Assembly (NCBI GenBank): GCA_002633005.1
Contig: NMRA01000239.1
Span: forward strand, 424,195-488,194
DNA: 64,000 bases
Reading direction: 5' to 3'
DNA from: Phoronis australis
Taxonomy: Eukaryota; Animalia; Phoronida
Below are positions 1-64,000 of the stretch, piece after piece. The position numbers and the translations under genes were made by a program. The notes under the pieces are model-generated. The model had not been told where the DNA came from. It searched no databases and saw nothing but the letters and a program-made list of their open reading frames with translations. Numbering within the stretch: the stretch's first letter is position 1; every line of letters starts with the position of its first letter.

Positions 1-495
1 TTTCTTTTAACGTCACTTAGATACCTCAAGTTGTAATTTCTGATAAAAGTGATAACTTTATTAATGTTTGTCTGGTTCCTGATTATCAAAGATTTAAAAA
101 AAAAATTGTTCACATGCTTTCAAATAAGTTTACCGTTTACAGGATACAATCTATAAATGAGTTAGATTTTTTATTTCAATTAATAAACATTTGATGAGAG
201 ATTGTTTACGTGAAGAGATGCCGTCCCCATTCTTCGACGAATACAGTCATAAAACCCATGTTGGAAAATATTATTTTTAAAGAACCCGGAAACTTGCTCG
301 GTGTTTTAGGTAACCAATCCGAATTTTTGTGACATGAAAGGCATTTCAAGACATTTTTCAAAACTCTTACATTTCAGTTTATTTTCAGAATTATTACAAG
401 TGAGAAATATGAACATTTCGGGAACATTTCGAAAAAAATTGAAATTGCGCGGAGTATAGGGGCTCCGGTCTTTCAATGCTATCGTGTAAACCTAC

Positions 496-827
496 CTTTG
501 TCGCCATATTATGTTTCTTTTGCGCTCGGTTGAAACTCGAATCGTTCCCGTTTCTCTTTCCAGACAAAAATTTACTCCTTTTGATTGTCCTGCGAATTAC
601 TCTTATATAGCAGAATGTAGTCACCGAAACTGGTATCACGAAAACACCACCAAACAAGCTAAGGACGTATGGCTTGCTGAGTTTGGTCCACTCCAGGCAG
701 CATGCTGTGCCAAACGGTTCGTTGCCATAGGAATGGGTGAGGAATAGGCCCGATGCCGCCCAGGAGCACGAATATAATATTATGGTCACCATGCAGACAA
801 CTTTGTGGTAGAATGCAATGTTTTTAT
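496..827 (-). CDS. Opsin (Opn5/neuropsin-like) internal exon: ICL2-TM4-ECL2-TM5-ICL3
   Basis: Acceptor tttttattttcAG (829-828), donor AAG|GTAGG (495-494). Encodes (Y)KNIAFYHKVVCMVTIILYSCSWAASGLFLTHSYGNEPFGTACCLEWTKLSKPYVLSLFGGVFVIPVSVTTFCYIRVIRRTIK...HNMATK: opsin ECL2 motif Y-x-x-E-P-F-G-T-x-C and TM5 P..CY. Phase 1 start, phase 0 end just before TM6. Confidence 0.9.
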
Positions 828-2449
828 CTGAAAATAAAAACACACGTCATTGTAAGTTAAACAGGCCCATAAGGGGAACAATTTTTGAAATAAAAAAGCG
901 CGCGAGAAAGCGCAGCTCACACAATACACGCTCACGCATACGTGTACGCGATGCCTTGGACGAATGTGACGTCACCAGTGTTGAAAGCATAACTTCATTC
1001 TTATATAAACAACAAACTGTTACGGACTGACAATTATTGTCGAACCAATATTCACGTTATTGGTCTTTTCTGCAAGTAGACCTTCAGCTGCAACTTGGTG
1101 TTCCTTTTTTTAAGTTGAAGATTGTTAACGTTGAACATAGGGCGACGTGTCTTTTTCTGATTATTTTTATGTCGCCATTAATTCCATAATGCCACTAAAT
1201 CCAAACGGCACATGACTGTCACTGCTACAGAGATTTCATCAAGTATATATTCAACAAACTTGTGTATACATTAACCTTTAGTGACAGCGAGAATAATTAG
1301 CGGGATCGTGTTAGCATTTTTGTAACATACGTTTTGTATCTACTACCATATACGTAGCTATATTACCAAGTAGAGTGATATACCCAAAGTCACATACATG
1401 TACCTCCCTATCGGTACCACTTCACTACCAGGCCATCAGCAGAGTCGCACCCTTCTCGCTGACTTTGCACTTCGGGGGCAAACCCTGAGGCATCCACCAG
1501 AAACTTGGGAAGGGAGACAGTGCGAAGCTAAAGGAAGCGGTCCAATCCCGGACAACTCAATCATCGATGTAAACAACATGAACTACTCTCGTGAAACCCC
1601 CCCCTCCCATACTTCACGCGACGTATTTATTATGCTTTGGCCAAAGCTATCTATCACTGGAAATGAACAAAAAATATCCGATTTTTGTGGCTGTAGCTAG
1701 TGACAATGTTTAAGGTAGTTTGTTAGGCTGTGGCTTCCTAGCTCTCATTTTAACTGGGAGACCTCCCTTAAAGCTAACTACATCACGTGAAGTATGTGTT
1801 GACGAAACTGACAGTCGGGTAACACAGGATTGAAAACTTAGTTCATTGACATCACCATTTCTGAGTTATTACTATGCAGGATACAATGTCAAAAAGCTAA
1901 GAAATTGAATGAAATGACGCCAAACTATGTGTTTATAATGAGGCAGCTACTGTGGATATAGTCCTCAGAGATGCACAGCGACTGCAGTTGAACAAATGTA
2001 CACGCATTGATAGGCAGCATTAGACAACCGAAAGTTTACTGGCTACAAAATACCACTACTTTTCTCGAAATATCAGGTATCCAGTTTTTTTAAGATTATG
2101 CCAAACTCTAGAAAAATGGCCAAATTTGGTTAAGTTCTAAACAGCGTCTTTCATAAATGGCTGATCAGATTTATTTGAGACTTTCAGATATTACGCTTTG
2201 TACACTGTTCCCCAAAACGCGGTTAGGAGTAATGTTCCACTTTTGTATGAGGATTTTGTGTTTCTATGAAAGAAATAAAAGTTGGTCGATAAAACAAAAA
2301 CGAAGCGACGATAATTTAAAGAAATGAAACAGTATTTTTGAGATTTAAATTAAACAGAAATTGATCACCGTATTGATACCATTGTTTAGATATGACAGAT
2401 AATGACTGTCAGAAATGTGACAATAAAATCAAACGTGGTGATTGCCGAT

Positions 2450-3350
2450 AACAGTGGACAGGCTTACTGTCTACAATTAGTGCGCCACCTGTCCGCCAAC
2501 TCTAGGCACTCCTCATGAATGGTGCTGTCTGTGGGCAATGAGTTCAAAGGTCTTCACAATAATGGAAACGAACAGGTGATGGATATGGCGAAAGGTACTG
2601 TGTCGCACTGCCCATCACGTTTCACACGAGTTTATTTCGGAAAAGATACCAAAGGTCAAACTACTCCGGCATTCACCCAGGGCCACAGGTCGGTGCTTAT
2701 AAAAATGACCAGTATGATTGTAGGGTTTATCGACTGAGAAATCGCTGATTGTATGGAACCGTAAGAGTAAAGAGTCTTGCTTGATGAACAATAATAACAA
2801 AATGAAAATGAAGGACTGAAATTAAGCATTATTTGATAGCTACAACTCTCGATCAAAACTCAGTCGAGCAGGCAGCTGAAATTTCTCAGTGCAAACTCTC
2901 GCGTCTAGTCTCGGGGTCGCAAGCTCTCATAACAGAATACATAGGTCACCTGCGGGAGTTGGCACTCCAGGGCTAACTAAGACGACTGTCAATATCTATA
3001 AATGGATAAAACTTTTAACGTAACACAATCCTCGGAAATCAAGATCCTCTTCATTTCCTGGCGGAGGGTAGAAGGCTGTAATGCAGACTTATGCACAGGC
3101 CGACATAACAACTCGGACAGTTCGTGCTAAGTGTCCATCGATGAAACTGTTTGTAAGTAACGTGCCGCATGTGTTGATCAAAGGGTCCGTCGTAACCATC
3201 CGGATACTGTCTTTTGTACTTCAGCCTTGCCCTCTCCAAACATCACGTATGATGCATACCGGTTTAAAACATCTATGCTCCACGATGAACTTTTTTCTTT
3301 CATTCCAGTTGTCACGCTTCACTTCTTCAAGCTTTGCCACAACTTCTTGG
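2450..3350 (+). mobile_element. Highly decayed transposase-like remnant (possibly Kolobok-type)
   Basis: Stop-ridden frame ...FGKDTKGQTTPAFTQGHRSVLIKMTSMIVGFID*EIADCME...GLKLSII loosely resembles the Kolobok catalytic region. Confidence 0.3.
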
Positions 3351-3910
3351 TAGCGTTCTCGTTCTGCAACATGCGGGGTCGTCTGGCAGCAGCCAGAGGT
3401 GCACCTGCAAGATGTGTCACAATGAAATTACATTACTTCAGCAAACATCAAAATTTTCAATCGCAAAATTCACCAATTTACGAATTGCGCCTCGGCAAGT
3501 GTTGTTTGAGGGGCTGCATACGCCTTCAGTTTTCAAGTGGTTGCTAAAGCTCCTCTTGAGCGGCACCCGTTTAGAACTGAACAAAAATCAAATCTGTTAC
3601 TAAAAACAAACTTTAGAGCACCATAAGCTATTTACTTTTCATACAAATTGATCATAAATAGTAAATATGTTTACTTTTCATATAAATGAATAGTGCTACA
3701 TCACAGGCAGTAGTAAATCATGTCTCGACAAATACAGGAATGGAATTCATTGATCGATTTTTTAACCTAACTCTTAGACAGAAGGCTGTTGCCCTAATTC
3801 AATGATGGAGGGAACAGTTTTGTCACTACTCGTGAGGCATGTACTCCCAACCTGAACCCTATCGTCAACCACGTGCCACTAATCAAACTAGACAATACCG
3901 ATAGGGCGAA

Positions 3911-3970
3911 CCCCCTTGGAAAGCACTGTTGCCATTGAAGGGGTTAGTTACATTTTAAACATTAAAAAAA
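3911..3970 (+). mobile_element. Short LINE 3'-end fragment
   Basis: cccttggaaagcactgttgccattgaagggg...cattttaaa resembles the 3' terminus of the LINE at 21557-21610 (ccctcttggaaagcagtgctatcactgaagagg...cattttaaa). Confidence 0.55.
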
Positions 3971-4030
3971 TACTCCATGTGCTAGATGAGCAATCGCCAA
4001 ACCAATGGAACGCCGTCTATGGAAACTTTA

Positions 4031-4219
4031 CCGGTCGGTTCCTGCTCAAGTCGACTTGTACCCAGGTCAAGTATCATTATTTTCATTTAATAAATAACGG
4101 GCAACATCGAGTCAATTTACATAAACATGACATTATTGTCTTGATTTCAGTCACTGCTTTGAAAAATAAAACTTTTTGGAACACGGGTACGAGTTGACTT
4201 GGGCAGGAGGTGACCTGTT
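4031..4219. mobile_element. Small MITE with ~33-bp imperfect TIRs
   Basis: ccggtcggttcctgctcaagtcgacttgtaccc is the approximate reverse complement of gggtacgagttgacttgggcaggaggtgacctg. Confidence 0.65.
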
Positions 4220-5325
4220 CCCTCTGGAATTACCCGCCCGAGTGTGGAAGTCTTAATAAAACCGCAGTACAATTAACCAGAGACCAAACATTTTTGGAGT
4301 GATTTTCTAATGTGCAAATAATAGTTCATACCCACAGATGTTTATCACTAAAGCGCTGGTGATTTAATCTCGGGTGAAACACGACTCAGGAGTGGATGAC
4401 GGCGCCTGTGACTGACCGGCAAGGGTATTGAATATTGAATTGAAAAATACTAAGTAAAATTTTGTAGGATACGTGTTAAGCAATATTCTTACCAGTCTCT
4501 AACGTCCTGCCGTGACTTCTGCATACCTTCTGCTTGGGCATGTCCTGTCGAAGAACCTTCTGGGGCTGCGACCGGAACAAGGGGAGAACGGCTAGACTAT
4601 AGAACAATTGTGACTAACAGTAATTGTTCCTATTGAATATATCGTGTCCTCCTCAACGAATAAATGGTCGGAACCATACAAAAATTTGCATGTGTACCCC
4701 TGTACTGTTCAAAGTATTCTTCACCAACACTGCTGTGTTTACTTGATGCCATATTTGTTCTTTGTGTTCCCCTACACTACGTCACAGATGTAAAACAAAA
4801 CATGGCGTCGTGTAATGCTACTAATGTTAAAAGTACAGGAACCACACTGTTGTTCAGAGTGGCTTGAGACATGAAAATTTCACTTTAAGCCTTATCCACT
4901 CATGAAAGCTTTCAACAGAAAATGTTAGTTAACAACGAACGATTTCCCTGATCTTAGTTTGCGGCTAACCAAGGCAACCGAGCTTTAATTAATCACGGTT
5001 TACTAAGACAGCAATTGCCAGGTGGTGACGACTCTTGCTGAAACTGAACAAAAACCACAATTTCCAGCGGCGCAAATCAGCAGATGGACTAACGATCCAG
5101 CGGTTAGGCACAGCTGTGAGTGCATTGTACGGCGGCTTGTTCATGGCGTCATACTTCCTGTTTGAAGAGTGAACTACCTTTTCTGATTTCGTTCTCATGA
5201 AGGCGCTGCGCCGTCAGATACAGTCCTCAGTTCGCGTTAGCGACCGTGAACAGTAACAACACGGAATCAAATCGATTCTATCTCGAATTGTTCCGGTAAA
5301 AAGTAATTCCCTTGGCATTGCAACA

Positions 5326-5473
5326 GAGTAGAGTTCAGTAACGCTAAGACGTCGCTAAAAAGCAAGACTTCGCGAGGTAACGAGATATTCCTGTGTTTTA
5401 AATGAGATCACGTGATCTTGGCTAAATTTTAGCGAGGTTCTAGCGTAAGTCCTAGCTTTACTGAAACTTACCC
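5326..5473. mobile_element. Palindromic MITE family A (TIR GGGTAGAGTTCAGT), copy 1
   Basis: gtagagttcagtaacgctaag...cgctaaaaagcaagacttcgcgag...tactgaaacttaccc; related copies at ~17995, 21940, 31981 and 49062. Confidence 0.8.
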
Positions 5474-8449
5474 TTTTTAATCGAGGTACAGGAAGTTCAC
5501 TCACTATTAACTATCATTGTGTGATGAGTTCAATAGGCCCTGGGTGGAGAAAACACACGAGTGGTCAATGCCTACATACAGCACACCGACCAGGATTGTC
5601 CATTGTTTATTACGACTGCCTATATTGTTTTTGAATTTTTTTACGAATTTTGCAAAAATGAACTAATATGAGATATCGTGGGAATTCACGCCGTTACTGG
5701 TGATGTTGTCTCGGTTACCTTCCCGGTATAGACCCACATGCATCACGATTCAGTTTATTGTTACTAGAAAAATTAACGCCACTAATTGGCTGGATTAATT
5801 ACATTCCATTATTTAAAGCGGACAATCAATTTCGTGATTTTCAGAAATCATTAGATGAAGTATATCATACATTATACTGAATAAAAATATACATATTAAA
5901 ATTGTATATTTCGTAGTCCATACTATCTGTTGGAAAGAAATTACTTTTAGTGTACTTGAATAGTGGCTGAATATTTGATTTTATATTTGAGTATTGGCAC
6001 AGTTATTTTTAAATTTTTCTGTTAATTTCAAATTCTGTAAAATAGGAAAATTTGTAGTAGCAGTCTAATGACTCTTTAAATCAGTAAAAAAACTGGGGGA
6101 AATATTGTAATTTCATAGCCACATCTGGAGTAGTTGTGAAATACGTGCGCTGAGGTCTGTCACTGACTAAAGACTTAAACAGAAATTTGGTCTTTCGCTT
6201 ACACAACCACTTGTGAATAATAATTAAATCCCATTCGAGCAGAAGCGCAAAGTCTCTGAGAATATACAAGTAGATACTGAGATAATTTCTACAAATTATT
6301 GATAGACCGTGATACTTGGCTGAATCTTTATTGAGCAATTTGTGAGGTGGGAGGGTAAAACCACATTTCTGTTTCAAGTCTAAGCCACATTCGTGGAACG
6401 GATGGTCCAGTTTCAGTTAAACACTTTGCAAATTAATACAGTTGTCGCGACCTTCAGCGACTTTACAGTAATTATAGTGACTTGAAACGGATAAATTTAG
6501 CACAAAATTCTCAAGAATTTTGTAACTTTCTCAATATAATGTCATATATCAGTCAAGCGATGTGAACTAGTTTTGCTAATATATAACCAACATTTGTTGA
6601 CAACGTCTTTGTTTTGATGAAAAAGGCTGCCAAGCACGACCACCTAATGTGTAGAGGGCTATGGTTGACACGGTAAACAGGACTTGAATGTCGTCCACAC
6701 ACAGACTTACATTAGAACAAGTCACTCCTGGAACGAATTATCCGAGGTTTGAGTGCTGTGTAGACGCTATTTAAACCAGTGCAGCTTGCCCCACTGGTGA
6801 CAACTTATTCCACCTTATCGATCGAGATAGGTAACTTACGCCACTTCTAATTCCTGTGTGGAAGCAAACCTTGTGGAAGTAATTATCAGCTGCGCTTACA
6901 CACAGACGGTTTTTCTCTTGCGCAGTGTATTCACATTAGCTTTTCATAGCCACACAAAGAACGACAACTTCCGTCTTACCCCTAGTTATCGTATATGTTG
7001 TGGACGCTTTACTAAAAGTGGATGTTCTAGGTTAGGCTGTGTGTGGACATCTCAAAAACTGGCGATATGAATCACGTAAAACACCTCTCTTGGTTATTAT
7101 AATATTTAAGGTTATGCAGGACCTAATCCTCAAGTTTGTGTATTTTGGCCACAATCTACAGAACTGTAGATGTTAACCCTGTAAAAATATATATTTTGTG
7201 AAAGTAAAGTGCTTGTAGAAGTTGATTACTGACTTCCAATCTGCCATTAAATGGGTCACATACATGTAATATGCACGTGTTTGTAATATACTTAAGCTAA
7301 AAAGTTTGAGATAGCTTGACATATATGTTGAAGTCGAAACCTCAAACACGCTGTTACAAGTTTTCACGAATATCATTTAGATGCAGATTTTGAGTTTTTT
7401 TCTTAAAAATCACAAAAGCACCATCATGCAAAAGTGGAACATCTCAAAATTGCTTTGCAAGTATTTTATAGAACTGCACATAAAGCATGGCATCTAAGTT
7501 TCACTTTAAATTTGAGCAACCATTTCAACGATATTCTCCGAAGTTTGGAATTTTTCTAAGACCCTACATGATCGTTTAACCAGTGACGTCATGCCAAATA
7601 GGACAGGGAACAGCATGATTTTTACTGCGTACCCGCAACCAATTACGTCATTTTAATTAAAGTACTTTAAGTCACCAATTTTATCAAAAACCTTGAAAAA
7701 CAACCCCGCCAGTCGATCAGCTAACACACTAGTATCCCCGCAGACGATAGCTGATGGTATGTAAATTAGCTGATCCCGAGTTATTAGCATTCATAGTCGT
7801 TCTACATTACGTCATAAAGGAGAACAAATCAAAGCATTAGACATCCTCCATTATGTTTATAGAGAAAAGTTGGAAGAGTGCTGCGAGATTTCCCGTGATT
7901 TATAGTGAACTAAAGCATGATGAAGTGTTGCGTTTGTAGTGGTTGTGACAACTTCGTATTTAACCTAGCTCGTGGCTCTTTTCACTTCCAAGCGGGACAT
8001 CCGAGAAGGAATTTTATATAGTTGGGAGATTCGGAGCTACAACTAGTTTTATGTGTTTTATTTGGCGCTGAACAGTTGAGCTGAGGTCGCGGTTGCACTG
8101 GATAGTTAGGCTGAGGCCACGGCCAATTGGCACCCCCAAAATATCAAAATATAGGGGTAGGCGAGGGTGGAGGGGGGAGGGGGGGGGCGGAGTTGTTAGG
8201 TAGGTGTTGCATGTAGGCTCAGTGAATCTGATTTGTTTGTATTTGTGAACGTGCTGGTAATGAGAAAAGACCAATTGCTCGGCTGTAGCTGCACTCTTCT
8301 TCACTGAAGATGGCAGCCCCTTGTTGGATTTGTTGATTGCTGGGTAGCGATTAAGAATTGGCTGCGATTTCAGGTAGCCCTCGAATAAGCCAGAATTGGA
8401 AAAAATTAGCTGGTTGGCAGTACTTCGGACCACATTTTTGGATTCTGTA

Positions 8450-9870
8450 GCTGGAATCTAATGCTGGCTTATGTTGTGTGGTGGTTTTGGGGTGGAAAGT
8501 GTCGATTTTACCCACTTTTCTTATCCTACCTTGTTTTCAGTAAGATTAAAAGGGACAAAAATACTAGACTGAATAAAGTTTGTGTGTCCATCTGTAGAGC
8601 TTTTGATGTGAAATGACTCAAAACATGTCATTCTTTACCAAAAAAATTTTCAATTAAAAATCGCTTTTCCTCTTTTCCTCTTTTCCTCGGTTTTTAGGCT
8701 ATTGAATTCACGGTTGCGGTGTACAATGCCATAAAGGAAAATTTAATGATGTTAACGATGTTGACACTTACAAAGTAGGGTGAATGGAGGTTTTAAGCAT
8801 TTAAATAGATCGAGATACTTATTCAATTCTTGCACGGAATTATATGAATAACTTGCAGAAACCGAGACGGAGCTAGCGTTGGTCGTGCGACACAGTCGGT
8901 TTCGTATCAGTTTCGGACTGATCAGTTCAACATTATTTCACCGACTTGAATCAAAACGAGGCCTGTTAGCCAAAGCACTAGGGACCATAGGTAACACATC
9001 AACCTTAAAAACGTTTCACAACAAAAATAGTTTTACAAACTGAACTTCCAAATGCGAGCTTAGCGTTCTTGAAGCAACATGTTCGCTGGGTTCAATTTTC
9101 ATGGTGTTGTTTGCAGCAGTTTGCCTGGCAGAAATGTTTGGGTTCGCACGGATGCTCGGAACTCGTTGCAAGGCAGGCATTTTCCTCACAAGAAAATATG
9201 ATGCAAGCGGGAACCATTTTGAACAACCGCACGCAGCATTTCCTGGGACGTGTTGTAAATGTGTTGACTAAGTTCCTCTGCAGCTGACAGTGCGAGTTGG
9301 TACGGTTTCCGAAGCATCCTTGGTAATCCAATAAAAAAATTTCAGCTCCGGGTTATCCATTATATTAAATAAGTTAGAAATGGGGTGGCTCGAAAAATAG
9401 GGATTCATCTCCTACCCACACGGACTATTCAAAACGGGGCGATCGGGGAAGGGCTTGGTGGCAATCCATCAGGCTAAAAAGCTTCACAAAAACGGCTCGC
9501 GATCGTACGAAATAGGAGTCTTTCTCCTCGTCACTTGGGTTCCTTAAAAGTCGCCGCAACCAGAGAGGGAAGCAGCAGGAAAATTGAAGCGACCACTGGA
9601 AATGAAAACTGAGGTCCCCTCGTCGCCACCGGAGCATCTTAAATGTTTTGTCGATGGGGGCAGTTCAAAGCTTAGGTGGAAGGTGGCAGGTGTAATAGGC
9701 CAGACTTCGGCTTGGGGGCCTCGAGGAGGCCTTAGTCCAGCACTGGAACCATGGCACAAAGCCGCAACTTGCAGCGTCAGCTACAGACAAACCTCGCGTT
9801 GAATTCAACTTGGCAATAAACAGACTGAGGTAATCTGCTGATCCTACCTGTTCATAACCAAGCAAACAGG
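8450..9870 (-). mobile_element. Decayed Cys/His-rich coding remnant, possibly KDZ/CxC-type transposase
   Basis: Broken minus frames with KHFCQANC...AFGSSVCKTIF and NSVQELNKYL; no intact ORF or splice structure. Confidence 0.25.
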
Positions 9871-10571
9871 CGCAAGAAATGTGTTAGTCACGGAGCATAA
9901 TGCGAGTTATTCTCGATTTTTTCACAACTGTCTACACTTTTGAGTGGATGAGGGTGTTCGAAATATCAAAGACTGACTGAGGAGTGCATGGGTAACATTA
10001 TGATTACGTGGGACGAATAGGCAGCAGGAACTTTGCGAATATAGCCAGTGTCGGTGACCACTGCATATGGTAGACGCAAGAATCTACTCGCGAAAAGGCA
10101 AGACCACGTAAGTCTTCGCGAGATATTGTTCATAGTAACGTCACAAGCTTTACTGGCGAGATTCTTGTGTCTACGGAACACAGCCAGGTTTTTGGCACAG
10201 CCATCTTGTCCGTAACTTGGTAGTTCGATCTTCACCCCGTGCTTTTTCTTTTTGCGTTTATTACTTCAAGTCATACGCAATAAATAGCGCAAGCAAATAC
10301 AACTACTCAAACAAAAGAAACAATTAGTTTTAAGCATTTAAATTGCATGATTTTAAAATATTCGACCACAGACTTGACACCAGTCGCTAATACAAATTCG
10401 TCTGCCAAACGTGATACTTTGGTGAAGGACCTTCTTCCTGACAGAGAATAAACTAATGTTGCCCGTGTAGAGCTCCAATCATTGTCATAAACAATGCTCA
10501 TTCAATGACTTTGCTATAATAGACCAAGCAGAAACAACAAAGAGGCTTAAAATTCGTGAGGCTCTACACAT

Positions 10572-10752
10572 CAATTGACCTATCGCCAGGATTTTGAGTG
10601 ACTTCTTAACTGACCATTTAGAACGCACCATTATTGACACACCTTCGTTTGCAAGCCGCCTTTTTACCCGACAAACGCCACGTTGCCGGGTAAAACTTAT
10701 TATTTAATAGTCGACATTACGCAAGGAGGTGGAGCTTGCGATAGGTCAATTG
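10572..10752. mobile_element. Small MITE with TIR CAATTGACCTATCGC
   Basis: caattgacctatcgc (10572) and gcgataggtcaattg (10738-10752) form a perfect 15-bp inverted repeat. Confidence 0.7.
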
Positions 10753-11559
10753 GTGCAAGACCAGTCTCAATAGGCAACTGGCACACCACAGGTTGCCATT
10801 GTTAGTATGGTCTATTTTTACTCCCCTGTAACTGACTGTGTCTGTGTTTCATTATTTCTTGTTGGGCCTAGCAAGGTGGTCACTGTTTTTTCTTCTGATG
10901 ATGGTTTCAATAAACGCCGAAACATGTCAAGCCGGTTTAAATCCATCGTCGTTTTTATTACCATATGCTTCTACTTGCTATCATGAAGAGAAAAAAATTA
11001 TCGCTTTTAAACGAAGAGTAAATAAAAATAATGTCATTTTTTAAATTGTTCAGCACGTGATGACATTGCTTTTCGTGACATATCACGATCCCACAATGCA
11101 TCACTTTGTTTGAAGTTATCAGATGATACGTCTTAATTGATTATTTTCCATTTTCCAATTATGGATCTTATGTTATGAACACGATATGTTAGTTGATTGC
11201 TTGGCTATAATTAATTCAAATTTAGTAGTCGTATTAACTGACCACAGTAATTGGTCTAGTGATATGCATGATTTGCTAGTGTAGACTCACTTTCAACCAA
11301 CAACAACCTCGAAACGGAATTCTATAATATGACCGATGAGGAGTTACCCTCTTATGTATTAGAGTCTACAAGTTAGACACTCTTAAACCATAACATGCTA
11401 TTGCTAGATATGCCAGGGTAACATTCACGGACCAAGATTCTGTAAATTTCGGGTGACAGCCTCTCTCCTCAAGCAAGACTCTCATACTTTTTCCCTGGTG
11501 TAACGGTTATGCATTTGTGCGCACGCCTTCAGGAATCGCTGAGTAATTCCTAAAAAGTA

Positions 11560-14072
11560 CGGATTGTAAAGAAAATCTGGCAACTCGTCAACACACAGGA
11601 AACTTGAAGGGCGCGAAGTTTTAACTTTTACATTGGTTGGCTTGTTGGATAAGAGAGTTCGTAGGTGTCTGATTTATACATTTGCGCGTCTGCGAAAATC
11701 GACAAAGATCCTTATTCACGAGTGATTTTTGTAATTCATAAACAAATGGCGTAAGAATCTGACGTGTCACTGATTGATGCAGATTGAACTTCGGGTAATC
11801 GATGTCATTCGACCATAAGCAGCGATTTCGATAGACGTTCTTTGCCAATTATTTTTGTAGATCCATTGGATCCCAACATTAGCAGTGACAATCAAAAGTT
11901 GATGGACATGAAGCAATGAACATTGGACAGGCAATGTTATCGGACTGACCGGTGGGTTTCTAAAAGACTATACCGAAGAAGGTCACAAACATGACAGCAA
12001 CTGACAAATCAGTTCAAGTTGGTGACGGTGTCGAATGTGTGCAATATCACTGAAATATAGTCAACGGTGATGGCATTGTTGTCTAACAATGGTGACATGA
12101 CGTCATGAGCTTGCTCCAATACCTACTGCAAATTTTGCAGAAAAAGCGATGAGCCTTGTAAAAGGCATATCAGCCTTTTAAAAAGTCCTTGCAATAGGAG
12201 GTGTCCACAAGGAATTACGGATGTCCAGAATTTGACGGTCATTGATGGTTCAGATCTTCTGTGGACTGAGGGAGAGTGATGTCTTCCTGATATTTGAAAG
12301 ATACCGAGACTTCAGCATCAAGCCTATCACAAGGGATGGGAGAGAAACTGGTGTCATCGACACCCACCACTTGCACGTAACTAGAAGGTTACATGCTCAA
12401 AGGTGATCTTGAGTTCACCCGAGAACACAAAGGCAGCCTATTAGAATCATATGTGATGAGCTAGCTACAGACATACCACTTCACACTAGCATGAGGAACA
12501 CAAGCTTGTAATCACTGGGAAAGACCCCAGTCCCTTGAAACCGAACAAAAGTATTGGCAGTAGGTACATGTATTATCTGGAGACATACCACGAAGAAGCC
12601 GACATCATTATTCGTCTACCAGCTCGTGACATGTGGATGTGAAGCTAGTAAACATTCGGTCGTTTTGGACGAGACCAATAATTTTGTGCTTCGTTTGCAT
12701 TACTATGACAAGGAACAGGTTCAAATGTCACAGCCATGGAATAACCTAGTAAGCGTAAAACAGTCGTAGCTACATTACGTTGACAGTGGAAACATGTTCG
12801 TGACATTTTGAAGGGTTTTCTGTCTGCCAATGTGCTGTAAGGGTACCACGGTGGCATGCTACGTTGGAGTTGAAAAGGGACCCGTTGCTTAACATTGAAG
12901 GTGAGCATGACCTGCCTGCTAATGTAATAAAACAGGCCACTAAATTTTTTGTCTACCTGGAGTGATACGGATTGAAGGGATCCAGGAAGATGTCATGGAC
13001 CAAACTACGTATAATATGGGGATGAAACATGGCAAGGGATATACTCCACGTCCGCCCTCAAACTGTGTGACTCTGTCACTGACAACAAAGGCATTTGCAG
13101 AGAACATAAAAGATCCCATTATCAGCTCAACTAGCACCAGATCTAGAGGACTATGTATGGAAGATAGATGTCATAAACAAATCGCTCTCACTAACTACAG
13201 TTCTGGATTGTGTCCAACTTCCGGCCCACCCCCCAACTGCCTACTGGAGATGATTAGATGTGGTTGCAAAGGTCAGATTCCTTGTTATTCACGTAGATAC
13301 AGTTGTAGCGTCAATTGTCCACCCTACACAATATTTTGGACATGTTACACAGTAGTGTGCTCACGTTCTGCGTCTTGAATGGGAATTTGAAACATCTTGT
13401 AATTACATGTATGCCTTACTCGCTTAGGCAATTATCCTGGGATTATGCAATTAAGCAATTTGGTCATCTACTAGATCTACCCTGGGTATCAGAGCAAGAT
13501 GGAATTTGGAATGTCTGTAATAAATTCGTGATGTAATGACAGATTTCACTAACTTCAATAACCAAGGAAACATCAGTACAAATACCAAAATAATCTACAT
13601 GTAGAACTTCCGTAAGAAAGTTGAGGGCAAAATAATAATGGCCGCCTTTATTTGAATAAATTATACAAATTTATTATGCAACAAATTGCAAACTGATTTC
13701 ATTAAGCTAACTGACATGATAGGTCACTTGGGTGCCTGGTACCTTAGCTATAAGCACAAAAAGAATTTGAATAAGGGCGGCCTTAATTTGAATAAATTAT
13801 GCAAATTCACGATGCATCCACCAATGAACTTGCACTTTAAAGTTTTCTGTCCCTGGAAACATGGGTGAAATTGTCAAAATAATCTGTCTGCAATGCGTGG
13901 AAAGGAAATTAAAAGCAAATATAGAATTTTGCATAATTACGGCCTTGATTTGAGTATTTAAAAAATACCCAAGAGTTGCCAACAGTTACCTTTACACATA
14001 ACCCTTCATGAAACAGCAAAGAAAAAAACTTTATCTAGAAAATCCAGGCTTAGCCCCCTGGCTCCCGGACTA
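11560..14072 (+). mobile_element. Academ-type DNA transposon, 5'-truncated and frameshifted
   Basis: Broken + frames give HELAPIP, VFLIFERYRDFSIK, HEEADIII, VVLDETN.FVLRLHYY, TTKAFAENIK and C-terminal PPNCLLEMIRCGCKGQIPCYSRRYSC (XPG-like plus Cys-rich finger). Ends ...CTCCCGGACTA (reverse complement TAGTCCGGGAG, a TAG terminus); subterminal direct repeats at ~13640 and ~13776. Confidence 0.7.
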
Positions 14073-14502
14073 ATTTCCTTGATCCACAAAAAGTGAATAG
14101 TTTGCGAGTAACACTTGAAAAGAATACTCAAACTCTGTTTCGTAGGAGTACGTGGCCTAGCGTTGGGTTTTGGAAACATCTGACGTATACGGGCGTATTT
14201 ATGCCCATGCGCACATGTCCTAGATGACTTTTTTCGAAAAGTGTTTGGTGCTCATAGGTGCATGCGCCAAGCTTCTCTTGAAAGCAAACGCGATCATCCT
14301 TGGTATATGTGGATGGGCGTTTATGTGGATCTAGACTCTAGAGTCCATTCTGAGTGGTTTTCAATTGGATTAATGCTATAACAAAGTCCGCCGGGCTCAG
14401 TGCCCAATCTGCTTGCCGACCACTGAGTCTAGGGGAAACCGAGTCCCCTGACAACGGTCATCGACCTGATAACACTACATTAACATAAAAGAAAATACTT
14501 AC

Positions 14503-14610
14503 AAAACATGCCTGCGTATACGGCGGTGTGTCGAACGAGGCTGATGGCGGTAATTGACATGATGCTGAGAGTACCGGCCGCGAACACCGTAAAACCATAC
14601 ATCATACAAC
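14503..14610 (-). CDS. Opsin internal exon: TM3 (not in the ORF track)
   Basis: Acceptor ttttgttttgtcatAG, donor T|GTAAGT; 108 bp, phase 1/1. Encodes (G)CMMYGFTVFAAGTLSIMSITAISLVRHTAVYAGMF and joins both flanking exons in frame. Confidence 0.9.
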
Positions 14611-15309
14611 CTATGACAAAACAAAACATATGTCTTAGAGAATATAATACCCATGCAAATATTTAGACGAAAGGTGAAGCCTCATCTGTATGCGTTTTAT
14701 TGCAGGAGTAAAACCGTATAAAACGTCATTCATTTTATACTCATGGCGCACAACCACGAGTAAAATCACCGAGCCTTCCATCGAAATAGAAATTCCTATT
14801 TTTTGTCCGTATTTACATGTATCATGGCAAACAAAAGTTGAAAAAAACATTTCGAAAATCGATATTGGTAATTCAGATATCAAAAGTCGGATTTGAATTC
14901 ATTTCCGATTCTCCTTGTGGGCGATTTAAAAAGTTTCAGAATCATACAATGAGCCCATGCTCGCTGTCAATATAGGTGAATTTTACAGTCGACGTTGGAA
15001 AATGTGATGCTCGCTGTGTAGTGAACATTAATTTCCAAAGGTGTATTTCCAAATTACTAAACAATTATTGACTTTCACCGGCGGAGGTCAAAATGATTTT
15101 TAGATTCTAAACAGGTAACAATTACGACTACATCAGCTAATGGAGTACATGGATGGGCTTTTGATCGTATGTCTACCACGTGTCAGTCAGCTACCAGTTT
15201 TTTTACAAAACGTGGTGGAGAGATATCGGAAAAATCCAGGAAATGCTGGAAATAGACAAGGTACAATCGGCTATACTTTGGGCACAAATAACAAACCCGT
15301 TTAACGCAA

Positions 15310-15610
15310 TTTTCACCGATTACGTCCATTTTCTCCCAACATGTCCACTTTGACCCACTATCCCCATTTTTGTTTGCCAGGTCCATTTTCACCCATTAAA
15401 TCAATTTGCACTCATTAAACCGGTGCGATCAATTTATCCATTGTTAAAAATAAGACCTGTTTCCCAAAGGTGGATTAAACGGCCATCAATTTTCTTTTAA
15501 TCAAAGAGACTGACATGGACATAATCGGTCAGGGGTATTTGACCAATTTTGACCATTTTGACCCATTATATATGTCTATTTTGCTTATTAAATCCATTTT
15601 GCCTTCAAAA
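15310..15610. repeat. Degenerate tandem repeat (ccattttgac-like)
   Basis: Recurring tccattttc / ccactttgacc / ccaattttgaccattttgaccc units. Confidence 0.5.
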
Positions 15611-16865
15611 CAACTTTCATTCGTTAAGTCGGATTTCATTCATAAGTTAATTGCAAAAAATAATTTAAATGTCGCAGGGATTGATCATAACGGCTATTTA
15701 TTCCCTTTTGATGAGCTATGCTGAAGTCGGATTTGATTCATTAGCTTAGCGTTGAAAGTATTTCGTATTTTACGAAGGTAGATTAGAACGTTTCTAGCCG
15801 TTCAAAATTCACCTTGGCATAGACAACACTGTGTCTTTTTCATTCTCTTTCAAAACATGAATATTTTATCAAAATTATATTCATCTCCCTTGAAGTATAA
15901 TTGCAGTTCTAAGTCCGACATTTGTAGGAATTCATTTTACACTCGCTTATTGTCACCAACACAAGGCGTGTTCTTACACTGTTGAAATATAACGGTTTCT
16001 GAGCTTAAAATAGAGGTTTAAAAATAATTAACAGTTACTTAAATTAGCACTACAATGCAACAGGTTTGGTGTGAAGGCTACTTCCTTTTCGAAGCTCTTT
16101 TGATCTATGAGACATAATGGCGGCTAAGGCTACACACTAAAGCCAAAACCAACCAATGAAGGTAAAGATAGTCAGTTGCTGATGTCTCAGTGCAAGTATT
16201 GCGATAATGAGCATGAGTCACGTATGATGAGTTTGGCACCAATTAAGTCCACAACGTTCTTTTAGATAATTTGGTTTTAACCAAATTGTCTAAAAGTGCG
16301 TTGTGGACTAAATACGAAAAACAATTAAAATTGTTTTTCGTATTCAGTTACCTCTCACGGTTACATTTTACGTCATTACATACCGTCACAAAGCTAATTA
16401 GTTGAACTCACAAACTTAGAACTGGAAAAAATGAAATCAGTATGGTGATGTTTAATATGTCGGCCTAAAGAAAATTGATCATGGGCTAGACCCTATCTTC
16501 GCCAGGTTTTCGGTAGAAATACGTTCAGTGATGTTTATGTAGCTAGGAATAATGCTGTGCGGGTAAGAACATAACGTTGCCTCCCACCAAGCACCCGCCA
16601 TTGCGCCTACTTGACTAGCATCTGTTAGCGGCGTAGCTGAGTCAGCCTTGCTACCGCTCTCACCCATTTTCAACTGTGCACGATAGCCTACATGAGCATT
16701 TTTACGATGTCGACTTGCTCAAATATTGGGCTAGAATTAGCGAACACAATTATAGAAAATTGATTCACAGAAGGCTTATCTTTCAGTTGCTAACCTTAAC
16801 ATATATTTAATTAAGGCTAACAACTTATTCAGAATAACCATACTGTCCTCACATTGGGTCCTAAT

Positions 16866-17014
16866 GAGGGGAGGATCCAGGATTTTTATTTGGGGGGGGA
16901 GCCAGGATTTTACCCATCAGACATTCGCATCCCCGAACTGCCAAATGGAATCTGGGAGAGTTTTAGGGGGGGGTGGGGCATGGCCCCCTTGGCCCCACTC
17001 TATATCCGCCACTG
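16866..17014. mobile_element. hAT-like MITE family B with 5-bp TSD (ctaat)
   Basis: ctaat|gaggggaggatccagg...tatccgccactg|ctaat. Confidence 0.75.
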
Positions 17015-17160
17015 CTAATAAGAATAAGACCAAACTATAATACCTATGTACAAGTCTTGAAAAGGCGTGGGGATATAGATCCCAAACATTTTTAAGTCTG
17101 ATCTACACGCAACCTGTTGGCCACATCAGGTGACTTAATGAACAATAGTCTGAAAAGATT

Positions 17161-17237
17161 TCCGCCCCGAGCGGGACTCGAACCCGGGGCCTTCAACTAA
17201 CCGTGCAAATACTCTAGTCCACTGAGCCATCGCTACC
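17161..17237 (-). mobile_element. tRNA-derived SINE head
   Basis: Minus strand GGTAGCGATGGCTCAGTGG...GGGTTCGAGTCCC has Pol III A and B boxes; the acceptor stem does not pair, so not a true tRNA. Confidence 0.7.
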
Positions 17238-17994
17238 ACTGGTCGATCACGGAAATCCAATCAGACTAAGCACTGGGCATCTCGCCCATAAACTCGTGAG
17301 TGCATATAAACGTTCACTAGACCACAAACAGAAATACGCGCGTGGTTCACATGTACCACGCAAGGGCATATCTCATTCGATAAAACATGATGGATTTGCT
17401 GTACTGACAGCAAAACACAGGACACAAATTTCCTGCTAATGCTTGGTCAGTATCTCTTACACCACGACAAACAAAATCAGATGTAGCTGTTATAGTGTGA
17501 GTTTCTGTGACACTAAAGGTAAATGTTTTTAACGCGTTAGGCATACGATAAGTGTATGGTAGATGTGAACCCCGAATGTTATACGTTAAAATATTAGTTA
17601 AACGATGGGACTGCCAATCTACCTCTCTAAAGAGCCTAATCTATAATGCACAGAAGTTTTTACGCTGAAATCACCCCGTAGTGTGAGAAAAATGCATCCC
17701 CACCGAAAACCAAATAGCGGAGGTTGTAAAAGGCAAAGCGACTACATCTTGTTACAGCTAGACAAGGTCAGTATAGAGACAGGAATTAAAACTGCAAAAA
17801 TGATTTCTGGTGTCATCTAGTTTCAGGAGCTATATTTGAATTTCATATAGCTATTATTTTTTGCTACACGGACCCGTTTTTGAGGGAGGGGGGGGGAGGA
17901 TCTTGTGCGATTACATGAAGCCTAAACTAAATAAAAGTATAACTTGACCTATCACACGTCATCGACTTCTCGGGGTCAATTAAGGAAAACTCCT

Positions 17995-18130
17995 GGGTAA
18001 ACTTCAGTGACATCAGATCCTCGCTAGGACCTCGCTAAAAACAAGACTTCGCACGATTACTCGAGTCTTTGCCATGTATTTTCAATAAGAGGAGGTGATT
18101 TTGGCTGGATTTTTCACGGCGCGAGACAGT
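17995..18130. mobile_element. MITE family A, copy 2
   Basis: gggtaaacttcagt...ctcgctaggacctcgctaaaaacaagacttcgc. Confidence 0.75.
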
Positions 18131-18651
18131 TGTTTGGCTCTAGCCATAATGTCAGGATGCGTTGCGTCTGTCGCGAAAGGTGCTAACAGGTTTAGTTACA
18201 TCATAGCTTTTCAATCAGAATAGAAATTCAGATTCAGTTTCTCCTTCTTGTTCTCAATATTAACAAAAACATTCCAAATCATGTGACTGAGGTACGCTAA
18301 ATTTTTACTGTCCGGTACACCTATGAAAATGCAAATTTCACATACCAAAATACGTTTAAGTAATTGTCTGTTGGATACTTTGTTAAAAGTTACGGGCGAG
18401 ACTGTATGTGTCGTGCACTTCGCCAGCGACAGACTATGGAGAAGGGTTATGTTTCCTTCTTTGACCTATATGGAATTGAGCGTGTCATGTGCAACTGAAC
18501 TGAAATGTACGCGTTGTGGTGAAAAAACACTTTTTGGTGTTCATCGGATATTTGCTTTGTAACACAAGAACATCTTGGAGAGGTGTTACTGAAGTTTTAA
18601 AACACCATCTTTATTATTGGCAAGAAGAAACTGACCAGATGCATTTAAAAC

Positions 18652-18744
18652 AGAGCCCAGACAAGCACTAGCAAGAGAGCCCAGACAAGCACTAGCAAGA
18701 GAGCCCAGACAAGCACTAGCAACAGAGCCCAGACAAGCACTAGC
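18652..18744. repeat. Minisatellite, 24 bp x ~4
   Basis: agagcccagacaagcactagcaa(g/c) repeated head to tail. Confidence 0.95.
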
Positions 18745-20439
18745 TTATGGCAAGTCCTAATTCAACAAGTAAAAAACTAAAAAAAAAGCATTTTATTACA
18801 GTGACGATGGTCATGCAAGTAACAAAAACCCTAGAGCAGTTTTGGAGACCAAAATTTGACTTAAAATCACGAAGATATCAAAATAAAAATAAGGACCAAT
18901 AATAAGCATATTTTCAGAATCCCTGTGACTGTTGAGATGAAACCTCGGAAGACACTCGACCTGTACAATTTGGCTGAGAAGTTTTCGCGGCGGCCGCATT
19001 GTGGAGCGCTCAACGGCCGCATGACTTACTTTGCTTCAGATCACGAACCCGTGACAACAGTAGGCCTAATTATCAAAATATGGAACGCGAAAGCTTGACA
19101 AAAGTATCTTTTAAACAATTTCTGACGAAAGTACCACTTCGCAACGTCTAGTACAAAGTAATTCTCTTTACAATGTGAATCTACAGAAAAATCACGAAAT
19201 TCACGCTTTTTGAAATACACACGAATGAAAAACTGTGGTAACCACAGAGTTTCTAATCTAAAGGTAAATGCGCGCATGCGCTCAAAGTCAGTTGCTTGAA
19301 ATTGCTTGAGATCAAAGGTCACATTTTCCATGTGTTGCCATACCAAAAAAAGAAGACGTGCTTCGCTTTATCGGAGATAAGTTGACAAAGTAGACGCATT
19401 TCAACACTCCGCGTTGCTCTTTAGCGCTGCAATAAATCCTCATTTAGTGCAAAGCTGTAACAAATCTGGCCGCACCTAATACAGCAGCTAGTATTGGTTG
19501 GTACAATCGTACTAATACCGGGGCTGTAATAATTTGTAGCTCATCCGACCTTTCTGAATTATTTAACTGGGTTTCCGTTAATGTAAGTACATGTAAGATA
19601 AGAGAACACTATTTTAGCGTACACGCTTTCAGCGTGAATGTACCTCTTTTTTGAGTACAGATAATCTAACGACAGTCTTTTCTAAAGGGATATCAGAAAA
19701 ATAGCATTTTGTAAAATTACATCTTTGCACGCATTTGTATTTTTTTACTGGCAGTTCAGAAAATTTTAAGTTCTTCGCTATTCAACTGCGGCAGCAATTT
19801 TGTTCGTGCATCATCAGACTGTTTTGGAATTCCATATTTAATTCTGATTATTTCGAAACATTTGATAACCCCTTGAAAAAGCGTCAATCGGCACGAATTT
19901 CAACTACATGTAGATTGATTTGCGGTCTAATTCCTTTCATGAAATTTATAACTGAAAAGAATTGAACTCGGCCATTCGTTAAAGAGAGTAGTACTTTTCT
20001 TCGATGAGTACCAGAAAACACGAAAAAAACCCGCATCATTACAAAACGTTTCAGTGAATTTTTATATGTAAAACAATCTTTCCACATCAAACCAGCATAC
20101 CCATTGACACAAATGTGGTGATTTAGATTGTAACGGCAAAACTGAACTCATTCTCTTTACTTCAGATAAGAACCGGCTGTGAGCTCTGGAGGCCAGCTAA
20201 TGGCAGACATTTCCTCAACCATACTGTTGCTCATGTGCAGTGTACTTTCATTTACTGATTCTCATATGGTTGAGAAAGGAAGTACCTTTAGGTTGGAGTC
20301 GAAGCTGATAGTCACGGCAATGGCTAGAGTGTTTACAATATCCACTCACCTTTGAAGCGTTTCACTCTCTTTCGCAGTTTTTAATGAAAGAAAAGTTTCA
20401 TAAAGTAAAGACTACAAACGTGTTTGATCATCAACTCAC

Positions 20440-20616
20440 CGATCTGCCCAAATATCCATCGGTGACTGAAGCACGAAATGGCCGACATGAGTGATATTGT
20501 TGCATGCAGTGTGTCGTCAATGGCCAGGGTTGCCACTAACATGTCAAACAGGCTCCGTTTCTTGAGACGGTAAGTGTGGCGAAAGACGAAGAAGTTCAAA
20601 GAATAGCATAGCAGGC
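20440..20616 (-). CDS. Opsin internal exon: TM1-ICL1-TM2-ECL1
   Basis: Acceptor gttttattttacAG (20618-20617), donor G|GTGAGT; 177 bp, phase 1/1. Encodes (G)LLCYSLNFFVFRHTYRLKKRSLFDMLVATLAIDDTLHATISLMSAISCFSHRWIFGQI: N1.50, LAxxD and an Opn5-like ISCFxHRWxFG motif. Confidence 0.9.
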
Positions 20617-20629
20617 CTGTAAAATAAAA

Positions 20630-21636
20630 CATCTTTCTGTTTGGAACCCACCAGAAATTAAAACAACAAAAACTATCCCTTTCTATCAACGGTTCTCCCA
20701 TCGAGAATGTTGACAAGTTTAAGTACTTGGGCCTTATTTTAGATCCCAATCTTAAATTTAATATGCACACAGATCATATCACAAAGAAATTATCAAAGAA
20801 AATCGGTGTACTTAAACGTCTAGGCAAATTTCTTAATGTCAGTACTCTCAAGACTCTTTACCATTCTATTATTCAGCCTCATATTGATTATTGTATACCG
20901 GTTTGGGGGGCACACTAGTGACACACTTGTCAGCAAAGTCCAAGTAATCCAAAATAGAGCCGCCAGGGCTATCCTGGGTACTAGAATTAGGGACACTAGG
21001 GTTGACGACTTGTATTCCAAGCTGGGATTTATGAAAGTAAGACAAAGAAATAAAAATCTCTCTGTCTGTTGTATGTACAGATGTATCAATGGCTTGACTC
21101 CAGCAAATCTCAGCAGTAAATTCAATAGCAGTCAGGCTGTATATTCTACACGTTCTTCTGTTGCTGGCAATGTTTCTTCTAAAAAAATTAAAACCGAGAC
21201 GGGCAAGAGATCTTTTATCTATGCAGCTGCTGTAATATGGAATTATCTTAGCCCAGAAATTAAACGGTCCAATTCAATCACTACCTTTAAAGTAAATATT
21301 AAAAAGTGGCTGTAATTTACCTAACCTTTTATACCCTGCCTGTATTAATCATGTCATTTTTTCATTGTCGTAAATACTCTCACTGTCTAGAGTCATCTCT
21401 TAATTTATTTCATCTGTCTTAGTTAAATTTTTACCATTATTCGTCATTTAGTTAATGTCTTAATTCTCAACCTGTTTTAATTTTATCTTTGTTACGTATA
21501 TTTCATTGTTGTTTTATTACTTCATTGTATTATATTACTGTTTTTCTTGTTGAAGGCCCTCTTGGAAAGCAGTGCTATCACTGAAGAGGTCACCCTCATT
21601 TTAAATATCACAATAATAAATAAATAAATAAATAAA
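20630..21636 (+). mobile_element. 5'-truncated CR1/L2-clade LINE (RT C-terminus, 3'UTR, (AATA)n tail)
   Basis: FLFGTHQKL...VDKFKYLGLILDPNLKFNMH...YHSIIQPHIDYCIPVWG, a frameshift in a G run, then KVQVIQNRAARAILG...GKRSFIYAAAVIWNYLSPEIK*; ends in aataaataaata. Confidence 0.92.
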
Positions 21637-21939
21637 TGGACAAAACAATAATCTTCGAGAACAGAAACAGTTAAAAATTCGTTTATTTATTGAGACGTTT
21701 TATCGCGCTGGATTTTAAAATGTGGCTAAGGTTGTTAAATCTTCATTTGCATGGACTTGACTAAGTACATGTACGACCAACGACAGATTATGACGAGATT
21801 CTTATCATTAACAAATGTATGTCTTATGAAACGTTACAACGACGTTCAACTCTTTTGAGAGTAGACATATTTTAATTTTCATCAATGCACTTAGAATTTG
21901 ACCTGATATGAATACTGTGAATTAATTCACAGCATACCG

Positions 21940-22072
21940 GGGTAGAGTTCACTAGCTGTCTCACGGAGAGATAAATCTAGTCAGAATCCCGTGCTCTCAT
22001 TTGAAATACACGGCAATATCTCGCGTGGTCTCGCAAAGTCTTGCTTTTCTAGCGAGGTCCTGAACTCTACCC
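21940..22072. mobile_element. MITE family A, copy 3
   Basis: gggtagagttcac...tgaactctaccc; internal orientation reversed relative to copy 1. Confidence 0.8.
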
Positions 22073-23368
22073 GGGATATTCTGCGAACAAGTCTTCCAAA
22101 TATAGGCCCGTGGGACTAAATTCGCAGCCACGATTGATCCTTTCTATGATTAATGATCTTGTTATTCTTGGAGCTCATTTATATTGCAGTAGCGGCATGA
22201 AATCTTTTTGATGAGTGATGTCGAACACGATGACCGAAATGCTAATGACAACTGCAACAAGAAGGTTGTAAAAACAGTCGATTCCAGTGTTCAGAGACAC
22301 TTATATAACTATGCCTGGGTCACTTCGAATTTTGCCCAAGAAAAATTTCACTCCGGTGTTTTTCTCGAGTTGAATTAATGTGTTGAATCTGAGAAAGCCA
22401 TAAATACCAATTTCCGATATAAAAATGTGCAAACACAAAAACTAGTCTTACAGGAATAATTGTTTCACTGTCTGTCACAATGAATGTTTCCAAAAACACT
22501 GTAAACCACGAGATATTTATTGTTGTTTAATATCAACGTTTGTAATCATACGTTGATTTTAAGACATCTGTATTGGCAACTAGAGAGACATTCGTCGGGA
22601 CATGTTTTACGATCTGTATTCCGGTTATAGACCACGTATTCCTAACATATGCCTTGCATATGTTGTCGAAAGTTAAATGGCCATTGAAGGAGTGCGTGTT
22701 TTTATTATTTTAACTACTTTTTGAGTAATTGGAAATAAATATATGAAAAAAACTTAAAAAACACAAAATCTCGAATAAATTGGGAACAGTAGGCTGCAGC
22801 AGGATACAGATAACACAATTCCTTCAGTGGTTGACGAGATCTATCGACATACCACATTCCAGAAAAATCCCTCAAAGGACCGCAGAGCTTAGAGCTCCGC
22901 GAAACAAAATATCGAAACTTTGCCGCCAGAGCTCTACTTTTGCGCCAATTTTTCCGAAAACAACCTACCAAGAAATATTAACGAGGTACACGTTGTGTGT
23001 GAATTTCATGTGGAATGAACAAAAAATGGAACTTGTAGCGTGCGTCTAAACAAAAAACAAACTTCATGATAAAGCAACTGCCGATGACCACAGCAAAGCT
23101 TGGTCAACATACGTAGACGAGTTGAGAAGAATGTCAATACCGAACGCACCATTGATGGTGCTTATATCGCAGCCAACATTATTCAAGATGGTGTCCACAT
23201 CGATGCCAGCGCAAACAGCCACAGGACAAGAACAACATAACGTCCACAGGGGCGCCGTCTAGGTCACCTCGGCCGACATCCTTCAATAACCGAAACGACA
23301 ATGACATAACCCTGAACAAAAAGCGCTTCAAACCACCCCACCCCCGCTAACAGAATGCAACTGAAAAA

Positions 23369-23523
23369 CAGTGCTGTTGTGCGGCGTAGGCGCACGTAGG
23401 CGCAGCCAACCACCTCTTGGCATTTGAACGTAGCGCCTGCGCACCGTAAGTTACGTTCAGTGCTCAAGGTGATACGGTGGGCTTGGGCGCCTACTTACCT
23501 TTAATTTTCCCACTACAGCACTG
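23369..23523. mobile_element. hAT-type MITE (8-bp TSD) nested in the LINE
   Basis: ctgaaaaa|cagtgctgttgtg...cactacagcactg|ctgaaaag; partial second copy at 39288-39382. Confidence 0.85.
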
Positions 23524-25555
23524 CTGAAAAGTGGCAACGACTATGGCTACGTCGGTGAAGACTACATGTACAATGAGGATGAAAAGAACTTGAAATCTAT
23601 TATTAATTTCACATCCGTCGATCGGGTACAGTACCCATATTCTTGAAACCTGAGACGTAAGAGCAGCTAGTATGGAGTCATCACTAAGTCTTGGTTAACT
23701 GCGAACATACATGTAAATTCAAATAAACAACTTAACTAAGTGACATATTTGGAGAAATTGCATTTCACCACGTAGTGAAAGCGCTTTGAGGAGCATCACG
23801 TGGCAAAATCGAATAAAGAACTTAAAACTGAAGCAACAACGAATGCCAGAACGCCAAGGAATACGACGTCAACGCCCATGACACCAACGGCCAGCAAGAG
23901 ACCGCCAGTGACACTGGCATTGGCGACAACATCGATGATGACGTCACTTGCTCAACAACACTGGCGCCGATAAGAGCACAAAAAGACACGAATGCCGCTG
24001 ACAACGAGATCGCTGTCAGTGACATTGCCACTGCCTACTCTGCTTACTCTCTCTCAACAAGATACACGACAATCTTATAGCTGTTACAAATGTTAACAAG
24101 CCCCCCTGCAACTTCAGCCAGTCACGTGGAACTATTTGTTGATGCGTTTGCGGTTGTCGTTATTAAACCGAGCACAGGTAACAAAGAATTCAATGTTGCG
24201 GTCGATCACACCATTGATCTACTAAAAATAAATTACAACTGCAAATTTCAAGATTTCTTTCACATGATCTGTAGCCTTGGCAACTCTAATTGGCTATCGT
24301 TAGTACACATCAACTAACAACACAAAAATATCTCGCTGTAACATGTGTTTCAGTCTATATGACCACTTTCCTACGTTCACCTCACTATATGTCAGTATCA
24401 ATTACAAACCACAAATTCCAAAAATAATTTGAACACAACTATTTCCCAAACAACGAGCACAGTTTTTTAAATGAACTCAAATAGACTAATATCGATTATA
24501 TTTTCAGTCAAATTTACGCTCCCACCAGGACTCTAAATATTGTATTGTCTAATATCATCACTAAGTTGCAGGAAGAACACGTTCCCTACAAAAGAACTCC
24601 ATTGAAAAATTACACGCGCAAAACGAACCCTTGGATAACACAGGGACATCTTATTTCAATAAAAAGTTAACATTGGCGGCACAAAAAATAAAACTTATAT
24701 CCACACCTAGCCCATTACATGACGAATGAAATAGAGTCGTTATTACTCACAGTAAAACTTTGAAATTACTTATTCAAACTGCAAAGAACTTTACCTTCAT
24801 AAAGAACGAGATACAAGCAAGACATGGGATGCGATCAAGAGCATTTTCAAAACAAACACCAAGTCTGAAAAATTATCAGAATAAATAACGAAATAAACGT
24901 TAAATATATTTGATAAACGTCAACAGCTCATGAATTTAACAACATCTTTATAAATAGCGATCCATTAATAGTAATTACCAGTCCACACACACTCTAAAAT
25001 CGACTCTTTCTTATCCAGTCCTACGCAAACAAAATTAAAATTTCAAGCAGTAAATGAAAACAATATGAGAAATTCCCTGGGCAATACCAAATTTAAATCT
25101 ATTAAAGGATTTGACAACATTTCACCAAATTCACGATTACTCTGTTCATTATCAAATCACTCAGTACCATCATCAATCAATGTTTTGACACAGGTGATTT
25201 TCCAACTTCTTTGTAAATTGCCAAAGTTAAGGCCATATAAAAAGAAAATTATTTAGATTAACGCAGTATTAACAACATTTCTCTCTACTCAGTTCCTGCT
25301 TTCTCAAAATTATTCGAAAAATTTCTTTTGACTAGCTTCACGCTTACTACGTCGTACTGCAAACAACCTCTTCAATGAACATCAATGTGGCTTTTAAAAA
25401 ATAAGAACAATAGAATTTGCAACACTCGAACTAACTGCCATAATTAACGGATTTCTAGACAAAAGGATAAACTCAAACCCCATCTTACTAGACCTAAGAA
25501 AAGCTTTTGACACAACAGAACATGATATCTTGCTAAAAAATTTACGTGTTATGTT

Positions 25556-26374
25556 ACTGCAGGAGTAAAACATTTATTCTGCAAGACTCATTTAATCATT
25601 CGACGGCAATGTGTTGTATTTGACAATTCACCCTCCCAAAAATAATTCATCATCGGAAATGTACCCTGACGATCTATTCTTAGTCCCTTCCTTTTTCCTT
25701 TCCGTAAATGACCTCCACAAATCCATATCGTTTGATACCCTTATGTGTACTGATGATACACACCTTCGTCTACAAAACCAAAAAACAACAAAACTGAAAT
25801 CAATAATAAGCTATCAGACATATTCACATAGTTATCAATCAACAAATTGCTGTTAAATGTCATCAAAACAAGACCCAAGACATTCCACTTCCCTCAGAAA
25901 AGTAGCACAAACATTAAAACTTAAGATAACTATAAATATTCAAAATCTTTTGTTAACAAGTACGNACTGCTGGAGTAAAACATTTATTCTGCAAGACTCA
26001 TTTAATCATTCGACGGCAATGTGTTGTATTTGACAATTCACCCTCCCAAAAATAATTCATCATCGGAAATGTACCCCGACGATCTATTCTTAGTCCCTTC
26101 CTTTTTCCTTTCCGTAAATGACCTCCACAAATCCATATCGTTTGATACCCTTATGTGTACTGATGATACACACCTTCGTCTACAAAACCAAAAAACAACA
26201 AAACTGAAATCAATAATAAGCTATCAGACATATTCACATAGTTATCAATCAACAAATTGCTGTTAAATGTCATCAAAACAAGACCCAAGACATTCCACTT
26301 CCCTCAGAAAAGTAGCACAAACATTAAAACTTAAGATAACTATAAATATTCAAAATCTTTTGTTAACAAGTACG
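25556..26374. repeat. 409-bp tandem duplication joined by a single N (probable assembly artefact)
   Basis: 25556-25964 and 25966-26374 are near identical (two mismatches seen); N at 25965. Confidence 0.9.
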
Positions 26375-27179
26375 TCTTTGGGAATATCGATGGACAGTTA
26401 TTTGTCCTGATCTGAACACATTAATGTGGTGGGAACAAAAATTACACAAACCTTTGGCGTACTAAATCAACTCAAGAAATATCTGCCTTTAGTCGAGTTC
26501 ACGACTATTTAGTACTCCTTGATCTACACTCACTTACTTTGTGGCATCATAAAACGAGGATTTAAAACTTTCGGCAGATGACAATTCTTTCAGAAACAAG
26601 TCATGACAATGATCCCCATCGCACACTACTTTGCGTACACAAATTCAAATAGCAAATTACTGAAAATACCTCTATTTGATGATACTCACAATACATGTAT
26701 ATCCTACTTGGTAATATATTACTAGTCTTTTCGCCACTAACCTCCACATTGCTTCCGAAAGAATTTCATTTGTTATGACAACCGAAACAGCGGACCAATT
26801 AGAATTTCTCATTCGCTAGATCTCTGAGGAAACTTAAAGGTTACTTATCGCAACTACATACACATACGAAAGACTCCATTTTACAAATCAGTCACGACAA
26901 CTCACTGTTCACGTTTTCGCGTTCCTAGAGTCATCAATGAAAATACAATACTCTCTTCAGTTCTAGATAAGATAAACACTCACCCACTTGCTAGACTTTC
27001 AAGATACAAGATACATTTGGTATTGACCACCGGTGACCTGGTGCTGGGAATTCGAATACATGGGTTTTAGGCAGTAAGCGAGGTCACGTTTGCGAAAGTC
27101 ACCCACCCACCTTTGTTCCAGATACGTAATTGTGAGCCTAACTCGCATTAAACACTAGTAAAGAAAACAAAAGAAAATT

Positions 27180-27570
27180 GCGAACGTTATCAACTTTCTG
27201 CAACGTAGCCAATGAAAATGTGCATTGGAATGTGTACGACATTTTACAAAAATATCCAGCCGACGTTGATAATCTTAGGGTTAACTGCAGCTTTCTCATG
27301 GTTACACGGATAACCCCGATTGCGCTGGCGAAAAAGTTTTTGCAAAAATTGAAGTCAGCGTTCCCAAACGTGGAATCTGTGTTGCGAATGTTTTTGAGTG
27401 TTATGGTCCTAACTGCTCCGCAGAAAGGTCATTTTAACAGCTTAAAGGAATAAACAGTGTACCGAGACCAACGATATTGCAAGAAAAACTACAATCAATA
27501 GCCATGATGGGCATAGAATGGTAACATTTATGAAATCTTGATTACGAAGATCATGAGCTTTCCGCAGTAA
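27180..27570 (+). mobile_element. hAT transposase C-terminal dimerization domain remnant
   Basis: LKSAFPNVESVLRMFLSVMV / NCSAERSF*QLKGI...TILQEKLQSIAMMGIE. Confidence 0.8.
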
Positions 27571-30500
27571 AATAAAAAAAACTGAACTTCGCAAAATCAT
27601 AAGAAGAACAAATAAATTGCCGTATAACGTTTAACATACATAAAAGCTAATTGTGTGCATTCGGATAAATGCTCACTGGGTTATATTGAGAACATTTCCG
27701 GCAGCAATGCATTGGTTATTTGAAATTTTCAATTGTTTACTTGATTCCGATTTGTATTTAGGTTACAAGAACTGAATCACGGAAGTCTTCATAAGTTACA
27801 TCGGATCAGTCAGTGGGCAGTTTTGGGCCCCGCAAACCCCTAAAGACACCAAAACAACTGCGTTTTCAACATAACTACTGAAGAATAGCACTGTACGAAC
27901 CTGTTGCACAGTGCAATTCTTGTCCGCACAGCGTAGTTACTTAGAGAAACCCAAAAGTTAATGATTTTATTCGACTTCAGCCGAGTCAATTCTAAAAACA
28001 GGCTTACGTGGTTACATAATCGAGGGTGATGCCAGACCAAGGAAACAGGTGTGCTATAGCAATAAAGCTCACTGGCTATACGCAGTCAACCTCCAAAATT
28101 TTTTCTTTCAATTCCATTTAGCATAACTCAATTGCTTTTTGCCAAGGAAATGTTGAGACCTGGGTGTCAAAGATGACGAAATCAAAACAAAATACTACAG
28201 TTTTCATTTTTTATTTCCTGCAGTGAGTAGGAAGGACATAACCTTTTAATTGAACCACATTTATAATTGAAATTTAAGTGGAGGTGACAATCTCAATGAT
28301 AGAATTACAAGAACACTTGAAATGGAAGTCTTTTGAACTTGATTTTCAACTGGATAGTGTTTTTTAAATTCATGTGCTAATCTATTGAAATAATAATGAA
28401 TCCAAGGCAGCAATAAATGTTGCCTGAAGATGGCAACTAGTGAACATGTTATTTCGGGCGTTCATTATGGCAAGCTAATTCTATAATACTTTGGTCACTG
28501 AATCATCTAAATGAAAGAACAAATCAGAGGACGATTATGATTTAATCATTAGGCACTCCACAGTTCAAATTAAAATCAATTACTTTCAGTCGGAACTATG
28601 TATTTGGTTTCTACAGTGAAATACTTTCAAGGTAGTTGAGGGTTACATCTACTGTACATAAGTAAACACTGAAATAATCTCAGTACAGTTAATATGTAAG
28701 CAAATATGATCTAACTTTTTACCAAAATAAGTAACTTAGAATGCACAGTACGTTAGAACATTTAAGCATTAAAAACTTTACCCAACAACACATGACAAAT
28801 TTACATGATATGAAAGTGGACATGCCTAACTATTACCATGGCGATCGGGTGTTTCCGTACACTAGAATTAGACAAGGATGATTAAAAAGGTGCAAGAAAC
28901 AAGGATTGGAGGCTTAAAGCTTCACAATCCTACATAGCCTATTTCTTTAATTAAGAGTAACTTGAAGTAAGAACGCAATAAGTTACAAAATATCAATTAA
29001 AAACGCAATTTAAACGTAGAATGTTGAAAAAATACGAATTATATTGTGACACATAGTCAAACCTTGAAGAGCAATTGACTTTCAAACAAAAAACGATTTC
29101 AAAACTTATTTTTTAGCTGAGTATAAAATCAACTGAATGGGATATTCACTGTAGAACATTTAGAATATTCCTTATATGTTTTGCACAGAAACGTAAAAAC
29201 AGGGCAAAGTTGCTATTTTATAGCAACATTCATCAAATTGTATCAAAGTTAAAGTTTCACCAATTATAAAATAGCTGACTGAACATGCCTTTCAGTTCAG
29301 CAAAAGTAGCCATGTTGCCAGTGCCTCTGGAATTGTGACATACATGTAGTCCAACGGGAACTGTGAGTACTTTTGGCACTCAATACGTAACATCTGCGTG
29401 GCTGAAATCTGGTGAATCGCTCAGAATAGTAAGTAAAGATATTTCTATTGAGTGGGATGCATTATCTTTCCAGTTATGTTGAAGTATTTTTGCAAAACGA
29501 AAAAAAATTGGTTCGACCGCTCTACCCTTACTTTTCATTCAGTCGAGCTAGCGATCGAGGCTAAAATTCAATGGATAGCAGCGACAGGTAAAGAAAACCA
29601 AGTTATTCAGTACATCCTCGTTCAAACACTTTTTTGCAAAAAATCCTAATTCAAAACAAAATCAATCTACTTGCTACTTCTAGCACTAATCCTTTCCGAC
29701 AGTGTTCGTTGATGCGAACCGCCATTTTAAATTTTAGGTTACAAGAGTAGCCCAAGACTTACTAGCTTCCGCAAAGCGACAACATGTACAGTTTCGAATA
29801 CTCTTTTTAAAATTTTAAAAAAGTTCACTGATCGATCTTGGTTTACAACCATTCTTGGATTGCTGGCTGTAGTCCTCGATGCAATCTGCAGAAAAATGTT
29901 CGCTACACGTTACCGAATACGGCGATGCTCCATTCGTGGACTTAAGAAATTCTTACCACCTACGACGCAGTCTTGGATCAGTGGGAAACTTGCGGCGAAT
30001 TGTCACAGCCTCCAACTATACAACGGTCTGTCATTCTTCTTCAAACATTTATTCCAATTTAATTTAAATATCTGTCTAAATTCGAAAAAATACAACAAAA
30101 GTACTCCTCTTTGCACACAACAGACAACACGCAACTATGAACAGACTCGGCAATGATCGTGCCACGTCCTTGGTATGAGGTATTTTCTGAAGATAGCCAA
30201 AGATGGAAATTTTCTGTTCTCAAAACTTTGTGGGAAGTGAGAGCGTTTTTTAAACGAATTATAGACGAATATACGGGATGAAACAAAAAGAAATGTGGTT
30301 CACAAGCAAACTTTATTAACAGTCAACCCATGTGTATACATATTAACAACAATTAAATAGCTCTCAATCCCTCTCTTTAATCCTGCACTGACCAGTGGCT
30401 TGCTTTCCAAGTGCCTTTTCTGGGGGTACTTTCACACCTCTATCGTGACGCAACTTACACGTATATAATAAAATTTGAACATTACCCGTGTAGAGATCGA

Positions 30501-31546
30501 TTAGAAGCTGTCAGATTGATGATGAATGTTCACGTGAAATTTTTTTCAATTTAAGGTCGATAATAGGGTTATCCCAGGTTACGCAGAGACACTTGAATCT
30601 TGCTGTATTTACCCTCAATGTTGCAATTCACCTCAAGCACTTCTGCAGCCTCGTTTCTGTGCCATTGGAGTTCAACACGTTCTTTGTTTTTGTCGTATTC
30701 TCGTCCTTCTAATGCCTGAAAAGTATTACTGCTCTGCTTTGGGCCGCAACTCCAACTCGACAAAATTGGACAAACTTGACAAATATCCGTGTAGGTCTGG
30801 GTTTTAAAAGTTATTCGCCTTCCTGACATCAATCAAACACAAAACGACTGAACAAATGAAGATCGTCGGGTTAATTTTGAACCGCACAGATACGTTTTCA
30901 ATCCCGCTACTTTTTTGAACACTTCAAACTGTGAACATCTGCACTGCCACAAACCTCGACTGTTTCCGATATGACCTGTGAAAATGTGCCTGAAATTCTA
31001 AAACAAAACCAATGAAAACAACTCGTTTTCCTACCTCAAGGACAAAGGAGAGTTCTATCACTGTGTAATCATGGACGGTCATATTGTCAGTGAGGTTGCT
31101 AAACAAGCTTTGTAATCTCAATATCTAAAACTGGTAATTTAAATTCAAATCAATGTACCCAGTGGCTATCTTTTGAGTCAAACTGTTTCTTGTATAAAAA
31201 CCAATATATCAAACACATTCAAATGCGTTGTACGCTGTCAGCGAAAAAGAATCACGTTATTCCCCAAAGACGTATCCTTAAGAGCGGCGACTAATTAAAC
31301 ATGCGAGTAACAACTTTAACAATTAGGAAATGATAAAACATCAATAAAATTATGATTTATATCATACAGCCACTGGGCACATCGCTTTGAATTTAAATTG
31401 CCACTTTCAAATATTAAGAGATTACAAAGTCGCAGGTGTGTGTCTTTGAAATGACGTGAACAATACGCAAGTAAGGGCCTAAATATGTTAGCTACAACAT
31501 TTTGCAAATCTGGTAATTAGCATGTTGTACAGACAATTTTCTACAT

Positions 31547-31740
31547 ACAGTAAACCTCGGTTAAAGTCGGACGTGCTTAAGTCGGACGTGCTTAAGTCGG
31601 ACGTGCTTAAGTCGGACGTGCTTAAGTCGGACGAGCTTAAGTCGGATATTCGCTCAATTCGAATAAAGCTCTGTGGAACGGTTGACCAAGCATTAATTCC
31701 TTAATAAAGTCCTACGTGTAAGAATTCTTAAGTCGAAGGA
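31547..31740 (+). mobile_element. pogo/Tigger-like terminus with a 15-bp tandem array
   Basis: TA|CAGTAAACCTCGGTTA followed by (aagtcggacgtgctt) x ~6. Confidence 0.65.
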
Positions 31741-31980
31741 ACAATTGACCAAAATACCCCCTTTTTACCTCGGAATCCGCCATAGAATATTTTCTCTTAA
31801 AAATCGCCGAACATTCATGTACATGTATGACTTTTAATAATTTATTGACAGATCGCAAGTGGAGTCTTCGCTTATGTTCACATTGGATACAGTATGCAAA
31901 TACTTTGAATTAAGTGAACAGCAATTAGTGAACGAGGCTCATTCACGCTGCCGCACAGCTCACTGAAACACCAGCCTGCC

Positions 31981-32126
31981 GTTCAGAAACGCTAGGACCT
32001 CGCTAAAAAGCAAGACTTCGCGAGATTACGTGAGATATTGCCGTGAATTTCAAATGAGAGCACATGACTTTGACTAGGTTCTAGCTAGGTCCTAGCGTAG
32101 GTCCTAGCGTCTACTGAACGCACGCC
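31981..32126. mobile_element. MITE family A, copy 4
   Basis: gttcagaaacgctaggacctcgctaaaaagcaagacttcgcgag...ctactgaac. Confidence 0.8.
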
Positions 32127-33499
32127 CGGTTTATTAGCACAAACATTTTGCGTATCCGCGGGTTAGCTGATGAATACTTCCCTCTCCAGCATATCTGAAC
32201 AATATTCTATTGTTTGAAGTTGATTATTAATGCCATAGCGATACATCGCAACAGAACAGACCTAAAATTTCAGAGGCACACTCGTGAAACTTGTACGCGC
32301 GAATAAAGCCACAGTCAGATCGAGATTATTATTTCTCACCGCGAGTTTACCAAAGTTGTCACTAAAAATGCAAGGGGGAGGGCGCAGAAAAAACGAAATA
32401 ACTGCTCCGCAGTCGCCATCAAGTTAGCGTGGTAAGAAGGCATTCCTGAGTGCCTCAGTTGGTTTTTGCTAGTACGGATTTTTGACATTTTTTCCTTTCA
32501 CCAACAGCCGGAATACCTGGGCGGCGGTAATAAAAAGCTGTAAGGGGGAATTGTTTTTTCCAAAATCAGGGCGACAAATTGGTAACTTAATCGGTAAGTT
32601 CTAAAATATCGCCTTGGGTGCATGTTTGGAGCACACGACCAGATACTCTCGTGGTTTCAGGAATGAGAGGACATTCATTCGGTTGGTTATAAATACCAAT
32701 TTATGCACCCAAAAGACCTTCGTGTGTCCTGTGCGCTTGTCGCCAAAAATTACACCACTTCGTCACAAGGGGGCGTCCACATTTAATCTCTGAACGATGA
32801 CTAATCTCGGAGTAGAACAGCGGCACTTCTACAAAAATCTACGGAATAGGTCTATATCAATTTAACAAAAGATCAGTTGATAATGTAAAAAAGGTAGTTA
32901 CAGCGCTTGAGTTATTCCACAAACACCGGCTGAAAAACGTACTTTTCGAGACAATTGTAAGTAGGTGTAAGCACGCTGTGCTTCCCGCAAACGCAGTCCG
33001 AGGCCAAGGCAAAGCTGCGAACAAAAGCACAGGCTCAAGGTCAAGTTTTGTTAGCGGCAAGTTGGGGATGAGAGCTTACCCGAGAGGTGGGCGCATAAGT
33101 GGAAATTTGCACAAAGGTTAAGTGATAAAATGACCTATAAGAAGAAACAAATTGTAAAAAATAAGTGCCGGGAAGATTATTTTTTAGTAACCTTAATCAT
33201 TTAAATTGGGGAATAATTTCTTGACTTTTACACATAGGGTTGTACAACTGAAATCCGCCATGATAACTATTTAAGTTACTTGAATTCAGAGTTTTGAGTT
33301 TGTTTTGAAAATTTCGTCGCCAATTCACCGCTCACAAGGACAATTTAATGGATCCAAGGAAACACAAGGCTTCGGAGGTTTATGCAATACCAGTCTGAAG
33401 GAGGTTCACAAAGATTGCATTTGGATTTGAGACAGTCGGCAGTTTTAGTGTCCAACTTTTATGTTTCTTATATGTGGTTATGAGTCATCGGGAACTTCG

Positions 33500-34800
33500 A
33501 GCGCCTGTGGTTCCACCGAAGAGCTTTTCACCACTTGGTGAAAGAGATATAAATCAAACGAATGAATGGGAGGAGTATTCTTCTTTAATGTGTTAGTACT
33601 AACAAAATCAAATTCCTTTGACACGTTTTCAAAGCCGCAAACGATCATACCGGTTACATTTCGCCTCTTTTTGCCTTCCTCTAGCAACAACGAATCAAAT
33701 CGTCTGCCATCTTCTACCGTTAGCTTTTGACCTAATGACGTCATGTAGTGACCTAAATACCAGCCAGTGAGCCCAGTGAATGGTTTAGTCCATGAGCTCA
33801 CCGGTAGGTTAAAAATTGCAAATGGCGGATTGATATTCGAAAAGTAAACAATCGAACCTTCTTGAATAAGTTCTTCTAACGGGCTTGATTCCGTGAAGTT
33901 ATATTCGCTGTATTATTTCTGATTGTAAATTTATTCACGCGATTGCAATTTTGACGCATGCAGGTTAAGGTTTGACTTGCAATTCGAGTGTAATTTGAAT
34001 GGAACTTGATTCTACACTTTCAACTTCCAACCCTGTTTAAGGGTTGCTTTACCAACTACAAAAATCGGAAAATTATGCAAGAAAATTATGTTTATTAGAT
34101 CGTTTTTCACTCATTACGGATACAACGGGCAAGTTAAGTGTCGCTTGAGTCCCAGATTTTGCATGCACCCCACCGGTCGTTAATTCTACAAGCTGATATG
34201 AGCTTCACGACGAGGTGACCTACCCAAGCGGTGTGAAATTTTGCTAAGTAACAGGGTTAGAAGTCCGCACAGTGAAAGTTTAGTATCAAGTGCCATACAT
34301 ATCACACGAGAATTGCACATCAAATATTAACATGAAAACGTTGAAACTGAGGTCGCGTGAGCATATTTATTTCCAGAATTAACACGGCAAATATAACTGC
34401 ACGAAAATCAAGCCCTTCAAAAGAACTTATTTACTAAAAATTGGGCTTTCCGGTATTTGCTTGTCACTCCGCCATTTATATTTTTAAGCCACCGATGAAC
34501 TCGTGAACTGAAGCATACATGTACACTAGGCTCATTGGCTGGCATTCAGGTTATTACATGACGTCATTATATAAAAAGGGTAGAAGATGGCAGACGACTT
34601 TATTCGTTGCTATTAGAGGAAGGCAAAAAGAGGCGATATATTTGCGGTAAAACGTTTGCGGTTTTCTAAACGTGTCAAGGGAATTTGATTTCGTTAGTAC
34701 TAACACACTGAACAAGAGTTTCCTCCCATTCTTTTGGTCTATATCCATTTCACCAAGCAGTGAAAAGCATTCCGGTGGTCCTTCAGCTCTGTTTAAAATC
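33500..34800. repeat. Inverted pair of ~520-bp repeat family C (33500-34040 and 34252-34790)
   Basis: gttagtactaacaaaatcaaattcctttgacacg / cgtctgccatcttctacc are mirrored by ggtagaagatggcagacg...cgtgtcaagggaatttgatttcgttagtactaac. Confidence 0.85.
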
Positions 34801-35588
34801 TGAGTACTGGCTAAGTTGGAGTTTAACAAACAGTAGTTCTTAGATATAATTTGTCGATAGGCGCAAAAAATTCATTGAGGCACTGTTTCCTCGCCTCTGA
34901 TCAGTTAGCTCATGTTGTCTCAGCAATCACGCCTTGCCCTTCCTTACCACAGAAACAATTACGTACCAATACAGGCTCGTAGGAAGGGAAAAATTATTGG
35001 GTGGGGGCGGGGGGACAAACCAATTCAACTTCGCCAAATTACCCCCCTTTCTATCGCCCCCACATCCGTGTCCCCCCTTCTTCGGATGCCGCCATATTTG
35101 TACCGAACCTCCTACGTCCGGCATAGGTGTGGGGGGGGGCAATCCCGGGGATACAGCCATCAGTATTTGAGTAACCGTGCACCAAAAAAGTTTCACGGAG
35201 AGTAAAAATGGGCTTAAGGACAGCGCACTGACGGGTAGCTGCACGGGGGCTGCCTCAAGTAACTGTAGCGAGATCTAACAGTCTGAAAATACAAAATTCG
35301 ATGAACTGAAGCTAATCGCTGGAAGCTAAGTTATACTTCACTCGAGACAGGCAGCGTAGCTCGTACTTATCCGTCTGCGCAGGTCAAGATTCGTTTTACT
35401 ATGATCCAATTTCAAGAAAAGTTCGTTATATTACTATCCAATTTCGGGAAAGTTCGTTTTATTATGGCCGTTCATTGAAGGCAGTTTTGGAAAAGGTGGA
35501 TTCCGGGTTCTCTGGTACAGTGCATTTGGGACTGTTTCAAAATTCCTTGTTGAAACATGGCCGGTAGTCCAGTTTGTGGTGGCTGGGT

Positions 35589-35676
35589 AAAATGATGAGA
35601 GTGTGTACGTGTACCAAAATGATTCAGAGTGTGTACGTGTACCAAAATGATACAGAGTGTGTACTTGTACCAGAAT
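35589..35676. repeat. Minisatellite, ~28 bp x 3
   Basis: aaaatgattcagagtgtgtacgtgtacc units. Confidence 0.85.
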
Positions 35677-38009
35677 GTACAAATTTCAACGTCTGGAGTT
35701 CAAATTCAATTCCTGTGGATCACCCAGTCTCTGCGCAGGCCTACTGCATGGTTTCACCGTATTTTTAACGTGGGTGCGTCAGTCATGAGATGTACCGTAT
35801 GCGTACTGTGCATGGGAATGACAAGCAAACGATTCAGTTTTGACTAACAAAAATTCATTGCGAAACTAAACACATCAAGGAAGTGCAAAACAACCTTTCC
35901 AAGTTAATGAGCAATGAATTTAATTTCATTTATTTAATGACTGAAACTTCTTTTTTCGATCGGAGTTTGTGAATTTGAACCACTAATCTAGTTCCTAAGT
36001 GAATAAACAATTTATTGTCATTTGCATTGTGAGAACATTTTGGTACACTTTGTAGAGCTGCCCGTCATTCATCAATATCCTTGAGACTTATTTCAGATAG
36101 ACAAAAATTGTTTAGTGTACTTCGCTATTTGGGTATCTGATGATAGGTCGAATTTTCCCTAGTACGCCTCGTGAATACTTGGCAGTGTAAGATTTACATG
36201 TATAGAAGGACAAAGGGGCAATTCCCCCCAACCACCCCACCGAGAGAGGATCCCGTCTGAAAAAGGACACCTTAAGATGAAAGGCTACACATAATTAAGT
36301 TTGGAAAAGACTAACAGTTCATTCCGTCGTCGTGTGGTCCTGAAATAAGAGACCTTCCTCAACATCAAAACCGGTTGTAAGATTTCACAAGCAACAGGGG
36401 AATAGAGATAATCGATACCAATATTGGACCTTCTTTCCGTGAGAGGTCCTTTAAGAATTTGTCGATAAAAACACAAAAAGGGTGGCCAATTGAATGTCAT
36501 CAATAGCCCCTTCAATGTCTGGGCCCCTAAATATGAAAAGATCTATATTTTCAAAGATCAGGAAATGTGCAGCAATTGATGTTATCCGCCAGGTCATCAA
36601 TTTTTCTCAAGTGACAAACAATTTCAAGAAAAAAAACAACGAAAAATAGGGTCACAGTTTGGTCCGTTATCCCTTGCCAAAGAGGGGTCTCTGGAAAATA
36701 TAGTTTTGTATTCGCAAATTTGTATTATTGAATTTAAAATTTTTCTCGATTTTTCGAAATACATGTATGAATAATTAAGGGCACTTTTCAAGTGCGTTTA
36801 GACGACCTATGGTGCAAAATAGGAGACCCTAACAACAATGTCCTGGCCAGGGCCCTCAAAGGGTAAACCATGCGCTGAAACCGAGTTGGCAAATGTTCTC
36901 TTGAATTTTCTCTCTTATCCGTATTCGCAGTCTTTCTTTTCTTGACTGTCCCCATCCCCACGCCTATGTCGATTGCCACGAGTTAACGCTGACGGCTGCA
37001 AATTTTTTGGGGGCACGTGCCCCCCCGTTTCCTACGACCCTGTAATGTCCGAGCAAAACAAATGATCAAAACAACAAATTCAAAGTAAGCAAGCAAAAGG
37101 GTTGTCTAACCACTGTGAAAATAAATTCATACTGTGAATACGCGTGTTTGCGGTGTACGTCTACACCAATCACTAATCCAAACGAGAATAGCAGACGAAC
37201 TTAGTGCGTGAAAAATGCCATTGAAGAAAAAATATGAATAGAACGATAGCAAAAACTGGCGAAAGTTATTACGATTAACGTACATATGAGTTAATAGTTG
37301 TAAATGTTAACTGCAAGTTCTGTTAAAATTAGTTTACGAAATTCAGCATTGTCCGACAGCGTCTTGCCCAGCAGTGTACCAGTGTAACTGTGGAAGTCCC
37401 CACATGAACGTTCATGTTTTGTCAATTAACGCAGGAGATCTGCTGAGCTCGAGGACTAATCGAAATCGATATCGAAATTATTTCTACGTTTGTACACGCC
37501 AAAATAAGTGCTATTATTCTGTGTTCGTGTATATTATGGTTTATACATATGCGTCTCCAATCCAGGTTCGCAACCGACAACCCCTAGATTGGAGCTACAA
37601 ACTCGAGTAAAAATTCAAGATTTCGAGTAAAAGCTCGACATCCGAGATCAGCTTCAAACTGTTAGGAATAATTTTGGAGTCATCAAATTCAAGCTAAGAT
37701 GAAACGGTTATTCTGTACATGTCATGGAGAATAGAAAAATAGTCATTTTTCTTGAAAGACAGCAGTGTACCCACCGTCGACACCTTTTTACCGTATTTTG
37801 CACTTCCATGTAAATTGTGACGTATTTCCGGAAAAGTATACTGATTGTAGTAAAACGTTTTCCTCGGCTATCGAATGATGTTACCTAAGAGGAAACCAGT
37901 CAAGAGACTAAAGCTTTACAAGCGATAGACGACAACTCGCTTAGCTCACAAGTGTGACTGTACCCACCATCGACACTCTTCAACACAACGTCTACAAAAG
38001 TTAATACTT

Positions 38010-40143
38010 AGCTCTGAAGGGCCATAGGAGTGCTTTTCACCGATTGGTGAAATGGGCATAAACCAAAAGAATGGTAGAAAAATTCTTGTTCAGTTTGTTA
38101 GTACTAGATAAATCAAATTCCTTTGACATTTTTAGAAAACCACAAACGGTCTTACCGATTATATTTCGCCTCTTTTACCTTTCTCGAACAACTACGAATC
38201 AAATCGTCTGCCATCTTCTGATCTCAGGTTTTGGCTTAATGAGGTCATGAAGTGACCAGAAAGCCAAGCAATCACCCAAGTGAATGCTTCAATTCACAAG
38301 TTCACAAAAATATAAATGGTGGAGTAACAACCGTGTAGTAGAAAGTCGAAACTTTGCGAATAAGTTCTTGAAGGGCTCGATTTCCGTGCAGTTATAGTGG
38401 CCGTATTATTTCTGCAGATGAATATGTTCATGACAAACGATCGCAGTTTAAAAGTGTGCCAGTTAATATTTGATGTGCGATTCGAGCGTGATGCGTAAGA
38501 CTTAAATCTACACTTTCAACGTACGGACCATAGGCTCTTGAGTTTATCTGTTCCTAGATCACCACTGACGTCACTCACTACATAATAAAACATAAAGATT
38601 GGACTCTAAAGATCGGTTTGCTCAGACAATTCTACTCAAATGTGCATAGAACTCCACGAAACCAGCATCGAATAAATCTTTGAATACCTTCTTTCACTTG
38701 ATCACTTCGAATTACCTTTGAATGGTGATTTGACGACAAAAATGTCACAAAACGCCAAATTCACAAATTCAGGGACCTTTTCTTGTAACGTAAGAGTTTC
38801 ATGGCAGACGACCTTCGAGCATCCGGGTTGCTGGCGGACGATCCCGAAGCAATTCCGATGCTCTGTTTTCGCGCGCCCACTAATGTTATTTGAGTGCCCT
38901 CCAAATAATTTAGTATTAGTTTGAATATATTCTAACTCTGGTTATGTAAAAGAACGTTGTTTATAACTGACGTACCACGGGTTGCTGTCTTCTAACTCTG
39001 GCCTACTGCGAAATCCGGCATTTGCCGATAGGTGATTTGCCGCGACTAAACGTGCGGCCAGACATTTGAAATCTCCGCCAAAAACCGAATGTTCGTTGTG
39101 CTTCAACAAAGAGTAGCACATGATGTCAAGATCAAGCACAAGATAAGCCGCTTCTTGCCATTAAATTCTAGGTCAAGTGGTACAATGAGCTATATGAAGA
39201 ATCAAATTACACGTAAGTAGAAGGTTATTTTTAGAAACCTCAATCATTTAAATTAGAAACAAATTTCTTGACTTTGACACATGGGTTGTAGCGCCTACGC
39301 ACCGTAAGTTACGTTCAGTGCTCAAGGTGATAGGATGGTCTTTGGGCGCCTACTTACCTCTAATTTTACCACTTCACCACTGATTTGGGAGCCTGGCTCG
39401 ACAAAGTTTTAGTGTCCAAAATTATGTTTTTGCAAATTCAAGTGTCAGTGGTACGGATATGCAAGCTTATTAGTTTACCGACTACGTTTCCAAAACCACG
39501 TCTCTAGAAGTCGCTGTGATTTCCTGACAAGTAGTAATTCAATTAAATTAAATACAGGAATTTTCAGTTCTGTTCTATGTACCTTCCTGCTTCAAAGTAG
39601 TAAATTTTTCAAAAATGGAAAGTTGCCAGTCGTTAGTCGTTAAAACAACCCTTAAACAGGCTGCAAGTCCGTACATTGAAATTGTAGATTTTAGTCTCAT
39701 ATATTACACTCGAATTGCTCATAAAATATTAGTCTGTACACAGACGTCGAAATTGTGGTCACGTGAGAATATTTATCTGCAGAAATAACGTGGCGAATAT
39801 AACTGTAAGACAAATCCAGACCGTCAAAAGAACTGAATATTTAGTCGAAGATTCGACGTTTTGCTAATCGTTTGTCACTTCGCCATTTTCATTTTTACCC
39901 AGTGGTGAACTCGTGAACTAACGCACTCACTTGGCATGTAATATGAGGTCATTAGGTCAAAATGTGAGAGTACAAGATGGTAGAAGATTTGATTAGTCCT
40001 TGATAGAGAAAGGTAAAAGAGGCGAAATGTAACCGGGTAAGACCATTTATGGTTCCCTAAATGTCCTAAAGGAAGTTGATTTGTTTAACACTAACACACT
40101 CAACAGGTAATTCCCTCATTCTTTAGATTCATGCCTATTTCAC
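38010..40143. repeat. Second inverted pair of repeat family C (38010-38525 and 39655-40143)
   Basis: Same motifs (aaatcaaattcctttgac, cgtctgccatcttct, aaatggtgg) in opposite orientations; 39170-39290 also matches 33115-33245 directly. Confidence 0.8.
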
Positions 40144-41183
40144 AAATTTTTGAAAAACTTTATTTTACGAAAATCGTGAGGGTGACGATCGTGGGCACTC
40201 TATTCGTTGTGGGTACACTGTTGTTGTTCGTAAACATAGATTGGAAAATGCCAAAAATAATTTCGAATTCAATTTCCAGTAAAAAAAAACGCGAGAGCCT
40301 CGGGGAATTGCAAGACGAAGCAAGGCTATCGCCACGTGTTAACAGCGAAGCAAGTGATAACACTGGCTTCCTGCGCGAGAATATTGTGTCTACGAAAATC
40401 AGCCCGGATCAATTGTCTCAACAATTCAATGATAGAAACATTGTTAGATTTGTTAGTGGTCCGCATCCTGAGCACGTCAACGATATTTCGAAATACTGTT
40501 GTGAAATTGTTATGTTTTTTCAGTAAGCGCTATTTACTTCAGATGTTAACTTTTTAAAAGCTGTCTTGTTTTACGTATTAAGCTATTCGTGGAACAGGAT
40601 TGACCTGTTCATGTTTATTTGCCAATGAATTACGACTGCAGATGAAAATACCAGCAGCTGTGGCATTACAGAGGACACACTGATCGTCACCATGACAAAA
40701 GACCATACAATTGCCAAAAGTGTGACACTTCATTCTGCTCAAAGGAAGATGAACGTCGCCGCAAACTTTCGTCCATGGCGACACACATATGCAGAAACGT
40801 GTTTGATGGAGATTCGTGGAAACATCAAATAGTGTGCAATATGATAGGAAATTTATACGTGTAAGGCACCACAAGATACGGAGTACTTTAATTAAGTACC
40901 ATAGCAGTATCTATTTGAAGACCCTGTTGCTTGTTCTGTACATTTTCCATAGAGTGTTTTTAACCTTAGTAGTTGTACAGTATTACCTAGCATTCCTATT
41001 GTTCACAGGCCTACCACTTGTATCCAATGTGCATCCATTATTGACATAACACTATTTCCCTTCAACAACGTGTCCTACGTGCTTTATTCTACCCAAGAAA
41101 CACAAGAATTTGACCATGGAAAGAATGCTATGCTGACACCCTCACCGGTCGTTGCCGAAACTCGACTCGTTCTCTAACCTTAA

Positions 41184-42510
41184 AGGAGAAGGCAACCTTT
41201 TTCATGTCACTTTTAGCAAAAATAAGGTTCGTTGACTATCCCAGACACATTTTTCACTTAATTACAGCTTTTCGTAATTTGACTAATTTCTCGTCCTCTA
41301 CTCCGGAAGTGACGTTTTGGGAGGCAAGAATTTCGCGCCAATTTCTTTTCATTATAGTCTGACTGTGAGGGCTGTCGAGTCAGTCATTGTTCTATCTCAG
41401 TTGTGATAAGTTCGGTCGTCGTTTGCTTTTGTTTACAAGTCAGTCAACATGCCACGCTGTTGCTGCGTGCCGGGATGTATTCATTATCGTCTCACACGCG
41501 CTTTGGGTACCTTGCGTCTCTTTCCGACACACTTCGCCGTACTTGGCTAGCACGTTCATTTGAAGAACGCAGTGCTACCCGTCCACGCAACGTACAGAGC
41601 AGTGGAGGGTTACCGAGTGTGTGGCAAGCATTTTCTGCCGTCAGATTACGACAGAGATATGTTCGCTGAATTGAAGAAGGTCCCTGCGAAACAACGCCTG
41701 AAGAAGGGTACCATACCGTCGCTGTTTATTCCCGACAGTGCCCCGTCGCCAACCCCGAGAAGTGCGTTTTTGAAGCGAGAAGCCTCGCGAGCTGTGGCCG
41801 CTATATACAGTGACTAGAGGCACTTCATCTACTGTCACCCCTGCCTCCGAGCGTACCCCATTGCGTGCAATTCCGGGACCTAGCAGTGATTCGCCCTGTG
41901 CTGTTGTTTCTAGCCCAGAGCCTGTAAGCAGCCCTGCAGCGATGTCGAGTAGTGGGAGTGAATACAGGCCCAGTTCGACACCCTGTGAATAGGACAGTTC
42001 GTCATCCAATGAACAGATCGGTGAGCCTATAAGTTTGATAAGTTTATTGTGGACTTGTATTGGAGCTATTTAAAAGGTGCCAGGTGTGTAGCGAGGGAGT
42101 CACACGGCGGGATCTAAGCAGTTTCGGTGCTCAGATCACCCTCCAATGGGAGTGTGTCGCGAGACACTCGGGCAAGTGGGACAGTTCTTCCTCTGTACGT
42201 GAGACGATAATGAGTACACCCCAGTACGCAGCAACAGCGTGGCATGTTGACTGACTCGTAAGCAAAAGCAAACGACGACCGAACTTATCACAACCGAGGT
42301 AGAACAATAACTGACTCGACTGCTCTCACAGTCAGACTATATGAACAGAAATTGGCGCGAAATTCTTGCCTCCCAAAACGTCACTTCCGGAGTAGACGAC
42401 GAGTAATTAATTAAATTACGAAAAGCAATAAATAAGTGAAAAATATGTCTGGGATAATCGTCGAACCTCATTTTTGCTAAAAATGACATGAAAAAAGGTT
42501 GCCTTCGCCT
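41184..42510 (+). mobile_element. Kolobok-like non-autonomous DNA transposon with THAP domain
   Basis: TTAA|AGGAGAAGGCAACC...GGTTGCCTTCGCCT|TTAA with ~295-bp TIRs. Frameshifted THAP (MPRCCCVPGC...W...RVCGKHF...LKKGTIPSLF) and LFKRCQVC...WECVARHSGKWDS zinc ribbon; no catalytic core. Confidence 0.85.
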
Positions 42511-43459
42511 TTAAACACCCAGCTTCAGCTGACCTTATCGTTCTATAGGGATTAAACTGGGTTACCAGGCGTGAAATTAAACATAGTTGTAAACACAGAA
42601 AGCGACGTCACAATACTAATTTTAAAAAATTCGCTTGGAAAGAGAGGTTTTAATAGCATGAAGTATTCAAAGAGTTCGTAAACACGTGGTCAGGTCTTTC
42701 AGTTTTGAAAATCAGACAAGAAATGTGACTTTTATATCGAAAATTCACATTCAGTATTCTGGTTCTGAGATTCAGCTGAGTGTACTACACGATGAACCAA
42801 CTACAAACAGTTGGAAATTGAGGAAAGCCAAGTGTCATTGCACAATTATGGACATGTCAAGCAACTTTATTACAGTAAAACGTCCATCACATACTTGGGT
42901 AGGCTTGGGCTATTACATATGTAGTAGAAATCCATTAAACCAGTTGCCATAAAAATTAATCACCTTCGGTAGCAAATTTACAAAGTTATCAAATGTCGCT
43001 TTGTCAAAATCGTCAATTCTTTGTTCATGTTCATGAACATCAGATTTTTTAGACTGTGTTTAAATAATTTAAATTAATGTCTGAGAGATAAGTCTTATAC
43101 ATTGTCTTCCAAAGACAAGTGTACTACTTTTGAACGTTCCGTCATCTTTTTTCCTAATTACTGGTGATTCAACAAAGATAGTTAAGCTTTTGTCTATCTC
43201 TTCAAGTCTTGTTTGTTGATGTTAACCTTCTACTTTGTGACACTGCAATCGTTATTGGTTCATGAACATCTGGTCAATCGGTGTGTACCCGCTTCTCTGC
43301 ATAATTCCAAATGGCATATGGCATAAATGCGTTATACATGTGCACGACACGCAGCGTTTGTACCTGACCGATTCTCCGGCAAAATTACTCACATTTTACG
43401 GTCAGTGTGCTTCATTCTATAGGACAGTTTTTGCGAAGAAAAGCAATTTCATAGAATTA

Positions 43460-43532
43460 GCAGCAACGGGCAATCGAACCCGTTAACTTCACAAAACCAG
43501 TCGAATGACTACCGCTGAACCAGTCCCCAACC
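43460..43532 (-). mobile_element. Degenerate tRNA-derived SINE head
   Basis: Minus strand CTGGTTCAGCGGTAG...GGGTTCGATTGCCC (A and B boxes); no cloverleaf. Confidence 0.5.
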
Positions 43533-45528
43533 GTTTTATAGCACAGTATTTTAAAATACCGTTTTGCTTCATTTCATTAAAAACTTCATCAGAGGATCCG
43601 TAACGCAAATTAGTTCGGTTGACACTAAGCCCAATATTCGTACGACACAACTCCAAATATCATAAAACTTAACTGTAGTTAATGTTAATTTTTATCTTAT
43701 TTTTATTTGTGGTGGAGCAGGACCGTAATGAGTGACAGCCGACTGATGCATTATGGGTACTGACTGCCGCCATATGTAATGAGGTTTCTACGGAAACCCC
43801 GCCCGCACTTTTTCAAAATACTTCAAAAAAATTCATAGCAAAACAATTCATACAGAAACAAGGCTGAAAGCTACGAACTATTTTTATTTAAGTGATACAT
43901 GTATCTTTCAAACCGCAGAATTTACCATGTGCTCCGAATCGGTGAATGTAAGGGAACCGATATCTTTAAATGTATGTTAAATGTTAGACACACGCCCTGC
44001 TCTGATAATTGTCTGCAAACGTGAATAAAACATTGGTTTCGACTGACTTTCATAGACATCGTTAATTTGGGGAACTTAAAAAACACCAAGAAAATATAAT
44101 TTGTTTCGAAATGTAGTCACATTTGCGTAATTGAGGTTTACGGAAATTCCCGGAAGACATTCACCTAAATGTCAATAAAAAGTTTACCTACGTTACTTTA
44201 GAAACCGTTCATTATTGTCAAAGGATTTGTTGTTAGAATATACATTGTTATTGGATGGAAGTTGAACCTCAAGAGTCCCTTATCCGTTTGATATACTGTC
44301 AAACCTGCCGTCCCAAAGGCTCACTCTTTGACTTCACAACATCTACCACTCAAGAGTGTTACTTTTCCAGGAAAATCATCCACGGCTGGACATGGTTTTC
44401 TCGTGAATGTCGCTACACCGTATTTCGGTCTACCTCGTGGTGAAGATCTTCAGGACCTTGGCTACATTTTCTTTGAACAACGTTACTGATGTCATGATAT
44501 CCTAGATCAGCCACTGACACGATATTTGTAGATTTTATTTCAAACCCTTCTTATTGGCTACAGTTTTACGCAGCGTTCTTATTTCACAAGGACGTTACTA
44601 GACAATCGAAGCGCACGAACTTATAACCATGGTACAGAACCAATGAACGTCAACGTCAGACATGCGATCAAAATCAGACAAGTGATCAAAATACATGTAA
44701 CTTCATACGAACCACAGTGAGAACTACGTTTTTTCAAATGGTTCATACGTGTAAATGAGTCGATGATCTGTCTGATTTTGTTCAAATGACTGATTTTGCA
44801 CTTCGTACACGTCACACGTGGTGCTGTGAATCAGTGTTTCGAACGGATGATTGAGTTGTCCTGGCGTTTGGCCGTCCGGAGTTTTGTGAAGTTTCTCATG
44901 TTAAGTTGAAATGTAAACAATAACGCTTAAAATCGTGACGCGATAACCGACACAACTACACTTCACGTATATAAATGCTACTTACATATTAAAACAAGGT
45001 AAGTGCCTAGAACATAATCTTCCCAAGAGTCTAACTTTGAGACGTTGACTTGCCACTCGTTGACCGTCCGATTTACATGGTGAAAGTACTTAACCATGTT
45101 TCCTCGTCAACGCGTTATTACACAATGCACGCAGCGTCTTATCGATCAGTACTTATTCTTATAGAGACGTCGCGGTTTTAACTCAATCGCTACACACTAG
45201 GGGTGGGATGAAATGTGATTCGTTATACTCGTTACTATGCGACACATGCAGAAATCAAATACTTTGCGAAAATTCTAGATATTTTCACACGACGTTGAGA
45301 AGTTTCCTGAATCCTTCTGCTCTCTGTTGATGCTCCAACTTCAATGCAATAATGGGCCGCCATGCGTTTGACAACTATTTGCCTTGCATATTCTTGGGTT
45401 TCATCCACGCACCTTAAGACTGTTATCTACACAAACTACATCGGGAACAATGTGGCACATCCGCCACATGTCGGGAAAACCGCGGTCATCCAACAAAAGT
45501 TCAAATGTTCAATTTCCGCGGCGGTCTT

Positions 45529-45847
45529 CAGTGGCGGATTTAGAGGGGGGGNNNNNNNNNNNNNNNNNNNNNNNNNNNNNNNNNNNNNNNNNNNNNNNNN
45601 NNNNNNNNNNNNNNNNNNNNNNNNNNNNNNNNNNNNNNNNNNNNNNNNNNNNNNNNNNNNNNNNNTGAATAAACAATGCATAGGCCCTGACCAAACCCCG
45701 TTTACCTTTTTTTAGTCAAAAAGTCCGCAAACCCAAAAATTCGAGACCTCCTGCATCCCTACATTTTAGGCTGGGCGGGCGCATCTGCCGAAATTCTGGT
45801 GATTCCTGTGCCCTGCCCCCCAACTCAAAATCTTGGATCCGCCCCTG
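45529..45847. mobile_element. hAT-like MITE family B with 5-bp TSD (gtctt)
   Basis: gtctt|cagtggcggatttag...cttggatccgcccctg|gtctt; contains the N gap; inverted homologue of 57921-58196. Confidence 0.85.
45552..45665. other. Assembly gap (114 N)
   Basis: Run of N directly after a poly-G tract. Confidence 1.
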
Positions 45848-46879
45848 GTCTTGGTGGTAGAAACACAATGCAAGTTTGAAATTGTAGCATCAGGATAATG
45901 TCAGCCTCAACAGCACCAACCACGCGGCGGCACGGCAACTGACGCAAAGCATTCATAGTTGTGCAGAGGCCCGCGGCTCCTGACCCGTACACAAGAAGGT
46001 GCAGATGAAAGAACCAGTCATCCTGCTTCCTACTAGATTTACCATACTATAACTTGAAGTCATACTGGTAAATTACAGGCTCTCATTCAGTGAGAACATT
46101 TTCATTCTCACATTGTTCACAGTGGTCGAGTACAGTAGTTTTCCAATAATGTTGACCAAATCTCTTTTCGTTTAAACTTGGCGACATTTTGGAGAAAATG
46201 GTTTTGAGAAATTTTCAAATGATTTGATTAACTTGATATCCTGATGTTTTTTTCAAGGCTTTTTCCACGACTGTGATGAAGTTAGACCGCTTTCGACACT
46301 AGTTATCAACTTTTTTGAAAACTGCTGTACTTGAAAATGTGAAAGAGACTGGCTAAATTGAGTGTCCTCACAATCACGCACAAAAACAATTGTACATTAT
46401 ACTTATATTCTCACAATGACTCAAATCAACAACGAAACTTACAAATATTGAAAAACTACCTTACAGAAAATATAGTGGAACTTGCTTGATATTGTGACAG
46501 TTTTCATATCCTTGGTTGACGTTCAAAATACAAGTTTCGCGTGGTATCATCAAAGGTAGATAAACTAAATACACAGCCTGGTGACTGATGATATTTATCT
46601 ACCACAGTTTCTGCAGACTGACTGCATCAAACACAAAATCACAACTAATGCATTGCAGGGTGTCCAAAATGCTAATTCCACCGTTAGAAACAAACTGCAC
46701 AATTATGGGACCTGTTTTATCAAGGGTTGAACACTTGGTCATAACTAAGACGGTCAAAGTTATATGTACATAACTGCGAACAGCACACTGTATTTTTTAT
46801 CAGAACAAAAAAACTTTGCAACAAGCATGAATACAACTCAATGTTTACAATAGACTACCATCTACTGAAATTGTACCCT

Positions 46880-47472
46880 CTGGGGGTACGTTTAGAGGCA
46901 CTGGTGGCAGTAGATGAAGGACCTCCAGTCACTGCAGAGGCCACCGCTCTTTAGGCTTCTCGCCGGGAATCAATAGCGACGGTATGGCACCCTTCTTCAG
47001 ACGCTGTTTTGCAGGAACCTTCACCAATTCCGCGCACATTTCTCTTTCGGAATCCAACGGCAAAAATGCCTGCCACACACTCGGTAATTCTCCACTGGTT
47101 GTACGTTGAGTGGATGGGTAACGCTGCGTTCTTCACCCGAACGAGCCAACTACGGTGGAGTGTGTCATCTTTCGGAAAGCGATGTAATGGCATATCTAAC
47201 GTGCGCGTAAGACGATAATGAGTGCACCCCGGTGCGCAGAAACCGTGCAGAATGTTCACTGACTCGTAAACAAACGGAAATGACAACCAAACTTATCACA
47301 ACCGAGGTAAAACAATGACTGACCCGACAGCTCACACAGTCAGACTATATGAAAACAAAATTATGGCGGGGAATTCTTAACCCCTAAACGTCATTTCTGG
47401 TGTACGGATATGTCTAGGATAATCAACGAACGGTATTTTTGTTAAAAACGACATGAAAAAAGGTTGCCTTCG
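46880..47472 (-). mobile_element. Truncated relative of the Kolobok/THAP element at 41184
   Basis: Shares the terminus (gaaggcaaccttttttcatgtc) and THAP: CAPGCTHYRLTRTLDMPLHRFPKDDTLHRSWLVRVKNAALP. Confidence 0.85.
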
Positions 47473-49061
47473 TTAATAGTTAGTCATGTCTTACATTATT
47501 TACCTCTGTTGTTTGGAAATAGTGTACTCTTCATATTGGCGCTCTCTAAAGTAACGGGAGTGCGAAAATGACTTCCGCTTGGTCCCAACTCAGATTTGGT
47601 TGACTGAATTTTAATTACTACCCAGTAGTTCATTAATTTGAAAACAGAGGAATAAATCCCACTCTCAGTCCCCTCCTACTGTTTGATTAGGTTAAGTTTA
47701 CTAATATATTTCAGATTGTTGACATCGACTGGGATCGAAATTCTCACGTTTTATCAGCCACATCCACTGGGTTTCGCACGGATGCTTCTTCGAAATGGGA
47801 AATGCATGAAACATGATATCTTTGTTCATCCATGGATATTTCAAGAGGTTTGCCTTATTCCTTAAGACATTAGTATATCCCACCGCACAGCACGGGAAAT
47901 TTATTCAGCATAAGGATTGCAGGGAAGGTGTTAACACGCCGTTTATACCGCATTACATCGGATCTGTAGGTGGCGCTGAACGCTTGTCCACCAAAGACCT
48001 GATCGCCATCAATTTCAATATGGCGCGGCTATTTCAAAAATCAGCTATCCATTATCACAATATAGCATTGTTAATGATGTTTTAAAAGTAATGTAGTCTC
48101 TAAGATTAGTAATTATGTTTTCGTGTTCAACACAGTCATTTGAGAGAGAATGTAGACGTCTGTAATATATAGTAAATCACGATATTTTATCAACATGCAA
48201 TACTAGTCTACCATTAGCTATCCACGTGTTTTGCTTGTGCATTTTGTACTTAAATAAGACAATTTACGTGAATGGATTGTGCTTAGAGCAGATATCCTAG
48301 CTAAAATGAGTGTAATTTAACGTCTGGATTTCCTTTGATTCAGAGTGTTTGAAAATGTATTTCCTATGTCATTATGTTTCAAATTTGAAATAGGTTGTTC
48401 AGTCAATGATGTTATAAATCACGACACATAACATTTGAAGATTGTTTTCGTACCGATAGAAAGACATGTTGTAGGGTGGTCGAAAAGCGAGGAAAGAAAA
48501 ACTTGCAAATTGTAACGGCACCACACTCGACTTTATACAATACATCTGGTAGCAGACTATTTTTTCGCATTCAACCTAGCGGATAAATACTACGATAACT
48601 GGACACCGCGAGCTCATTTATTCAATTCACGTTTACTTTCTCGTTCGCGTAAAAATTTAGCTGTAACGTAAAGCGGCACGCGCAGTTAACTACGCGTCAT
48701 AATTTACGTTCATGTCGCTTTTTCGAAACCTCTCAAATTTCACGTAATATATAACTTTTGAGGCAACAATGGGAAGAACATGTAGTACATGTTTGTGACG
48801 TCACTGAAATGATGTCATATCCTGGAAGCTGAAAAGTATTGAGGTCATCGCGATCATTCAGCCAGCTTTCCTACATGTATAAGTTGAAAAGACTAGGAGT
48901 CATTTTAGGCAAAGAAGGGGAGCTGCCAGTATGTAACTAGGTAGTTGTAGGATTCATATTTTGCTATGTAATAAAATCCCCGTTTTATTATGCACCACTT
49001 TCATTTCTTCTGATGACTCGAAGGAATAATCGCAAAAACTACCGTATTGACAGTGCCTCCG

Positions 49062-49193
49062 GGGTAGAGTTCAGTTGTTGTTTCGCGGCTAAAGAAAAAT
49101 CTAGCCAAAATCACGACAATATTTCGCGTAATATCGCTTAGTCTTTCTTTTAGCGGGGTCCTAGCGAGATTCTAGCGTTACTGAACTCTACCC
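49062..49193. mobile_element. MITE family A, copy 5
   Basis: gggtagagttcagtt...ttactgaactctaccc. Confidence 0.8.
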
Positions 49194-50055
49194 TCGTCTA
49201 CCTTATGCTTAACGCGAACCCATTTGGAAGATGTTAATTTATTAAATTTGTCAGAATAAATATTGATTGAGTAATTAGTACACATAGTTCCATTTAAGTT
49301 GCTCCAAAATTTGTCCATAGGTACTTTTAAAACCATAGTGTCAAACCTGTTTACATGTATTTTGACGTCAACATCTATTTTTAGATGATGTTTATCACTT
49401 TAGTTCTGGGGCCAATGCAGGCTAAACATTCTAGAAAATTCTGAGAGCAAATCGCAATTGACATTGATATGATAAGATAAGATCATGTGGTTCTTATTAG
49501 CCAATCGTTAAGTAAATACTTTATAACAATTTGAGCAGAAGTTTGCAAAATACTCAGAAGGGATGAAAACGTGGAAGCTAGAAGACCTGCTACAGGATAC
49601 AGAAGAAATTGTACAACAACGCCATCTCGTGGATTCTAAAGAGGATCTTGGCAATGTTAACGAAAAGGAAGCTTCTCACTTGCATCGTGTGTAGCAAGAT
49701 ACTGCCTACACGTGTTGCGTCATGAAGGATTTTGACCAGCAAGTACACTGTCGCAGCACAGTGTGTGTTAGTTCGAAGATTCACCAACAGGACCGTTATC
49801 CAACTATCGAGTCCGACAGCTTGGATAGCAGATAAGACGTTTGATTATATAGTTAATTGATTGAAGTTATCCTTAGAGAGGGCGCTAGCGTAGTTACTCT
49901 TCTTCATTGTTAGTCTACTTAATTAACAACAGGTTTCATTTGTTTTAGTTGTTATCATATAATTACATTATTTAACCATCTTGAACGTCTGCTGAACCTC
50001 ACCCGTCAACCTCTGTCGACTTCGCCAAACTGGCTGCTCAGTTGAAACCCTTATA

Positions 50056-50900
50056 TGACGCCGATTCCTGATTCTACTGATCAATCGCCCGCCGTTGCCC
50101 CGCCGCTGGTACCGTCATCTCTCGTCCACCCATCTCCACCTGCCTGCATCGCCACATCCCCAGCTCCCGCTAGCCTCCGACTCGGCTGCAACTTCTTCAT
50201 TTGCCGGTATTGACCCTTCTACCAATACTCTGTATGTATCCTGTCCTCTGGGGTTCCATATCGACTCCAAAACGTGCCAACGAATTCATTGAATTTTCTT
50301 CTCTCCTTTTACATAATCCTTCCGCCCCCTCCACTCCCTCCGTCTCCATCTTCTTCAACGGCAACACCCCCGTCTTTTCCAGCTCGTCACGACCAAAGGC
50401 CATCTCGTACATCTTCCAGCGGACTCAGGCCTTCAACATTTCCTAGTCATCCTGGTTCTGAAGTTACCCAAATATTTTACCATTATTCCCACTGTCACGC
50501 TCACTACGTCCTGGCGGCGGTCTTGTTTTATGACACGCACTTCAGGAAATTTAGATGATCTTTCCCCTTCGAATGGGACCATATCCAATGGGACCTCTGG
50601 CGCCATGTTTGCCTCAAGTTCGACAAAGCCCAACGCCACCCCACCTACCGTCAGTCCTTTCGTCAAGGCTCATCCACCTTCATATTTTTCGAGGCCGCTG
50701 TGCCTCGACCCCTAACCTCCACTCTTTCCCCACATGTCAATGACTCTCTTTGTTCTACGATTACTGGTTTAATTGTACCACGTGATCTCTTTGTCTCGTC
50801 GCAACACTGGGCCATCGTCCACAATTCTCTCCAAATTTCAGTTTTCACTCAATTTCTCTTTCCCTCCTTGGCAGATTGTCACCCACCTTTACAGTTCAAC
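50056..50900 (+). mobile_element. DIRS/Ngaro (tyrosine-recombinase retrotransposon) gag-like ORF1 remnant
   Basis: Pro/Ser-rich start, then PLGFHIDSKTCQRI/EFIEFSSLL and HYVLAAVLFYDTHFRKFR*SFPFEWDHIQWDLW, matching the YD..FR...W...LW gag motif; frameshifted. Confidence 0.6.
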
Positions 50901-51748
50901 ATATAACTTTTGTAATTACCGATATCTGTAGTAGTTTAGTTTGTCATAATATATATGACCTTTTATCTCATCTACAAGTGTTGTTGTACTGTAAACTAGC
51001 TTCGGTATCGCTTCGCAGTTAGCGCATATAAAGATTTTTGATGCAAAGATGAGTGACGTAAAAAAAGTAACACTCCATATTTAGATGTGCACACCAGAAG
51101 AAGACATAACTTCGATACATTTTATACGTATTTTTGAAATCTTGGCATGTATTTAACAACTTTGGATGTTCCCAAGAAAAAGTTTGCTCCACGTGTTCCG
51201 CTGTGCCGCCAGTTGGAAATTATATTTAAGTTAGATGAAAACTGGTATGTATGCAATTCTTCCTTCAGTTTGAGAGACAATGCATCCACTGACTTTTAAC
51301 AGTGCTTCTCTATCAAACGTGTGGACGAGATATACGTACGTTGGATGAAGTGAAAATACTATAGGGGAAGTGAAATGGTTAATATTTAATCAAACTTTTT
51401 GAAAAGAAAAATTAAAAAAAGTTTTCAAGAAACTAGTTTGACATTTTTAAGGGTTGTTAGATATCATGTTTACATACATGTAAATTCAACTAAAACATCC
51501 TGCAAGACATTTCTTAATTACATCATTAAAAAGTGGCTTACGTGGCAGAGTACCATTTCCATAGAGGTACATAACGGAAGATGACAAAGTTAACTGATTA
51601 CTAAAATACTGGAGTCTCTTCGAAGGCGAATAAGTTGTAACACATGCAGTGTTCGGAAACCATAAAAGGTAAGTTTATTTTAAAAATAGTGATGTTCTTT
51701 CTTAAGTGAATTGGTTGCAACATTTGTATTTTACTATAATAGTGTGTA

Positions 51749-51858
<110 letters not shown>

Positions 51859-52559
51859 GAAATAGCGTGTGTGTGAGACAGGAAGTAGCGTGACAATATT
51901 TTTTTTGAAGTCTTTAAATAGATGTACTTATCATGTCTGTTTGTTCCAAACAAGCATGTTACCATGAAAGACACAGAACCCTGGTTTTATGAATTACATA
52001 ATGTAAATATAGCCAAAATTTGATGAAACCAATTTGTTTCCAGTTTCCAGTTTTAATTGACAATATAATGGATTTTTTCGCATGTAGGCGTTTTATAAAC
52101 GTTAAGTTTAATAATGAAAATGGTAAAATGGTAATATAAAACTGAATACATATACGCAGTGTTAATTAACTGTCATCATTATCAGTAAACAACATCATTG
52201 TGTAACTCGCGGTATCTTCCATAGATGTGCATATGGCACGTTTTCTTTGGAGACGCACAAATTCAATGAAAGTAATTGCCGATAAGATATATCGTTAATT
52301 AACCGTCAGCGTCTTCGTGTGTTGACCCCAGAAGCTTCAAATCTGTTGCATAATTCGGAGACTTGCGTACCAATCCCTCTGGCAATACCCTAGCGTCGAC
52401 AAAGTCATTACAGAAAGGCTCCGGTGAACGCTATATGCAAGGATTATTAACACCTCAAAATAAGTCACGTGATGACTTGGCCAGCTGAAAAATAAAATGA
52501 AGATGCGCAAGGTCCGCCCTCTTGAAAGTAACTTCCGGTTAAACAAAGTTTTATAATAG

Positions 52560-52870
52560 CTAATCAAACGAAACAAACAGGTGACGATATTGAAAATGAT
52601 TGGTTCACCAATGCGCCCTCTACAGGAGAAAATGTTTTAAAAATTACTTACTACCTGTTTCCCAAGGATCAAGAACTGCATTAAACATTGGTCAGACACA
52701 TCGGTAGAGCTGGTAGCAAAGGCTGACTTTGTGAATTCTTTCCGACTTCATAGCATGTGCAGCGATCATTTTGAGGGCGGCAAGAAAACGTATCTTGGAA
52801 ACTGTCCAACAAAATTTCCCTTGAAAGAAAAAGTAACAAATACTCCACGGCGGATGGTAGTGAAATAAAA
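52560..52870 (+). mobile_element. THAP-domain remnant of a DNA transposon
   Basis: FPKDQEL...W and MCSDHFEGGKKTYLGNCPTKFP. Confidence 0.65.
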
Positions 52871-53899
52871 AACTTGTACGCTTGACCAGAACCAAACCAA
52901 CATGAGCAATATTGAGGATAATGCCTCTGCACAATCACTTGCTCTGGGTCGACTCACTTAACGTACGCACACTAAATGCATTAACGCGTTAAGATAAAGC
53001 GTGCAGAATATTGTTATTTACTTTCTACAAAATTGTGGTGCATTGCTATCAAAATTCGTTGTTAAATTACGATCATTTTTCAGAAAATTGTGCTGAAATC
53101 CCAGGGCGAAATCTCGCCGACAGATGCGTAGCTGCCGGTCTCACAATCGTCGATAGGGCTTGAATTCTTGAATAAGAATACAGCTTCGACTCAACAAATT
53201 ACCTGTAATCCTCCTCAAGTTTTCCAAATAGCGTTTCTAAGATTTTTAAGTTCTTGTGGAGTCTGAATTAACTGCCGATTAAGTCAAAATCTGCGCTAGA
53301 TTGTAGCCCGCAACACGAGAAAGATTTCTAGAGGAACAAAGATGTTGTTGTCACGTGACGTTTGTTTTGAAGTTTGTATGCGCGTGTGTGTGAGAGTAAG
53401 CGTGCGTGTGCTTGTCATCGGAGTTCAATTGCCAGAGTAAATGCGATGTAATGATCTAGGTGTGCATTGTAACCAAAGAAATTAAATCAAGCAGTAAAGC
53501 AGAGCGTGTTTTAATATTTAGCACTTGCTAGCCTCATCTGTTAAAAAACGTTCGAGAATTGTTTCGGTAAGACCGATATGTCACTTATTGAGTCGCCGGA
53601 TGAGTGGATGCGTGACCGCGAACAGCTATTTTCCGGAAGACTCGGAGCGTAAGGGTGCGAATGTATTCACTATCAGTGGGTCATTTTGACTTTAAAAACA
53701 CCAATTATGATTTATTAGTTAAACAGTTTCTCTTAAAAATAATGCCAATTTTTTTACGGTATTAAAAACTTTCGGAAATTAGTGCCATTATTTATTTCTT
53801 GCCAATGCTATGTTACCCGTTTCATGAATAGATAGTTCCCGACTAAATGTCTTCGATGGCAGCCGGTACATTATGCCGCTCGCGGTTCTTAGCCGCGTG

Positions 53900-54324
53900 C
53901 TAACACTGGTCGAGTTTATTTATTAGTCTTCGACCCACGGTTTTCACGTGCACAAAAAACTTTGGATTCCTGTTGAGGCCGGAGAATATCTGTACCGGAA
54001 AGAAACAATGCAATCCAGCTGACAAGTACGCTGCGTCTGTTTTCAAAGTCCAGACCCGCGTAGTGGGGCACATCCCTCGCAAGAGCAGCAAAACTTTTGC
54101 GTTCTTTTTGAATCGCGGCGTAAGTTTGAAGTGTATACGGACATAACGGTGAGGCTCGTGGTCTACAAATTCAGGACTGTCAGATCTTTCAATTGATAAA
54201 TTGGAGACGTTAGAACTGTAGGTAAGGCATTTTTGCATGTAGTTCATGGGCTGGGCGCTTACTTTAGCGAAGTTTGAAAACGTGTTGGGGCACTTATTGG
54301 GGCATGGGCGCTTATTAGGGCGAA
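53900..54324 (+). mobile_element. HIRAN-like ORF remnant and terminus of a pogo/Tigger-like element
   Basis: HGFHVHKKLWIP...NPADKYAASVFK...VVGHIPRKSSKTFAFFLNRG...IDKLETLEL*, then ggcgcttattagggcgaata; the same end type occurs at 62158-62180. Confidence 0.65.
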
Positions 54325-54488
54325 TAGCGGCAGAATTACATACAGCAGCGTAGTTTAATGCACACAAATCACACGTCGTGCAAACCAATCGGCCATTCCA
54401 CATACCATAATCAATCCCAACAGCCTTTGCGCACCCTAATTTCCGGACATGCGCAATCGTTAAATCGATTCGGTTGCAACTCCGCTAT
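54185..54488 (+). repeat. Left arm of a ~300-bp inverted repeat (partner 63281-63606)
   Basis: Clear reverse-complement match; includes a 163-bp TAGCGG...CCGCTA unit at 54325-54487. Confidence 0.92.
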
Positions 54489-55059
54489 ATACCTTCTGAC
54501 ACAGCGCCACCTATACTGCAAAGTGGCCCTGTGGAAACATGATGAACGACACACGGAATTCCGTGTGTGGGCGTCAATGCGCATGCCTTAGTTTTACTTC
54601 CGATGTAAACAAAATGGTTCACTATGTGCGTGAAAAGGTAACGGGTATATTGCTTTGTGTTCTGTTGCGCTGGAATAATAATCATTTTGGTGGAGTGCGT
54701 TTGGACTCATCCTGAATCTACTTTACTGATTTTAGACGTTTTATGTTCACGTTAGTTGTATAAAGTTCGAAACTGTGAACTTTCTAAGTCGTCATAGTTG
54801 GGTCTGGGACCGACGCCAAGCCGGCTAGTAAGCCAAGTCCAAGCGCGAGCGTGTTGGGTAGCCCTATATTTAAAAAAAATACCGTGGTAAGCGCCTGTGG
54901 TGCCAAGCTGATTAGCCTTGCCTTTTCATTGCCTTCACTACAACTTCGCCAGAGTGTTTTTAGGTTTTTGATGTGATCAATTGTTACTTTGTCTAATATC
55001 AGGTCAGATAGTGTTTGTGTGAGCCAGAGGCTGAAGACTGTACTTGTGTTTGATAAGTT

Positions 55060-55950
55060 GTTAAGATACAGTTCAAACTTTTCACGTGATCAAGGCATGT
55101 CAAGTAGGCTAATACACCTGTGAAGACTCAGAGTCGAGCTTGCTGTGCCTGCAACTGTCCACTCACCAAGGGACGTTTTTCTATTATTGAAACATTTAGC
55201 ATTGTATGGTGGTGTCAATATTTTTGAGGGGATTATCTGCATAAATTGTGAAAGACTCTTACAGACGATTCACACCAAAGTGACTCGTTTCAAATCAAAA
55301 GTTAAACAAACTCAGAAGTTGTGCAGACCCAAACGTTGTGCGGTGGACAGCCCAACTCTACCCTCGGCCAGATCTGAAGTTAGAGCTGACCAGCGCAGAG
55401 AAACCCGTCGCAGACTTATTGAGCTCCAGCCAGCATCAGCTGTTCAAGAAGTACAGAAACGCACACCAGCTGATGAGAATATTTGCTGTGATTTAGCACT
55501 GAACACTTCTCGAAATCTACAAGTGCATCTTTGTCTGAAAAGAAGGTTGTTGAAAGAGCTTATAGTATTTTGAAGTATGAACAACTCAAATATGCCATTA
55601 CAGAACAACGTATGAAGAAAAATGATGCTATAGCCGAATCCATAACTAGCTCAAAGCATGGATGTATTTCTCATTTGCAAGTAAAGAACAAAAACTCTTA
55701 TGACACGTTATTCCAGTTTGACTGGACCATCATTGTCAATGAGATGAAACTTAAATTCCCGGTGTTGTTCTCCCTTATTGTAGGGGTTATGTTAACTCCT
55801 GACAATAGGTCAAGCGGAAAAAAGGTAGATAGCATAATACCAAGAATTTCTGTTATAATGCCCAGTGCATGCAATCTAGAAGTCAGCCTCTTTGTCTGGT
55901 ACTGCGAGTGATATATTACGTCCTGTCAAGTAGCTTAGTGGAGGTTAAGG
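55060..55950 (+). mobile_element. N-terminal part of a putative AcademH-type transposase, frameshifted
   Basis: GIICINCERLL...F and FDWTIIVNEMKLKFPVLFSLIVGVML...IPRISVI resemble N-termini of DUF6589-type proteins (inference); faces a RecQ-like fragment. Confidence 0.45.
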
Positions 55951-56322
55951 TATGTCACGTTCATGTTGGCTTAAAACAACTTTATTTTAAAGTCAGTGTA
56001 AATTGTGGCATTTTAGTACAATTTACAATACATGCCCATAGCCAGAATAAGAAAATGTAGAAAATTTCAAACAACAAATACTAATTAATGCAAATCTGAA
56101 TAGTTGTCTTCAACAACTTGTATTTCAGATAAACATAGCATCTCTTTTGATATGATAAAGTTCTCTCTGTGGTCTATGTTTGTTAAACAGTGAACCAATG
56201 CATGAGCAGGTAATACATGAATACAATGCTACCTTGAAGGAGAGACATTTAAAGTTATTTTTTGTTTTATTTTTTTTAAAATTGTCACTGCTACTTAAGG
56301 TGTAACCAGCCAAAATTCTACT

Positions 56323-56495
56323 ACAGTCAAACCTTGTTAGAATGAATCCGTTTTTAACGTTTGCTCACTCATAACATTCTTTTCCGTAAGTCATAAGACA
56401 GCTATACCACTTGGGAATTACTTTGGTTAAATTTAACTTCAGATACAACGAGTTTTTTCAAGTATTGAGAGGTTTTGTTATAGCATGATTTTACT
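56323..56495. mobile_element. Degenerate pogo/Tigger-like MITE
   Basis: ta|cagtcaaaccttgttagaa...ttatagcatgattttactg|tg imperfect TIRs. Confidence 0.5.
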
Positions 56496-57920
56496 GTGTG
56501 TAAGTGTTTCACGGTATATTGTTGACCTTTCTTTATATGTAAGGGAATGTACAAGCCAGGTGGTAGGAGTATGCCTTCTACAGCTTAGTTTTCTGTTTTC
56601 AGTGTCAAGAGCGATGCTAATAACCCTCCTGGCATATCCTGTAATGACTGTGGCCTTTCGAACTTTAATTTATAGATGCTTCTTCTGACTTTCTATTTTG
56701 AGAGATGCTTAATGTTCTCTAGCTATTTATCAGTCACTGGTGTGTGACTGCGCAAGCATTCTGGGGACTAATTATTGGTGAATGTGCATGCTCAAACACT
56801 TTAAAAACCTATAAGAAATGAAAAAATATTCACTGCATGGTAAAAATACTCCAGTTTGGGACAATGAACTTTTAAATTATTTTTGCTCAGTGTCAGAGGT
56901 TGTACCGTACAAAATTTTGAAAGTAGGCAATAAAGGGTATACCATTATGTTGTTGAACAGCTGATTCTACTGTCACTCTATGTTGACACAAAATGCATTG
57001 CGAAATTTATATGATGGAAAACACCAAAATAAATCATTGTCTCTAACCATGAAAATTCAACTTTAGCTGGTCGTATTTTAGTGGCTGCCCCAAACTGGAG
57101 AATATATATATAGACTAAACGTGGGTGGCCCTTCAAGAAGAGGTCTCATTGCCGCACTCTCACTGCTTGTGATTATTTTTAGTGCCCGTGCCTGCACACA
57201 TACACTGGGATTGGAAATCAGCTTTTCCTATAACATTGTTGTCTACAGCATGCACTTTTGTTTGTTAAAATATCAAAATAACTTTTGTGGAAACTGGTGG
57301 TATATATTGTAGTGTACTTAAGTATGCCTGTTTTGATCATACTGCATTCGGATAAAATTCTGGTTCTGTGATGAGATGCTGAACAAATAATTGCAGTTGA
57401 CATGCTTAAAAAATGACATCTAGCTCTGAGGAATATGCACATTTTTGGAAATTGCCATTTTGTCATGATTATTGACTGTTATAATTAAATCTGCAGCTGT
57501 TGTTTACAGAGGGTACATTATGTAGTCATAAAGAAACTGTTATTATTTAAAAAATGAAACTGTTATTATTTAATCCTGATCGAAGTGTGCAAATTTGTCC
57601 AGGTATAATTCTTAATGTATCACTATGCTAATTTGTTGCCAGGCATTTAACAATAATAAAGTGTTTCTGTTAAGAATTGTTGAATTTTAAAATTTTGCAG
57701 ATCTGATGCTCTATGTTTGTTATCCTTGTCATCCCTGATTTTGTGGATTTTGTTAAATGGCTTTCAGATTCGCTATTGAAAAAAATTGATGATCAATTGT
57801 TGGCCGTGATAGAGTTTGTGAGGCTTGATTTTAGCAAGTCTGATTGTTATCACCTAGCTCCTGCTTGCCCCCTTGCCAAACCAGATCAAGGCTATGTTGG
57901 CCATTGTGATCGACTAATAG

Positions 57921-58196
57921 CAGGGGCAGATCCAGGATTTTGAGTTAGGCGGGGCCAGGGGATAACCAGAATTTCGGCAGATGTGCGCGCCCAACCTAAA
58001 ATGTGGGGATGTAGGGGTCTCGAATTTTGGGTTTGAGGACCTGTTGACTAAAAAAAGAAAGGGGTATGCATTGCCTAATCACCCCCCGAGCCCCCCTGGT
58101 TGCGTGCATGTGCAATTCGCATCAGAACTCCCAAATGGTATCTGGTAGAATTTTAGAGGGGCCATGACTCCCTTGCCCCCCCTAAATCCGCCACTG
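57921..58196. mobile_element. hAT-like MITE family B with 5-bp TSD (aatag)
   Basis: aatag|caggggcagatccagg...ctaaatccgccactg|aatag. Confidence 0.85.
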
Positions 58197-58289
58197 AATA
58201 GAGCCAAGTTACGTGACCTCATGTAATTATGAAAACAAAGTTACTGTTCACCAGTTCACCTTCTTCACCAAAAGAAAGAATTAGAGCTT

Positions 58290-58560
58290 CCCTATATATC
58301 TCTATTGGGCCAGAATGGCATTCAGCGGGCTGATTACTAGACACACAGACTTCTCAAATTGTCCCCGGGCTGCAAACAAGTCCGCGTAGATAGGCAGTAC
58401 TTCCATCATCCCGTCGGCAATATACCGACCACATCGCCGCCACTGACACACACCTTTATACATCGGATTTGTTTCGGCTTAAGCCACTGTATCGGGGTTT
58501 TCTTGGTCTTATTCACTTCCACCACTGTCCGTTTTAATAAAATGCAACTACTTAAATCCG
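58290..58560 (-). pseudogene. RecQ-like SF2 helicase N-terminal fragment (transposon-borne)
   Basis: WLKPKQIRCIKVCVSGGDVVGILPTG* (Q motif and Walker A start), then after a frameshift SVCLVISPLNAILAQ* (motif Ia). Terminus-like ...GTACTCCGCTA ends at 58734. Confidence 0.75.
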
Positions 58561-59187
58561 TGGTCGCCACACTTCGTAATTTGTAAACTGAAAGGGGTTT
58601 CCCAACTTTCAACCAATGGGAATGGCTGAATGTTATGACGTCAGTTTCATTACTTTAACCAATGGGAGGCCATATTAAACAACATTCTACAGTGCTAACT
58701 CTCGTTGAGCACTGTGATAGAGTGTACTCCGCTATAGAGCCACATTTTATGAGGCAACCTCTACGCTAACATTTGAGGTTTTGTTACCCCAACGCCTAAG
58801 CGAGCTTAATCGATTCACAAATTAACGCGTGTGGCTTAGCTGCGCTGGTGAAGAAATCCTTTTAGATAATTTCTCTTATAATGCATCAATTTTAAAAAAT
58901 CCGAAGACGTCTAATATTTACTAATCTTTTGCCTTACTTATTGCTTGTTTTTGACTCTGAAACTTGTGCACTTAACAAGAGCGTTATCTACGACCGCAGT
59001 TATCTCCTTGAATACACACCATCTACCAAGAATAGTGACTAGCTCAATCAGTGACAGCGTCATCAAATCTTTGATGAGCCGAAGAATTTGCTGGATACTC
59101 TGGGTGAAAAGTACACTCCTTCTCGTCAACTGGCAGGCAAATCCTGTTATCGTAAGATTTGCCTGTTTATCTCGTGGTAACCCTTAA

Positions 59188-59570
59188 AGGAGAATGCCTC
59201 CTGATTTACTTCGTTTTTTACCGTTTTAATCGGTCTATATTCACACCACCTCGTATGCAGTCCATCTCACCTCGCCGAGATGTGCCGCGTTAACGTGTGA
59301 GGAAGATGAGTAAACGACGCAGCGACGTCAGTGGTTCTTCAGCTGAATGTGAGCCGCTATGGTGTTGCGTATCGCTGCTGCTTTGCGAATCATGAAGCTG
59401 CGAGGAAACCGAGTATATTGTTTTTTTCGATTTTTTCGAGAACCCGAAATGCTTTGGAAGTGGTTCGCGGCAGTAAAGCGTGAAAAGTACGACTTTAATA
59501 CCAAGTGTGAGGCCGTGAAATATCTCCGTGCCTGTCGCCGACATTGTTCTGCTTCAAATTGAATTTTTTC
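59188..59570 (+). mobile_element. Left end of another Kolobok-like element with THAP remnant
   Basis: TTAA|AGGAGAATG terminus; WCCVS.../RVYCFFRFFREPEMLWKWFAAVKRE...YLRACRRH. Confidence 0.65.
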
Positions 59571-62500
59571 TCACCCTAACCAAGGTTTATGTAAAACTGA
59601 AACAAAGTGTCAAGTTTGTCTCAGTAGAATCGATACAATTTGCAATGCCTTTGGAGTATTCGTGAGTGCAAATGTTTTGAGAAACCAACAATGAATAGAT
59701 CATACAGCGTTACCGACTTCAAATGCAATAAAATTGGAATTGACCGGGCGCCCGAGGTCGTGTGAGCGCATGCTAATACAGTGCTTGCCGACAGAAAGCT
59801 GTTGTTAAACAATTAGTTGATTTTATTTGCTATGGTCATATGTTAGGGGAATCTTTATTTAGATATAAATTCATTAATCGAATCATTGTTTTTTACAACT
59901 TTTCGCCCTGACGCGGTTCTGTGAAAGGAGGAACTGACTTCGCGGCCCCCGACAAGTAAGTAGATTTGCAATTTCGGGGCCAACTCATCAAAATAAATCA
60001 CGTGCAAATTATTTCATTGGTTCAGTAGTCTAGTCTTTTCTTGACTGGAAGTCCAGTTTTCAACTTAGGCAGCCGTCTATCTCGGCTGCTTTATGTTCTT
60101 GATATCTCCAGTCAGCGACGGGCCTCGTCGGGTTCCGCAGATTCGCAACTCCGACATTTACTTATGTGCTAGCCAAGAGGCGCCGCCACTCTACTAAATT
60201 TTCTGGTGCAGTTTCCGGTTAGTATATTTTGACGAGAAATATGTTCATCTTCGTTACTGTCCAGTACAACGAAAAAAATATTAATTTCGGCAGTGAAAAG
60301 CTGTTTAAAGTCTTCCAATAGAAGAAGTGTTGGTATCGTGAGTACTTTTGGCAATGCTACTGGTAATTAATGACAAAATTCAAACTTCGGTGCCGACTTA
60401 TTATGTCGTCTGCTTGCCCAATTGGAGCACAGTTATCGGATAGTCTGTGATATATGGTTCATATAGGCCTACTGAGAAAACAACGAAAGCATGCTTGTGC
60501 ATAAATTCCAAGGAGTACCTGTGAATGCAAAAGATACTTATATAGCGTTTTTGGTTTAGAAAAATATTAATTTTGTTCGAATTAAAAATGCGCCTCTGCA
60601 GCGATTTGACTAGTGTAACCTTTGCATGTTTATAATTCAACATTCTCAAGTGAGCAGCTCTTCTGGGAAGTGTTGAGTGGCCCTTAAAAGGGCCGTTGGT
60701 TGTACTGTGAATGAGCCTTAGGTATAGCGTGAAATGGTTCTTAAAAGAACCGTTGAATAATTCAACATAAATCACACAGTATACTGTGCTCACTCAAGTA
60801 CTGAAGGTCCTCTTCATTCAAGTTTTCATCAGGGAAGGTTGGATGAAAACAGAGGAGATGACAATATCGATGACAGTTGTAACGCTGTTACCGTTCTCCA
60901 ACGTTATCACGAGCCCCGCCTCTTTCAGTTCTTGTTCCTGGATTCAGAAGTAACCCTGAACCGTAGGGAAAAAGACATACAACAAAAACGAATCAAATTT
61001 TGAAAATCATCGCCTTCGTACGATTCCGTGTTGCTGTCGCCAGACTGATGTTCCTCCCCAACATCAATGTCAAAAATCGACGTTACAAGTGATGGAAACT
61101 TGTGTCCTTTGTTTCTAGCTTTTAACCCATTTTTTAAGGAAGGGGTGTACTGATTTTGTCTAATGTTGATAGAGCATAACTTTTGGTTTTTACAATGCAA
61201 TAATTGTGTTGAATGCATTCATATTAAGTGGCTCCATTGAGTTGAACAGAAAATAAATTAAATGTAACACAACAAAGTTTTGAAAGTAATTAGAGCAGTA
61301 ACAGGACTCCCCAAGAATCGAGCTGTTTTCGAAAACTTTGCGCCATTGGTGATCTGATTGGTTCATGCATTTACGGCGGGAAAATAATAAGACCAAGTAT
61401 CGTGCAGGTGTGAACTGTAGCAACACTTTGTATCTTATTCTTATTTGGCCAATCTGTTGATACAGTAAAATTCATAATTAATGCCCATCCTGATTTGACT
61501 GCAACTTGAGATTGTTGGGTTCTATCATATATTGGGTTGGCATTGGGACCCACATGGTGCTTAATCGAATGGGCTTCATTTTACCAACTATTTCAAATTG
61601 TGTTGGTGAAGTAAATAAACAAAGTGGGTGATTATCATCACCGAAATTTCATCATTAGTATCTTTTGCCGGGTGCTCAAATTTTCTGAGACTAGGTATTG
61701 TCAGATTTGTAAGGTAGAAGTGTTTCGCTGGATTTCCAGGTCTGTGGCGTTATTTATACCGGACAAAAATTTAAAAAACGAGACCTTTGTTTAAATCAGG
61801 AGCTGCATGATACACGTTTTACCACACGTGCGCAGGCAGCGCATGTGGGCCCATTGCACTGATCACTTGGAACCACTTTTATGGTTTATTAATATATAGT
61901 TAAACCATGCTGAGGAGCTTGAAACCTGATTCACGGCAATTTTTGGCAGTGGGATTTTCTGAAAAATGCTCGCAAGTTAACAACAAAATTTGACAGCAAT
62001 GCATTGCAGTTTTATAGAAACTCTGTCATAGCTTACAGATGCGTCACAGAGCGTACATTTGATGAATTCTAGCTTACGATTTCACCTGTTTGGGAGACCG
62101 GGTTTCAACCACTTTTGGGCCCCCCTTCCTGAAGCGGATTTTTCTAAGCGCCCTGGCCGCTTATTAGGGTGAATATGGTAATGTTTCAGAAGGGCGATAC
62201 TTAGTACCCTTTATGCACGGGACCGTTTTGTTACATTAGGAGTGGGATTGGCTCATTATGTACCCCACAGATGACATAGGACTTTACAAAACTGGTTGAA
62301 GAATTTTGTTTTCGTCATAAACGTTCGTTTGAAAGGCTTAAGTTTGGAAATGTTAGGAATTAAGGCGGAAATTTAAAAAACCATCAGTCCGCTTACAAAA
62401 ATTTAACATTGAAGAATAAAAACAACTTTACACCCCTCTGGTTTTCCTGTTCCATGTTTTCAAAGAAGGTGGTTGCATTTTCATAGACTGCAGTCGAGAG

Positions 62501-63280
62501 ACTTGTGCGGCATATATTCGACATGAAATGAGTGTGTAACCTGCTGTTGAATTGCGAGATAGATTTTGACTAGTCCAGGTGGTTATTTCTGAAGTATTAA
62601 TTTAATCTTTATTTATGTTAAAGGTTTTACCTATTTATTTGTACACGAATGTGAATTTGTTGAAATCGCTGATCCAAATCCTGGCCAAATGTGCGCATTC
62701 TGGTGAGACCAACCGTCTGATCAGGGCCTGCGAAGAGTAATTTGGTTAATTCGCCCACTAGACTATGACTGAACTACCTTTGGAAGAAATTTAGCGGACA
62801 ATTTTTGTCAAAAAGTTTACCAGATAGTTATCATCAAAACGGAGAAAACAAAAATGGATTTGTGAAGACAGGATTAAGTAGTATGCCTACCAGAACCTCT
62901 TAAAGACGTTCATCTTCAAAGTGCCTTGAACAAATGTATAAAGTCTTATTGCTGAAACAACTGCCATTCACGTTGACACAAGAAATAAGCTTTTCTTTCC
63001 ACAGCCGATTCTGGGGTCTTCAGATGGTATGGAACAGAAGCTAACGCCTTTGCATTTCGCGTGTGTGGCCGAACAACCGGCCACACAGCAGCCGACCATG
63101 ATAAGCAGACTTGCCGGAAATTGCACCAGAAAATTTAGCCAGGTGTCGCCAGTGAATAATGACGTAAGGGCTTGTGCGTAAGATCACAGGTTTCGTCCAT
63201 TGAAAGTATACGGAGTTGGCGGTCCGTGTACTATAGTCTATGGTTATATCGAATGTTTGATACGTTTGGAACTGAAAACA

Positions 63281-63606
63281 ATAGCGGAGTTGCAACCGAA
63301 TCGATTTAACGATTTGCGCATGTCCGGAAATTAGGGTGCGCAAAGGCTATTGGGATTGATTAACGTACTATGCGGAATGGCCGAGTTGTTTGCACGACGT
63401 GTGATTTGTGTGCATTAAACTACGCTGCTGTATGTACTTCTGCGCTATTTGCCCTAATAAGCGCCCACGCCCCATAAGTGCCCCCACACGCGTTTTCAGA
63501 CTTCGCTAAAGTAAGCGCCTAGTCCATGAACTACATGCGAAAAATGCCTTACCTACAGTTCTAAAATTCTACAGCGGTAAGGTCTCCAATTTATCAATTG
63601 AAAGAC
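63281..63606 (-). repeat. Right arm of the ~300-bp inverted repeat
   Basis: Reverse complement of 54185-54488 with small indels. Confidence 0.92.
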
Positions 63607-64000
63607 CTAGTCGGTGGGCCATATTTTGTAGGGCCTCTAGAAAATGGTTTTTGTGAGTACTTTAGGGGGGCAATTTTAATTTGGTGTTTATTAATTCATT
63701 TATTAGAGTATTTTCAAAATCTTAAAAGTTCCCACATATAAAGTTGCACATTTTTGAGAAATTTGAGTTTGAAGTTACATAATAATCACCAAAGAGCTTA
63801 GTAAACTTATATTTGTAAAAACAACAGTTTTGGTGACTTTTTTGTAAAACAAGTAATATGGTCCCATCAGTGCCATTGTATTGAACAATATTACACTCAC
63901 ATTACACGTTTTACTATTGTAAATTAATTGTAAACAGTGAAATTTAAAAAACGTAAAGAGACACCTAGTGGCAAAAATGCAAACTAAGTCTGAATGTTAC

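Follow-up and report, generated by a model that had tools for sequence, protein, structure and literature searches.

The 64-kb window, by which we mean the whole stretch of DNA that was analysed, contains four coding exons on the minus strand, running in order from 45097 to 496 (Table 1), and these most likely belong to an opsin-family gene of the neuropsin (Opn5) group. When joined, the exons (112 + 177 + 108 + 332 = 729 nt) give 243 stop-free codons from the Met to the end of ICL3, with canonical splice sites and introns of about 24.4, 5.8 and 13.7 kb. An earlier note on this DNA had proposed joining three exons; the open frame bears out the joining, with the addition of exon 1, which had been overlooked. 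The exon or exons for TM6-TM7, including the Lys296 site, are located past the left end of the window, and an ORF-piece search with an opsin HMM found no TM6 or TM7 piece anywhere within it.

Table 1. Positions in the window of the exons, loop codons and shared tract of the opsin-family gene
Feature	Position	Strand	Description
Exon 1	44986..45097	-	112 nt from ATG; N-terminus and first half of TM1; phase-1 donor GTAAGT
Exon 2	20440..20616	-	177 nt, phase 1/1; end of TM1, TM2, ECL1; AG acceptor, GTGAGT donor; E 6e-7
Exon 3	14503..14610	-	108 nt, phase 1/1; TM3; E 5e-5; splice to exon 4 in RNA
Exon 4	496..827	-	332 nt, phase 1/0; TM4, ECL2, TM5, ICL3; donor GTAGGT; RNA depth
Start of intron 4	1..495	-	Zero read depth below 496
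ECL2 residues 178-191	688..729	-	Frame 825-496
ECL2 codons	Y178 729-727; E181 720-718; A186 705-703; C187 702-700; C188 699-697; W191 690-688	-	
TM3 codons in exon 3	C110 14608-14606; Y113 14599-14597	-	
Tract common to paralogue	629..744	-	93% identity (ECL2 and start of TM5); 60% identity on flanks

Exons and transcription

The opsin HMM, made from 25 full-length opsins that were nearly all from Group 4, returned three significant pieces out of 3465 ORF pieces (E 9e-22, 6e-7 and 5e-5), all collinear on the minus strand, with the next piece at 0.64. Exon 1 fell under the threshold of this HMM. It scored E 6e-5, with the runner-up among the 3465 pieces at 0.48, against a profile of 13 neuropsin N-termini that was made after the exon 1 candidate had been spotted, from rows independent of that candidate. 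Exon 1 carries two N-x-S/T sites (N-glycosylation sequons) and a neuropsin-type S-K-L motif ahead of TM1; the S-[KR]-L pattern was taken from the reference rows and is found in scallop neuropsin too. Another candidate for exon 1, at 21525-21686, overlapped the profile range of exon 2 and was of low complexity, and was therefore dropped.

Exon 2 encodes L-N at 1.49-1.50, retains D83 and has W103 in ECL1; the helix proline of TM2 is absent, with a one-residue gap. The residues of exon 3 include C110, Y113, G114, F118, G121 and S124, with V-R-H replacing D-R-Y, and those of exon 4 include I161, W167 and G171 in TM4 and F212 and P215 in TM5. At all sites except 167, 177-192 and 212, the bovine numbering is the one that we take to apply. 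Pfam 7tm_1 matched exon 4 at E 1e-7, over the curated cut-off, and an AlphaFold model of this exon (pLDDT 85) folded as a helix, two short strands and a helix. Foldseek with this fragment model gave zero matches at E 0.001, and in the PDB exon 4 by itself matched only peptide and amine GPCRs, weakly, the query being too short to discriminate.

The gene is transcribed and spliced. Raw RNA runs with the same species label were used, about one fifth of each being read, with three runs on 380-960. Over this region there were 35 reads (21, 6 and 8 in the three runs), in all of which the first mate was on the plus strand, as expected for minus-strand RNA in a stranded library. The read depth was confined to 496-827, with 1 and 2 reads ending exactly at the exon 4 donor. 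The junction 827/14503 between exons 3 and 4, with CT..AC ends, was found in 4 reads with 2 starts in run X7 and in zero reads in X5, X6 and X8. The spliced transcript that the earlier note had presumed is thus present in these junction reads and in the stranded RNA. The RNA takes the GT donor at 14503, which rules out a GC donor for exon 3, and the exon 1-2 and 2-3 splices are those predicted from the sequence.

Rfam and tRNA scans gave no match inside the gene. Within intron 1, two overlapping frames at 20628-21312 (+) begin some 12 bases away from the acceptor of exon 2; by eye they resemble a LINE reverse transcriptase in its C-terminal part (no Pfam match). THAP-domain fragments at 41551-41814 (+), 46954-47292 (-) and 52641-52865 (+) scored E 5e-4, 2e-4 and 0.036, below the Pfam cut-off, and are probably transposon remains; one of them is in intron 1. 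An identical 86-codon frame is present twice, at 25596-25853 and 26006-26263, 410 bases apart and with an N at 25965, which could be a tandem duplicate or an assembly artefact. Short intronic repeats at 5333-5460 and 10470-10900, seemingly of one repeat family, have hundreds of RNA reads on both strands. Some 450 bases upstream of the ATG, at about 45550-45665, there is an assembly gap (a run of N), which may interrupt the promoter or an untranslated exon. At 60653-60699 (-) there is an Rfam Histone3 stem-loop (35.1 bits, cut-off 34), with no histone frame within 700 bases upstream.

A second transcript with the same loop

Thirteen of the 35 reads were at least 99% alike to the window. A second transcript accounts for 16 of the 21 reads in X5 and for all six in X6, so that this paralogue is commoner than the window gene in two of the three runs; it is absent from the window itself, where its best match was 19/30 letters. 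Within the tract common to both (Table 1) there are 8 differences, which leave 5 codons synonymous and 2 changed, with residues 178-191 of ECL2 unaltered. Each flank is identical at 18/30 letters and in frame, and 14/20 flank residues are similar at the protein level. Third positions differ at 6/38 codons of the core vs 17/20 codons of the flanks (Fisher p 4e-7, which is inflated because the reads were recruited via the alike part).

The 17/20 flanking codons rule out the variant reads as an allele, and the 6/38 codons of the core rule them out as a uniformly diverged sister species. The likely explanation is that the paralogue is old and the tract was shared recently, gene conversion having probably acted over ECL2 and the start of TM5. 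Cys188 is present in both paralogues, and among the variant letters listed there were none at 697-702, the codons of C187 and C188.

The Cys188 loop and the probable place of the gene among neuropsins

In TM1-TM5, the part of the class A 7TM fold covered here, both cysteines of the C110-C187 pair are in register, and the counterion layout is present, with E181 and a neutral Y113. The earlier note had read Y178, E181, C187 and C188 in ECL2 and C110 and Y113 in TM3, all of which were found in register on the minus strand; the interval that it gave for the loop, 676-730, does span it but is itself out of frame. The site numbering was tied to the tryptic peptide of chicken Opn5L1 (PMC5871776) and to squid rhodopsin 2z73. 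The chicken peptide comes from an E177K/Q192K mutant and carries the retinal on its second cysteine, which is Cys188 (PMC5871776). The window loop aligns with it ungapped, with 10/14 residues identical, so the earlier note was right to describe the Opn5L1 loop as very close. The exact chicken peptide is contained in one of our collected proteins, P0054. In 2z73 the position after the disulphide cysteine is Ser, and squid is given as Ser188 (PMC8766551).

The pocket residues Y113, G114, F118, G121, W167, Y178, E181, W191 and F212 are retained. The helix prolines of TM2 and TM4 are both absent, and these losses, together with the long branch described below, may reflect a changed or decaying pocket. 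Among the 89 ECL2 motifs in 106 collected proteins, position 188 was Thr in 50, Ser in 27, Ala in 7 and Cys in 5. The five with Cys were a bird OPN5 fragment and four ORFs without names, which formed one clade (99/99) of the vertebrate Opn5L1 type. The Opn5L1 motif occurs at least 230 times in the supplement of PMC9368030, and the small part inspected, together with 15 of the 18 related C-C sites, was all vertebrate.

HMMER with exon 4 over 1.84 billion representatives gave 66 matches at E 0.001 or better, with no close relative among them, as the full-length identity was never above the low 40s. Thirty were looked up and 20 bear names or organisms; every family name is an opsin, including slug Opsin-5A, crustacean opsin-5, fish opsin 9, a bird OPN5 fragment, Go-opsins, r-opsin-like and peropsin-like proteins. 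Word-seeded protein searches gave nothing for exon 4 against longer proteins, and 6 and 22 alignments in the others, without a close relative. The top BLAST rows for the joined protein were prawn Opn5, lungfish Opn5m and whelk Opn5 at 31-34%, and the best identity to any relative was about 32-34%. The ESM Atlas, searched with an annelid homologue, returned only generic 7tm_1 rows. With a profile of exon 4 and its matches, 31 opsin chains outranked every other GPCR in the PDB. The named matches and this ranking agree with the earlier note in pointing to an opsin and not another GPCR.

Maximum likelihood (ML) trees were made from 33 rows and 200 columns under LG+C20; the other 23 of the 56 rows, namely redundant ones, short ORFs, outgroups that are not opsins, one cnidarian-like row and one from oyster, were kept out of the careful tree. 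In a further ML tree, columns 186 and 188 and five more rows were removed. Rows with vaguer source names carry the labels Opn5m, Opn6/8 and Go that we assume to fit them. The window protein was placed inside the neuropsins with 86/97 support (67/89 after the removal) and in a lophotrochozoan group of gastropod, annelid and unnamed rows with 66/79 (73/80 after the removal), on a branch 1.7-1.85 in length. In FastTree and in one quick tree it was drawn towards r-opsin and other long branches. A union with Opn5L1, whose rows in these trees are fragments, was recovered in none of the four free trees; the AU test gave this sisterhood p 0.41, or 0.17 when columns 186 and 188 were left out and fewer rows used, and gave p 0.29 for a place outside the neuropsins and p 0.41 for one with Go-opsins, so that none of these placements is rejected.

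On the subfamily, discrete characters are clearer than the trees. The distance from C187 to P215 is 23 in the window and in 19 of the 89 collected motifs, a count drawn from matches that were gathered with exon 4 itself and are therefore biased to rows of equal loop length. Five of these motifs have names, four from gastropods and one from Capitella, and Platynereis neuropsin likewise has 23; all rows of vertebrate or crustacean Opn5, of Go-opsins, of peropsin and of r-opsin have 26 or 28. In three unnamed opsin-like exon ORFs (P0013, P0046 and P0061) it is 15, which may come from the regex or be a true deletion. W161 is lost in the window, as in every protostome neuropsin row covering the site, and is kept in intact vertebrate rows. 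The L-N at 1.49-1.50 in TM1 is that of the slug row (the L/M-N type), whereas vertebrates and crustaceans have G-N.

Intron positions were compared with predicted Opn5 isoforms and exon ORFs only. In that comparison, exon 2 has the boundaries of the segment that a predicted isoform of lobster Opn5 leaves out (P0059 vs P0105), the boundaries of exon 3 approximate the segment absent from a partial Platynereis neuropsin, and the boundaries of exon 4 equal those of Opn5 exon ORFs.

A lophotrochozoan-type neuropsin with a convergent Cys188 is therefore probable from these sequence characters, since they match snail- and annelid-type neuropsins and three ML trees never join the protein to Opn5L1. 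The rows nearest by tree path are slug Opsin-5A (BBH84661.1; PMC10729476), Biomphalaria opsin-5A, Capitella ELT87227.1 and Platynereis neuropsin AIT11645.1, which share with the window the distance of 23, the loss of W161, the L-N of TM1 and the intron before C110. They differ from it in having Thr or Ser at 188 (Ala in Platynereis) and, in most, in lacking Y113, and the identity is about 31%.

The earlier note had taken the gene as Opn5L1/Opn7-like and had left orthology and convergence side by side. Orthology would mean a true invertebrate Opn5L1/Opn7, with Cys188 and the reverse photocycle inherited from the bilaterian ancestor and lost in most lineages. Vertebrate Opn5L1 and fish Opn7 (chicken Opn5L1, PMC5871776; zebrafish Opn7b, PMC8302595) do share with the window 10 of 14 loop residues, A186, C187, C188, the Y113/E181 pair, F212, the exon 4 boundaries and, probably, the neuropsin group, and the AU test does not reject the sisterhood. 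However, A186 is paired with Ser or Thr188 in 6 of 11 collected rows, and Phe212, although given as a mark of Opn5L1 together with Phe or Tyr at 167 (PMC8766551), is also found in Go-opsins, peropsin, r-opsin and squid rhodopsin and is thus uninformative. The window has Trp at 167, G114/F118 in place of Ala/Val, no W161 and a loop to TM5 shorter by 3-5 residues, and it retains R135; the Cys135 and long linker were seen in the Opn5L1/Opn7 sequences examined, which is a mark of our own and not a published definition. The protein is also not sister to Opn5L1 in any free tree, the host is likely a marine invertebrate, and many losses would be required. Orthology is therefore quite improbable, and of the two routes convergence is the better one.

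The predicted photocycle

With about even odds, we read the gene as an expressed, fast-evolving snail/annelid-type Opn5 with a convergent Cys188, predicted to be a photocyclic pigment. In such a pigment, retinal would be bound at Lys296, a site outside the window, with Glu181 as the counterion. Light would isomerise the retinal, and its thermal reversion would be made possible by the thiol of Cys188, which would adjoin the C11=C12 bond, so that a single retinal could be reused.

Four Cys188 opsins have been described in the published material consulted. Opn5L1, with all-trans retinal bound, activates Gi in the dark; light turns it off, and it is reset via a Cys188-retinal adduct (PMC5871776). 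The engineered Xenopus Opn5m T188C binds no retinal isomer other than all-trans and recovers within seconds to a minute (time constants 0.11 and 39 s), over 200-fold faster than Opn5L1 and with no adduct seen (PMC8766551). Bovine G188C self-regenerates, binds 11-cis retinal and is switched on by light, i.e. forward (PMC8871353). Coral AtAntho2c, a natural and separately arisen invertebrate Cys188 opsin, likewise self-regenerates, binds 11-cis retinal and is light-on (bioRxiv 10.64898/2026.05.24.727572, a 2026 preprint). All four self-regenerate, and the cycle is reverse in 2/2 Opn5 frames and 0/2 outside them; therefore Cys188 predicts self-regeneration, and a reverse cycle only within Opn5 frames. 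The window shares with the coral and bovine pigments the Cys188 on which their thermal recovery depends, and differs from them in opsin group. The earlier note had called the pigment reverse because of Cys188 alone, which goes too far, as these two are photocyclic but forward.

The best experimental model would be Xenopus Opn5m T188C, since the window combines an Opn5m-like pocket (W167, G114, F118 and G121) with Cys188, which suggests all-trans binding and a cycle faster than that of Opn5L1; the mutant differs in being engineered, in having L212 and in its vertebrate loop length. By analogy with these pigments, a reverse direction (dark-active, light-off, Gi/o) is more likely than a forward one, at about 60:40, because all-trans retinal is the only form bound by the two Cys188 pigments studied with an Opn5 frame. 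If Lys296 is present, photocyclic behaviour is probable on the same analogy; a pigment that is both reverse and G-protein-coupled is more doubtful.

One alternative is that Lys296 is present and Cys188 is functionally quiet, so that the protein would be an ordinary bistable neuropsin, like slug Opn5A/B and shrimp Opn5a, or an all-trans-binding photoisomerase with no G-protein output. The protostome Opn5s assayed to date, the slug pigments among them, are light-activated 11-cis pigments (PMC10729476, PMC12221356), the pocket is unlike that of Opn5L1 at 114, 118 and 167 and in loop length, and a full mimicry of Opn5L1 takes changes beyond T188C (PMC8766551). We nevertheless consider this unlikely, as thermal recovery was found with Cys188 in all four backgrounds, from three separate opsin groups, and as both paralogues have kept the cysteine.

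Another alternative concerns Lys296 itself. This lysine has been lost in gluopsins, some astropsins and nemopsins, and the gene could likewise encode a neuropsin-derived, light-blind receptor, in which Cys188 would be a by-product of fast evolution or have a role with another ligand. The long branch, the lost helix prolines, the altered entry from TM4 to ECL2 and V-R-H for D-R-Y would all fit such a receptor; Group 4 includes lysine-less opsin clades (PMC9368030) and lophotrochozoans have lysine-less pseudopsins (PMC10097855). However, the retinal-facing residues on TM3, ECL2 and TM5 are retained, the lysine is kept in every full-length neuropsin row of the alignment, and V-R-x is also found in crustacean Opn5 and vertebrate Opn6/8-type rows. 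Lysine loss is therefore rather improbable, and the retained pocket residues make the presence of Lys296 likely, with the long branch and lost prolines counting against it.

Opn5L1 is described as the sole known photocyclic animal opsin, with Cys188 seldom seen elsewhere (PMC12579811, 2025). With the coral preprint, a Cys188 photocycle has already been published for an invertebrate, and the natural self-regenerating animal opsins in the literature searched are Opn5L1 (reverse) and coral Antho2c (forward) only. No Cys188 opsin of a bilaterian invertebrate was found in that literature, although the alignment figures and supplements of key papers may list some.

Returning to the photocyclic reading, a neuropsin that naturally has both Cys188 and an Opn5m-like pocket (W167, F118 and R135) is the counterpart of the engineered Opn5m T188C, and the window gene therefore offers a direct test of whether the scaffold and one cysteine are enough for reverse signalling. 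As the two paralogues have one common loop, the effect of the loop can be separated from that of the scaffold. If functional, the pigment would be the third to have arisen independently, and would provide a new template for optogenetic GPCR tools that light switches off or that reset themselves. A bolder and tentative possibility is that a protostome-type neuropsin independently re-evolved the reverse photocycle of Opn5L1, with two old paralogues sharing the loop by gene conversion. If this is true, they would be a natural pair of light-off timers and, within the literature searched, the first reverse photocyclic opsin outside vertebrates.
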